A stretch of 64,000 nt of DNA from Blastocladiella emersonii ATCC 22665 (GCA_025594325.1 JANHCV010000004.1:2418001-2482000), one strand, 5' to 3'; counted from the stretch's first letter, positions 1 to 64,000 are shown. Numbers and translations: made by a program. The notes: generated from the letters alone by a model not told the origin.

Positions 1-173
1 CGCGCTCGAGGGAGGACGCGACGAGGAGGAGAGACACAGTGAAAGCATTACGGTAGGTGTATAGGGCGAACAATGAGACAGAATCGACAAAGATAGGGTG
101 GTGGATGGGTTTCGACACGCGCGCACGCGCTCAGGGCCGAGCATGAGCGAGCGGTCGGTAATGGCGGGCGGGC

Positions 174-1094
174 TTACTTGTACATCTTGAGCAGGAAGCC
201 AGCGACGGCGCCGATGGCAAGGGCACCGGCCGACGCGCCGATGATGGCGCCCGACTGGTTGGTGAGGGCGGCGACGCGCGACGCGGCGGCCTGGTCGGCG
301 GCGGCGTGGCGGACGCCCTTGACGTTGGAGCGAGCACCGGGGAGCTCCGAGCCGTCGAAGCAGTAGTACTGGGCAAAGAAGTCGTTCTGGAGCCACAGGA
401 GCTTGTTGAAGGCCAGCAGCGTCTTCTTCTTGGTCTCGGGGTCGAGCGGCAGGTCCGAGATGGCTCCGATCAGGACCGACTCGACGAAGCCCATGAGAGC
501 CCCAATATGCACATATTCGACGTTGATCGATGTCTTCTTGTTCCTTTAAAGGAGAGGAGAGGTGGAGGTGAGTGATTGGCGACGGGGAGAGCGAGGTCGG
601 GTGAGATGAGCAACGTACGCGTTGTCGGTGTGGATCAGGGCGACCCAGTCGAGGTACTTGATGAAGCCGGGGCTGGTGATGTCGCTGGAGGAGCGGAGGG
701 TGGAGGAGAGGACGTCAGTGACCAGGATCACGGGCGGGGCGGGGTGGGGAGAGGAGGCGAGGAGACCGTACGAGGTGACGAGCTTGACGAGGTACTTGGA
801 CAGCATGTCCTTGCGGAAGGCGATCTGCTCGGACTTGAGCGAGAGCTGCTCCGCGTCCGTAATCGACTCGCCCTTGAAGCCGTCCATGCGGTTCGCAAAG
901 GTCTGCTTCGTAATGTCGAAGCTGAACAATTTCTGGTACACTGCGTCGACCACAGCCGGAACCATAGGCCCGAGGTACTGCGCGGAAGCGTGCACGAGCT
1001 TCTGGTCTTCCTCGGACCAGTTAATGAAGCTCGCGACGTACTTGGCGCGGTACACCGAGTCGGTGTAGAGCTGGTCGCGGTCGATATGCTGCAT
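174..1094 (-). CDS. Protoglobin/sensor-type single-domain globin with C-terminal hydrophobic tail; 3 exons (1094-772, 684-619, 543-174)
   Basis: Spliced product reads ..AVVDAVYQKLFSFDIT..FRKDMLSKYLVKLVTS-DITSPGFIKYLDWVALIHT..KKTSINVEYVHIGALMGFVE..NKLLWLQNDFF, matching fungal protoglobin-like proteins. Both introns are GT..AG and in frame. Confidence 0.88.
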
Positions 1095-1777
1095 CTTGGG
1101 CTAGACAGAGACACATTGCGTGGAGTGGCGGCCAAGTTTTCATAAGGATTGGAAGGGGGTGGGGTGGTGGTGAGGTGGTGAGGTTGAGGTCGGTGGAGGT
1201 CGGTGGTCGGTGGTCGGCAGTCGGTGGTTGGTGGTCGGTGGAGAGGCGCACCTTGGTCGGGTGGCGGTCGGCTTGACAGACGTGTCTTCTGCTTGGAGAG
1301 TAGAGCGAGAGGACGGCGGGGGCGCGTCGAGCTTTTATGGGGCCGGAGATGCGCAAGGCGGGGGGAAGGAAACGCTGGGTGGTCGGCCTTTGGATCGCGC
1401 CGGCATGGCCCGAAGACGCGTCGGCTGCCTGTGAACAGCGATCACGGGAGTGCCCGGGAGACATCATCCTGACTCACCCTCCGTCACGGAAGCGCTACGC
1501 GTCGTTCAGGCATGCGCACGTGTGCGCTTCCGCCGGTTGTGCCCGCTTGCATGCGCGACTGCGCCACCAAAACCTTGTTCGAAGCCGCGCTTGGCGGCGG
1601 CCGCGTCACGGTGACGATGGCGATCCGTCTCGCCCGCGCGGCCGGGACCCCCTCGCAGCAGCGGAGGCCTTGGACGCTGCGGTCCTCGTGCCACGGCTAA
1701 CAATCGGTCACTGCGAGTCACGACGAGTGGGACAAAACTTGGATCGTTTGTATTGGATTCCAATCGAGTGCATCACG

Positions 1778-2884
1778 TCAGAGCGGGCTCGGCGTCACAA
1801 CGGGCAGCAGGTGGCCCTGAATGGCCGCGGCAATCTCGCTCGCCACCTTCTCGACGAGCGGCAGGTCGCGCCCGACCACCGTAACGTTGACGCGGTCGCG
1901 GCCGGCGTTGCCGTCGCCAAACGTCGGGTAGCTGCCGATCTTGATGCCCTGGGGCCCGTACTGCTCCTGGATCGCCGTGAGCGCGTCGGCGATGTTGCTC
2001 TCGGGCAGCTGCGTGCCGACGGCGCGGCGGCGGAGCGGCACGCCGGCCTCCTTGGCGATGGTCGGCAGGTACCCCGTCAGCATGGCCTGGAACAGCCGCG
2101 GGATCCCCGGGAAGATGTGCACGTTGCCGTTGGTGATGCACAGCGGCACCCACAGGCCCGGCGTGAACACGGACCGCGACTGCGACGGCAGCCGCGCCAT
2201 GCGCAGCCGCGGCTGCGTCGTCGTCACCACGCTCGGCGCGCCGCCGGCAATCGTCGGGTCGTCGCGCACCGTCATGTACGACTTGCGATCGAGCGCGGCG
2301 GGATCGGCCACGGCGGCGAGCGGCGTCACCTCGACCATCTTGGGCGAGATGCGCGCCATCATGGCCAGCGTCTCCTCGTGCAGCACCAGCTCGTCGTTGA
2401 ACGCCTTGGCGATCGACTCGTACGTGATGTCGTCGTGCGTGGGACCTACCGGGGCACGGCGGGGTCAGCCTCGCGTGCGCGGGACGGCCGGCTGCGCGCG
2501 AGACGGGTACCGATTCCTCCCGTTGTGAACACGTAGTCGTAGGTCTCCGACATGCGCCGCACCGCCTCGATGATCTCCTCCTCGACGTCAGGGACCACCT
2601 CGATGCGGCGCATGTCGACGCCGATATCAAACAGCGACTTGGCTACACGGGTCGGCGCGTCAGCTCGCCGGGCCACCCGCGCACACGGAACCAACTCGGG
2701 ACGGACCCAGGAAGTTGGAGTTGGTGTCCTTGGTCTTGCCGCTCAGGATCTCGTCGCCGATGATCAGAGCGGATGCCGTCTTGGCGCGCGGGACGGACGT
2801 GGACATGGCGGCGATCGTTGCTCTCAGTGACGAACGGTGCACGGTGTGGCGGGCAGCGGAACGAGCGATTGCATAGAGCGACAT
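1778..2884 (-). CDS. Molybdopterin-binding (MoCF_biosynth/CinA-like) domain protein, FLAD1-MPTb/Fpy1-like, probable mitochondrial presequence; introns 2706-2643 and 2510-2446
   Basis: Motifs LIIGDEILSGKTKDTNS, RRIEVVPD, YDYVFTTGGIGPTHDDIT, FPGIPRLF and IGSYP after splicing. The N-terminus is Arg/Ser/Ala-rich. Confidence 0.88.
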
Positions 2885-3366
2885 TGCAGTGGGTCGTGTG
2901 GGTACGGCAGCAGGAGGAGAGGGCAGGGAAGCCATCGGCGCCTGAGCCCGAGGATCGGAAAGCGTGCTGACTGCGCTCACGTGGGCCCGTTTCAGACGCG
3001 TCGACGCGTGCTCGCGCAGGGACCCGGCTGCTCCGTGAAGGAAGTCGCAGACAGATTCGAGCGAGAAGGTTCCGTAGACATGAAACACAGGCAGTTATAT
3101 ACAGAGTGTGCACGCGTGGTGGAGGAGACGATGGGAGGAGGTGGGCGCGCGGACGCGCCACGCGCGCGCTGGTGAAGAGGCTTCTGCAATGCGAGGCTGC
3201 TGTGAATGGGAAGGAAGCCCGACGATGATGATGATGATGGTTTGCAAACGACCTCGGCCAGGCACTGCAGCGAGACCGTGGTCAACGGGCAGCGAACCTT
3301 ACTCGTCGTCGCTCGCGGGAAAGAGTTCGGTTACCCTACGTAAGGTGAGGAAGTGTCAGAACCTGC

Positions 3367-3747
3367 TCACTCGGACAAGGGCCAGAGGCGACGCACAGTT
3401 TCTCGTGAGCAGCGGCGCTTCCGAGAGCCGCGCTTGGTCTTGGCGCGATAGGCCGCTTGCATCTCACGTTCTCGCTCGGACGACTGAATGAGGTCGTCGA
3501 GTCGCCGCTTGTTGTCGGCCCCCTCCTACTTGAGACGCTTAATTTCAGCGGTGAGCTTCGCCTTGGTCGCGGGCCCCTCCTCCTTGAGGCGCCTGATCTC
3601 AACATCCTGCGCCGCATCGGACCTGCGCAGTCGCTGTAGTTCTGCATCGACACCATGCGCTGCTTCCGTTACGGCGCGGCGTCCCGCTTCGTCGTCGGCG
3701 CAGGAATTCTTGATGGGCGGGACGGAACGCGCGGATGGCGACGACAT
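3367..3747 (-). pseudogene. Small coiled-coil ORF interrupted by a nonsense codon (TAG at 3528-3526)
   Basis: An 18-aa internal repeat, EIRRLKEEG.. vs EIKRLK*EG.., places the TAG where the other copy has GAG. The frame continues with helical sequence to TGA at 3367. Confidence 0.45.
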
Positions 3748-4617
3748 GGCGAATGGACGGTCGGCACTGCATAGCGGCAAGAGGCGCGCGCGTTAGCGGC
3801 ATTTCCGTAAGTTATATGGCGAATTGCGCACCAGCGCTTCGTGGATCAGAAAGCGGACGGACGGAGGAGCGTGTCGAGCGATGGAACCATGGACGTGCGG
3901 TGCATGGCGGGCGGTCGTCAGCTGATCCAGTCGCTGATCACACCGTGGCGCGACGCGTGTTCCCTGCCTTCAGTGACATGTCAGGGAACTAGCGAGTCTT
4001 TAAAGCGCGAATGAGTGATGTTCGCCGAGTTCGGCCCTCGCATGCCACGCAAGCGCGGACTAGCTGGCTATGAGACTTTGCCGTACCCCCTGACCAGCCG
4101 CGTCGCTCAGAAGATCGTCTCGGCGTCCCCGGACCGGCGTCCCCGGACCGAAACAGAGGCAGATTGCCCAGATGTCCGAGCGCGCCATCGATCAAGGGCG
4201 AGGAGACGCGCCCCAAGCTATCCTCGTCCTCGACCGCGTGACGAGCAGGCGGCTTGACGAGTCGTATTCTACTGCAAACATCAAAGAAGAACTTCGACTT
4301 ACCTGTCCTTGCCACGAGACAGGTTGGTCTCCGACCACGGCCATGGCCATGGCCGCGACGCGTCCCTTGCGCCAGGCGTCCCACTTGGCGGGCGCAGCCG
4401 GCTCTGGGGTCCCGCGCGAGCCGCATGTCATTGGCGGCTCTCTCATCGTTGCGCGCACAGCGAACAACGAGGAGGCGAGGCGATGCAGATCGAGATCCCA
4501 GCCTTGGACTGTGTTCGGGCGCAGCGACTCCTCAAGTGGCTCAGCCGCGCCAAGCCGACTGCTGGTCGCCGCCCGCACTCCTTCCTTGCCAGGGTTGTAG
4601 AAGCGTGGCCTGGCTAC

Positions 4618-4624
4618 TATAAAA
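4618..4624 (+). promoter_or_regulatory. TATA box of the P450 gene
   Basis: TATAAAA in a GC-rich background, about 55 nt upstream of the ATG at 4680. Confidence 0.55.
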
Positions 4625-4679
4625 GGGACAACTCCCCGCCCTGAGTCCACTCTCTCCCCACCAACCACCCACCGTCACC

Positions 4680-6353
4680 ATGGAGTCAGTCACGCTAGCC
4701 CTCACCGACGCCGCCCCGGACCGCGTCGCCGACGCCCTGTCGCGGGTCTCGCGCCCGAGCACCGCCGCCCTGCTCGCCGCCGGCATCGCCTCCGCGTGGC
4801 TCCTACACCGTGCCTCGCGCGGCGGCGACGGCCGCACGCTCAACGGGCTGCCGCTCCCGCCCGAACCTACGGGCCGGTGGCCGATCGTCGGGCACCTTCC
4901 GCTGCTCGGTGCGCACGCGCACGAGTCGCACAAGCTGATGCAGCGGCTCGCGCGCGAGCACGGGTCCGTATTCATGCTGCAGCTTGGCACCGAGCGCGCG
5001 CTCGTCATCTCGAACGAGGCCCTGGCGCGCGAGTCGCTGATCAAGCGCGGCGGGGCGTACGCCGGGCGGTTCTTGACGCGGCTGTGGTGCCTGTCGTCCG
5101 AGGACGGGACCAACCTCGCCATGGCGCCGTACGGCGACCACTGGCGCGCGACGCGCCGCACCGCCCACAAGATCCTGACGCCGCTCGCGCTGTCGTCGCT
5201 CGACGCCTCGCTCGAGCACGAGGCCATGCGGTTCGTCGACCACCTGCGCGCGCACCCGGTGCAGGGCGACGCTACCACGCTGTTCCAGCGGTACACGGCC
5301 AACGTCATCTTCTCGAAGGCGCTCGGCATCTCGTTCGCGTCGCTCGACGACCCGACCTTGCTCACGACCATCGAGTGTGCGGCCGACCTGTTCGAGGCCG
5401 TCGGCGTCGGCGGCTTCGAGGAGTACCTCGGCAACAGCGGGTGGCTGTCGTCGTGGCCCGGGTCCGCCATCGTCAAGCTCATTTCGGCGCGCAAGACGCG
5501 CCTGGTCGAGTCGGTCGTCGACCGCTTCTACGTCGGCATCGTGATGCCGCGCCTCGAGGTCCTGCAGGAGCGGCTGGCGCGCGAGTCCGAGGCGGAGCGC
5601 GCGGCACGCGATTTGTGCTACGCCGAGGAACTGCTGGTCCAGGGGATGCAGGACCCGGCGTCGGCGATGCCGCTGCAGCGGATCAAGCAGCTCATGGCGG
5701 ACCTGCTGATCGCTGGGCTCGACACGACGGCCGCGACGCTGGCGTGGACCACGCTGCTGCTCGTCAACCATCCTGAGATCCAGGCCAAGGCGCACACCGA
5801 GCTCGACGCGCTGCGCGACGCCAACGGCAACCGGCGCATGCCCGGGCTCGAGGACATGGACTTGCTGCCGTACACGCGCGCCATCGTCAAGGAGGTGCTG
5901 CGTGCGATCCCCGTGGGGCCGCTCGGCCTGCCGCGCATGACGACCGAGGACACGGAGGTCGGCGGGTACGCGGTGCCCAAGGGGACCCAGGTCATATACA
6001 ACCTCGTCAGCATCCACGACAGCATGTACCCGGGCGCGGGCACCGAGTTCAAGCCGGAGGGGTGGCTCGCGGGCGGCAAGGGCGACGGCAAGGCCAACCT
6101 CGAGATCCCCGACGGGCTTTACACGTTTGGCCAGGGCCGCCGGCTGTGCCCCGGGTTCCACCTCGCGTACCGCGAGCTGTTCCTCGTCACGTCGACGATG
6201 CTGGCCGCGTTCGAGCTGCGCAGCGCCGACCCGGAACACCCGCAGCTCCGCATGGAGGAGACGTTTGGGCTCACGGTCCTGCCCAAGCACGGCGTGCCCG
6301 TCCAGTTCATCCCGCGCGGCACCCTCGCCGCCGAGATGGCCACCGAGGAGTAA
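4680..6353 (+). CDS. Cytochrome P450, intronless, 557 aa
   Basis: Proline hinge PLPPEP..WPIVGHL, I-helix AGLDTT, K-helix KEVLR and heme motif FGQGRRLCPG. Confidence 0.97.
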   Translation: MESVTLALTDAAPDRVADALSRVSRPSTAALLAAGIASAWLLHRASRGGDGRTLNGLPLPPEPTGRWPIVGHLPLLGAHAHESHKLMQRLAREHGSVFMLQLGTERALVISNEALARESLIKRGGAYAGRFLTRLWCLSSEDGTNLAMAPYGDHWRATRRTAHKILTPLALSSLDASLEHEAMRFVDHLRAHPVQGDATTLFQRYTANVIFSKALGISFASLDDPTLLTTIECAADLFEAVGVGGFEEYLGNSGWLSSWPGSAIVKLISARKTRLVESVVDRFYVGIVMPRLEVLQERLARESEAERAARDLCYAEELLVQGMQDPASAMPLQRIKQLMADLLIAGLDTTAATLAWTTLLLVNHPEIQAKAHTELDALRDANGNRRMPGLEDMDLLPYTRAIVKEVLRAIPVGPLGLPRMTTEDTEVGGYAVPKGTQVIYNLVSIHDSMYPGAGTEFKPEGWLAGGKGDGKANLEIPDGLYTFGQGRRLCPGFHLAYRELFLVTSTMLAAFELRSADPEHPQLRMEETFGLTVLPKHGVPVQFIPRGTLAAEMATEE

Positions 6354-6557
6354 GCGTTGCTCGCGACGGGCAACAGAGTCAATATAGGCTAGTTTTCGTG
6401 TAACACTCACAACGGACATGTAAGAGACACGACGATGTCCTTGTCACGACGTGGCGCTGCGCGTCCCCTTCTCCAAAACCTCGCTGGTTTCACTGTTGCG
6501 TCATTGAATCTTCTTCATTCGTCTCTTATCCACGTTTCGACACTTCGATCGGTCACT

Positions 6558-7298
6558 CTACTCGTTCCGCTTGGCCTCGGCGGCCTTACGTGCCTCGAGC
6601 GCGGGCTCGACGTAACACGCGGCGAGGTGAACGCCGGCGAGCGCGGCACCGGCCCAGATCCAGAAGATCCAGTGCGTGACGAGATGTCCGCCGAGCGCGT
6701 CGGGCCGGACATACCAGAACTTGCCGGCGGCGCACAGCGCGGCCTCCCAGGCAGACCCGCCGACGCCGACCACGGCACACGTCGCGAGGGCGAGCGGGCG
6801 CCGGTTCGTCGCGGCCCACGTCACCAGGAACATGGCGCCAAGGAGGACCGACGTCGCCGGGTGCGCCCAGCCCAAGTGGTACGGCACCAGCGACGACAGG
6901 CCGTACACGGCGAGCGCCGACGCGAGCTGCGTCCACGCGACCGTCTTGTTGGGCGCCGACTCGCCTGCCGGACTCGCGAGCGACCGGTACACGGCGCGCG
7001 GCAGGAACAGCGGCGCGAGGCCGAGCAGCAGGCCGCCGGCGCCAAACTCGGGCGGGACCCACCACGCAAGGTTCAAAAACGCAACCTCGTGCGGCAGGTA
7101 CGCCAGGATGCCGTGGTTCGCGTGCATCCCGTCGAACGTCACGCCGAGCACCGCACCCGCGGCAAAGAAGAGCGCCAGGCGCGCGAGCAGCGGGGTCTCG
7201 ACGGAAGACGCCAGCGCCTTGGACGGCGCGCTGGTCGAGGTCTGGGCAGCGGGCGGCGTCATGGTCGCGGTTGTCATCCTTTGTCTACTGCGGGACAC
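6558..7298 (-). CDS. Multi-pass membrane protein resembling the plant/bacterial INSIG-like (DUF2878-related) family; start may be one of the downstream Met codons
   Basis: About six hydrophobic segments, with the pattern G..LG..FDG.H, WWVPP.FG, G...E.......FWY..PD..G..V..W. Confidence 0.6.
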   Translation of the reverse strand: MSRSRQRMTTATMTPPAAQTSTSAPSKALASSVETPLLARLALFFAAGAVLGVTFDGMHANHGILAYLPHEVAFLNLAWWVPPEFGAGGLLLGLAPLFLPRAVYRSLASPAGESAPNKTVAWTQLASALAVYGLSSLVPYHLGWAHPATSVLLGAMFLVTWAATNRRPLALATCAVVGVGGSAWEAALCAAGKFWYVRPDALGGHLVTHWIFWIWAGAALAGVHLAACYVEPALEARKAAEAKRNE

Positions 7299-7627
7299 CT
7301 ACTTAGCAATGCATCGCTCGTTCACTTCATGCATCATACTCGTCTTGCTTCCACGTTATCGTTCTCGTTGCTGGCGGGGCAGGGGAGAGAGGGCGTCTCG
7401 CGCGCTTCGACGGGATCCTCGCTCGTGCTCGTTCGCTCGATCGTCGCTCACCGCCGCCGCCGCTGGCCTGGTGGTTCCTCCGCGAGCGGAGGCGGAGGCG
7501 GCAGCGGCCCTTTCAGCGAGCGAGCGGAGCGAGGGAATCCTCCGACGCTCGCAAGTGTGGCGCGGCGCGTTCGCGAGGCCCCAGCGCCTCACACCGAAGA
7601 TTGGTTGACTGTACAGTGTATACATAT

Positions 7628-10600
7628 TTACAAGAACCCGACGCTCACCTTCTTGAACGTCTGGATGTTCGCCGCGGCTCCGGGGGTCAGCTCCTTGGCG
7701 CCCGCGCCGTTGGCCGCCCCGATCTCGATGCCCGTGACGCCGAGCCCGGGCTCCGCGGACCCCGCCAGCAGGTTCCGCATGATGCGCGTGGCCGACGCGA
7801 TGGCGCCGAACAGCCGGCCCTCCGTGTTGAGCCCGACGCGCGCGCCCTCGATGCGGATGTCGCCCGTCGCCGCCATGGGTTTCGCGATCGGCGGCACCAT
7901 CACGTCGAGCACCTTGACGCCTTTGACCGTCGCGTCGACGGACACGGGGCCGGTCGCGATCGACAACGGGAAGCCTAGCGGCAGGTCGAGTGTGGCCGAC
8001 GCCTCGACGCCGAGCCCGCGCAGCCGCACCGACGTCGAGCCCGGCTTGATCACGTTCTTGATGGTCCCCGCGCCCTTGAGGATGCTGCCGAGCGCGCCGC
8101 CCGACGTCGAGTTGCGGCTCGCAAACGCCGCGAGCGCCGTCGTCACGACCTTGTCAGCGCGCAGGTCGACCTGCACGTCCGAGAAGGTCTGGATCTGCGC
8201 CGCGGCCGCCTTGCCGCCGAACACGAGCCCCGTCGCGCCGAACGTGCCGCGCTGCGACTCGGGCGTCGTCGAGTTGGAGAGCACCACCTTGACCAGCGGG
8301 CCGAGCACCGCCGCTGTGTTGTCCTGCGCCGCGGCCGAGTTGTCAAAGGCGATCTGAAGATTGAGCGGAGTTGCCGCGTTGCCGTTCCCGTTGCCGGGGA
8401 CGCTGCTCGAGATCTGCTGCCCGTTGATGGCGACGCCGTTGGGCGCGTCGATCCGGATCGCGCGCGCCTGGTTCATCATGAGCTGCATCGAGAACATCCC
8501 GATCGACGCCTGGTTGATCATGCCGCCCGGCTCGCGGATGCGCAGGACCGGGTCGATCTCGATCATGGGCTGATCCGCGCGCTGCGCGAGCCGCAGTGAC
8601 TGCACCTGCACCGCCTGCCGCTGGATCACCGTCGCGATGAGCTGCTGCACGAGGATCTGGACCACATCGTCGCCCCCGCCGTTGTTGTTGTTTGCGTTCC
8701 CGCCGCGGCGACGGTTGGCCGGGGGCTGCGACGCGCGCGCGCGTGCCGCGGCCGCGTCGAGCGCGACCTGCACGGGGACCTCGACGGCGACCTGGCTGAA
8801 CGTGGTGATGGGGCTCGCCGGGTCGCCGAACGCCAGGCCCTGGACGCGGATTGGCGTCGAGCCCGTGGTCTCGCGCGACTGGAGTGACGCGACGAACGCC
8901 TTCATGGCGCCGCGCGCCGCCGGCGAGTTGTCGAACCCGATGCTGAGCGGCGCGGTGAGCTCCTTGGCGTTGCGCTGCACGGGCACGTTGCCGAGGTCAA
9001 TGTTCATGAACCGCGCGTTGCCCGCGGACACGGCGAGCTTGATGGGGCCGATCGCGGCCGACTCGAGGAGCGGCGACGCGAGCATCCCGGCCACGGCGTC
9101 GGGCACACCAACGCGCGAGTCGACGTTGATCGCCGGCGAGTTGGGCGACGCCGCGACGGACATGAGCGTGAGCGCCGGGACCTGCTGCTTCGCGGGACCC
9201 TCCTGCGCTTGGACGGGGGCCTGCGGCGGGACGTCGCCGAACGCGCGGATCTGGCGCGTGAGCGCGGCCGTCGGGTCGACGGTCATGGCGACGCTGACCT
9301 GCTCGAAGGTGCGGATCCCGCCGACGCGGATGCCCGCAGCCGCGACCTTGAACCCGCCGGGCCCCGCGGCCGCGACGCGGCGCTGCGTGTCCTCGGACGT
9401 CTCGAACTGGACGTCGACGGCGACCTTGGCCGCCTGCCCCGGAGCCACGCGCCCGGGAGAGACGCGGAACGTGGTCACGCGCGCGTCGTTGACGCTGAGC
9501 ACCGCCTGCATCGACGGAAGGTCGATGGACTGGACGAGCGAGAACTGGGGCGTGCTCATTGAGGCGGACACGGCGAGCGCGGGCTTGTCCTTGGCCGGCG
9601 CGACCGTGACGCCCTGGACGAACGCGGCGAGGCGGTCGGCGGGGTTCCCCGTCGAGCCCGACGCGGAGCCCGAGGCAATGAGCGACTGCGCGATCGCGAC
9701 CATGTCGCGGCCCGAGACCTTGACGAGCTCGAGCTTGCTGAACGTGTTGATCCCGCCAATCGAGACGCCGCGCACCGTGACCGACTCGGCGGGCGGCGCC
9801 GGCGGCGCGGCTCCGTCCCCGCCGCCAATGACGCTGGCGACGAGCGACGACGCGAACGACGCGACCTGGCCCTTGACGTTCCCATCGTCGCTGAACGCGA
9901 GTGCGGCCGCGAGCGGAATGTTCCCGCCCTCGGCCTTGGCCACGCGGCCGGGCGCCGTGAACGACACGATGCGCGCGTTGCCGAGGTCGACGCCCGCGCG
10001 GATCGGGACCGTCACGTCGACGTCGAACGGCAGCAGGTTGGCGGGCGGCGTGAACACGGTGCGCAGGTCGACCGTGGGCGCCTGCTCGGACAGGAGGACC
10101 GCCGTGTCCTTGATCGGGAGCGCCTGGCGCGCCGCACCACCGGCCCCGTTGCTCCCGCGCGCAATCGCGTTGACGTCGGGGACCGGGAGCTTCATGGCAA
10201 TCGAGACTGTCTCGAATGTCCGGATCCCGCCGACGCGGAGACCCTTGACGACGGCGTTCGTGTTGGCAGCGTTGAGCGCGGCGACGCGGTCCTGGACGCC
10301 CGCCGACGAGTCAAAGTTGACCGCGATGGCCGGACGCACGAGCTCCGCGCCGGCGGCCGTGTTGACCTTGGGCACCGTCGTGCGCACGTTGGCGACGGGG
10401 ATGTCGTTGAGGAACGCAGCGAGCGAGATGGCGGGAATCTCGACGGTCGCTGCGGGCACGGGGAGCGCCGGCATCGCGAGCGCCGCGTCGACGGTGATGA
10501 CCGAGGCGTCTGCGGGCGCGGCGACCTTGACCGACTTGATCATGCTGAGTGCCGCCGCAACACCGCCGCCGTTAGCCGCGCCGCTGAGGCGCGCCTTGAG

Positions 10601-13600
10601 CATGCCCTCGACGTCCTTGCCCGACATCTGCACGATGGCGAGCTTGGAGAAGGTCTGTACGCCGCCGATCTGGACGCCACGCACGGCCACGTCCGGGATC
10701 TTGCCCGTCGCGGGCGCGCCGCCCATGACCATGGCGGCCACGGCCGAGGCGGCGGCTGCGACCTGGTCCTTGGCCGCATTGTCGTCAGCAAAGTTGATGG
10801 TCGCCGAGAGCGGGACGGCCGACTGCTTGGTGATCTTGCCCGCGGACGCGAACGAGGCGATGCGCGCGCCGCTGAGATCCACGCCCGCGCTGACGGGGAC
10901 CGCGACCTCGATGGCCGTCGCGTCGAAGAAACCAGCGGGGACCGCGAACACGGTGCGCAGATCGACGCGCGGCGCCGTGTCCGACACGACGACCGAGGTG
11001 TCTCGGATCGGGAGCTTGGCAAGACGCGCCGCCGCATCGCCACCGGCCGCGTTGCCACCGGCCATGGCGGCGAGCGACGCGACCGGGAGCGTGATGGCGG
11101 CCTGCTCGAAGGTGCGGATCCCGCCGACGCGGAGCCCCGTCGCCGAGACCGACGCCGAGGCAAAGTTGACGCCCGCGACGCGGTCCTGGACGCCGGTGCT
11201 CGAGTCGAAGGCGAGCACGACGGCGGGCTTGAGCGTGCCCGCGCCCTGCGCCGTGAAGGCCGGGACCGTGGTGCGGATCTGCATCACGTTGATATCGTTG
11301 AGCATGCCGTTGATTGCGATCGGCGGCACCTGCACCGCGACGGGGACCGGCAGCGGGAGCTGCGGGACGCCGACGGTCGCGTCGGCGAGGATCTCGGAGC
11401 GGTCGGCGGGCGCCGTCACCTTGACGTCCTTGAGCAGCGCCGCGATCGACGCCGCACCCTGACCGTCGCCGCTCGCGCGGGCCGCGCCGACCATGGCGAC
11501 GAGGTCCTGGCGCGACACGGAGAAGGGCGCGATCCGCGAGAACGTCTTGGCGCCCGCGACCTGCACGCTGCGGACCTCGATGCGGTCGGCCGACTTGTCG
11601 TCGCGCACGAACGCCGCAACACGAGCCTTGGCCTCCTGCGAGTCGGCGAACGTGGTGACGATCGAGACACGCGGCGCGGCCTGCGTCACGGGCGCGGCCG
11701 ACATGGCGACCTGCGCGAGCCGCGTGGTGCCGAGCATCGCGTCGACGCTGAACGGCACGTTCACCGAGAACGGGACCGCCGCAAATTGCTCGCCGAGCGC
11801 GACCGTCGCCTCGAGCACGGCCTCGGGGCGGGTCTCGGAAACCTTGAGGCTGACGTCGCGGACGGGCAGCGACGACGGCGGGGTACCGCCACCCTCGGCC
11901 CGCGGCGGAGCCGCAGGGGTGCGCTGGCGAGCGGCAGCGGCGAGCGACTGGACCGAGGGCAGGTCCATGTCGAAACGCACGGCCGAGAAGGTACGGATCC
12001 CGCCGACCGTGAGCCCAGACACCCCGACGGGGATCGGCTGCGCGGCCGTGATCTGCGCGAGCTTGGCCTGCGTCGCCTCGGACTCGTTGAGCTCAATGTC
12101 CACGCCGGGCGAGAACGCCGCGTCGGGAGCGATGGTACCAGGCGGCACGCGGATGCCGGCGACAGCCGCGCCGTTGGCCGACGCGTTGAGCGAGATGGCC
12201 GGGTACGACAGCGCGGCGAGGAGCGGGACCTTGGGCACCTGCACGGTCGCGTTGGCCGAGAGCACGGCTGCCCGCGGCGAAGAGACGGACGCCGACTTGA
12301 CCTGTGCGAGGAGCGCGGCCAGGCGTTCCGCCATCGGCGGGGCCGCGGCGTCGGCCTGCGCCGCCTGGTTCTGCAGCGTCTGCAGGACCTTGACGATGTC
12401 GGCGCGGGACACCTCGGCGAACGGGATCTGCGCGAACAGCGTCATCTCGCCGACCTTGAGCCCCGTGAGCACGAGCCGGTCGTTGGCGTTGGCGCCCGCG
12501 ACGAAGGAGGCGAGGCGATCCTGCGTCGCCTGCGAGTTGCTGAGCGTCGTGACGATGGCGAGCGGGACGGCCTCGGCCTTCTTAAGCGTCGAGTTGAACG
12601 TGACGGTCAGGAGCTCGGCGTCCGTGACACCGCCGCGGCGGACGAGCGCCGACACGGTGACGGGGATGTCGATGGCAAAGTCGCGCAGCAGCTCGGCCGG
12701 CGGGGTTGCTGTCAGGTCGACGCGCGCCTCGGGCTGCGCCGGCGCAACCGACAGCTTGACGTCGCGGACGAGCGTCTGCGCAAACTCGAGCATCTGGCCG
12801 GGCGACGGCGCCGCGGTGCTGGCCTCGGCGCGCGCGCGGTCGACGGCGGCGCGAATGGACTCGAGGTTGAACTCGATGGGGATCGGGATGACGAGGTCCT
12901 GATCGAAGGCGGCGCCGCCGAGCACGAGCTCGCGCACCGAGATGTCGAGCGCGCGCTCGCCCTTGAGCGCCGCCGCGAGCTGGGCCGCGGACTCGGGCAC
13001 CATGGACGGCGTGACCGTGACGTCGACGCCGACGGCGGGGCGGAGCGCAATGTTGCCGGCCTCGATCCGGAAGAGCGACGCCGAGCCCGAGAAGATAGAG
13101 AAGGCGACGCTGGTCTTGGACATGTCGAGGTCAAAGGGCAGCTTCGGGAGGTCGACCTGCGCCTTGGTGCCGATGGCGATCTTGGACCCGCGGCCGTCGA
13201 CCGTGACGCTGACGACCGACAGGAGCTTGGTCAGCGTGACCATGCCGTTGTCGCCGGCGCCGGGCATGGGCAGCTGGCTGAGCGGGATCGCGATGGTGAG
13301 CCCGTCGGTGAGCGCCTTGAACCACTCGGCGGGCGCGACGGCACCCTCGCGCGAGCGGCCGGCGAGATCGAACGGGCCGCGCACGACCACGTTGGGCAGG
13401 CGGCGCTCGGTGGCCGTTACGCGCGCAATGTTGATGAGGTCGGGCAGCTTGAGCGAGGTGCTGGCGCGGATCTCGGGCGCGAGCGACGACTTGCCGGGCT
13501 TCACGTCGAGCGCGCTGAGCGAGACCTGCGCGAGATCGAGCGTCTCGAGCTGCAGCGAGAAGGCAAAGCGCGCGATCAGGAGCTCGAATGGCGTCTGGTT

Positions 13601-14675
13601 GTCGAGGTCGATGCCTGTCGCAAGCGTAGGTGTCAGATCAGGTTGCCACGCACGAGCAGGCAGATCACGTACCCGGGCTGAGGATGAGGGTAGTGCCCTG
13701 AACGTTGAACCCGAACTTGGTGATGGCGAACTTGACCTTGTCGAGGAGCGACGGCTGCGGCGGCGCGTTGGGCGCCGGCGTCAGAGCTACGTCGTGGGTC
13801 GAGATCAGTCGTCCGATCACAACGGCGGAACTCGCGCGTCCGAACGACGTACCCTTCTGGATCGTCTTGAAGTTGAGCCCTTCTGCGGGCACTCGGATGT
13901 CGAGGTCGATCGACTTCATGGGCACGCCGAACACGGCGTACTGGAGCGTCGAGCGGACCGCGAACCGGCCGGTACCGGCCGTGAGGCCCTCGTCGGTGAC
14001 GAACTCGCGCACGAGCTGGCCGATGCGCTCGACGTCGAGGAAGCGGATCGTGTCGTCCAGGTTGAACTCGATGGGCGCGCCCGAGGACAGCTTGAGCTCG
14101 GGGATGCGGATGTCGATGGCGGGCTTCTCGCCGCCGTCGAGCGCGACGGCCCACGTCCCGGGCTCCACCCGCACCGAGACGGGTACGGGGAAGTCGGACG
14201 TGGTGATGGCGGCCTTGATCTGCACCGTGACGCCGGGCGCGGTGCCGACCGCGACGCGGAACGTGTCGACGTTGACCTTGACGCGGTCCGGGTCGGACTG
14301 CCGCGCCTCCTGCGCCTTCTTGAGCAAGTCGGGGTCCTCGAGCCGCGCCTTGACGAGCTTGGGGATGAGGACAAAGTAGGCGATCAACGCAAAGACGAGC
14401 GACAGGACAAAGAAGACTGCGCAGGCCGACAGGCAGATGCACCTGCGCGATCGCGTGAGCGGTTGCTGCACTGGGACCTGGCCGTTCTCGGCGGCGACGT
14501 CCGAGTTGCGGCGCTTCTTCTTCTTGCTACCGTCGGCTGCGGCCGTGAGCGAGTCGCGGCTGCCGTTCGAGTAGATGGATAGGTGGGAGTCCATGCCCTC
14601 GCTCGCGCTCTCGGCGCTGACGCGGGTCGGGCGGAGGGGCGAGCCGGGGAGGATGCGTGGTGTTGGCGTCGACAT
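7628..14675 (-). CDS. Giant (2,329 aa) single-pass membrane protein with tandem beta-rich modules; Tag1/DUF3712/LEA_2-like (inferred); intron 13672-13615
   Basis: Exons 14675-13673 and 13614-7628 join in frame (6,990 nt). N-terminal disordered tail, TM segment CICLSACAVFFVLSLVFALIAYFVLIP, then a recurring motif G[LV]x[VI]GG[IV]xTF. Confidence 0.8.
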
Positions 14676-15433
14676 GTTGTTGATGGTGGTGGTGCGATGA
14701 CGCTCGGGTTGGGAGGACGAGGGGGTATGTGGCACGAAGAGCGGGCAGAATCGTTGACGGCCTGCGTAACGATAATGCGGTGAGGATGGGGCAGTGCGAC
14801 CAGCGCGGATGCCGTCTACGAGTTGATTGCGGGGTGTGCCGTCGAGACCGAGTCCTGCGTTGTTGGGAGCGAAAAGGGATGCCAGGCAGGGATCGAGGGG
14901 AGCCCCGACCCTTCGTATACACCGAGGGGCCGCAGCCCAAGGTTGCGTCAGAGAGCCATATGGCGGCCGTGGCTGTTCAAGGAGATCGTAGTCAAGCCCC
15001 GGGGATGGCGAGGGCTGTGGCTGAGCTGGGCCACATTTGTTCCGCGGTCTTTGACGTCACGCCAAACCTAGCGATGTGTAAACGACGCGAACCTGCTAGA
15101 TCCTGCGCCGAGGGGAGGAATGTTGCGCGTGGCGCCGTTAGTGGTCAACTTCGGGTAGTCGTCGTGATGGGGGCTGTGATCCGCGACGCGACGCGACGCG
15201 CCGTGATGAAACCGCTGATCTGACTTTCACCGTCGCGACGAGCGATTCGCCTTCTCAACCTCGCCACATATATCATATCTTAGTCTGTCGGCGCCGAGTC
15301 GCCTGCGCTCGGAGTATACTAGGCAGCGGCACCTGATCCACGCTCCCCGCAATGGCGCAGCCACGCACGTCATCGCAAGCAAGGCCAGGGACGTTCGATG
15401 AGCATCGCGTGTATCATGGAAGCGCGTGGCGCG

Positions 15434-17925
15434 CTAAGCGTTCATGAACAGGCCGTCGAGCATGCGCTCGACCTGGGTGACGTCAAACTTGATGTACTTT
15501 TCCTTGTGCTTGCTGAAGTCGGACGTCTGGTACCTGCGCGCGCGTGAGGAACAGTCAGTGAACGTCGTTCCGCGAGGAGAGAGTGAGGATGGCGAGCACG
15601 TACTTGTTGACGAACCGCTCGTACATGGGCACGACAAAATTCTTCGCGTCCTTGATCAGCACCGCGCGGAGCTCGGGGTCGGGGACGGCGCAGACGCGGA
15701 GGCTCTTGACGATGTCCTCAATCGAGGTGTTGAACTTGGAGAACTTGTCCTTGACACCCGTGCGCTCGGACGACGACATGTCGCGTCGGATCGCGCCGCC
15801 CTGGATCACGGTCACGTCCATGAGCTGCTCGAGCAGCGGCTTGAACTGGTCCTGCAGCGCGTCGCGGTGCCGCTTGACGGTGCGCTCGTACTTGGACACG
15901 GCGTCGGCGCCGAGCAGCGCGGCGAGCTTCTCGGAGCGGACGCCCTTGAGGATGTAGTGGCTGTTGTTGACCTGGAAGATGATGGACAGCGCCGGCTTCT
16001 TGTACAGCTTGGCCTTGGCGTCCAGGCTCGACTCGAGGAGACCGAGGACCATGGCTAGCGATTACGAACGCGTCAGCGAGGTGGGTGGGAGCTGGTGACG
16101 AGCAGGAAAGCGTACTGAAGTACTTGCGCGTGAGCACGCCCGAAGACTTGACGTACTTGATGTTCCCGACCTTGATGTTGGTCGAGCCCCAGTCGGGCTC
16201 GCCGATTGAGAGCAGGATCGACTCGGTCGAGTCGGGGTACTCGAGCAGCTTCTTCATGAGCGAGATGGCCTACACGCGACGGAGCTGGTGAGGGGCAGGA
16301 TCCGGATGAAGATGGAAACGTCAGGGCGTACATTGCTTGTCACCTCGTGGACCGTGCCGTCCGGCGGAAGCTGGCCCTTGCCCGATTGCTACGCGAGTTG
16401 AAGAGTCAGCAGCTGGCCCGCTCCGAAACGGCGGCCGGGGTTGCGTACCTTGACCTCGTCCAAAAAGTCGGGCACGATGCGCAGCGCAGCCTTGGTCCAC
16501 GAGTCGAACAGGGCCTCGATGGCACCGCCCTTCTCGACTAGCATCTACAAGCGTAGTCGCAGTGTGAGAAACCACTCGACCATCGCGCAACCCAGCGACA
16601 CGTACATCGAACACGGCCCCGAGCTCGTCACGCTTCGCGCTCCAAAACTCGAGCACGTCGAACAGGACAAACACGTGGCTCGTGTCGGACCGGCCGTTGG
16701 ACCGTGTCATCTGCGCGAGCAGGGACTCGCCGGCCGCGAGGAACGCCGAGACGGCGGGCCCGGCAGCGGCGTCGAGGACTTCGGACCGCTTGCGCGGGTG
16801 GAAGAACATGGCCTCGACGAGGGCGCGCTCCACTCCCAGGAACCGCGCGAGCCATTGCGTGCGCTGGACGAAGATGGCGGACGCCTTGGTCTCGATGCGC
16901 GACCGCGACTCGCCGCTCGCGGACGCCGGCGGCGCGAGCGACCGCTGCATGTACGACCCGCGGACCGCCGTGTACACGTGCGCGTAGTCGGCCATGTCGC
17001 TGTTCGGGTCCGCGGCGGCGGCGGCAGGTGTGGCGGGCGCGGCGCCCGACGCGGCCGTGTTTGCGAGCCAGGTCGCGAGCTCGCTGATCCGCTTGACGTC
17101 CGCGGGCGGTGGCGTCGGCGCCTCGGTGCGGCCGGACCGGATGAGCTCCATGAAGTCGAGCGGCGAGCTGATGGCGATGAGCCACTTCTTGAACAGGTTG
17201 ACGAGCTGCATGATGCCCGCGTTTTGTTGTTGGCGCTATGGGGACGGGCATGAGCGTAGTGCGGGCGAGGAGACCGTGCGGTTGCAAGCGTACCAGCTTG
17301 TAGATAGCCTTTTCGCCGCTGGCGAAGCGCGACTCGGTGAGGAACTTGAGTGCGTTGGTGATGCGGTCGAGCGACTCGAGGTACGGCAGGAGGTTGGACT
17401 CGTCGGGGCTACACCGTAGAGGACCACGTCAGCCGGCGGCAGCTTTGTAGAGGTCAGGCAACGCACTCCTTGGCAATGGTTTCGCGCTCTTGCTCGGCGA
17501 GGTCGTAGTACTGGATCACGCGGTTCGCCGCCGAGAGCGTCTGGTCAATGTCTATACGGGCGTCAGCTCGCGGACACGGAAACGAGCGCGCGAGGCAGCG
17601 TACTCTCATAGTACTGGTTCAACCGTTGTGTCGAGCGGTGGATTGGGAGCATCGACTTTTCAAAGCTCTTGAGCCGGTCGTCGAACGACGTGAGCATGTC
17701 GATCTACCGGCGCGCACCGCCACTCGTCAGCACACAGCCTCGGGCGACTCATGCCAAACGGTGCAGCACCATCTGGGTCGAGATCTGGAGCGACCGGGCG
17801 AGCGTGTCCTCGAGCACCTCGACGTCGGCCATGTCCTCCATGAGCTTGCGCTCGTTCTCGCGGCGGCGCTCCATGGCAGCCTCGTTGCGCCCGCGCGGTG
17901 GCGCGACGGGGGCGACAGTGGACAT
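15434..17925 (-). CDS. EXO70: Exocyst subunit Exo70, multi-exon
   Basis: N-terminal MLTSFDDRLKSFEKSMLPIH..TQRL; C-terminal IFQVNNSHYI, VKDKFSKFN, AVPDPELRAVL..VVPMYERF and KYIKFD. Confidence 0.93.
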
Positions 17926-18050
17926 TTGGGTGCAGCAAGTTGTATTGTGCCCCGAGGGCTGTATTACATGGGAATGCGTTGAGTGGCTGGGAGAAGAGAA
18001 TCGGAGCGCGCGACACGCGACATGAGCGGCGCGTCGCCACCCGGACCGCT

Positions 18051-19442
18051 CTACTCACGCACAATCACATCGTTGCCGCTCGCCGTGGACTCCCAGTCGA
18101 CCCGCTTGGCGATCTGGATGCCCTTCCACCGCGGCGCCCAGCCGGCCTTGGCGCCCCGGGCGACGATCTCGCCGTCGTCAAACACGGCCACCTCAACGCG
18201 CTGCTGCTCACCACCGTCATCCTTGGCGCCGACCACATCATTCACAAACCGCGCAATCCGCTCAACCGCGCGCGCCGCGTCGCGCGTCCTGGCCTCGAGG
18301 AACGGGAACACGTGGACGCGGTACCGGTGGATGTCGTGCACCACAGCCCTCGGTCGGCCAGGGATCCGGGTGAGCAGCGCGGCGTACAGGACGTTCGAGT
18401 CGGCGAGCATCTCGGCCATCCCGGTCGAGATGTAGACGGGCGGAAGCTGGCGGTCGCTGCTCCCCACATCGACGATCGGGGACGCGAGGTGCTCGGTGCG
18501 CGCGATCGCGACACGGTCAGCGTTAGTGCGGTGTAGGCCGAGGTAGACGGCGGGCGCGTTGAAGCACACTTCGCCCGCAGCCGCGCGCGAAAAGTCGCCG
18601 AGAATGTCGAGGTGCGCATTTTCGGTCTCGCTCGGCGACAGGCGCGAGTGGTCGAGGTCGAGCAGCGGCGACACGAGCGCGACGCCGCCGGGCATCGCGA
18701 GGCCGTGGTCGCGGAGGAACAGCGTTGCGGTCATGGCGAGCGCGCCGCCCGCGCTGTCGCCCGCAATCACAATCGCGTGCGGCGCGATCCCCTCGACGCG
18801 CGTCAGGTACAGGAACGCGGCGACCGCGTCGTGCAGCGCCGCGGGGAACACGTGCTCGGGCGCGAGGCGGTACTCGAGCGAGAAGACAGGGCGGCCGGTC
18901 ACGGCGACGAGCCGCGCGACGTTTCCGCGCGCACGCGCCACGCTGCCGAGCGCGTACGCGCCGCCGTGGATCCACAGGATGACGCGGTCGGACGACGCGG
19001 GCGACGGCGCGGGGCCTGAAGAGGCCGGGTGCATCCACTCGCCAGCGAGCTCCCACGCGAGCGGGGACGACGGCGGGGCGTACTTGGCCTGGAGCGGCGA
19101 CTCGAGGTGGACGACAGGCAGCCCGTCGGTGGACTCGGCGGAGAGTGACGAGGTGAGGTCGACGATCCAGCGCTTGGTGGCGACCGTGACATCGGGCAGG
19201 TCGGCGGGGTCGACGCGGTACGACTCGAGGCCGCGGGCGTGCTGGGCCGTGAGGCCGCGGGTCAGGTAGGTGGCACGGATGAAGCGGATCATAATCTCGG
19301 TCGCGCGGGTGCGGTGCGGAACACTGGGACAGAGCAGCGTGCTGAGCAGCCAGGCGAGGGCGAGGCGGGCGCGGCGGCGGAAGCGCATGCCGAGCGGCAG
19401 CGGCGCGGTGGGAGACGATGCAAGCGGGGCGACTTCGAGCAT
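18051..19442 (-). CDS. Alpha/beta hydrolase fold-3 (HSL-family esterase/lipase), 463 aa
   Basis: HGGAY oxyanion motif, EYRLAPEHVFPAALHD and GDSAGG nucleophile elbow. Confidence 0.93.
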   Translation of the reverse strand: MLEVAPLASSPTAPLPLGMRFRRRARLALAWLLSTLLCPSVPHRTRATEIMIRFIRATYLTRGLTAQHARGLESYRVDPADLPDVTVATKRWIVDLTSSLSAESTDGLPVVHLESPLQAKYAPPSSPLAWELAGEWMHPASSGPAPSPASSDRVILWIHGGAYALGSVARARGNVARLVAVTGRPVFSLEYRLAPEHVFPAALHDAVAAFLYLTRVEGIAPHAIVIAGDSAGGALAMTATLFLRDHGLAMPGGVALVSPLLDLDHSRLSPSETENAHLDILGDFSRAAAGEVCFNAPAVYLGLHRTNADRVAIARTEHLASPIVDVGSSDRQLPPVYISTGMAEMLADSNVLYAALLTRIPGRPRAVVHDIHRYRVHVFPFLEARTRDAARAVERIARFVNDVVGAKDDGGEQQRVEVAVFDDGEIVARGAKAGWAPRWKGIQIAKRVDWESTASGNDVIVRE

Positions 19443-19677
19443 GGTTAGCGCAGCGGTTAGTGGAGAAGAAGAGAAGGTGGCGAGGTCGGCGGGTCGACTT
19501 GTAGGAAGGCGAGCCACAGGGCGGCGGGTGCGGAATCGAGGGTGGCTCAGCGGGCGGTTCCGCACAGGGCGTTCCGGGTACCCGTGCGCGAGGCGCTGCG
19601 ACGCGACGTGATGCGAAGACAGATGGGCGAGGCATTTATGTACAGTGACGGGAATCTATGGGTGGTGCGATGGACAG

Positions 19678-20194
19678 CTAGTAGTTGAAGACGCCAAAGG
19701 CGACGGCAACACAAAAGAGCGAGTCCTGCACACAGGAAGGGTGGTCAGACACGTTGACGAGAAGAAAAGAGAGAGTACGCACGTTGGTGAAGGTATCCTG
19801 GGCGAGATTGTCCGTGTCGGGGTCCCAGAAGCAGCGGCAGTTCATGCGAGCGCCCTCGCCGTGCATCTCGCCAATGACGACCTGGACCATGTACTTGTAG
19901 CGGTCGAGGGCGAGGTTCTTGAGGCGGGCGCGGATCGTGTCGGCAATGTCGCGGGTCCAGGCCGAGCACTCGTCGGCCGAGTAGGCCTTGCCGGACAGCT
20001 GCTCGACGAGGACCTGGCGGATGATGGCCTGGACGACGGACGGCTTGAACCTGGTGGGGCTGTGAGTGGCGGTGGTGGCGCGAGATGCGAGAGGGGCGGA
20101 CGCACTTGTCCTTGTAGTTGGGGCGGATGAGGATGGCGTCCTCCTCGCGGTGGTGCGAGGACGCAACGGACGCGGCGCCGTCGAGAGCGTTCAT
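19678..20194 (-). CDS. Tctex-1 family dynein light chain, TCTEX1D2/DYNLT2B-like; introns 20105-20051 and 19782-19726
   Basis: Spliced product: IRPNYKDKFKPSVV..L..QLSGKAY..IADTIRARLK.L..DRYKYMVQVVIGE..GEGARM.CRCFWD..TDN.AQD.F.NDSLFCVAVAFGVF.Y. Confidence 0.93.
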
Positions 20195-20686
20195 GGTTGT
20201 CGGTGCGTTGCAGCGAGTGCGAGGGCGTCGTCGTCGATCGGAGAGGGAGGGGAGGGGAGGGCGAGGAGGTCAAACGGGCGCGCGAGGGACGGGTTCGCGC
20301 AGAGAAAAAGTGTGGCGCAGGGGCTCGACGCGCGCGGCCGTGAGCGCACGTGCGCCACCCCCTTCCCGAAGCGGCAGGGACCGACGCGCCTCGCGTCCGC
20401 ACCGTCGCTGCTGCCGACCTCGGTCCCGCTGCGGTGGGCGTGGGCGTGCGTGGCTCGGCTCCGTGCAACGGCGTTCTGCGGAGAAGCTGGCGGCTGCGCG
20501 TGCGGGATCGCGGCTCTCCATCGCGCTCCTCCTCCTCCTCGCGCACGACCCGACCGCGCCGCCGCAGATCGCGCCCGCGCACACGCTCTCCGGGCGCAAC
20601 CTAACCTTGTCAGCGACCATCGCCGCCATCCTCGACGGGATAGGCAAGCGGGAGACTGAGAGCGGAGAGCGCAAACAACAAGAAGG

Positions 20687-22558
20687 ATGAGCAGCAGCAG
20701 CGGTCCCGCGACAACGGCTCCACCCGCCGCCCCCTCGCCGTCGCTGCCCTCCTCCCCTCCAGCCTCGGGCGCTGGCGCAAGTGCGAGTGCCGGATCGACT
20801 GCCAGCGGCAGCCCACCAACCTCGTCCACCGCGGCTCCGCCCCCCTCCGCGACCGCCATGTCCTCAACTTCTCCACGACCCGCGACCCCGACCTCGTCCT
20901 CGCCGGCCCCGGGCTCGTCCCCTGCATCTACACCGCCTGCAACCATGTCATCGACTTCTGATAGACCCTCCACGCCGACGTCCGCGTCGTCGCCGGCGCC
21001 CTCGTCGTCTGCTTCCTCGTCGGCGGCCCCCTCCCCGACTCCGAGCCCTTCACCGACTTCTTCCTCGGCGCCACCCGTCACTTCCACCCCGCCGCCGCCC
21101 GTCACCTCCAGCAACACCAATCCGCAGCCAACCCCGCAGCCGCAGCCGCAGCCCCAACCGCAGCCCGATCCGCCCGTGCAGCCCGCCGTGACGTCGACCA
21201 CGACCGTGGTGCAGGTGCAGCAGACGATCGTGACCATGACGCTGGTCCAGACCACCGTCGGCAACACGGTGACGACCACGGTGCTCGGCATCGACAACCG
21301 CGGGTCGCTGGTCCAGCTGCCGACCGCGGGCGTCGCCGACGGCACCTCGGCCACCGCCTCGACGGGCTCCTCCTCGCAGTCGTCGGCCGCGTCGACCGTG
21401 CTCCTGCTCGCCGTCCTGCTCCCGATCGCCGCCGTCGTCCTGATCGCCGGCACCGTCTTCTTCGTGCGCCGCCGGCGCAACCGCCGCCCCGTCGCCCACG
21501 TCCGCCTCGACGGCGCCGTCCCGCCGAGCCACGGACTCGGGCTCGGCCGCACCGTCGCGCGCCTGCGCGGGACCAACCCGGCTCCGGGCAGCAGCGGTAA
21601 CGGCACGGGCGGGCGCCAGGCGCCGCAGCCGCAGCAGCAGCAGCAGCAGAACAACGCAATCTTGCTGTCGACCATGGCGGCCAGCGGCGTGCACGACCGC
21701 GCGGCCGCGACCGCGTCGCCGTCGGCCCACCCGCCGCCGCCGAGCCAGTGGGGCACCGGCCCGCACACTACCGGCCCGCACACTACCGGCCCGTATCAGC
21801 ATCACCAGCAGCAGCAAGTCCGCGGCAACAACGGATACCCCGACCCGATGACCGGCGGCTACGGCCCCGACTACGGCATGTCGCCCTTTGCCAACCCGAA
21901 CGGCAGCAACCCCGCGGTGCACCCGGCCGACTACCCGCCGCCGCACCACCACCTGTATACCCGCGGCGGCGGCGCGACGGACCCCGTCAAGTACGCGCTC
22001 TCCGACCCGCCGCCGCCCGTGACATCGTCGTCGGCGCCCGCGCCCATCGGGTACGCGTACCCGGGCCGGCTCACGGTCGAGGAGGTGCACCGCCCGCTCA
22101 TGTCGTCGACGACTGCCGGCGGTTACGACGCGAGCGGCCGCGCGCAGCCGCAGCCGACGCCGCACATGTACATCCCCCCGCCGCCAGCCTCGTCCCCGCT
22201 TCCGCCCGCCAACACCAACCGGGGCGGTGGCGCGGTGGCCGCCGCGACGCCGCCGCCGCTGCAGCCGTTCGTGTCGCACTCGCACTCGCACTCGCAGCAG
22301 CCGTCGCTCGGGTTCGATGAAGACGAGTACGAGGACAACGGCGTCGAGTTCGACTCGGGGTCGGGCCCGCGGTTCGCGCGCGCGCCGGCGCCGCCGCTGC
22401 TGTCGCCGACGCCCATGAGCGCCGAGTTCCCGCGGATCCTCGACCCGAGCGGCGACCGCGTGCGCCGCGTCAGCAGCACGCTGAGCGCCGGCGCGGGTGG
22501 TGCGGATGCGAGCGACCATCACAGTTTCGATGACGGGGTGCAGTTCTCGCACCGGTAG
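20687..22558 (+). CDS. Ser/Thr/Pro-rich single-pass membrane protein (Mid2/Skg6-like mucin architecture)
   Basis: About 240-aa S/T/P-rich ectodomain, TM VLLLAVLLPIAAVVLIAGTVFFV followed by RRRRNRR, and a Pro/Tyr-rich cytoplasmic tail. Confidence 0.75.
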   Translation: MSSSSGPATTAPPAAPSPSLPSSPPASGAGASASAGSTASGSPPTSSTAAPPPSATAMSSTSPRPATPTSSSPAPGSSPASTPPATMSSTSDRPSTPTSASSPAPSSSASSSAAPSPTPSPSPTSSSAPPVTSTPPPPVTSSNTNPQPTPQPQPQPQPQPDPPVQPAVTSTTTVVQVQQTIVTMTLVQTTVGNTVTTTVLGIDNRGSLVQLPTAGVADGTSATASTGSSSQSSAASTVLLLAVLLPIAAVVLIAGTVFFVRRRRNRRPVAHVRLDGAVPPSHGLGLGRTVARLRGTNPAPGSSGNGTGGRQAPQPQQQQQQNNAILLSTMAASGVHDRAAATASPSAHPPPPSQWGTGPHTTGPHTTGPYQHHQQQQVRGNNGYPDPMTGGYGPDYGMSPFANPNGSNPAVHPADYPPPHHHLYTRGGGATDPVKYALSDPPPPVTSSSAPAPIGYAYPGRLTVEEVHRPLMSSTTAGGYDASGRAQPQPTPHMYIPPPPASSPLPPANTNRGGGAVAAATPPPLQPFVSHSHSHSQQPSLGFDEDEYEDNGVEFDSGSGPRFARAPAPPLLSPTPMSAEFPRILDPSGDRVRRVSSTLSAGAGGADASDHHSFDDGVQFSHR

Positions 22559-22615
22559 ATTCGATGTTGCATACCCTCTCCCACTTTTTGCGTGCCTTGC
22601 TCACCATGTTGCTGT

Positions 22616-23783
22616 TCACACACACACACACAAAAGTACATTACATTTCCCCTGGGCCGAACTTGGCGGGACCGAGCTCGTAGTAGCCGGACGGGAGGCG
22701 CTACACGCACGGACAGTGGGGTCAGGCACATGAGAGACAGCGAGCGCGGAAGGCGTACCAGCGTGGCCTTGGCGGCGGACACGACCCAGCGCATGCCGTG
22801 TCCGTCGACGCGGGCCGCATCCTCGTCCTCGCTCTCCTCCTCGTCTGACCCCTCCGAGTCCGCTAGATCGGCCGCCGCCACCTCCTCGAGAACCAGCACA
22901 TCGTCCACGAGCGCGCGCCACGGTGCGCCGAGCGCCGGTTTGACGCGGGCGTCCCACTTGGTCGCGGCGTTGGCCAGCACGACCGCGGCGCCCGCCCGCA
23001 CCGCCGCGTCACGCAGCGCCACGACGAGGGCGTGCGACAGCAGGTGGACGTGGTCGTCGGGGTCGCCGAGCAGCGGGGCCAGGTACGCGTGGACCGAGTC
23101 GACGACGATCAGGCGTAGGTTGGAAGGGGGAGAGCGGAGGGACGCGTGTAGCTGCGCCATGTGCGGGCACCGCGCGACGTGGATGCGCGCGAGCTACGCA
23201 TCCGACGGACGGTGAGATGGAAGGACGGCGAGTGCGGGTAAGGTAGAGCGTACGTCGCGCGGGTCAGCGACGAGCCTCGCCATGCGGCGCGGCACGAACC
23301 CGAGGGCCGCGTCGATCCACAGCACGGTCGCGTCGTGTGAGGTGGAGACGGCCGCGGCGGCGCTCGCGTACAGCAGCTCGGTCTTGCCGGCGCCCGGCAC
23401 GCCGGCGACCTCGTAGATGCGGCCGGGCCGCCACCCGCCGCCGAGGAACACGTCGAGGCTACATGTCGCCTAAGCATCAGCGGGAGCCACAGAAAAACCA
23501 AGCCAAGACGACGAACTCACGAAGCGAGCCCCGTCGGGACCGGGACCAGCGCGTCCTCGGCGTCCCACATCACGTCGGCCGAGACGGGCACCGGCGCGAT
23601 CGCGTCGACGGCCGCATCAACAACATCCCGCGCGGCGGCAGCGGCGTCGGGGTCGTCCTTGAAGGCGGCGGGCAGCGCGTCCCCGGCGAGCGCGACGGCC
23701 GCGACGGTCGGGCACCCGTCGGGCAGCGCAGCGAGGACGCGCGCGCGGACCGCGTCGTTGTGCGGGTTGAGGGTCTGGTTCAT
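22616..23783 (-). CDS. RAD51 paralog, most like RAD51D; about 3 introns
   Basis: LDVFLGGG..PGRIYEVAGVPGAGKTEL (Walker A), VLWIDAALGF, LIVVDSV (Walker B) and KPALG..W. Confidence 0.85.
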
Positions 23784-24322
23784 GGCGTGTGGTTCATGGG
23801 CTGCTGGTTCATACGGCGGGGCGAGTGCGTCACCGCAGCAGCGCCGCCGTCATCGTCATGGGCTGAGCCGGGCGAGCCGTGGCGCCTGCGGCGCGTGTGC
23901 AGCAGCGGTGCAGCAGCGGCGCGGCGAGTGGTGCCGACGGTGCGCCGTCGAAATTTCTCAGAGTCGCCTCCGCCTCCCTTCCCTCGCTCGCGCCCGACCT
24001 CTCCCCGTTGACAACTCTACCCACACATCAGTGCAACGTTATCGACGCCGACCCGACGGGCACCTGCTGCATCTTCCCACCTGCTGCAGCACACGTCACC
24101 GACCGCCAACTCGCCCGCCCGCTCGTCGCCGCCGAAACGACGCACTTCTCCCCACCGTCGTCACCGAAACTGGCGTCCACGGCTCGCCTCCCCATTTCCG
24201 AGCGGCTCCTGTCCGCCGTCAAGGCCGCCGGGTCCGCCGACTCGCTTAACGGGACCCCGTCGTCCGAGGTGCCGCCGCCCGTTCCCGACGCTGCCGCTGA
24301 GGAAGAAGCCGCCGACGCCGCC

Positions 24323-27251
24323 ATGACCAAGGACACGGACTCGGCTACGGGCTCCGAGCCCGCGGTGCCTGTCTTCGTCGAGGCTCCGGTCGCTGTCGAA
24401 GAGGCGGCACCTGCTGTCGCTTTCGCCGCCGACGTGCTGCCCACCATCACCACCACCACCTCGGCCGCCCGTACCACCGAGTCGGACTCGGAGGACGACC
24501 TGCCGCTCGTCAAGTCGGTTCACCTGGCGCCCGAGTCGCCGACCAACGAGCCCATGACGCCCGAGCGCGCCGCCGAACTGCGCATGCAGCTGCAGCAGGC
24601 CAAGCTGCGCGAGGCCCAGCTGCAGCGCGCCGTGCACGCCCTCGAGGAGGAGCTCGGCCGCGCCCAGTCGCACGCCGTCGCCTTTGACACGGCCGTCGAC
24701 GAAATGTCGCGACTGCGCGAGCGCATGGAGAGCATGTCGCAGAAGCTGCGCCGTACGCCCTCTCTTGCTCCCGCTCTTCCTACTGTTCAACAGCTCACAC
24801 TCGCCCCGTATAGTCGAGGAGGAGCGCAACCACGAAATGGAGGCCTCGCGCCGCATGATCGACGCAGAGTACGAGTCGCTCTCGGCGGTCCTCTTCGACC
24901 AGGCCAACAACATGGTCAAGGAGCAGAACGTGCTGCGCGCCCACGCCGAGCGCCGCGCCTTCATGGCCGAGACCCGCCTGCGCGACGCCGAGGGCGTCGT
25001 CGAGTCGCTCCGCGTCGAGCTCGCCGGCCTCAAGCGCCTCCTCGAGGAGCGCGACGAGGTCGCCGAGTCCGTCTCGGACTTTGACGCCGCCTCGTGCCAC
25101 AGCAACGACGCCGGCTCCGAGCACCACCACCATCACCATCACCACCACGCCGCGCCCGCCCCGCCCGTGAACCGCACCACGGGCGAGGAGTGGCAGAACG
25201 ACGTGTTCCCAATGGACCTACAGGCGCCCCCGCTCGCCTCCGACAACCCCGCCCCTACCGTCGTACCTGCGCCCGAGCACGACGCCGCACACCCCGAGTC
25301 GGCCGTCGCGCACCTCGTCCTGACCCCGCCGCCGGCCGCGCGCCGCGGCAGCCACGTGAGCGTGACGGGCAGTGGTGCTGCCGCTGCTGCCGCCGCCGCC
25401 ACGGCGCTCGCGACGCTGCACCCGCTCCTCGCCACCGAGTTCCACAAGTTCCTGACCATCCTGTTCGCGCCGACCGGCCGCGGCGCCAACTACCTGACGC
25501 TCGCCGACCGCGAGAACGCCCTGTACCGGACCAAGTTCATGGAGCGCCTGTTCGACGAGGACGTGAAGCCGACCCTCAGCTTCCCCAACATCTCCTGGCT
25601 TCAGAAGAAGACGCTCGCCGGCGCGATCACCGCCAACTCGATCGCTATCACACCGCGCCGCACGCCGATTCTCGTCCGCCGTAAGCCCAAGTCGTCGGCG
25701 TCGTCGGCTGCCGCGGCGACCACGCTGCGCGCCGCCAAGAACCTGATCCCCGTCGCACTCACGTCGCTTAGCGGTGTTGCGGCCGTCGCCTCGGCAGCGT
25801 CCGGCGCCGGGGTCGCCACGCCCACGACCGAACACGCGACGTCGCCGTTCACCGCCACGGCGGCTGCCCCGTCGTCGCCCGCCCCCGGCGCGACGCCCGC
25901 GCAGCAGCCCGAGCCCGTCGCCGCCGAGCCCGAGGAGCCGCTCGAGTACGCGCCCGAGACGCTCGACTGCTGGGGCTGCGGGACCACCATCATCAACCAG
26001 GCCCCGCTCACCGTCGTCAGCCTCAGCGACACGGACACCCAGCGGCCCGTGTGCAAGCTTTGCCGCGCGAAACTCGTCGCCGTGTGCCACGTGTTCGCGT
26101 ACCTGCGCCGCCTCGGCGCCGGTATTGTGCCCACGTCCAAGCTCCGCAGCGGGGTTCGCGCGATGGGACACTCGCGGTCCGGGAGTACCGCGTCGGCTGT
26201 CTCGGCCAGCGAGTCGGTCGTCGTCGTCGCGGATACGGCCGCGGAACCCGTTCCGCCGGTCCCGGCCGTCGACGAGGCGCGCGTCGCCGAGGCCGTCAGC
26301 GAGGCGACCCGCGCCCTCGGCCACGAGCGCACGCCGTCCACGGACTCGACCGACTCGAGCGTCACGGCCCCGCTCGTCCCGCCGCCCGCCCCGGCGCCGC
26401 ACTCGGTGACCCCCGTCTCCGCCACCACCGCGACCTCGGCCTTCTTCCAGCGCCTGTCGTCGGTCACCTCGGGCCTCAGCTCGCGCATCGCCGCCGCGTC
26501 CGCCGGCCACCCGACGGTCGAGACGGGCACCGCGAGCCCCGCACCCGGTGCCGCTGCTGCGGCCGGGTCTGCGGGCACGTCCCCGACCACGGCTGCCCCG
26601 GCCGCGGTGTCTGCGGCTGCGCCCGCCACCGCGGCGTCGGCGTCCAGCAGCCCCATGGCCTCGGTCCTGTCGCTGTCCGGCGGCTCGTCGCTCGCGTACG
26701 CGCTGTTCGGCGGCCGCGAGAACGCGGGCACGCCCACGACGGGCCGCGCCGTGTCGCCCGGCCCCTCGGCCCCCGCCACCGCGGCAGCGGCCCCTGAACC
26801 CCCGGCGCTCGAGCCCACGGTCAAGCTGTCGCCCGACCTCGTCGGCGCCCTGTGGGCCGACCTGTGTCGCCTCCGCCAGCGCATGTTCCTCGCCCGGCTC
26901 GGCGTCCCGTGCCCCGGGTCCGAGGATCTGTTTGACGCGCACCCGCTCGTTGTCGCCAAGGTCGCGGAGAACGCGGCCAAGGCCGCAAGCAAGGCGGCGG
27001 CGCCCGCGCCCTCTTCGGTTGTTGCGGCCGAGAAGGCGGTGCCTGTCGCCGCGGTCGCGGCGGAGCCGCCCGTGCTCATCGTGGTCGGCGAGACGGGTAA
27101 GGATGCGGCTGCATCACCGCAAGTCGACGACGCTGCCGCTGCCGTCGTGGCTCCCGCGGCGGACCCAGCAGCACCCGCGCCGTCGGCTGCTGCGCCAGCG
27201 GCGAGCCGCGAGGTTGCCACCGCGGTCGCAGTCGCCGAGGCGATGCTGTAG
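24323..27251 (+). CDS. SEC2: Rab GEF Sec2/Rabin8 homolog; intron 24753-24813; start codon uncertain and may lie further upstream
   Basis: Coiled-coil Sec2 motif IDAEYESLSAVLFDQANNMV; C-terminal KFMERLFDEDVKPTLSF..SWL and Cys-rich C..CG..C..CRAKLVAVCHVFAYLR. Confidence 0.87.
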
Positions 27252-27394
27252 CCGAGAGACCACTCTCATTTGTTGTACTACTCTTTTCACCACCACCACA
27301 ATGTACCATTCGAACAAGTTGTATTTCCCCGTCGCTACACGCTTGACTTGTACTCACTGGGCAGCCCGCGAGCGACGACCCACTTGGCGCGGCT

Positions 27395-28120
27395 CTAGGT
27401 GTTGTGCGGCATGTCGAGCGAGGCGTACACGACGAACCCATAGTTCCGCAGCCGAGCAGGAACATGCGCGAGGATCATCTCGGCCACCATAGCCCTGCCC
27501 GTCGCGCTGGCGGACCACGGGTGGCCGCCGATCTGGATCTCGACCACGCGCCCGTGCTTCACACTATCGCGCACGATGGCCGCGGCGCCCGCGCCTACAA
27601 CGATCTCCACGACGCTCGCCGGTGCGCCGATGAGGCGGATCCGGTCGGCCTCGCTGAATGGGACCACGAACACGTCGCTTTCGTCAGTGAAAACGACAGG
27701 CCGCGCGCGGAGAAAGATCCATCCGCCCATATCGCGCGGCCGGCTGCACAGGTCCGTGGCCACGCACAGCCGCCACCCGCGCTCGAGCGTGCGGCTCGAC
27801 TTGGTCGCCCGTGTGCGACCACGGGTCGCCGCGTAGCGTGTAGGTGCAGTCGAGCGTCATCGTGTCGGAAGTCAGCGGGCGTCGCGAACGCGCGAGGCGG
27901 GAGATGCCGAGCGGCCACGCGGCCAGTAGGGCCAAATCGATGGCGGCTATGTTGAGCTCGTCGTTGAGGCCGTGATGTGCGGCTGGTCGGCTCCCGACAG
28001 CGACACGACCACGGCGGTGGCCGCGGTCTCGTCTTTGCCGGGCGGAGCGAGGCCGGCCGGGTCGTCGATGACGAGCAGCGAGAGCACGTCGTTGGGGGCG
28101 GCGTCATCAGTGCCGAACAT
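27395..28120 (-). pseudogene. Frameshifted two-repeat protein of an uncharacterised family ('DRIRLIGAP..G.PW..YAS.D' module)
   Basis: The 3' frame gives FSEADRIRLIGAP..IQIGGHPW..GFVVYASLD. A similar first module (SLSGADQ.HIT/GLN..AIDLALLAAWPLGI..LRGDPW) is split across frames near 27970 and 27700. Confidence 0.5.
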
Positions 28121-28571
28121 GGTTCAGTGGATCAAGCGAGAGCACGAATCAAGGGAAGGGTGGTCTTTTGGGGGGTCTTGGTCGCGAGCTATATCAAGTA
28201 CGCTTGCGCGCCCGCGCCCAGGAACAGTGTCCGAGTCCAGACACTCTAAGATGATCCGAGCGTAAGCCAGGAATATAGAAGGCTGTTTCTCCGAGGATCT
28301 GCTCGCGCGGACCATTGCGGCGGCGGGCCGGAGTAACACGGTAGCAAGAACGGCGCCAGGGCCAAGTACATTGCCGGTGCGGGCCGCAGTGGTGAGCTCG
28401 AATGTTTTCATTCGCTTGCGCGACGCTGGTCCGGGAGAAGAAGCGACGAAGAAGCGACCGCAGAAGCGAAGCGTCCGACCAAAACGTGATATCGCGACGC
28501 GTCGAGCAAGACGCTGCTCACTTCTGTCGCGTGTGGCAAAATCATGTCAGTTATATCTAGCTGTAGCAATC

Positions 28572-28874
28572 TCACATTGCAACTGTGCCGAGAACTGCCG
28601 CCGCGCCAAGGACTACGACCCAAGCGGTTGCGGACGTGCTCGTAAACTTGGCCGCGGCCGCAGTAGCGCCACCAGGAGGTGCTGCTGGCCGCTGGAGCGC
28701 CTCGGGTGCGATCGACGAGACACCGGCTCGCAACACCCAGCTTGACGCGTCGCGCGGCGTGTACCCGAGGGCCGCCATGGCCGCCTTAGTCGCAGGCCCG
28801 ATCCCCGACGCTGGAGCGCCTGTGATGACGAACGAACCGGCGGACGAGCGCCACCGCGCGTCGCGTTTCAGCAT
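28572..28874 (-). pseudogene. Possible decayed short-chain dehydrogenase N-terminal fragment
   Basis: FVITGAPASGIGPATKAAMAALGY resembles the SDR Rossmann motif (TGAxSGIG.AT..LA..G). No catalytic YxxxK region follows. Confidence 0.3.
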
Positions 28875-28939
28875 GTCACGGCCGTCGGCTGACGGCTGAT
28901 TTAGAAGGCTAAGTCGCCAACCCCTCCCACGCCCCGCAA

Positions 28940-29270
28940 ATTAAATCTAATAATTGCGGGAGTACCACTAAAATTGCTCGTCCGACATATCAGAGCCGTA
29001 TGTGCAATTTGAGCCGGGTCGGACATGTGACTCAATTCAAGAAGCTAAGCCTTAAGTGCGTTTTTCGTCCGAGCGACCAAACCGAAAGTTTTTTTCAACT
29101 TTGCACGGTCGGACGAGTTCTCGGTACCCCGACACCTCGAATCGGGGATTTTCACGTATTCCGGGCCTCTGAAGGTCGCTGATCACGAATCTGCCCTCAG
29201 AAAAATGTTTCTGATGCATCTTGAAATTACGCAGCTAAGTCGAGTCACGTGGGCCGGGGCTTCGAGTCAC
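28940..29270. repeat. AT-rich segment with clustered inverted repeats (possible non-autonomous DNA-element remnant)
   Basis: 10-bp inverted repeat CTCGTCCGAC (28977-28986) / GTCGGACGAG (29108-29117); four GTCCGA motifs in alternating orientation; hairpins at 29127-29147 and 29197-29214. Confidence 0.35.
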
Positions 29271-29817
29271 AGCCAGCGACGCGACGTTCAAGTCCGCGTG
29301 ACCGCGAAGCACGCGCTGACCTGCTCCCGCCCATGCTGGCGACTTAAAGAGTGGCAGCTGCAGTAGAGCCATGCACAGGCGACCGCGCGGAACAACGAAC
29401 GAGACGCCTGTTCACTCGAGCGGCCCTGGCGCGAGGAAGCGAGTACGCTTCGGTTGCAACTGAAGAGAGCTTGACAGGCTTCACGAGCAGTCAAGCGAAG
29501 CCGAGATCAAGGACGCGGCGAGCATGAGGCCGAATCGTTGATAGCCGCTTTCGCGTCAAGGAGGAGGAGATCAGTCGCTGACAAGAGAGTTTTTAGAAGC
29601 GCGGTTTTTATCTCAACTCGATCCTCGAGCGGGGACAAGGCGGTCGAGGAGAACGGCGCAAGAGGAGAAAGGAGGGAGAGGAAAGAGCAAGGCAAAGAAG
29701 TTCAACGAGAAGGAGGGGAAAGGAGACAGGGGGGACGAGAAAAGCAAACGACGAGGGGGGAAGAAGCACATCGCGGTATCAGCGATGGAGGCAGAGGGTG
29801 GTGACGGGCGGGAGGGC

Positions 29818-31347
29818 TTAGTGGCAGCCGTCGCCGTAGTAGCCCGACTCGTAGCCGTGGCCGCTGTCGCCGTAGTACCCGGACGAGTAGTCGTTGCCGC
29901 TGTCGCCGTAGTAGCCCGAGTCGTAGCCCTTCGAGTCGTCGCCGTAGTACCCGGAGTCGTAGCCCTTCGAGTCGTCACCGTAGTAGCCCGAGTCGTAGCC
30001 CTTGGAATCGTCGCCGTAGTAGCCCGAATCGTAGCCCTTCGAGTCGTCACCGTAGTAGCCCGAGTCGTAGCCCTTGGAATCGTCGCCGTAGTAGCCCGAG
30101 TCGTAGCCCTTCGAGTCATCACCGTAGTAGCCCGAGTCGTAGCCCTTGGAATCGTCGCCGTAGTAGCCCGAGTCGTAGCCCTTCGAGTCGTCGCCGTAGT
30201 AGCCCGAGTCGTAGCCCTTCGAGTCGTCACCGTAGTACCCGGAGTCGTAGCCCTTGGAATCGTCGCCGTAGTAGCCCGAATCGTAGCCCTTCGAGTCGTC
30301 ACCGTAGTAGCCCGAGTCGTAGCCCTTGGAATCGTCGCCGTAGTAGCCCGAGTCGTAGCCCTTGGAATCGTCACCGTAGTAGCCCGAGTCGTAGCCCTTG
30401 GAGTCGTCACCGTAGTAGCCCGAATCGTAGCCCTTGGAATCGTCACCGTAGTAGCCCAAGTCGTAGCCCTTGGAATCGTCACCGTAGTAGCCCGAATCGT
30501 AGCCCTTCGAGTCGTCGCCGTAGTAGCCCGAGTCGTAGCCCTTCGAGTCGTCGCCGTAGTAGCCGGAATCGTAGCCCTTCGAGTCGTCGCCGTAGTAGCC
30601 CGAGTCGTAGCCCTTCGAGTCGTCACCGTAGTAGCCCGAGTCGTAGCCCTTGGAATCGTCGCCGTAGTAGCCCGAGTCGTAGCCCTTGGAATCGTCACCG
30701 TAGTAGCCCGAGTCGTAGCCCTTGGAGTCGTCACCGTAGTAGCCCGAATCGTAGCCCTTGGAATCGTCACCGTAGTAGCCCAAGTCGTAGCCCTTGGAAT
30801 CGTCACCGTAGTAGCCCGAATCGTAGCCCTTCGAGTCGTCGCCATAGTAGCCCGAGTCGTAGCCCTTGGAGTCGTCGCCGTAGTAGCCGGAATCGTAGCC
30901 CTTCGAGTCGTCGCCATAGTAGCCCGAGTCGTAGGAGCCGTACGAGTCATCACCGTAGTAGCCCGAGTCGTAGGAGCCGTACGAATCGTCGCCATAGTAG
31001 CCCGAGTCGTAGCCCTTCGAGTCGTCACCGTAGTAGCCCGAATCGTAGCCCTTCGAGTCGTCACCGTAGTAGCCCGAATCGTAGCCCTTCGAGTCGTCGC
31101 CGTAGTAACCGGAGTCGTAGCCGCCGTACGAATCGTCACCGTAGTAGCCCGAGTCGTAGGAGCCGTACGAATCGTCGCCATAGTAGCCCGAGTCGTAGCC
31201 CTTGGAGTCGTCGCCGTAGTAGCCGGAATCGTAGCCCTTCGAGTCGTCGCCATAGTAGCCCGAGTCGTAGGAGCCGTACGAGTCATCACCGTAGTAGCCC
31301 GAGTCGTAGCCGCCGTACGAGTCGTCGCCGTAGCCGTAGCCAGTCAT
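29818..31347 (-). CDS. Gly/Tyr/Asp-rich tandem-repeat protein, (GYYGDDSKGYDS)n, 509 aa, function unknown
   Basis: ATG at 31347 follows a pyrimidine-rich leader and an upstream TATA-like element. About 41 units; substitutions between 12-aa units are almost all synonymous in this frame. Confidence 0.85.
   Translation of the reverse strand: MTGYGYGDDSYGGYDSGYYGDDSYGSYDSGYYGDDSKGYDSGYYGDDSKGYDSGYYGDDSYGSYDSGYYGDDSYGGYDSGYYGDDSKGYDSGYYGDDSKGYDSGYYGDDSKGYDSGYYGDDSYGSYDSGYYGDDSYGSYDSGYYGDDSKGYDSGYYGDDSKGYDSGYYGDDSKGYDSGYYGDDSKGYDLGYYGDDSKGYDSGYYGDDSKGYDSGYYGDDSKGYDSGYYGDDSKGYDSGYYGDDSKGYDSGYYGDDSKGYDSGYYGDDSKGYDSGYYGDDSKGYDSGYYGDDSKGYDLGYYGDDSKGYDSGYYGDDSKGYDSGYYGDDSKGYDSGYYGDDSKGYDSGYYGDDSKGYDSGYYGDDSKGYDSGYYGDDSKGYDSGYYGDDSKGYDSGYYGDDSKGYDSGYYGDDSKGYDSGYYGDDSKGYDSGYYGDDSKGYDSGYYGDDSKGYDSGYYGDDSKGYDSGYYGDDSKGYDSGYYGDSGNDYSSGYYGDSGHGYESGYYGDGCH
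29860..31335. repeat. 36-bp (with some 39-bp) coding minisatellite, about 41 copies, with a 324-bp higher-order duplication
   Basis: Unit approximately gtagtagcccgagtcgtagcccttcgagtcgtcgcc. The diagnostic 'cccaag' variant recurs at 30458 and 30782 (324 bp = 9 units). Confidence 0.97.
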
Positions 31348-31494
31348 GGTGAAGGAGGGGGTGGGTGGTGGGGAGAGGAGGGGAGGCTGTGCGACCGAAG
31401 GCGCAGGCGGAGTGTGCAAGGGTGCAAGGGAGGGGAGAGAGGACTGGGTTGTGCTCGCTGTCGAATCGAGAGGGAGGGATGCGGGGCGGCGGCC

Positions 31495-31506
31495 GGTATT
31501 TATCGG
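31495..31506 (-). promoter_or_regulatory. TATA-like element CCGATAAATACC upstream of the Tyr-rich repeat gene
   Basis: About 150 nt upstream of the ATG at 31347. The same 12-mer occurs at 49091-49102, upstream of lipase 1. Confidence 0.45.
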
Positions 31507-32290
31507 CGGGCCGGGTCGAGGGCGGGGACGGCGAGGGCGGAGGCGGCGAGCAGCGAGTGGCGGCAGTCGGCCACGCGCGCGGCTCGAGATCCAGCGAGGA
31601 AGGCGGCGAGAAGGACGCGGAGCGCGACGTGAAGCTAGCGCGTAGATCCACTTCCGCAGCCACGGTGAGCGGCCGCGGTGCGCAGCTTGCCTCCTTTGCC
31701 GATCGATGGCGGATCCCGTCGGCGTCGTGACGGCGCAGCTTGGCTCCCGGTCGGCGCGGCGCCTAGCTCCGTGCGCCAGCTGGCGTATGGAGCTAGACGC
31801 CACCTCCCCGAAGCGTCGGCAGGGGCACGCGGCGCGATCTCGACGCCAGCGCGAGACGCTGCGCTAGGTCCAGTTGCCACGCTCGCGAGGCGTCGGGACG
31901 TCGACATGAGGGCAGGCTCAACTTTCGCGGAGCTATGCGTGGCGGCGGCGCGCTGCGCGTTGCATCCAGTTGCTTTCCATTTGCTTGCATCCGCGTCGGC
32001 AGGGACCCGTGGGAAGGGGAGGCGTGTGCGCAAAGTGGCCGGGAGGGAAAGTTGTCTCGCGGCTCGTGTTTCATCTGCGAGCGCTGGTCACGCCTTTTCG
32101 CGACGCGTCCTCACACGCGCGAGAGGCGATCGAGAGACGCGAACTGCGTCCCGATCGTGGAAAACGGCCGAGAGTGGCGAGTTGAGAGCAAAACAGATGT
32201 TATATACACTAGGCTCGAACGATACATATACTTACACAACCGAAACCCACTCGATTCTGAGCGCCCACACGCGCTCCCTCCATCCCCTCC

Positions 32291-33994
32291 TCAGATCAGC
32301 GCCGCCACGGCCACGAACACGGCGTCGGGGGCGGGCGCAATCAGGGGCATCTCGACGCGGCCGAAGAACTCGACCGCCATGGCCACGTTCTTGGCGTACG
32401 ACCCCTTGACAGTCGACACCTCGGCCGTGCACAGCGTCGCCAGCACGGGCGCGACGAGCGGCACCATGCGGGGCGTGCAGTTGGCCGACGTCGCGGCCAT
32501 CATCTTGTTCTCCATGAGCATCTTGATGCCCTTGGTCTTGTCGCACACGTTGTTGAGCGCCAGGATGCGCTTCAGCGCGCGGCGCTCGTGCGGCGCCATC
32601 GTGAACGCCTTGTCGGCGCCGATGAACTCGAGCGCGAGGCTGATTGCGTTCAGCGTTGAGAAGTCCGAGTTCGACCGGAGGCAGTGCTAGTGACGCGCGC
32701 ACGTCGAGTGTTAGTGGGTGATCGCGGTCGACGACGAGATGAGGTGAGAGAAACGTACCTCGGCCACCCGGATCCATTTCTGGACGACCGCATCGTCCAG
32801 CGACGCGGCGCCCTTGACCGACAGCTTGACCAGGTTGTAGACCCCGGTGTGCACCGTGGTCTTGTTCTTCTCCTCGAGCACCTTGGCCACCGCGGACCCG
32901 AGCACCTTGGGGTCGGCCGACTCGACGCCGCGAGCGGCCGCGCGGACCTTGTCGACGGTCTTGACGAGCTCGGACGCGGCGAGCGCGGTCAGCGCCTTGG
33001 CGAGGTCGCGCGACGGGACCTCGAGCACGAGGCGGGCGGCCTCGGCGCCCGCCGACGCGTCGCCCTGGTCGAGACCGTCGGCGCGCGTGACGATGCCCGC
33101 GACCTTGTTGAAGGCGAAGCGAGCGGCGCGACGCAGCTTCGAGTCCTTGGGCGTCTTGAGCGGCTTGGCCTGCTTGCCAGCCGGGGTGATGGGGGTCGAG
33201 ATCTTGACAGCGGCGGTGTCGATCTCGAGGTGCAGCTGCTGCTCGGGGACCGTGAGCGGGACGACGGGGGTCTGTGGGATACGAGAGGAGGGTGTGTGAG
33301 CATGACTGAACATGAAGGAAAAGGAAGTCATCGAGTCGAGAGAACGTACCCCAGACAAGCTGAGCAGCGACGCCGAGGCGCGGAGGCACTTGAAGGGTGC
33401 CGCGAGCGCATCGACGACCTTGCCAGCGAACTTGTTGAAGATCGACAGGGGCTTGGAGGTCGAGGTGGCGGCCGCCGAGGGCGCGGGCACGAGGTGCTCC
33501 TGCGAGCCCGAGTCGGCGACGGCGAGGTCGGCCGCCAGGTGCTCGACCGCGTCCTCGTGAGAGTCAGCGGGAGCAAGGTCGGCGGCCGCGGGGGTGGTGG
33601 GGGTGGTCTCGGTCGTGGCGAGGGCCGACACCGAGTCGATCGAGGACGCCGAGATGAGCGACGCGGTCTCGGGCGCCGATACGAGCGGCGCGGCCTCGGG
33701 AGCCGATACGAGCGGCGCAGCCTCGATCGCCGACACGAGCGGCGCGATCTCGAGCGCGGGCACGAGCGGCGCGGCCTCGAGCGCGGGCACGAGCGGTGCG
33801 GGCTCGAGCTCGGACGTCTCGACGGCAATGATGCCCGTGGCCGGTTGGCCGACGGGGACGTACTGGATCTCTGGCATGCCCATGACGCGGTTCATCTCGA
33901 ACCAGTCGCGCATCTCGAGGACATGCCCGGAGAGGAAGAGGTGAGCGTCGCGGGTGAACCAGGTTGGAACGGGGTCTTGACCGTGGGCGGCCAT
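32291..33994 (-). CDS. 517-aa protein: unique N-terminus with 9-aa repeats and a degenerate RasGEF(CDC25)-like C-terminus; exons 33994-33350, 33271-32759, 32686-32291
   Basis: Two phase-0 GT..AG introns give an intact frame. VQKWIRVAEHCLRSNSDFSTLNAISLAL resembles the RasGEF SCR motif, and VPLVAPVLATL resembles the PCVPFLG.YL.DL region. Confidence 0.65.
33645..33806 (-). repeat. 27-bp coding tandem repeat, 6 units (E[AP]APLV[PS]A[LIP])
   Basis: EPAPLVPAL/EAAPLVPAL/EIAPLVSAI/EAAPLVSAP/EAAPLVSAP/ETASLISAS. Confidence 0.85.
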
Positions 33995-36479
33995 GGTGAA
34001 GACGTTGCGCGGTTGGTCGAACGACGACTACACAAGGAGGCCGAGAGATGGACATCATGAGTGGTTGCCGCTCGACTAATCAAGCACAAAACGCGTAGCG
34101 TAACCGTGGGGGAAGACGCGCGGTTAGTCGAAACGACGACTACACGGGGAGGTCGAGGGTCAGTCGCTGTGAGTCGGCGCCGCTCTTCGACTCGAGCGCG
34201 CAGCGCGTACCGTAACCGTGCGGGAGGGAGGCAGGAGCGAAGACGACGGACTGGCCTGGGGCGAGGCTGGTCGGTCGGGGGTGCTTGCAGGAAGCGCAGA
34301 AGTGGCGGTGCCGAGGGTGCTGGGCCGTAGAAGTCGAGCCGTGGACGAGCGTCAAGACGATGACGACGAGGTGGTTCGTCGGCGGCGAAGGCGAGCTTGA
34401 ACGGGAGCAGGTGGGCAGAGCCGGGTGCGCTGGATGCAGGCAAGTTGGGGTGTAACAACACTTGAAGCGTTGCGCCTGGAAATCCGTCGAGTCGATGCGG
34501 GTCGTGTTAACGAGGGTGCAAATGGCTGGCGGATGAGGAACATGGGAGAGCGGGGTTGGCGGGGTTGCGGGCAGTCATTTTGTACTGCGGGCAGTGTGTA
34601 GGGCTAGTGAGCGAGGTGAAGTCGAGGATTCGCGGTCGGTCACGACGACTGACTGACCGGCGAACGAGCGCGATGGTCAGCCGAGCGCCGCGCACCTGAC
34701 CTGGAATGACCCTCGCTTTCACGGCTCGGCCGAAGCGAAAGCGGGTGATGCAGGAGGCTGAGCCGAAAGCGTGATGTCTCGCACCTCGGCACCGCCACGC
34801 GACGCGTAGCTGTTGCAGCAGAGCGCGGTGATCGGCCACGCCGCGGGATCAGCGAGCCGAGATCGCTGGTGCCCGCGCACCGTCACGATAGAGCTTCCTC
34901 CAGCGGGTTAATCTTCATCTCAGCGGTGCTTCATGCCCGCATCTCTGACGAAGTCGGCGAGAGAGCAAAAGACCCGATGCGCGGGCCCGCGCACGCCGTC
35001 GATCGTGCGGCCACTGGTCGAGCTGAGCGCGGAAGCATGGTCACCGATGGATAAGCTGCTCTCTCGCGCTCTCTCGCGCTCTCTCGCAACAGATACGGTC
35101 ATAGGTCACCTGCAAGGCTTCCCCGTCGAGCGGCAGCTTGGCGGCGGGGAAGCGTGCACGAGCGCGAGTGTATGAGCGAGGGAGCGAGCGGGGGAGGGTC
35201 CAAGACCCATCGTGGGGCAATCGTGAGGATAGTCTCGGCAAGGGAAGGAGCAGGCGCGGCCGTGTGTAGCAGGAGAGGCAATGCGGTACCATAAGGTACG
35301 AGAGAGGAGGGGTGACCCGGCGCGGGGTACGAGTGAGGCGGTGGAGGGAGGGAAGCGCGCGACGAGGGCCTCGAGAACACCGATCCGTCATAGTTTCAGC
35401 AAGTGTTGACGAGGAAGATACATGGGAGCGCGCGGATCGGGTCAGTGCGTGTGTCGAGGGAAGCGGGAAGAGCGCGTCGGTCATACCGCGTGATGTGGCG
35501 CCGCCGCCGACCCCACGCTGCCCGGGCAACGCGTGCGTGCGCCGACGCGTGGGAGCCCACGTCAGGGGAACCGACCGCCCCCGTGGCGCAGCCGCCCTTG
35601 ACCGCCGTCCCCACCACCAGCAACGACTCACGGTACACAGAGCGCGAGCGGTAAGCGCGGTGTCCCGCGGGAGAAGACCGATCGCGCGACGCACCCCGTC
35701 CAGCCTTAAGCGCAAGACGACGCGCTGTCCGACTTATCGCATCCAGTACTAATTTCGGTAGAGACGGGTTTCGAGAGCTCAGGTCAGTCGAGGCGGGCGA
35801 CGCGGCGAGCGGTAGTAGCCGTGAGGGTAGTGACGCGCGGGCCGCGCGGCCGGGGCGCAAGGTGACCGACCTCGCTGCACAGACCGCCCTTCATCGTCTC
35901 ACTGCACATCGGACTCTCTCGCGTGTCAATCGAGGCTGCCGAGGCGGCCGAAACGGCGAGCGCCGGTAGCAGTGAGGGCGGGGACGCGCGCGGCCAGCAT
36001 GGTCGCCTCACGCCCATCACCGACCTCGAGCCCGCCCTCCTGCGCCTTCTTACACATCGAGATCGCATGCGCATGACGTTGCCGCACCTCGCCCATGCCG
36101 CGCGCGAGTGTCGCGACCGTTACGAGCGATCCAGCTGGCGTGGGAAGAGCTGTGATCGCGAAACTGATCATGTCGGGCTGCACGACGTTGCGGCGGTGCC
36201 CCGGGCGTCAGGGCCTCGGCGGGGTCGCGGGCAGTTGATTGCATGAAGCTACGAGTACGATTCATTTGAGTGGTGGAGTTGCGTTGGTGTAGGTGGAGAG
36301 CGGGGATGGGTTCCGTGCCACCTCGCCGACTTAGCCAACGCGTCGCGGTGGCCGCTCGCCAATCTTGCAGGCCTCCCCCTTCGACGCCGCGACCAAGGGA
36401 CCTGCAGAAAATTTCTCTTAAGATGCTTACATTGCTACGAAGCCCAAAAACCGGACCCTAGCCTCCGATCTCACACCCA

Positions 36480-37019
36480 TCTCGCTCAGCTCCACATCGC
36501 CTCGCGCATGCGCGACCTTCGCTCTTGGCGAGCAGGCACTGCGCGACTCGCTGGTTGGCGTCGGGCAGCACGTCGAGGAGTACCGCGACCGCGGCGACCA
36601 CATCGCCCGCGCGGCCAACCTCGAGACGCGCGCCGTACGTGTTCATGGGATGGGTACGAGCGGGTCCGCGGGCTCGCGCGGCCAGTGCTTGAGCAGGCAC
36701 GCGGGCACGCTCGGTACGCGGTCCCCGCGGCGTCGTACCGGTTGCGGTCTATGCGCTCGTGAAGCTCCGTGACGGTGTCGGCGTCGATGGGCACGCGGAA
36801 GATGCCCTCAGCGGCGAGGCCGCCGAGCTCCAGCACCGCCTGGCGCAGGGACATAAGGGTGCGCGGGTACTCGAGTCGCTGGCGGCGCATGGTCTCGTCG
36901 AGCGTGTCGCCGAACACGGACGGCGAGTAGGGCGCTTCAATCATGAGCTCAAGCTCGGGGAGCGACAGCGGGGTGCCGTGCGGCCCGCGGCTGTGGGCCT
37001 CACGCAGCCTCGCGAACAT
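36480..37019 (-). pseudogene. Frameshifted RhoGAP fragment (ARHGAP39/MyTH4-RhoGAP-like)
   Basis: Frame 1: EAPYSPSVFGDTLDETM..LGGLAAEGIFRVP. Frame 2: VPACLLKHWPREPADPLVP*. Frame 3: VAVLLDVLPDANQRVAQCLL. Confidence 0.75.
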
Positions 37020-37104
37020 GGCAGTGCGCCGCTCTCTCGAAACACTGCGCCGAAGCAACAATCGCGTTGTATCACGTACGGAATAGGGCCACATGGACCC
37101 CGCA

Positions 37105-37836
37105 CTAGTAGTTTCTGCGCCAGAACCCGCGCCCCTCGCCGTCCTCGTCGCTGCCGTACCCGTCCGAGCCGTAATCCGGCCCCGAATAGTCGCCGCCTCC
37201 GCCGTACACGTCGGCGAGGATCTCCGAGTCAGAGGCGTCGCCGTAGCACGACCGCGGCCCGTGCTTCTCGTACTTGCCCTCGTCGAGGTCGCGGTCGAGG
37301 CACCACTCGAGCGCCTTGCGCGACCGCGAGTTGATGATGACGAACGGGTCGAGGTCAAAGCAGCCCGAGTCGTACCACCACTGGAGCACATCGACGTGGC
37401 CGCTGTGCAACGCGTTGGACTGCGCCGTGTCGTGGTCGAGGTCGAGCTTCGCGTCGCGCCACCAGCTGAGCAGCGCGAGGTTGCGCTTTGCGCTCGCGGC
37501 GTCGAGCGCCTTGTGCGAGTACTTGAGCTTTAGGCCCGAGCCGCGCCACCACGTCAGCAGCGGGATGTCCCCGTTCGCCGCGGCCCCGTCCATGGCGGCC
37601 GTAGTGTACTTGAGCGGGAGGCCAGACTGCTTCCACCACTCAAGCCCTGCCACGCGGCCGCGGGCCGACAGCTTGTCCATGGAGCACCATGTCAGCTTCG
37701 GGATGACCGCGCAGCGGAGCGGCTCTGACGGCGGAAGGACAGCCAGGTACGCGAGCAGCTGGTGCGGTTTCCGATGCTCCATCTCGACCGCGGCGAGAAG
37801 AATCCTCCCGATAATCTCCTTTGACAAGCGTTTCAT
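37105..37836 (-). CDS. Ankyrin-like repeat protein of the 'AMD.A...G....L.WW..SGL.L.Y' type, with an acidic Gly/Tyr tail
   Basis: About four ~29-aa repeats: LEWWKQSGLPLKYTTAAMDGAAANG, LTWWRGSGLKLKYSHKALDAAS, LSWWRDAKL and GHVDVLQWWYDSG. Confidence 0.8.
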   Translation of the reverse strand: MKRLSKEIIGRILLAAVEMEHRKPHQLLAYLAVLPPSEPLRCAVIPKLTWCSMDKLSARGRVAGLEWWKQSGLPLKYTTAAMDGAAANGDIPLLTWWRGSGLKLKYSHKALDAASAKRNLALLSWWRDAKLDLDHDTAQSNALHSGHVDVLQWWYDSGCFDLDPFVIINSRSRKALEWCLDRDLDEGKYEKHGPRSCYGDASDSEILADVYGGGGDYSGPDYGSDGYGSDEDGEGRGFWRRNY

Positions 37837-38032
37837 TGGTTTTCAGAGTCGTGAGTGTGAGGCCTTTGGGGAGCGAGGGTCGCTCGCGGTCGCGCTTCAG
37901 CCGTTCGTGCCGGCGCTGGAGGGTCGAGCAGCCGGTCCCTGTGTTGATGTTCCCCGCCCCTCTGTAGACAAGGCCGCTCGCAACGGCTCCCCATGTAACC
38001 CAACTTGCTGCACTTAATCCATCCAGCCCGCC

Positions 38033-39265
38033 ATGACCTCCGTGATCCGTGCGACGTCGGCGAACGCGCTGATGCTAGGCGGCTCGGCTGCCATCCACAC
38101 GGTCCAGCTGCTGGCCCTCCCGCTTGCCGCCGTCAGCAACCGTCTGTTCACGCGGACCATCGACGCCACGCAGGTCGCCTTTGCCGAGCTGCTCCTCCTG
38201 GTCCACGTTGCATGCACTCCGGCTGCGAGCATCGAGGTGACGGCCGACGCGGGCGTCTTCACCGAGGCACAGTGGGCGGCGCTCGCCGGCGAGTCTCCGT
38301 CGGCTGCCGACGCGGATGCGCTGATTGCGGACCTCGGCGCGCGCGCCGTCCTGCTGTCCAACCACCAGACGCTGTTCGACTGGATGTTCCTGTGGTTCGT
38401 GGCGTACCGCGTCGACCGGGCGGCCGCGCTCAAGATCATCCTCAAGGAGTCGCCCAAGTACATTCCGATTCTCGGGCCCGGCATGATGTTCTTCAAGTTC
38501 ATCTTCCTCAAGCGCGACTGGTCGCGGGACCAGCACGCGCTGCACGCAGCGATGCGGCGGCTGCGCGGCGAGCCCGCGGCCGACCCCAAGTGGCTGCTCG
38601 TGTTCCCCGAGGGCACGATTCTCACCGAGAACACGCTCGGCAAGACACGCACGTTCGCCGCCGCCGCGGGTCTCCCCGCGCCCGCGGCGACGCTCGTCCC
38701 GCGGACCACGGGGATCCACGCCATCATGCGCGACCTGCTCACGGCCGATAACGAGTTGCCGGGCAAGCCGTTCGACCGCGTGCTCGACGTGACGCTCGGG
38801 TACACGCCGGCGCCCGGCGGCAAGCTGCCCGGCAACGCGTACCACCCGATCGACATTTACGTCCGCGGCAACGCGCCCAAGACCGTCTACTTCCACTTCT
38901 CGGCCGCCAACGACTTTCCCGCGTTCCCTTCCTCGTCGGTTGACCCGGCGGTCGCGGCCGCGCACCGTGCCTCCTTCGACGCGTGGGTGCTCGCCCGGTT
39001 CGCGGCCAAGGAGCAGCGCGTGCTGCGCCTGTGGGAGACGGGCAAGTGGATCAGCGGCGATGCCAAGGACGGCGCTGCCGCCGCCAAGGAGGGGGAGCGC
39101 CGCGTCACGATCCCCATCAGCTTCAACGCGGGCTCGCGCCTCCTCCTCCCGTGGAACCTGCTCGGGTGTGTCACGGTCGCCGGCGCCGCTTGGACCGGTA
39201 TCTACTTTGCCGACTGGGCCGGGATCGCGGCCACCATCTCCCAGACCGCGAGCAGTTTGTGGTGA
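38033..39265 (+). CDS. Lysophospholipid acyltransferase (LCLAT1/Cst26-like PlsC family)
   Basis: Motifs SNHQTLFDW, LKESPKYIPILG.GM..F.FIFLKRDW, VFPEGT, LVPRTTG and DVTLGY. Confidence 0.93.
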   Translation: MTSVIRATSANALMLGGSAAIHTVQLLALPLAAVSNRLFTRTIDATQVAFAELLLLVHVACTPAASIEVTADAGVFTEAQWAALAGESPSAADADALIADLGARAVLLSNHQTLFDWMFLWFVAYRVDRAAALKIILKESPKYIPILGPGMMFFKFIFLKRDWSRDQHALHAAMRRLRGEPAADPKWLLVFPEGTILTENTLGKTRTFAAAAGLPAPAATLVPRTTGIHAIMRDLLTADNELPGKPFDRVLDVTLGYTPAPGGKLPGNAYHPIDIYVRGNAPKTVYFHFSAANDFPAFPSSSVDPAVAAAHRASFDAWVLARFAAKEQRVLRLWETGKWISGDAKDGAAAAKEGERRVTIPISFNAGSRLLLPWNLLGCVTVAGAAWTGIYFADWAGIAATISQTASSLW

Positions 39266-39317
39266 GCTCGTTTTGATAGAACCTAGATGACTAAAAATGT
39301 ATCCGACCCTTCCTTCC

Positions 39318-41537
39318 TCACTGCACACTCTCCTGGACGACGAGGACGAAGGGAACAACGTCAGTTCATTGCGAGACGATGAAAATGTACACGCGAGGGC
39401 AGCGTACATCAACGGAAGCGGTCGGTGCGGGTGCTGAGTCGCTTGGCCGTGCTGGGACCGGAGCGACTGGGTCCGTGGTTGGCGCGGGATCGGCAACCGC
39501 TGTTTCGGACGCGGCTGCGGATGGCTCGAGCTCCTTGACGAGCGGTGGCGCTGGCGGTTGCTCGGGCGCGATGGCCTGCTCGGGCGCGGCGGCCTGCTCG
39601 GTAACGGGCTCCGCCGGCCCCGCCGTCGCCACCGTGGCAGGCGACGTCTGCATCGCGGCCTCGACCGCATCGAGCGGTATCCGGCGCAGCGCCGTGTTGA
39701 TGTAGCTGACGGTGCTCTGCGTGCTGCCGAGCTCCCACTCGACGAGCTGGTGGAGGTTGGTGCGCAGCGAGGTTAGGCGGACGGCAAAGTCGATCTCGCT
39801 GGCCTCGGCCTCGTCGAGCCCGGACCGGATCTCGCCGACGAGCGACATGGTGTCCTTGAGCAGCATGTCCATGGACAGGACCAGCGAGTCGGTGCGGTTG
39901 TGCCAGTCGTCGGACACGACGCGGTCGCGCGGCATGGCCGCGGTGCTGCTGACGAGTCTCGCGGACGGCGCAGCCGACGACGTCGACGCCGCGCTGCTGC
40001 TGCTCCCGCCCGCGTGCAGTGGGTGGTACATGTCGACGGTCGCGTCGAGCGGGTTCTCAAACTGCGTCGACGAGGAAGTGGACGGGCGCCGCGACCGCGA
40101 CAGCGAGCCCGCGATCGAGTCGGCCGTCGACCCGCCAAGGTTCGACGACACCGAGTTGGCCATGGCGGCGGCCGTCGTGACGTTGGTGCGGATTGACTGG
40201 ACGACTGTGGACGTCATGGCCTTGAGCTTCTGCGTGCCGCGCTCGGGCGTAGCGGCCGGCGCCGCGGCCGACTTGAGGTAGTATCGGACAAAGTCGCGCG
40301 CCGGGGACGCTGAGCGGCTGCGCTCCCCGCCGCCGCTGCTGCTCCCGGTGCGGTGCTGCGCAACGGGCGGCGTGATCGAGGCGGCGACAAAGTTCGAGTA
40401 TGGGACCGTGTACATGCCCGAGGCGACCGTCGACATGCTGGCGATGCTCGAGGACGACGACGACGTGGACATGGTCTGGTGCGACTGGCGCCGGCCGCGG
40501 TGCAGCGACGCGGCCTCGCTGCCGCCGCTGGCGCCATCGGCCATGGACCGCAGCGAGCCCGACATGCGCGACGTCGACTGCGACCGCGGGACGTGATACG
40601 CGTGGCGCGACGGCAGCTCGGACGGCGGGTTGTCGTACGGGTACCCGGTGCTCGAGTTGAGCGAAGTGCCCGGGTCGGCTGGTTGCTGCGGCTGCTGCTG
40701 GTAGTGGCGCTCGTTGACGAGCCGCGGCGAAGCCGAAGCCGGCCGCTGCTGCTGCGCCGACGAACCCGACGAGGCGGCGATGCCCGAGTCCATGGCCGGG
40801 TCCTCCTCGGAGATGGACGAGGCCATGTGCGCCGACCCGTGGTCGCTCCCGCGCGAGCTCGGGCGGTACGCGATCGGGTGGTGGTACGGCCAGCTCATCT
40901 CGCCGGGCGACGGCGCGGGCTGCGACGACGGGGAGAGCGGGTGGTCCGCGTGCGACGCAATGACCTGGAGGTGCGACTGCGGGTGAGCCGCTTGCGATAG
41001 CGAGGCGGCAGAGCCACGTTCAAGCGAGGAACGGCGGTCGCTGACCTGCGCGGCCGAGGTGATCAGGCGCGGGGCATCGGAGGACGGCGTTTCCTTGGCG
41101 GCCCACGCTTGGCGCGGGACCGAGGCCGAGTATACGGCAGCGGCGTGGTCCGCGGTGGCGGTTGTCGGCATCCCCGTCGTCGTGTACGACGCGAACGGCG
41201 AGCCCGTCGAGACGAGAGTCGAGCGGGTGAGGTCCACGGCCGGTGCTCCCGCGGACTGCTGGCGGCGCACGGCCGATCGCACGTTCGGCGAGATGGGGAC
41301 GGCGATGGAGCGGGCGTTGGGGTTGCCGCCGAACAGCTCGTCGAGGACGGGCCGCGCGCTGGAGACGAGCGACGAGGCGATTTCGCGGCCGACGACCATG
41401 CGTTCGCCGCCGCCGCGCCGCTTGTCCTCGTAGCCGGTGAGCGGCGGCGGCGTGGCCGAGTCCATGATGGCGGACTGGATCTCGGCGGCGGAGAGCACCT
41501 CGAACGAATCGGCCGAGTGCAGGGGTCTTGATGACAT
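39318..41537 (-). CDS. Hypothetical Ser/Pro-rich disordered protein with a C-terminal helical/coiled-coil segment; probable last intron 39407-39333
   Basis: ATG at 41537 (MSSRPLHSADSFEVLS..), typical codon usage and a helical block DWHNRTDSLVLSMDMLLKDTMSLVGEIRSGL. A donor GTACGC after ..SVD allows a short terminal exon ESVQ*. Confidence 0.7.
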
Positions 41538-41939
41538 GGGTGGTGTGTGATGTCTGCTGGCAGTAAGGCCCAGCGCGGTACCCGATGCGCAGAGATGCCA
41601 GGGACGGGCGAGGAGGGCCGCGGGCCGCCCGATGCCAATGAGCGAGCGGAAATCCTCGCGCGATACATGGGGCCGCGCGGGAGGCAGATAAAGCGGGCAC
41701 GTTCGTGAGGTGGGAGAGGTTCTGCGTTTTGCGGGCGCTCGCCGACCGACGCGAGGGCGCGGGACGCGTCGCGAAAGCACGTGGGAAGCAGCTGACGGCC
41801 GGTCGCGCTCTTCGTTCCTCGCGCCGCTGTGTCGCCGTCGCCGGCGACCCTTCGCATGCTTGGCTTCCCGCGCGGCAGTGCCCCTCAACCAATGCGAAGC
41901 CCGCACTTGATGCATCTCTGAACGAACGGACGCAGCACC

Positions 41940-42974
41940 ATGGATGACCTCGACATTTACGGCGACGAGTACCTCTACGAGCCCTCCGTACGTGGTACTC
42001 GCGCGATCCGGCCTCCAGCCCCGCCGCTCACCCACCCCTCGCCCAACGTCTAGGCCGAGATCCAGATCGTACCTGATGGCGTTGCACAGACGCCGCTCGA
42101 TGCTCCCGCGGGCACCGCGCCCGCCCCGGTCGTGACTGGGTTCGGCGGCGTTGCGGCGCCCGTCAAGCGCACCGCCGAGTCCGGCCCGCGCTCCGCTACC
42201 GCGTCGGGACCAGCGCCGCCCGAAGTCCGCGCACCCGCGCGCCGCGCCGCCAACGCGGACGACGACATTCTCGCCGGGTACGGCGAGGTGCAGCCGGAGC
42301 CCATGGACGTGGAGCCTGTGCCTGCGCCCGCCGCGCCGCGTGCCGCTGCTGCGCCCCGCGACCCGAGTCAGCCGCAGTACGACTCGCACGTGCAGCCGAA
42401 CCCACACGCGCAGCAGCAGGTGTTCGAGATCGAGCCGCACGCCACGTCGGCGCTGCTGATCGACGACCTGAGCTGGTGGACGTCGGACCGCGACATTGCG
42501 CAGATCGCGGCGCTCGTGACGCAGGACCCGACGTGCGTGCGCGACGTGGTGTTCAGCGAGCACAAGATCAACGGCAAGTCGCGCGGGTCCGCCTGGGTCA
42601 CTCTCACGTCCGTCGAGAACGCGGCTAAGACCAAGTTCCAGTTCGAGTCGATCGAGATCGACGGCCGCATCCCGACCGTCCGGTACACCGACCCCGTCAA
42701 CAACCCGTTCCGCGTCCTGCCCAAGGACGCGTACGGCCGCCCGCCGTTTGGCGGCAACGGCGCGCCCGGCGGGTACCAGCGGCCCATGGGCGGACCCGGT
42801 CTGCCACCAGCACCGCACCGCGGCGGGGTCGGTGGCGGCGGGCCCGGCGGCTTCCAGAACCGTGGGTACCAGCAACAGCCCCCGCACGGCGGCAACTACG
42901 GCGGCGGCCGGCCACCCATGCACGGCGGGCCTGGCGGCTACCACCAGCGGCCGCCGCAGGGCGGGTACTACTGA
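41940..42974 (+). CDS. RRM protein, cleavage factor Im large subunit (CPSF6/CFIm68)-like; intron 41988-42053
   Basis: N-terminal MDDLDIYGD, RRM motif LLIDDLSWWTSD..VRDVVFSEHKINGKSRGSAWV, and a G/P/Y/R-rich tail. Confidence 0.85.
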
Positions 42975-43054
42975 TACCTTTCGGCTCAGGTCTCGATTTT
43001 GGCATATGACGTAATATCAAAACTGTATACTCCACACGCTCTCTTCCCTCCAAT

Positions 43055-45202
43055 CTACTTGCGGCCCCACAGCCCGCCGAGCCAGCCCGTGATCCCCGAC
43101 GCAGACTCTTCTTCCTGCTTCGCCTGAGCTGGCGCCGCAGCCGACTTCTTGGCCGCCTGCGTCTTGGCCGGCTTGGCCTTGGGCGTCTCGCGCGCCTGCT
43201 GCTGCTGGTGCACCGGCGCCTCGTCGACGGCGTCGAGGTCGGGGAAGTCGATCTCGTTGTACGCGAGGTCAAAGAAGACGGGCTTGGCGGGCATGGGCAG
43301 CGGGCGCGGGCGCGCGGCCTGGAGGACCGTGCCCTCGGTCGCGGGGCGGACCGAGAAGAGCGCGTGCGACAGCGGGGTTGCAGCGTCCGGTCCAGCAGCG
43401 GCCGTATCGGCGTCAGCCTTGCCGCCCTTGGCCTTGCCCTTACCGGCCTCGGCGAGCAGCTGCTGGGCGGTCGTGTACGCGCCGGCACGCGCGGTGAGGT
43501 CGGCCTCGAGCTCGGCGAGCGCGGCGTCCGCGAGCGTCGGGACCGCGGGCTCGAACATGGCCTCGACCACGTCGTCGCCGGCGGATGCGAGCACGTCGGT
43601 GTTGGTGCGGTTCTCGGCGAGGTGCGCGATCCCGGCGCGCGCGGCCGCGCGGGACTCGGCCCACTGGTGCTCGGCGGCGTACGCGATGGCGATCTGGCGG
43701 CTGCGCATGGCGCGGAACCGGCGCACGGCCTGGTCGACGGCGGCCGAGCCGACCGGGTGCGTGGCAATCGGCGCGAGGTCCGCAATCTCGGTCAGGTTCT
43801 GCAGCACCGTCTCGAGCAGGCGGATGGTCTCCGTGTAGTGCTTGGTCGTGGCGGCGGACGACGACGAGGAGGTGCCGGTGGCGGTCTCGGCAGTCGCATC
43901 TTGGGCGCGGTCCGAGCGGTTGCGGCGGCGCACAGCAGCGCCGTCCTTGCCGGCGGCACCCTTGGCGCCCTTGGGCTGGCGCAGGGCGGCCGAGGCGACG
44001 GTGAAGGGGGCGCCGTTGGCGTGGGGCTCGTTGGCCTTGGCGTCGAGGAGGAGCAGGTTGCGCTGGGCCGTGTGGACGCGGCGGGCGTAGGCGAGGGCGG
44101 CAGCCACGTTCTGCAGGGTGGTGGCGGCGGTGGAGGCGGTCGAGGTGGAGACCTTGAGGGCGGCCTCGGCGTTGGCGGCCACGTCGCGCTGGGCGAGGCG
44201 CTCGGCCTGGATGAGGGCCGAGATGAGGGTCTGGTACGCGGCGAGCTTCTGGGCGCGGGCGTCGAGCTTGGCGATGCCGGCCTCGAGCTCGCGGGCCTGC
44301 AGGACGAGGCGGGCGATCGGCTGGCTGCGCACGGGGACGGGCTCGCCGAGGAAGGTGAGGCCGACCTGGCCGCCGCGCGTGGCGTCGGCCGCGGTGGCGG
44401 CTGTGGCGGCCTGGAGCATGGTGTCGAGCTCCTGCTGCAGGGCGTCGTCGGAGCCCGTGGCGGGCTGGGACTGGATGAGGCGGACGAGGGCGTCCACGTC
44501 CTGGCCGCGCTTGGCGAGGGTGTACATGCAGTAGCGGACCTGGGGCTCGACGGCGTCGATGGCGGCCTGGGCGAGGGCGGCGTGGGTGTGGTCGTCGGCG
44601 CACAGCTTGGCGAGGTTCTCGTAGAGCGACTTGGCGGAGACGAAGCTGTCGAGGGCGTCCTGCCACGCGTGCTTTTCGACTAGGTGGCGGCCGACCATGG
44701 TGCGGGCGTAGGCGCGGGCCTCGAGCACGTCGGTGACGTGGAAGGTGAGGTCCGGGTTGACGGCGTCGGCGTCGGCGGTCGCGTCGGCGGCGCGGCGGGC
44801 GAGCTCGGTGACGATCAGCTCGAGCTTCTCGGCCGAGGCAGCCGCGTTCTTGAGCTTCTTGAGGGCGTGGCGGCGCTTCTGGTTGGCCGAGACGCTGTCG
44901 ACGACCTTGGCCTGCTCGAGCAGGTCCGAGGCGTGGGCCCAGTACCGCTCGGTGGTGAAGGCGAGGGCGAGGACGTGGCGCGGGTCGGCGACGGTGGCGA
45001 GCTCAATGGGCTTCTTCTCGAAGACCTTGCCGGCCTGCTGGCACAGGCCCGAAGCGGCGCGCAGGCGCTGGATGCGGCGCGTGCAGAAGGAGCGGTACCG
45101 CTCGTAGTCGTCGTGGCGCAGGCCGTACGTCTGCCGCGCCTCGGCCAGCGTGGCCAGCAGGGCGAGCGACTGCGCACGCGCGGTCTCGGTGAGGGCGCCC
45201 AT
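43055..45202 (-). CDS. SRP68: Signal recognition particle subunit SRP68
   Basis: YGLRHDDYERYRSFCTRRIQRLR, ERYWAHA and C-terminal PMPAKPVFFDLAYN.I.FP. Confidence 0.96.
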   Translation of the reverse strand: MGALTETARAQSLALLATLAEARQTYGLRHDDYERYRSFCTRRIQRLRAASGLCQQAGKVFEKKPIELATVADPRHVLALAFTTERYWAHASDLLEQAKVVDSVSANQKRRHALKKLKNAAASAEKLELIVTELARRAADATADADAVNPDLTFHVTDVLEARAYARTMVGRHLVEKHAWQDALDSFVSAKSLYENLAKLCADDHTHAALAQAAIDAVEPQVRYCMYTLAKRGQDVDALVRLIQSQPATGSDDALQQELDTMLQAATAATAADATRGGQVGLTFLGEPVPVRSQPIARLVLQARELEAGIAKLDARAQKLAAYQTLISALIQAERLAQRDVAANAEAALKVSTSTASTAATTLQNVAAALAYARRVHTAQRNLLLLDAKANEPHANGAPFTVASAALRQPKGAKGAAGKDGAAVRRRNRSDRAQDATAETATGTSSSSSAATTKHYTETIRLLETVLQNLTEIADLAPIATHPVGSAAVDQAVRRFRAMRSRQIAIAYAAEHQWAESRAAARAGIAHLAENRTNTDVLASAGDDVVEAMFEPAVPTLADAALAELEADLTARAGAYTTAQQLLAEAGKGKAKGGKADADTAAAGPDAATPLSHALFSVRPATEGTVLQAARPRPLPMPAKPVFFDLAYNEIDFPDLDAVDEAPVHQQQQARETPKAKPAKTQAAKKSAAAPAQAKQEEESASGITGWLGGLWGRK

Positions 45203-45513
45203 GGTGACTTGATGCGTAGCTTTGCGAGCGGTTGATCCGATCTGCTGTTGGGATGAGCGGCAGGGGAGAAGAGGGCGTCGCCGGCACCGGAGCGCGACCA
45301 GGAGCGCGACCGCGACCTCGGCAGTGTGGCGTCGTTCACCCGCGGCGCCCGCCTGCCACGCCCGTCGGGCCGCCGATGCCGTCAGCTGATGCCGAGGCTC
45401 AGACTTTTTTCTCGTCGCCGAGCGCGTCGCTGCCGTGAGCCTTCACGCGCTTCCCCTCCACTTCCATCGCTGCTCCCCTCTGCCAACGCAAACCACGTAG
45501 CACGCACCAACCC

Positions 45514-47820
45514 ATGACATCAAACCCGCCGCCAAACTACGGCGCCGCGTCCAGCTCGGGATCTGGCGCGCCGCTGCTGCCGACCTCGGCGGCTCCTTTG
45601 TCGTCGCCGTCGGCGGGCCCTGAGAAGAAGCCCGCGGCGGCCATCGGCTCGGCCGTGCGCTTCCGCATCATTACGCCGCCCACGCCCGCCGGCCGCTCGC
45701 CCGCCACGTCGCCCGTCCTGCCGCCCGTGCGCGGCGGGCCCTCGGGGTCCTACTCGGCGCCCGTGTCGCCGCTCGCCCCGACGGCCGCGTCGCGCGACTT
45801 CCCCTTCGCGCCCTCGATCGGCCCGCGCGTCCCGCTGCGCACCACCTCGTCCAAGCTCGCCCACCCCACCCCCAAGACCGTGCTGCTGCCCGACGGCGAG
45901 TCGAGCGCGCCACCATCTGCGCCAACCGTCGCTGCGCCCATCCCGGTCCACGCGACGCCGCCGACGCTGCAGCGCCTGCCCTCCACCTCCACCAACAACA
46001 GCCTGCTGCTGCACGAGTCCACTCCGCTGCCGCCGCCCGCCATCGCCACGGCCCACCTCGAGCGCGCCGCCTCGCCCACCACGGGCGATGCCGCCAACGT
46101 CGCGCTCCCGGCCTCGCTCGGCTCCAGCCCGACCTCGTCGATGCTGCCGCCGCCGAGCCCGACCGCTGTGCGCCCCGACGACGCGAGCGACATGACCGCG
46201 CGTCGCGCGCTCGACGCCCTCCTCGTGCAAGAGATTGCCCAGGACGTGCAGCACCCGGCCGACGTGGTCGTGGGCCCCACCCTCGGCTTCAGCACCACGC
46301 CGCCCGAGCACGACCACGACTACGTCGGCGGCCCGCTCCCGCACGCCCTGCCCGTGCACCCGAGCGAGATCCACGCCCACCTCGTGCACGCCACGCCCGA
46401 GGGCATGCTCGACGACTCGGCCCCCGTCACCGTGCCCGTGTCGCCCGTCCCCTCGCCGCGCCCGCCCTCGCAGCAGCACATTGAGCACATCCAGGAGATT
46501 TCGTCGAGCGCCGGCGCACGCACCATGGCCGAGCACATTGCTAAGGAGGACCGCACCTGGCTCCCGCGCTGCACCGCCTACGTCACCTCGCCGTCGTTCC
46601 GGTTCGCCGACCTCATCACCTTCCTCGTCGTCCGACACAAGGTCCAGGTCCGCGCCTACGACGAGTGCCTCTACGCCACCTACCCGCAGTTCTGCCACCA
46701 GCCGCTCTACGCCACGCCCGCCCCCGCGCCCGAGGCCAGCAATCTACCCGGTGCCGGCGACCCGTACGGCGGCGGCGGCCTTCCCGGCCAGTTCAACCCC
46801 ATGCAGTCGCAGCAGCAGCAGCCGTCGGCCAACGCGTCCATGGCGGACCTGCGCCGCACCAAGTCGCTGTCGCAGTCGCACCTCCTCGACGGCAGCGCGC
46901 CGTCCGTCGCACCGCTCCCGCGGCCCGTGTTCCCCGGCAGCAGCATCGAGCACGGCTTCGACATGACGGGCGCGTCCGCGTCGGGTGTCGCCGCCGCCTC
47001 GGCCGCCGCCGCTGCCGCCGCGGCCAACCCGTCGCGCGCGGCGGTCGCGCACCCGATTCTGCCGGCGGCAGAGTGCTGCATATTTAACTACGGCGTCGTT
47101 GTGTGCTGGGGCATGACGGAAAAGGAGGAGCAGTGGCTGCTGCGCGAGATCCGGCAGTTTGGCGAGGTGGACGGCGGCGGGTCGTCAAGCACCGGCGGCA
47201 GCGACGGCGGCGGCGGTACCAGCCTGTTCGAGGACGACTTTGACGACGAAAATCTTCTTGAAAGCCTTCATTACCAGTACGATCCAAGTGCGACGGGGCG
47301 GCCGCGCATCTACAACGACATCATCACGCTGCGCGACGGGCACCACATGACCAAGGTGACCATCTCGCACGGGATCGCGCAGTCGTGCAAGCTGCTGCTG
47401 TTCGAGATCCGCATGGAGGCGGCGCTCGAGAACACGCGGCACATTCCCAAGTCGCTGGCGCAGACGGGCAACGTGCAGCTGTCGCCGCGCGAGATCACGA
47501 CGCTGACGGGGCAGCTGTACCGGCTGCGCATGGACCTCAACCTCGTGTCCAACGTGCTCGACGTGCCCGACATGTTCTGGACCATGCCCGGGTGGCAGCC
47601 GCTGTACCGCGCCGTGCAAAAGTACCTCGAGATCGAGCAGCGGTCCAAGACGCTCAACCTGCGCGCCTCGGTGCTGTCGGACCTGCTCGACATGCTCAGC
47701 TCGCACGTCACGTCCACGCAGATGGACTGGATGACGTACGTGGTCATCATCCTCATCGCCATCGACGTGCTGGTCCTGTCGGGCGAGATTGTCATGAAGG
47801 CCATCAAGATCGGCGGTTGA
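45514..47820 (+). CDS. RMD1/Sif2 (DUF155/RMND1-family) protein
   Basis: RCTAY, CIFNYGVVVCWG, RIYNDIITL, ISHGIAQS.KL..FE, NLVSNVLD.PD.FW, YLEI.QR...LN.R and a C-terminal TM segment. Confidence 0.93.
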   Translation: MTSNPPPNYGAASSSGSGAPLLPTSAAPLSSPSAGPEKKPAAAIGSAVRFRIITPPTPAGRSPATSPVLPPVRGGPSGSYSAPVSPLAPTAASRDFPFAPSIGPRVPLRTTSSKLAHPTPKTVLLPDGESSAPPSAPTVAAPIPVHATPPTLQRLPSTSTNNSLLLHESTPLPPPAIATAHLERAASPTTGDAANVALPASLGSSPTSSMLPPPSPTAVRPDDASDMTARRALDALLVQEIAQDVQHPADVVVGPTLGFSTTPPEHDHDYVGGPLPHALPVHPSEIHAHLVHATPEGMLDDSAPVTVPVSPVPSPRPPSQQHIEHIQEISSSAGARTMAEHIAKEDRTWLPRCTAYVTSPSFRFADLITFLVVRHKVQVRAYDECLYATYPQFCHQPLYATPAPAPEASNLPGAGDPYGGGGLPGQFNPMQSQQQQPSANASMADLRRTKSLSQSHLLDGSAPSVAPLPRPVFPGSSIEHGFDMTGASASGVAAASAAAAAAAANPSRAAVAHPILPAAECCIFNYGVVVCWGMTEKEEQWLLREIRQFGEVDGGGSSSTGGSDGGGGTSLFEDDFDDENLLESLHYQYDPSATGRPRIYNDIITLRDGHHMTKVTISHGIAQSCKLLLFEIRMEAALENTRHIPKSLAQTGNVQLSPREITTLTGQLYRLRMDLNLVSNVLDVPDMFWTMPGWQPLYRAVQKYLEIEQRSKTLNLRASVLSDLLDMLSSHVTSTQMDWMTYVVIILIAIDVLVLSGEIVMKAIKIGG

Positions 47821-47957
47821 GTGCGCGCAAGGCGAGCACGGCGGGCTGGTCTATCATTCGTATATAGCACTCAATTACTCTTCTTTCCCCTCCTCGAACG
47901 CGCGCGAGTACAGCTGGTCTATCAATCGTGTATGGCTCTCAATTACTCCTCGCGAAG

Positions 47958-48242
47958 CTAGTACAGCTGGGCGAAGAGCGTCCACAGCAGCACGAACCAG
48001 GCCATGGACGGGAGCGCGGCCTCCATGACGATGGGCAGCTTGCCGCCAATGGCCTCCTCGTCGAGGCCGACGCGCTTGGCGACCGTGAGCCCCGCGACGT
48101 TGGCGGTCAGCAGGAAACCCATGATCCCGTTGGCGCCCTCGACGTGGTTGAGCCCGCACATGACGGCCGACGCGGTCGCGATGACCATCTTGATGGTGCC
48201 GATCTCGGACGGCAGCTCGGTCGACGAGAAGATGGAGGTCAT
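47958..48242 (-). CDS. Rab5ip-family small membrane protein (EMC6 or RAB5IF/OPTI-like), 94 aa
   Basis: Three hydrophobic segments, with G.NGIMGF and SMAWFVLLWTLF..LY at the C-terminus. Confidence 0.6.
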   Translation of the reverse strand: MTSIFSSTELPSEIGTIKMVIATASAVMCGLNHVEGANGIMGFLLTANVAGLTVAKRVGLDEEAIGGKLPIVMEAALPSMAWFVLLWTLFAQLY

Positions 48243-49242
48243 GGTGACGGGTTGAAGGCTACGAGAATCACGCCGTGGGGATGAGTCGTGTCCAGGGCGG
48301 CAGCGAGCGCGGGATTCGCACTCATACCGGAGCGGCCGAGTCGTTGCAGCGAGTGCGGAGGCGCGGAATTCGGTGGGGTGCGTCGAGTCAGGGAGTGCGG
48401 GGTTTAGGAGCGCGGGGGTGGGCGCGGCGCGCGACGTGGCGCCCTGAGAACGGCGCGAGATCGCGTGAGCGGGGCCGCCAACCGCGCGGTCCCTTCCCCC
48501 CGCACCCGCGCGACTTCCCAGGCCGGGATCTCGGCCGACACCTGGGGCCTCGAGCTCTGTGGTTTCTCACGGCACTTTGCGCGTGCTCACCGCGGCTGTC
48601 TGGTGAGCGGTTCCTCGGCGGGTGGGCGGTCCAAGGTCGGTGGCCGTGGCCAAGACGCACTTCGCTGCCCGCCTGCTGCCCACGACGACGGCCACGGCCG
48701 ATGGACGACGAGTTCCTTCATCGATGAGAACGTTGCGCAGCATCTCTCAGCCGCCTATTCTTACGGGACCCAGGCATTGCAATGGGGCGAGCAATCGCGG
48801 GGCAATCGGCCGCGGTGCCGGGTTGAGCGACGCGCGCGATCCCTGCCACTCAGATCCGCGCGCGCGGAAAAACCGACCGGCCGGCTTGAGGGGAGCTGGC
48901 CCCACTTTTCCCACAGGCTTGACGGGTCGCTCATCTCGGCCGGCGCTCATTCCGCAGCCACGCAGCTTTCCTCGCGACCGCGACGCGCTGGCCCCAGCGC
49001 CGCATTCTTGCCGTTCGTCGCGCGTCCCTCTCACGCACGCGCGGCCATGGCCCCGGCCCCGGGCATCGAGGAAGGGGGACGTTCTCGGCCCCGATAAATA
49101 CCCTCGCGCCCCCGCCCGGCCCTGGACCAGCTCTGTATACACACGGCCACGGCCTCCACCACCACGACCAAGACCCCCCATACATTCTAGACGTCGGCCA
49201 CCACCGCCACCGCCACCACCACCAACAAGAAGACCAACCAAG

Positions 49243-50331
49243 ATGGCCGCCTCGCTCCTCAACCTCCTCGTCCTCGCCCTGTGCGTGCTCTCGGCCACGG
49301 CCGCCCCGGCCACCACCACGCCCGCGGCCAGCGCCTCGGCCCTCACGGGCGCCGGCAAGCTGCTCTCGCCGGGCCTCACCAAGTTCGACTACGCCATGTT
49401 CCAGAACGACATGACGCCCGAGCAGTCGCGCGCGCTCGCGTCCATCATGTCGCAGGAGGCCGACGACGACCTCAAGACCACCAAGCTCATGAACGCGCTG
49501 GCGTTCGCGCCGTCGCGCCCGACGCTCGCCTCGGCCGGTGTCGAGGAGATCAAGGACCTGGCCCTGTTCGCGTCGATCCCGTACTGCGGCTCGCCCGCCA
49601 CGCTGTCGACGCTGTCGTGCGGCAAGAAGTGCCTCGACTGGCGCGCCCGCAACACGCGCGTCGTGGCCACGCTCGCGGGCGACGCGACGCTCGGGTTCGT
49701 GGCCGTGCGCGCCGAGGCCAAGCAAGTTGTGGTCTCGTTCCGCGGGTCCAACAACATCCAGAACTGGCTCGACAATCTCGAACTCTACCGCATCCCGTAC
49801 CCGTTCCCCAAGCCCGCCTCGGCCAGCGACGTGTGGGTGCACAAGGGCTTCGTCGACGCGTACAACGCCGTGCGCGCGCAGATGCTCGCCTCGGTCAAGT
49901 CGGCGGCCGCCGCCAACCCCGACTTCGAGGTCGTTTTCACGGGCCACTCGCTAGGCGGCGCGCTCGCGACCATGGCCGCGACGGACGCCGTCAACACGGG
50001 CACGGTGCCGGCGAGCCGCGTGCAGCTGACGTCGTTTGCGTCGCCGCGCGTCGGCAACGGCGGGTACTCGGCCATGGTCGGCAGCACGGGGTTCGCGGCC
50101 ATGCACCGCGTCACCGAGGGCAACGACATTGTGCCGCACGTGCCGCCGCAGTTCATGGGCTACACGCACACGGTCGGCGAGCACTACGTGCTCAACGGGC
50201 GCATCTACCAGTGCAGCGGCCAGGAGGACGGCGGGTGCTCCAACTCGCGCGTCCCGTTCCTCTCGGTCCTCGCCCACGCCCGCTTCTTTGGCCAGGACAA
50301 CTTCTTTGGCCCGCTCGCGTGCATCTTCTAG
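49243..50331 (+). CDS. Secreted class-3 lipase (paralog 1), intronless, 362 aa
   Basis: Signal peptide MAASLLNLLVLALCVLSATA, VVSFRGS, VHKGF, TGHSLGGALA, NDIVPHVPP and C-terminal catalytic His. Confidence 0.96.
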   Translation: MAASLLNLLVLALCVLSATAAPATTTPAASASALTGAGKLLSPGLTKFDYAMFQNDMTPEQSRALASIMSQEADDDLKTTKLMNALAFAPSRPTLASAGVEEIKDLALFASIPYCGSPATLSTLSCGKKCLDWRARNTRVVATLAGDATLGFVAVRAEAKQVVVSFRGSNNIQNWLDNLELYRIPYPFPKPASASDVWVHKGFVDAYNAVRAQMLASVKSAAAANPDFEVVFTGHSLGGALATMAATDAVNTGTVPASRVQLTSFASPRVGNGGYSAMVGSTGFAAMHRVTEGNDIVPHVPPQFMGYTHTVGEHYVLNGRIYQCSGQEDGGCSNSRVPFLSVLAHARFFGQDNFFGPLACIF

Positions 50332-51362
50332 ACGCCCGCTCGGAGTTGATGCTCGTGTCGAGCATCGCGGTTTTGTATCCCCCCCTCTCTGTACACGGAC
50401 TACAGGCTAGACGTGCAATACTTTTTTGCCCCTCCATCAATCCTTTGCAGCTGCTTGAGAGCGGGAGGGGTGGGGAACCGACCCACCAGACGCGTCGAAC
50501 CGACCGGCTGAACTGCCGCGTCGAGCAAAATTGTTCGCGCTCACACGCAGATTGGGGATCGGCGGCCCCAGCGGCGGCTGTTCTCACCCACCTGAAACGC
50601 GTCGCGTTCTGCGCTCGCTCGGGGTTTGTCCGACCGCCCGTTCCCTCGCATGACCCCGTCCCCGCGAGCGAAATGAACTTGCCGAGCCCGGCCGCAGACG
50701 TTCGGGTCGGCTCGGCAACGCGCACGGCGATCCGGCCGCGCTGCGTCAGCTCGCGGTTCCGCGCGACCGATGGTGCCGCCTCCGCCACGCGTGGGAATCG
50801 AGGACCCGGGGAACCACTCGCCCCGTTCGTCCTTATGCGCTGGAGCTGCGCAGCAAGGCGCCGCCGCGCGCGACTCACACGCGCAGATCCACGCGAGGCC
50901 GCGGGTTCCCAGCGAACCCGGGTCCTCGGCGCCGACACGCGACCATGGTTCGTGGGAAGCGCGCCGCAGCAACGTGAGCGGCGAGGGGACCCAGAATACG
51001 CGTGGAGCGCGGGGCCCAATGCTCGGTTTTGGAAGCTGAGACACGCCGCGAGTCACAGCGAGGCCCCACCGCCGCCTGATCCAGGCCGGGATTGCTGCGT
51101 TTCATGGCTGCGGAGGTCGCATGCGCGCCGCTCCCCAACACGGTCGGAGGTCGACGAGCGCGGGGCTCCGCTGGGTTCTCCGCAGCGAGCGAGCGATGGC
51201 CATCCATCGCGCTGGGTTGGTTGTTTGCTATTCGTGAGGATCGGGGCCGGCGCTCAAGGAGTATAAAGAGCCCGCGTCCCCTCGACCCTCACGATCCCCT
51301 TCAAGAGTCGTTAGCCGGTCTAGACACGCACATACAACGCATCAAGCACCACCACCACCACC

Positions 51363-52512
51363 ATGGCCAATCTCTCTGCCCTCCTCGTCGTCCTGGCGGC
51401 GGCCATCCTGTCGGCCTCGGCGGCCCCGACCACGGCGCCCGTCAACGACCAGCAGCTGCGCGACGCGGGCAAGATCCTCTCGCCGGGCCTCACCAAGTTC
51501 GACTACTCCATGTTCAAGAACGACATGACGCCCGCGCAGGCCCGCGCCCTCGCCTCCATCATGTCGCGCGAGGCGCCGGACGACAAGAAGCGCGAGTGGC
51601 TCATGGGCGCGCTCGCCTCGACGCCGTCCCGCCCGACCGTCTCGGGCGCCCAGCTCGAGTCGTTCAAGGACCTTGCCCAGTTCGCCGCCGTCGCCTACTG
51701 CGCCAACTCGAACACGGTCTCGTCGTGGTCGTGCGGCAAGACGTGCTCCAAGTACGCGCTTCCTCACTGAAACGGGCGTTTGGAGTCGCAGTTGTCTGAC
51801 CTCGTGTCACCATCGTAGCTCGCGCGTTTCCGGCGTGACCCCCGTCGCCGCGCTGCAGGCCGCCGACACGTTCGGCTACGTCGCCGTGCGCCCCAAGGCC
51901 AAGCAGATCATCATCTCGTTCCGCGGCTCCGTCAACTCGGCCAACTGGATCGATAACCTGCAAGTGTCCAAGGTCGACTACCCGTGGCCGCGCCCCGCCG
52001 GCGTCAACACGGTCGGCGTCTCGGTCCACAAGGGCTTCACCGACGTGTACAAGGTCGTGCGCGACAAGCTCCTGTCGACGCTCAAGTCGACGGCCGCCGC
52101 CAACCCCGACTTCGAGGTCGTTTTCACGGGCCACTCGCTAGGCGGCGCCGTCGCGACGCTCGCGGCCACGGACGCCGTCGGCACGGGCACCGTCCCGGCG
52201 CGCCGCATCCGCATCATCAACTTTGGCGCGCCGCGCGTCGGCAACAAGGAGTTCGGCACCATGCTCGGCAACCTCGGGTTCGCGGGCATCGACCGCCTGG
52301 TGAACGAGAACGACATTGTCCCGCACATCCCGCCCCAGTTCTCGGGGTACTGGCACTCGGCCGGCGAAAAGTACATCTACAACGGCCAGGTGTACGTGTG
52401 CAACGGGCTCGAGGACGACGCGTGCTCCAACTCGCGCGTGCCCTTCGTCTCGTCGGGCGCCCACGGCGGGTTCCTTGGCCAGGAGAAGGTGTTCGGGACG
52501 GGCGCGTGCTAA
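51363..52512 (+). CDS. Secreted class-3 lipase (paralog 2); intron 51752-51819
   Basis: Signal peptide, IISFRGS, VHKGF, TGHSLGGAVA, NDIVPHIPP and GAHGGF. TATAAA at 51262. Confidence 0.96.
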
Positions 52513-52683
52513 GATGTGGTGCGCGGCGCAGAGTGTTAGACCGATGTACACATCATATAAATATACGACACGAACGCCCGCGGGCGGGTTTTGCTTCCAC
52601 CTTCTCTGTCTCTCGCGTCGCTCACTTCCCGTGATCGAGACGCGTCTCGATGAGCAGGCGCTCTCTTCGCCCTACCACTCTCC

Positions 52684-53487
52684 ATGTTAGCTTCACGGAC
52701 CAAGAGCGCGACTTCCCGCACCGACCCGCCTGCGACCATGACTTCGCGGCGGCGTGCGTCAGAGTCGACTGCTTCCGGTCGGCCGTCCTCGTCCTCGTCC
52801 TCGTCCGAGACACCGAAGCTGCCGGCGCTCGACCGCGCGTCGTCCGTCGTGTCGTCCAAACCCGTGCCCTCCAGCGACGTTAAACCTGCACGCTCGGTCA
52901 ACGCGCCGCGTCCGGCGCCACCCGCGCGGAACGGCGGCAATCCGTCGCGCGCGTCCCCTTCCGAGCGGCGCAACGGGAGCGCCACGTCCGGCCATCGCGG
53001 GCCGCCGCCGACCTCACAGCGGTCCAGCGGTGCTGCGCGGTCCCCGCCCCCGCCAGCTCCGCCCGCGCAGCCCCGGCAAGCGCAAGTCGGACCAGGCGAT
53101 CTCAGCGAGGAGGACCAGCAGCGACTGCTCATACTGATGCTGCGGCGGGCGTACCCCGAGGCGTTGGTTAGGTGCTCTGAGCGTACGTCTACAAGCGTCC
53201 TGGGTGCGCACCGAGTACTGACGCAAGCCGGACGACCGTGTGTAGTGCTTGCGCGACACCCGGGCAACACGTTTCTGCTCGACTCGAAGGCGACGCTGCA
53301 GCAGTGGGTCGACCAGCAGCAGCAGGAGGACTCGGACGGCGAGAGCGAGGAGGATGGATGTGACGACGACGGTGAGTCGGACGAGAGCGAAGAGGACAGC
53401 AACAGCGACGAGGACGGCGCCGCCGTGCCGCCGCCGCCCGCGCAGTCTAGCACAAGCGCGAGCCGACGAGCTGGGCCGGGCACGTAG
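52684..53487 (+). CDS. Hypothetical S/R/P-rich protein with an acidic C-terminal tract
   Basis: Open 267-aa frame with helical patches (EEDQQRLLILMLRRAYPE, KATLQQWVDQ) and a D/E tract. An internal intron-like segment could not be phased. Confidence 0.4.
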   Translation: MLASRTKSATSRTDPPATMTSRRRASESTASGRPSSSSSSSETPKLPALDRASSVVSSKPVPSSDVKPARSVNAPRPAPPARNGGNPSRASPSERRNGSATSGHRGPPPTSQRSSGAARSPPPPAPPAQPRQAQVGPGDLSEEDQQRLLILMLRRAYPEALVRCSERTSTSVLGAHRVLTQAGRPCVVLARHPGNTFLLDSKATLQQWVDQQQQEDSDGESEEDGCDDDGESDESEEDSNSDEDGAAVPPPPAQSSTSASRRAGPGT

Positions 53488-53575
53488 GTTGGCATGGATG
53501 GGTGGAAAGGGTATACTTTGCGTTTATCATCATCAAGTCTGGTGTAGTCTGCTGAGTGTTGAGGGTCGGCGACGA

Positions 53576-55067
<1,492 letters not shown>

Positions 55068-55487
55068 GGTTGGCGTCTGGCTAGCGGTGCGGGCTTGGCG
55101 CAGAGGGGAGCGGGGCGAGAGCGACTCTTGAGGTCGCGGCGCGCTTCCACCGCCATGCCGCGGAAGATTCCGGGTCGGTCACATTGCTGTTACTTGGCGT
55201 CGCGTTGCGTGTTCCATGGCCGCGCGTGGCGTGTCGCGCGAGACAGCCAGCCGCGCGCACGGCGGGAGACACATCACGGGACGGAAACCGGCTGGTTTTG
55301 GTCAGGCGAGGCAACTGCCACGGCGATCACCAGCCGATAAACTTCGGTTTGCGCCTCACGGTCGGCCGCCGCACGCACGCACGGCAGCCACGGCCGACCC
55401 GAAGCGGCCGGCTCGGCCACCATGGCGCTCGCTCGCCCGCAACGCAACGTATCAAGCTTGTCGCCGACCGCCACTCCCCGCAACACC

Positions 55488-55673
55488 ATGTCGCAGATCG
55501 CCCCCATCACTGGCATGCTCCGCCGCAAGTTCTTCGTCGACCTGACGATCGCCCTCGGCTCGGGCACCGCCGCCGGCTACTGGTGGTGGAACAACCACAC
55601 GGCTGGCGTCCAGGCCCGCGAGGCCAAGCTCCGCGAGATCCGCATCGCCTCGGGCCTGCCCGTGTCCCAGTAA
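55488..55673 (+). CDS. COX9: Cytochrome c oxidase subunit Cox9 (fungal subunit VIIa), 61 aa
   Basis: MSQIAPITGMLRRKFFVDLTIALGSGTAAGYWWW..H matches the yeast Cox9 pattern IAPITG..KR....D......G.....YWWW..H. Confidence 0.92.
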   Translation: MSQIAPITGMLRRKFFVDLTIALGSGTAAGYWWWNNHTAGVQAREAKLREIRIASGLPVSQ

Positions 55674-56355
55674 GGCGCCGAGCGCTGCGTGAGCGCCGCC
55701 GCCGTCGCAGTGGTACGCTGCGTGTGGGTCCTCGGCCGCCGCCACCACCACCTAACCTCTGCGTCCTGCCTCTAGTGCAACGGCTGCGCACTCGCCGCCC
55801 GCCCGTCTGGCTGTTTGATTTCATTACATTTGTCTTCCTCGTCTCTACCCCACCCTGCTGCCCCTCCACCTCGTCGCGTGCCGGTCGCCCTGTCCCATCC
55901 CCCCACCCTCTCCCTCTCGCCGGCCGTCCCTGGAAATATGACACCGAATCTGCACCTAGCACACCGATTGACGCTTTCCTGGGTGTGCGCCGTCCTGCTC
56001 CCGCTCCGGAGCCTCTCTCTCGATCGACATGGACATTGGTCGCGACCTCCCCCCTCCCCTACTCTGCTTTTCCCCTCCATCACCGTCGAAATGGGATCCC
56101 TAGTGTCGTCCGCTCGTTGCCTCCTCGCGCGCTCAGGATCACCGAGGACCGAAAATTCACACGAGGCGAGGGAAAGTGAGATGAGGGGCAGCCGGCCAGC
56201 AAGGCCGACGTCACTGCGGCGCGGAACCGTCGCGTCGCGTCGCGTCCAGCAAAATTTCCGAACTTTCCGAGCGTCTCCCGCCGTATGAAAGCGGATCGCG
56301 GCCCCCCTCTCCGTCCTCGCTCTCCGCCACCTCGCAGCCTTGCACACTTGTAACC

Positions 56356-57623
56356 ATGTCATCGACGCCCAAGGACCCGCCGGCCTCGCTCACCTTCCCC
56401 GCGCCGCCGCCGCCGCGCATCGCCATGCCCGCGCAGAGCATGAAACTCGAGAGCGAGCTCAACCCGCCCGACGTGTCCGACTCGCTGCACCTCGAGGAGC
56501 TCGACAAGAACCTGTACCGCGTCGCGCCCGCCGCGCTCTGGCGGCCCGTCGGCGCGCGCGGCGTGTTTGGTGGGCAAATCATTGGTTTAGCGCTTGTCGC
56601 AGCTACGAACACGGTCCCGGCGCCGTTCAAGGTGCACTCGCTGCACAGCTACTTCCTGCTCGGCGGCGACAACACGCGCGCCATCGTGTTCCACGTCACG
56701 CCGATGCGCGACTCGCGCTCGTTCGTCACGCGCCAGGTCACGGCCCAGCAGAACGGCCGGCCCATCTTCATCATGGTGTGCAGCTTCATGCGCCGCGAGG
56801 CGTCGCCGCTCGAGCACCAGTACACGATGCCGCCCGCGCCCGCCCCCGAGTCGCTGCCGTCGCGCGAGGAGATGCTCGCCGGCTGGCTCTCCAAGACCCC
56901 GGCAAAGTACCACGAGGCCATCAAGGAGCGGCTCGAGGAGGTCCGTTCTCTCTCGCGCGATTACATCGCTCGGATCCGACCTTGCTAACGTTGGTGAACC
57001 GCATGCGTAGCCGATCCCCATCGACATGCGGCCGTGCGACACGCCGAGCCCGACGGACCTCGTGTACCCGGCGAGCAAGGAGCCGCGCCAGCTCGTGTGG
57101 ATGAAGTCCAAGACCAAGCTGCCGGCCGACCCGGCCTTCCACATGTGCGTCGCCGCCTACTGCTCGGACCACCAGCTGCTCTGGACCACGGTGCGCCCGC
57201 ATGGCGTGACCGTTGCGTACGTTCTCGCTACCTGCCTTCCCCCTCGACCGACCACACGCGCTAACGTGGGCGAACGCGTGTAGCACGAACCCGCAGCTCG
57301 GCATGGTCGTGTCGCTCGACCACTCGATGTGGTTCCACACCGACTTCCGCGCCGACGAGTGGCTCCTGTACGAGATGGAGAGCCCGCGCACGGGCGGCGC
57401 GCGCGGCGTGGCGCTGGGCCGGCTGTGGACGCGCGACGGCACGCTCGCCGTGACGTGCGCGCAGGAGGGCCTGCTGCGCGCCACGGTCGACCCCGAGAAG
57501 CCCATCACGGGCGGGCTCGGGTACCGCCGCGTCAAGGACCTGCAGCGCACGCTCCTCGACCGCGACCAGAAGAAGCAGCGCGACATGGAGAACGAGCAGG
57601 GCGAGCTCAAGGCCAAGCTGTGA
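56356..57623 (+). CDS. Acyl-CoA thioesterase II (TesB/Tes1/ACOT8); introns 56941-57010 and 57217-57283
   Basis: GVFGGQIIGLAL, VHSLHSYFL, RDSRSFVTR.V.A.Q.G, AYCSD, MVVSLDHSMWFH, WLLY..ES...GGARG...GR and QEGL.R. Confidence 0.96.
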
Positions 57624-57721
57624 GCTGACTGACCGTTGCGGACGGGATGGAAGGTGGAAGGGAACGGGATATACTAGCTGACTGACACTGATGCTCGCGA
57701 AGTACACTGCGAGTCGTGCGG

Positions 57722-57998
57722 CTACTCGCCGAGCACAAACTTGCGGTCGAGGTGCTGGAACAGGGCGAGGCACGCGACGTAGCCGCCGAGGAACCCGACG
57801 CCCACGAACGTGGCGTGCCGGCCGCCGATGGGCGCTGGCTACACGCACAGGCGTGAGGATGAGCATCCAGCCGGCGGCTGCGATCGTCCGGCAGTCAGCG
57901 CGTACGCGGTAGTAGCGCTGGGCAAAGTTGAAGGCAGCGTAGCCGCCGCCCACGCCGGCGCCGAGCGAGAGCGCGTTCACAATGCGGTTGACGCCCAT
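57722..57998 (-). CDS. 69-aa two-helix membrane microprotein; exons 57998-57906 and 57838-57722
   Basis: A GTACGC donor, CTCAC branch point and TAG acceptor give a phase-0 67-nt intron. Product: MGVNRIVNALSLGAGVGGGYAAFNFAQRYYRPAPIGGRHATFVGVGFLGGYVACLALFQHLDRKFVLGE. Confidence 0.7.
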
Positions 57999-58165
57999 GG
58001 CTAGTTGTTGGTTGATTCGTTGCAGAGTAGTGTTTGTTGATGGTTCGAGAGAGCGAGGGTCGGCAGCGGGTGACGCGCTCCAGAAGACCTTGGATTGGCG
58101 CTGCTGCCTCAGCCTCAACTCGTCCCTTCCCTCTCTCCTCCAACGATGAGTAAGCAAATGAATCC

Positions 58166-59635
58166 ATGACCACGATGAACGCTGCCAGTCCCGATGAATC
58201 AACTGTCGCGCTGTGCGACGAGCTGCAGACCGAGGAGATGGTCGCGCTCGACGCCATCTTCCCCGACGGGTTCCAGTGGACCCCTGCACCGGCGCCGCTC
58301 GCGCGCCGTGGATTCCTCGCCGTGGATGTCGTTTTACCTTCCAGCGATCTGGCGGTTGAGGTTGACCAGCCGGTCGCCAAGAACCTGTTGTCCTCGGCCA
58401 CGGTGCAGTCGCTCCCGCCCGCGACCGTCGACTTTGCGCTCCCGCTCGACTACCCGGCCGATTCGCCCGCACGCGTCTCGGTTCGGTGCTCTTGGCTTCC
58501 CGAAGCGGCTCTCGCATCGCTGTCCGAGGCCGCGACCGATGCTGCGAGCGCCGCCGGCTCGGACGTTGCGCTGTTCGAGGTGCACGCCGCCGTCGCTGCT
58601 GCCCTCGAGACCTTCCTCGCTGCTGCGTCCCCGCTCCGCGTGGCGCCCGGCGCGCTCGAAACCATCGTGCACCACGACCAGAACGTCCGCCGCGCCGCGT
58701 TCCGATCGCAGCAGTACACGTGCCTCATCTGCTTGTACCCGCGGTTCGGCAAGGATGCCGTCGCGCTTCCTGGTTGCGGGCACCTCTTCTGTCGCGCCTG
58801 TCTCCACGACTTCTTTGTCGTCCTCGTCGACAACGGCATGCCGCACCAGGTGCGATGCCCGCACCCCGACTGCGCGCCAAGTGCCCGCGGAGCAGCGGCT
58901 GCCGGAGCACCAGACGCGCAGGAAGCCGAACTGGACGCCGAGGCGCAGCTCGCGGCGCATCCCGTCACCGCAGCCTTCCTGACCGACCTGATCGGCGCCG
59001 CGCGCACGGCCAAGTGGACCGAGCAGTTCCTCAACCGCGCGTACGCGAGCGACCCGTCAATGCTGTGGTGCGCGCGCGTCACGTGCGGCGGCCCCGCGCG
59101 GCGCGCGACCGACGGCGTGTACACGCGGCTGGCGACGTGCCTGCACTGCAAGTACGCCTTCTGCGCGCACTGCAACCGCGGGTGGCACGGCAACGCGCAG
59201 GGGTGCGCGGTGCGCGACCAGCAGGGCGCCCTCAAGGCGTACCTCGACGCACGCGCGGACCCGGACCCCGCGCACCGCGAGAAGCGCGTGCTCGAGCTCC
59301 TGCTCCGGTACGGCCGCGCCACGCTCGACCGGCTGCTCCAGGCGTATGAGGACGAGCAGGCGACGCTCGCGTGGGTCCGCGACAACGCTGCCGTGTGCCC
59401 GCGCTGTGCGACTCCCGTTATCAAGTCGGACGGGTGCAACCACATGAGCTGCGCGACGTGCGGCGCCCACTTTTGTTACATCTGCGGCACCGGGCTCGAC
59501 GGGCTGGCCAACAAGTACGACCACTTCACCAAGGTCGGGTCGTCGTGCCGCGGGAAGCTGTTCGAGGGCCTCGTCATAGACGAGGAGGCCAACGAGCTCG
59601 CCGCCGTGCAGATTGCGTTTGGCGAGGACTGGTAG
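58166..59635 (+). CDS. RWD-RING-IBR-RING (RBR) E3 ubiquitin ligase, RNF14/Itt1-like
   Basis: RWD domain (Q.EEM.AL.AIFP..LP..YP), RING1 CLIC..CGHLFC..C..CPHPDC, IBR, and RING2 CPRC...K.DGCNHM.C..C..HFCY.C. Confidence 0.95.
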   Translation: MTTMNAASPDESTVALCDELQTEEMVALDAIFPDGFQWTPAPAPLARRGFLAVDVVLPSSDLAVEVDQPVAKNLLSSATVQSLPPATVDFALPLDYPADSPARVSVRCSWLPEAALASLSEAATDAASAAGSDVALFEVHAAVAAALETFLAAASPLRVAPGALETIVHHDQNVRRAAFRSQQYTCLICLYPRFGKDAVALPGCGHLFCRACLHDFFVVLVDNGMPHQVRCPHPDCAPSARGAAAAGAPDAQEAELDAEAQLAAHPVTAAFLTDLIGAARTAKWTEQFLNRAYASDPSMLWCARVTCGGPARRATDGVYTRLATCLHCKYAFCAHCNRGWHGNAQGCAVRDQQGALKAYLDARADPDPAHREKRVLELLLRYGRATLDRLLQAYEDEQATLAWVRDNAAVCPRCATPVIKSDGCNHMSCATCGAHFCYICGTGLDGLANKYDHFTKVGSSCRGKLFEGLVIDEEANELAAVQIAFGEDW

Positions 59636-59783
59636 CGAGCGGCCCGTCATCTGTATATAAGACAACTGTTCTGCGATACGCTTACTGTGCCACGACCAGG
59701 TGTTCGGGCGGAGGGATGGCAGGAACGAAGAGGATGGGAGGTGGTCGAGCATCGCGCTAGCAAACTTTCATGTATAGACCACG

Positions 59784-61543
59784 CTATGCAGCGGCCGAGG
59801 CCACGAGGAACAAGTTGGTAAAGTATCGGCCAGACGGCGCGTCGACGGCGAGCCGGCCCGCGCGAGCCGCGTGCGCGAGCAGCTGGCGCGCGAGGGCCAC
59901 GGAGACCGCAGGTCCGAGCTTAGCCGCGACCGCGACGGCGTCGAGTCCGTCCCGTGGCACCTCCTTGGCCCACGCCTCGAGCTCGGCGAACAAGCCGGTG
60001 TCCGCGTACCGCGGCGTGTGCACGATGCGCGCGCCGCTGTCGAGCTCGCGTGCCGTGTACGGCAGGCCGAGCGGGGCGAGCTGGCCCGCGGCGTGCCACA
60101 GGTCGGACGGCGACACGAGCGCGACGCCGCGCGCGCGGTTGAACATGCAGTACAGGTCGGTCAGCGCCAGGATCCCGCCCTGCGACCCCGACGCAGGCAG
60201 GACGTGCGCGAGGAAGTCGGCCAGGTCGCGCGCCAGCGCACGGTCGCGGTCGTCGCCCCGCACCTTGGCGCCCAGCGCGCCTGACTCGGTGCCGAGCGAA
60301 GCGGTGGCGCCCAGGGAGAGCATCGCGGACCGGAACTCGGCGACCAGCGCGTCGTTGTCGTCGTCGACGGCGGACAGGTCGCGCGACTGCTTGAGCTTGC
60401 TCGCGATGGTCGTCGAGAGCGAGACCTACGCGCGGATTGTGCGGGTCGAGTGAGAGGGTGCTACTACATGGCAGTGATGGAGTGATGGAGCAAGCGTACC
60501 ATCTCCTGTGCTTTGGCCATGAGCGCGTCCAGGTCGGCAAACGCTGTACTCAGCGCCTCGCGCTGCGACGACTGCGACTGCTCCTGGTGCGCGACGATCC
60601 CGCTCAGACCTACTTGTCGGAGTTAGCCGCGCTTCTCCGCATCTGAGACTGATCGACGCACCAAGCGGCTTTGGTGCAGGTGGTGCGGAAGCGGGAGCAG
60701 CGACGGGCGCGACTGCTCCAGGCGACGGTGATCTCGGCGGCGGTGCGACTTCCCACGCCCGCGCGCGGAGCGCCGTGACCAGCGCCTGGTAAAAGGCCTG
60801 CGACCCGCCCTGGCGAAACGACAGCTTGACGACGGCGCGCTGCGTTTCGCCCGTGAGCGCGAGTCCGCACGCGGCGCACGCGCGCGCCGACGGAGTATTG
60901 GCGAGCGTGCATCGCGGACACACGGACGAAACCGCAGTTGTTACAGGGGCGAGCGGGGACTGGCACATGGCGCACGCGGTGGACGAGGGCGGGTTCGCGA
61001 ACGTGCACGCGGGACACGCGCGGGCGGCCTGGCGTGCGTTGCCGCAGTCGGCACAGGCGGACCTCGTCATGTCGGAGGGCGCGACGTGGACGCGCTGGCA
61101 CACGTGGCAGGTCCACGGCGCAGGTTTCGCGGAGGATGGCGGGCGCGCGGCAGCGGCAGCCGAGGCGGGGAGCGGGTCGGCCCACGCTAGGTCGAGCGTG
61201 ATCTTGGGCGAGGAGCGGAGGAAGCCGGGCTACGTCCGCCTCGAGTCAGCACAAGTCCTGCATCGTGCGCGCGCAGTCAGCGTACCGCGAGCGTCGCGTT
61301 GGCAACATCAGCGAGCGCCAGCGCGATGGCAAGTGGCGGTTGGCCAGGCGATGGTGACTTGACGGCGCTGACGAAGAGCAGGCGGCGCGAAGTGAGGTGG
61401 GCGGCGCCGTCCTCGTGCGAGCCGGGCAGGCGCGTCTGGCCGTCGTACAGCCCGACGCGCGTCTGCACGCGGTGCAGGATCTCGTCGGCGGCGAGGGTCG
61501 GGCGGCCCGCGGGCGTCAGCGTGCATGGAGTCCAGCGGTTCAT
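59784..61543 (-). CDS. VPS36: ESCRT-II subunit Vps36 (GLUE domain, NZF zinc fingers, EAP30 domain), multi-exon
   Basis: GLUE VGLYDG..HLTSRRL; NZF W.C.VC, CPACTFAN and CPRCTLAN; KLSFRQGG..FY; AFADLDALMAKA.EM; GGIL.LTDLYCMFNRARG..LVSP.D. Confidence 0.95.
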
Positions 61544-61728
61544 GGTGCTTTCATTGAGGGTAGTTCGACGCTCGATGCGAGAGCAGAAGCGCGTCGCGTC
61601 GTGTCTTCGACTTCTGCGCCACAACCGCCACCACGCCCGCTCACGCCGCTCATCCATGGACGACAACAGAACGAATGGATCAGAGTACAGGATGAATCTC
61701 GGCACGATCCACAGCACAGACAACCGGC

Positions 61729-61804
61729 TTACGGGGTGCGCGCGTGCGGCGGGGTCCACGGGACCCTGATGGAGCGGAACTCGCGCTGCGGCGGGAGCTG
61801 CTGC

Positions 61805-61839
<35 letters not shown>

Positions 61840-62853
61840 GCCTTGGGGAGGGGTCCAGTCGACGTGCACGGCGCGGTGCTCGTGGGTGCCGTGGCGGCGA
61901 GCGTGCTCGCGGTAGTACTGCTCGAGCGTGTCGGACGAGGGCACCTCGAGGTAGTCGGCGAGGAACTTGAGCGGAGCGGGGCCGAGCTGGTCGCGCATGC
62001 GGCTGGCCATGGCAAGCTCCGCCTCGGAGAAGTAGGTGCCGTAGGCGCCCGGGTACTGCAGGCGGCGGCCGGTGCGCGCCGCGCACGCCGTGGCGACGGC
62101 CTGGTACAGCCACGTGGTCGGGTCGAGGTCGCCGTCGGCCACGGCCGCGAGCAGCAGCAGCGGCAGGTTGCGGTGGATGTGCGGCGGGTACTGGGCGTAC
62201 AGCGCGCGCGACAGAACCACGAGCCATGTCTCGGTCTGGGTCAGCGGCAGCGGGCCGAGCGGGTTGGCGGCGGTCGGGGCCGACGCGATGGGCGCGGTCG
62301 GGTCGAAGGCGGCGACGCCGACCTGGGTGAGGCGGTCGAGGGCGGCGCGCACGTCGGCGGCGACGGGGTAGTTGGTGCGGAACAGGTTGGCGAGGGCCGG
62401 GTCGCGGGCGAGCAGCGCCGTGAGCGCGGCGGGCGTGGCGAGCCACTGCGTGTAGGCGCGGTGGATGGGCGCGCGGTCGGCGGCGGGGCGCGTGTAGAAG
62501 CGGTTGACCGTGGCGCGCACCATGCCGAGGACGGCGAGCGCCGGGTCGCGGCCGGCCGCGTCGAGCAGGCGCGTGGCGAACGCCTCGGGGTCGTTGGCGC
62601 CCGCGGCGAAGGCGAGGGCCTCGACGGCGTCGCCGGGCTCGAGAAGGTACGGCACCAGCGGGAGCACGCCGGGAGCCGCGGCGCCGGGCCCGTCGCTCCG
62701 CTTGCAGATGTGGATGCCGAGCGAGTCGAAGGCGCCGTTGGGCAGCACGTCGTAGGATGGCAGCGGCTGCTGTTGCTGTTGCAGCTGCGGCTGCTGCTGC
62801 GCCGGTGCAGGGCGGTTCGAGGGCGTGGCCGGCTGCAGTACGGGCGGATCCAT
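61729..62853 (-). CDS. Hypothetical 374-aa protein with polyQ tracts at both ends
   Basis: ATG at 62853 in an 'atcaccATG' context, strong GC3 codon bias and a helical core with W/Y-containing motifs. No family recognised. Confidence 0.7.
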
Positions 62854-63314
62854 GGTGATGCGGAGCGTGATTCGGTGCGCCCGTGGTGGAACGAGGGGGG
62901 GGGGGGCGGGGAGAGCGGCGGCGGACAGCGGGATCGTGGGACTCGCTTTGTACCGGCGGGCGCGCGGGTGATGCGGACGAGACGAAGGACACCGGCTCGA
63001 AAGGCGAGGGACGGGCGACGCGGCGACCAACGCGACGCGCAGCGGCAGGAACCCAAACGACGCGTTCAGCCCGCACGCGTGACTGCCGGTGACATCATCC
63101 CATGCGCCGGCCTGCCCGCGTGAGCGGTGAGCAACGCGTTTCCGTTTTCACGTCGGCATGCTCGGGATTCCTTCCGAGCTCTCTCTCTCTACGCAACCCG
63201 CTCCGTGACTGGGACATCGCCGACCGCCACACCCTACCATGTATGCTATGCCACTGCCCATGCACACACCACGATACGATCGGACCCACGAGCTGACGCC
63301 GCTCCCGCGCTAGC

Positions 63315-64000
63315 ATGTCCCCGATCCTGCTCGCCGCCGCCGCCCGCACGGCCGCGCGCCGCTCCCTCGCCCGGAGCGCCGCCGTGCGCGCCACCCTCGC
63401 CACCGCGGCTGCCCAGGCCCCCAAGTTCGTGCCCGGCCAGATGCTCGCGCGCCAGGCCGAGGTCCCGCGCCTGCCCATCCCCTCGCTCGAGTCGTCCGCC
63501 GCCGTCTACCTCGCCTCGGTCCGCCCGCTGCTCGACGACGCCGCCTACGCTGCCACCGAGGCCAACGTGCGCGCCTTCCTCGCCCCCGGCGGCCAGGGCG
63601 AGCTGCTGCAGGCCCGCCTCCGCGACTACGACGCCGCCCAGCCCAACAGCTGGCTCGAGGACTTCTGGCTCAAATACGCCTACCTCGTGTGGCGCTGCCC
63701 GACCGTCCTCAACGTCAACTGGTGGTGCCAGTTTGTCGACCCCTCCACCGTCCCGAACCTCAAGGTCCTCGACGCCGTCCCGCCCAAGGGCACCTTCACC
63801 GACGTGCAGCTCACCCGCGCCGCCGGCATCGTCGCCGGCATGCTCGACGCCAACGCCGTCATCCAGGCCGGCGCCCTCCCCGTCGACACCATCAAGGGCA
63901 AGCCGCTCTGCATGAACCAGTACACCAAGCTGTTCGGCGGCAACCGCTTCCCCGTCGAGGGCTGCGACGAGATCGTGACCCCCTACCCGTCCCACTCCCG
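63315..64000 (+). CDS. Carnitine O-acyltransferase (Cat2/CPT2-like), 5' part, truncated by the window end
   Basis: Mitochondrial presequence, then VPRLPIPSLE...YL..VRPLL, GELLQARL, SWLEDFWL..AYL..R.P..LNVN and PLCMNQY..LFG..R.P. Confidence 0.93.
   Translation, partial: MSPILLAAAARTAARRSLARSAAVRATLATAAAQAPKFVPGQMLARQAEVPRLPIPSLESSAAVYLASVRPLLDDAAYAATEANVRAFLAPGGQGELLQARLRDYDAAQPNSWLEDFWLKYAYLVWRCPTVLNVNWWCQFVDPSTVPNLKVLDAVPPKGTFTDVQLTRAAGIVAGMLDANAVIQAGALPVDTIKGKPLCMNQYTKLFGGNRFPVEGCDEIVTPYPSHS

Follow-up and report, generated by a model that had tools for sequence, protein, structure and literature searches.

A multi-copy family of tyrosine-, glycine- and aspartate-rich repeat genes located downstream of RasGEF-like genes in Blastocladiella emersonii

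Several described systems resemble the protein analysed here in composition or in form. Trematode eggshell precursors (S. mansoni p48; p14, p19) are metazoan proteins with Tyr/Gly-rich tandem repeats in which Asp and Lys are also present; they are made in bulk and secreted from vitelline droplets, tyrosinase serving to cross-link them, with p48 containing 26% Tyr and 15% Gly (PMC3499410). Hydrophilins are recognised by a Gly content above 6% and a hydrophilicity index above 1 (PMC11277543). The prion-like low-complexity domains of FET-family (FUS-like) proteins space Tyr by Gly/Ser according to a sticker-and-spacer logic, in a near-neutral, Gln-rich and uncharged polar sequence with dense [G/S]Y[G/S] motifs. 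Among short-coil beta-solenoids, the Tenebrio antifreeze protein (1ezg) has a 12-residue coil, and the Ca2+-binding turns of Ca2+-dependent beta-helices and beta-rolls (MpAFP, 3p4g; RTX proteins) are Gly/Asp-rich, with the nonapeptide consensus GGxGxDxUx in the RTX case.

The gene described here, which we refer to as GY, lies in a window of 64,000 nucleotides of the genome of Blastocladiella emersonii ATCC 22665, a water mould-like fungus that serves as a model organism for research on zoospores and on phototaxis in fungi. Its product shares with the eggshell precursors the Tyr/Gly-rich tandem repeats containing Asp and Lys, but it is far more acidic and carries no signal peptide, and no sequence similarity between GY and eggshell or adhesive families was detected. 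Its Tyr residues are spaced by Gly/Ser as in the FET domains, but the protein is strongly acidic (-89), free-standing and without RNA-binding domains, and [G/S]Y[G/S] motifs are sparse: there are only 8 in 509 residues and none in the Lys-containing repeat unit, which has GYYG and GYD instead, so that the argument for FET-type phase separation made in the initial annotation is weak. With 25.5% Gly and a GRAVY of -1.66, GY lies within both hydrophilin limits, and like hydrophilins and LEA-like proteins it is leaderless and probably disordered, but it has no LEA or hydrophilin motif or Pfam match and its 26% Tyr is atypical. The GY repeats are Gly/Asp-rich in the manner of Ca2+-binding turns, and one of five predicted models coils with the 12-residue turn of 1ezg; unlike the short-coil beta-solenoids, however, GY has neither disulfide ladders nor a secretion signal, and it departs from the RTX consensus, since GGxGxD occurs in none of the seven GY proteins and the window protein has no Pfam match.

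The GY gene and its paralogues

The GY open reading frame runs on the minus strand from window position 31347 to 29818 (1530 nt, encoding 509 aa followed by TAA). It is already annotated as a single-exon 509-aa gene on contig JANHCV010000004.1 of assembly GCA_025594325.1 (window coordinates equal contig coordinates minus 2,418,000), and was thus not overlooked by the annotation; since it is also one of at least seven copies, its newness is less than was initially claimed. The assembly was built from PacBio HiFi reads, polished with Illumina data and annotated with funannotate (PMC9730499), and the length of HiFi reads should be enough to span the 1.5-kb GY array. The features of the locus are as follows.

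29575..29817, minus strand: GY 3'UTR, near-identical to that of locus L009; the 3'UTRs of L001, L004, L005 and L006 bear no relation to it
29818..31347, minus strand: GY coding sequence, 509 aa with 41 Tyr/Gly/Asp units, N-terminus MTGYGYGDDS, C-terminus GYYGDGCH before the stop codon
30281..30843, minus strand: higher-order duplication of 324 bp (9 units) within the array, seen by autocorrelation and from the longest exact run at lag 324
31348..31510, minus strand: core promoter and 5'UTR, with the TATA-like GATAAATACC at 31491-31506 and a pyrimidine-rich leader up to CACCATG
31511..32290, minus strand: spacer separating gene X from the GY promoter, in which the X 3'UTR probably lies; 89-95% identical to L001
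32291..33994, minus strand: gene X, RasGEF-like, three exons, the two introns lying at about 33348-33272 and 32757-32687, ending ...AVAALI before the stop codon

In the array, Tandem Repeats Finder detects a period of 36 nt, with 41.3 copies and 88% matches, and GYYGD begins 41 times in the translation. The N-terminus MTGYGYGDDSYGGYDS is followed by the repeat units: 33 of the Lys-type (GYYGDDSKGYD[S/L]) and five of thirteen residues (GYYGDDSYG[S/G]YDS), the latter restricted to the 5' third of the array, give 38 canonical units, and three variant units form the tail. The protein has a mass of 55 kDa, a net charge of about -89 and a Kyte-Doolittle GRAVY of -1.66, and is composed of 25.7% Tyr, 25.5% Gly, 23.8% Asp, 16.7% Ser and 6.5% Lys. 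It contains no Arg and hence no dibasic site, and no other recognised processing site was found in it; no signal peptide or hydrophobic stretch is present in any of the seven GY copies, and there is no in-frame ATG upstream. The description given in the initial annotation (a 509-aa ORF of about 41 repeats with 38 canonical units and a GYYGDGCH end) was confirmed and proved accurate wherever it was checked, and its statement that the protein lacks a signal peptide and a dibasic Kex2 site is borne out by the absence of Arg and of a hydrophobic N-terminus. The two 324-bp duplicates share an exact run of 239 nt (30605-30843 vs 30281-30519), and the codon usage and GC3 (0.89) of the ORF agree with those of the neighbouring genes. 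The SRP68 gene neighbours the locus, and exact protein look-up places both its product and that of the GY ORF on JANHCV010000004.1. Scanning the window against Rfam and for tRNA genes yielded no matches.

Eight RasGEF-like X genes were found in the B. emersonii genome, and examination of all eight loci places a GY gene 780-1045 bp downstream of X, on the same strand, at seven of them, the window included. At the eighth, L007 (contig 2), there is no GY ORF, and homology to the window ends about 90 bp past the X stop codon. The seven GY copies are listed here with their contig, length and C-terminus.

Window: contig 4, 509 aa, GYYGDGCH
L009: contig 6, 339 aa, GYYGDGCH
L005: contig 9, 289 aa, GYYGDGCH
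L008: contig 1, 243 aa, GYYGDGCH
L001: contig 9, 162 codons with TAG at codon 10, GYYGDGCS
L006: contig 6, 115 aa, GYYGDGCC
L004: contig 2, 101 aa, GYYGDGCC

Family members are defined here by an MTGYGYG start, GYYGD-based units, a GYYGDGC[H/C/S] end, the TATA/5'UTR block described below, and a position downstream of X. The window gene has all of these features and is the longest of the at least seven copies, which range from 101 to 509 codons. Six of the seven begin MTGYGYG.DS, the exception being L001, with MSGYGYGGD and then the TAG, and the C-terminal Cys is conserved in every copy (GYYGDGC[H/C/S]). Lys makes up only 0-2% of the short members. Individual copies are dispensable, as the premature stop in L001 shows.

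Constraint, recombination and a probable separate transcription unit at the GY loci

The 33 Lys-type units of the window gene comprise 19 distinct nucleotide versions, and yet only nine of the 36 positions vary among them. Eight of these nine are third-codon positions at which the changes are synonymous; the ninth is a Ser to Leu change present in two units, both from the duplicated block. This 8:1 split (binomial p = 2.2e-5; omega-like ratio 0.03, given about 7.3 synonymous sites in 36) bears out the initial observation that differences among units are almost all synonymous. C residues at third positions are variable at seven of nine sites, compared with none of nine G residues at first and second positions (Fisher p = 0.002), an asymmetry that speaks against a simple deamination bias. 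In the paralogues, Lys-type units differ at third positions only, a conservative Asp/Glu being the one amino-acid change among them, and at all loci the unit lengths of 12-19 residues are whole codons throughout, with every indel a multiple of three. The consensus unit codons are the same across cassettes whose X last exons have diverged with dN of 0.24-0.27 and dS of 0.30-0.37.

Concerted evolution is clearly active among the GY arrays, and the uniformity of the units could stem in large part from it and from strong codon bias, in addition to selection. The argument for selection is tempered by this but stands, because even the low-frequency variants of the Lys-type unit are silent in four of five cases. 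As judged from these patterns, the window gene is intact and protein-coding, and it and its family are very probably real and under selection. The initial reading of the array as a selected protein and not a neutral satellite is thereby strongly supported, the six further paralogous loci keeping the frame, the end and the start (MSGYGYG at L001). Frameshifting units or in-frame stops at orthologous loci of related strains had been named in advance as evidence against it; applied to the paralogues, this check largely favours the reading, in that none has a frameshifting unit, although L001 has an in-frame stop at codon 10.

The window copy is a recombinant with a crossover inside the array, because its two sides have different closest relatives. 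On the upstream side, X, the spacer, the promoter and the opening units cluster with L005, L001 and L004, identity to L005 being 97.7% over 435 bp ending inside the array, whereas the closing units, the 3'UTR and the following 1.1 kb are similar only to L009 (BLASTN, 91.9% over 1.1 kb for window positions 29896-28824) and L008. Such an origin may explain why this copy is the longest. No sharp crossover point was located by painting the array with 40-mers from the paralogues. A search of sequencing runs with the locus listed no RNA run, and one with the SRP68 gene yielded three runs, all of DNA from the source sample. In these, contig word depth doubles exactly on the shared flanks (~240-260 vs ~130), and is about twofold at 29625-29786; the contigs from these runs are fragmented and none spans the array, and their loose ends and a joint marked "skips 81" correspond to other paralogues. 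From the sequence comparisons, the family expands and contracts by amplification of units and by recombination of arrays between loci, while the unit, the start and the Cys-bearing end are held by selection.

Alignment of the 300 nt 5' of the GY start codons reveals a block of about 110 nt, headed by GATAAATACC, that is near-invariant in all seven copies. GATAAATACC lies about 145 nt upstream of the GY ATG and occurs once in the window, compared with 0.01 occurrences expected by chance, and the window, L005 and L008 share a 52-nt stretch of promoter and 5'UTR without a single mismatch. The boundary of the block is sharp, in that just upstream of it the distant L008 and L009 align poorly with the rest. 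Between the window and L001, identity is 92-96% in the promoter and 5'UTR and 89-95% in the spacer, compared with 71-79% in the X introns and 80% in a RhoGAP relic. Conservation of the block may reflect either selection or gene conversion. The X gene itself is evolving fast, with an omega of 0.18 to 0.78, and Pfam family PF00617 matches X at or slightly below threshold in five of five paralogues.

Because the TATA/5'UTR block is near-invariant in seven copies, GY looks to be transcribed independently, as a gene in its own right, and not to serve X as a 3' exon. The only annotated alternative is found at L001, where the model H9P43_007063 (P0001, 630 aa) fuses the X domain to a GY tail through a 1084-bp intron, as though the array were the last exon and C-terminal tail of X; in the window, too, a donor that follows ...VFVA would be in phase with a 'cacag' acceptor lying 39 nt 5' of the ATG. 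In the L001 model, however, the AG used as acceptor belongs to the in-frame TAG that forms codon 10 of the GY ORF, and the donor is the non-consensus GTGGCG, as against GTACGT at both real X introns. The 'cacag', which is the sole plausible in-phase acceptor 5' of the ATG, is deleted in L008 and L009; no intron between X and the array that is both conserved and credible was found when L001, L008 and L009 were compared; each copy keeps an ATG of its own, set in CACCATG, and has the TATA block about 145 nt upstream; and the other six GY copies are called as separate genes. The conserved block, the 'cacag' deletions and the six separate calls make a fusion of X and GY highly improbable, and we read H9P43_007063 as an annotation artefact built around a nonsense mutation. 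Scarcely more credible is the proposal that the array has no protein function at all, and is a chance-open GC-rich minisatellite, or a decaying or young ORF homogenised by unequal crossing-over and gene conversion. The array is indeed open in five of six frames, recombination between loci and higher-order duplication are evident, and L001 carries a nonsense codon; but the same differences that are silent in the GY frame alter amino acids in the remaining four open frames, so that variation, recent low-frequency variants included, falls nearly always at the third positions of one frame, every indel is a multiple of three, and the start, end and promoter have been kept while the adjacent last exon of X is only ~62% identical.

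Homology, predicted structure and possible function

Database searches gave little guidance as to function. A Pfam scan assigned the GY protein to no family, and the only PDB sequence match was a spurious low-complexity one to pyridoxal kinase (E = 1.8e-4). A homologue search with the whole protein matched only H9P43_007063, the sole fungal match, and a metagenomic protein of 431 aa (P0002), and the C-terminal 265 aa used as query gave no matches. The metagenomic protein has acidic Tyr/Gly repeats of the GY[W/Y]GD.GYDS type (63% identity over 16% of the query) but, unlike GY, combines them with a signal peptide, a domain outside the repeats and a membrane anchor at its C-terminus, and is probably prokaryotic and convergent. 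A phmmer search of 1.84 billion representatives returned 147 matches, and the six inspected, five of them within the best nine, are unrelated repeats matched by periodicity and composition. Exact look-up showed that this collection lacks the GY proteins of the window, L004, L005 and L009, each of which is nevertheless called as a gene; blank protein searches are therefore uninformative about other fungi, and the family is known to date from B. emersonii only, with protein collections that lack these proteins. No matches were obtained in JGI metagenome contigs with degenerate DNA patterns for the Lys-type unit and for YDSGYYGDDS, a feature search of the ESM Atlas produced no lead, its top score being 0.74 and recognition low, and nothing relevant was found in the literature on the motif, on Tyr-rich proteins of Blastocladiella, on melanin and resistant sporangia, or on Blastocladiella RNA-seq.

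AlphaFold2, run without an alignment on the 509-aa protein and on the 339-aa paralogue, gave in each case four unstructured models out of five (pLDDT ~25-33), while the fifth coils regularly into a solenoid with 12 residues to the turn, at a pLDDT of 70-80 for the 509-aa protein and up to ~90 for the paralogue. Foldseek found nothing significant in the PDB for either. VIA-align ranks generic short-coil beta-solenoids against the solenoid model with Z of 7-14, including 1ezg (2.6 A over 82 of 82 residues) and the Ca2+-dependent antifreeze 3p4g (Z 10); Z-scores of this size on repeat folds may reflect just a common arrangement, and we take the solenoid match as a lead.

We offer a best guess at function from the composition, the topology and the type of promoter. 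The GY product would be a cytosolic, largely disordered polyanion of ~55 kDa with a pI near 4, presumably produced in bursts, from its conserved TATA promoter, when the fungus passes through some stage of development or meets some stress. It could act as a multivalent sticker-and-spacer polymer, in which three Tyr per 12 residues would make cohesive contacts and the three Asp of each unit would hold the protein soluble and expanded until neutralised, whether by Ca2+, Mg2+, polyamines, basic proteins or dehydration. Once neutralised, it might condense, whether as a gel, as a coacervate or by ordered stacking in the manner of a beta-solenoid, with a possible role in protection or buffering in spores or resistant sporangia, to which its hydrophilin-like composition is suited. 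This mode of action is tentative; for the explanation of the gene and its family as a whole, we put the probability at about 0.4. In its most specific and frankly speculative version, GY would be a new eukaryotic cytosolic cation-switchable polymer, disordered at resting Ca2+ and passing on a rise in ions (for example at zoospore encystment or sporulation) into a Tyr-laddered beta-solenoid of 12 residues per turn or a gel, with RasGEF-like X as its partner in function, the two genes making up a mobile module.

Two other functions can be weighed against this proposal. The GY protein might instead be an oxidatively cross-linked structural precursor, as in the trematode eggshell, in which tyrosinase or peroxidase would convert Tyr to DOPA-quinone or dityrosine, linked to Lys, Cys or Tyr, and so harden the cyst wall, the wall of the resistant sporangium or the discharge plug. 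High-Tyr/Gly tandem repeats with a composition near that of p48 (PMC3499410), one Lys per expanded unit, a terminal Cys conserved in every copy, and variation in array length like that of material proteins are all in keeping with such a role. The eggshell precursors are secreted, however, and all seven GY copies lack a signal peptide or hydrophobic segment, which disfavours a wall or adhesive function outside the cell; the short members are almost free of Lys (0-2%), and GY has no homology to eggshell or adhesive families. We consider this unlikely, though less so than the second alternative, in which GY would be a soluble Tyr reserve (26% Tyr, with Asp keeping it in solution until it is broken down as needed, for instance to make melanin) or would yield many copies of the peptide GYDSGYYGDDSK by cleavage after Lys. 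The extreme Tyr content with abundant solubilising Asp, the regular spacing of Lys in the expanded unit and the multiple gene copies, which would suit bulk production, could all be read in that way, but processing sites, dibasic or otherwise recognised, and a secretory signal are lacking, the short paralogues have almost no Lys, and we found no fungal precedent in the literature; a reserve or precursor role seems very improbable.

Implications

What is new here is the membership of the gene in a GY family, the X-GY cassette, the conserved promoter block and the recombinant origin of the window copy. A seven-copy family with 25% Tyr and 24% Asp, whose promoter is among the most conserved promoters at these loci, has as yet no name. 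Its analysis exposes an annotation artefact, in which a fusion model was spliced through a stop codon, as well as a blind spot, in that the large protein collections used for the searches lack these low-complexity proteins. If the GY protein proves abundant at one life stage, it would offer a simple natural system for studying sticker-and-spacer control of assembly triggered by cations or dehydration, and the family would show that arrays can be under selection at the level of the peptide while recombining between chromosomes.

Gene models spanning the two-gene cassette

The acidic Tyr/Gly/Asp repeat-protein (GY) gene lies downstream of a RasGEF-like gene, X, and two annotated models at cassette loci appear to join separate coding regions.

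Window 32291-36995 (L003:2329-7057): upstream gene model P0151, 659 aa
L001:7697-8780, contig JANHCV010000009.1: NCBI model H9P43_007063 (P0001, 630 aa), a RasGEF-like gene joined to a GY array

P0151 appears to be a merger of a decayed RhoGAP fragment, represented by a Pfam match at residues 62-96 (E = 0.003), with the RasGEF-like X gene, whose open reading frame has its own ATG at window position 33994. At the paralogous locus L001, a 1084-bp intron links the RasGEF-like gene with the GY array in H9P43_007063. Because codon 10 of the L001 GY reading frame is an in-frame TAG that supplies the acceptor AG of this intron, the fusion is probably an annotation artefact. The GY gene at L001 is a candidate pseudogene of recent origin.

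The RasGEF-like family and the cassette spacer

The RasGEF-like X family has eight members (window 32291-33994 together with L001 and L004-L009), and its hits come from B. emersonii only. The last exon of X is fast-evolving, with omega values of 0.18-0.78, and the neighbouring GY unit is constant. Within the spacer between the two genes, window and L001 are 100% identical across the 100 bp at window 31950-32049, compared with just 71-80% identity in neutral-looking sequence; this segment probably falls in the 3'UTR of the X gene. One X paralogue, P0156, has lost its GY partner (L007:10044-10150, contig JANHCV010000002.1), with cassette homology ending approximately 90 bp past the X stop codon.

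Detection and cysteines of the repeat proteins

Four GY proteins were looked up, those of the window, L004, L005 and L009; the positional index has gene calls for all of them, and none was found in the 15-billion-protein collection, such that homology searches there are blind to this low-complexity family. A metagenomic protein matched in the protein search (P0002, JGI, 431 aa) has a signal peptide followed by acidic Tyr/Gly repeats of the GY[W/Y]GDAGYDS type, then a domain without repeats and, at the C-terminus, a membrane anchor; it is probably a convergent extracellular analogue from a prokaryote.

An odd 15-residue unit with an internal cysteine, GYYGDDCGKDSGYDS, is common to the distant GY paralogues at L008 (8248-8979) and L009 (8280-9299). 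Every member of the GY family has cysteine as its penultimate residue or as both of its final residues (GCH, GCC or GCS), and the conservation of this terminal cysteine suggests that the proteins may undergo lipidation, disulfide formation or cross-linking.
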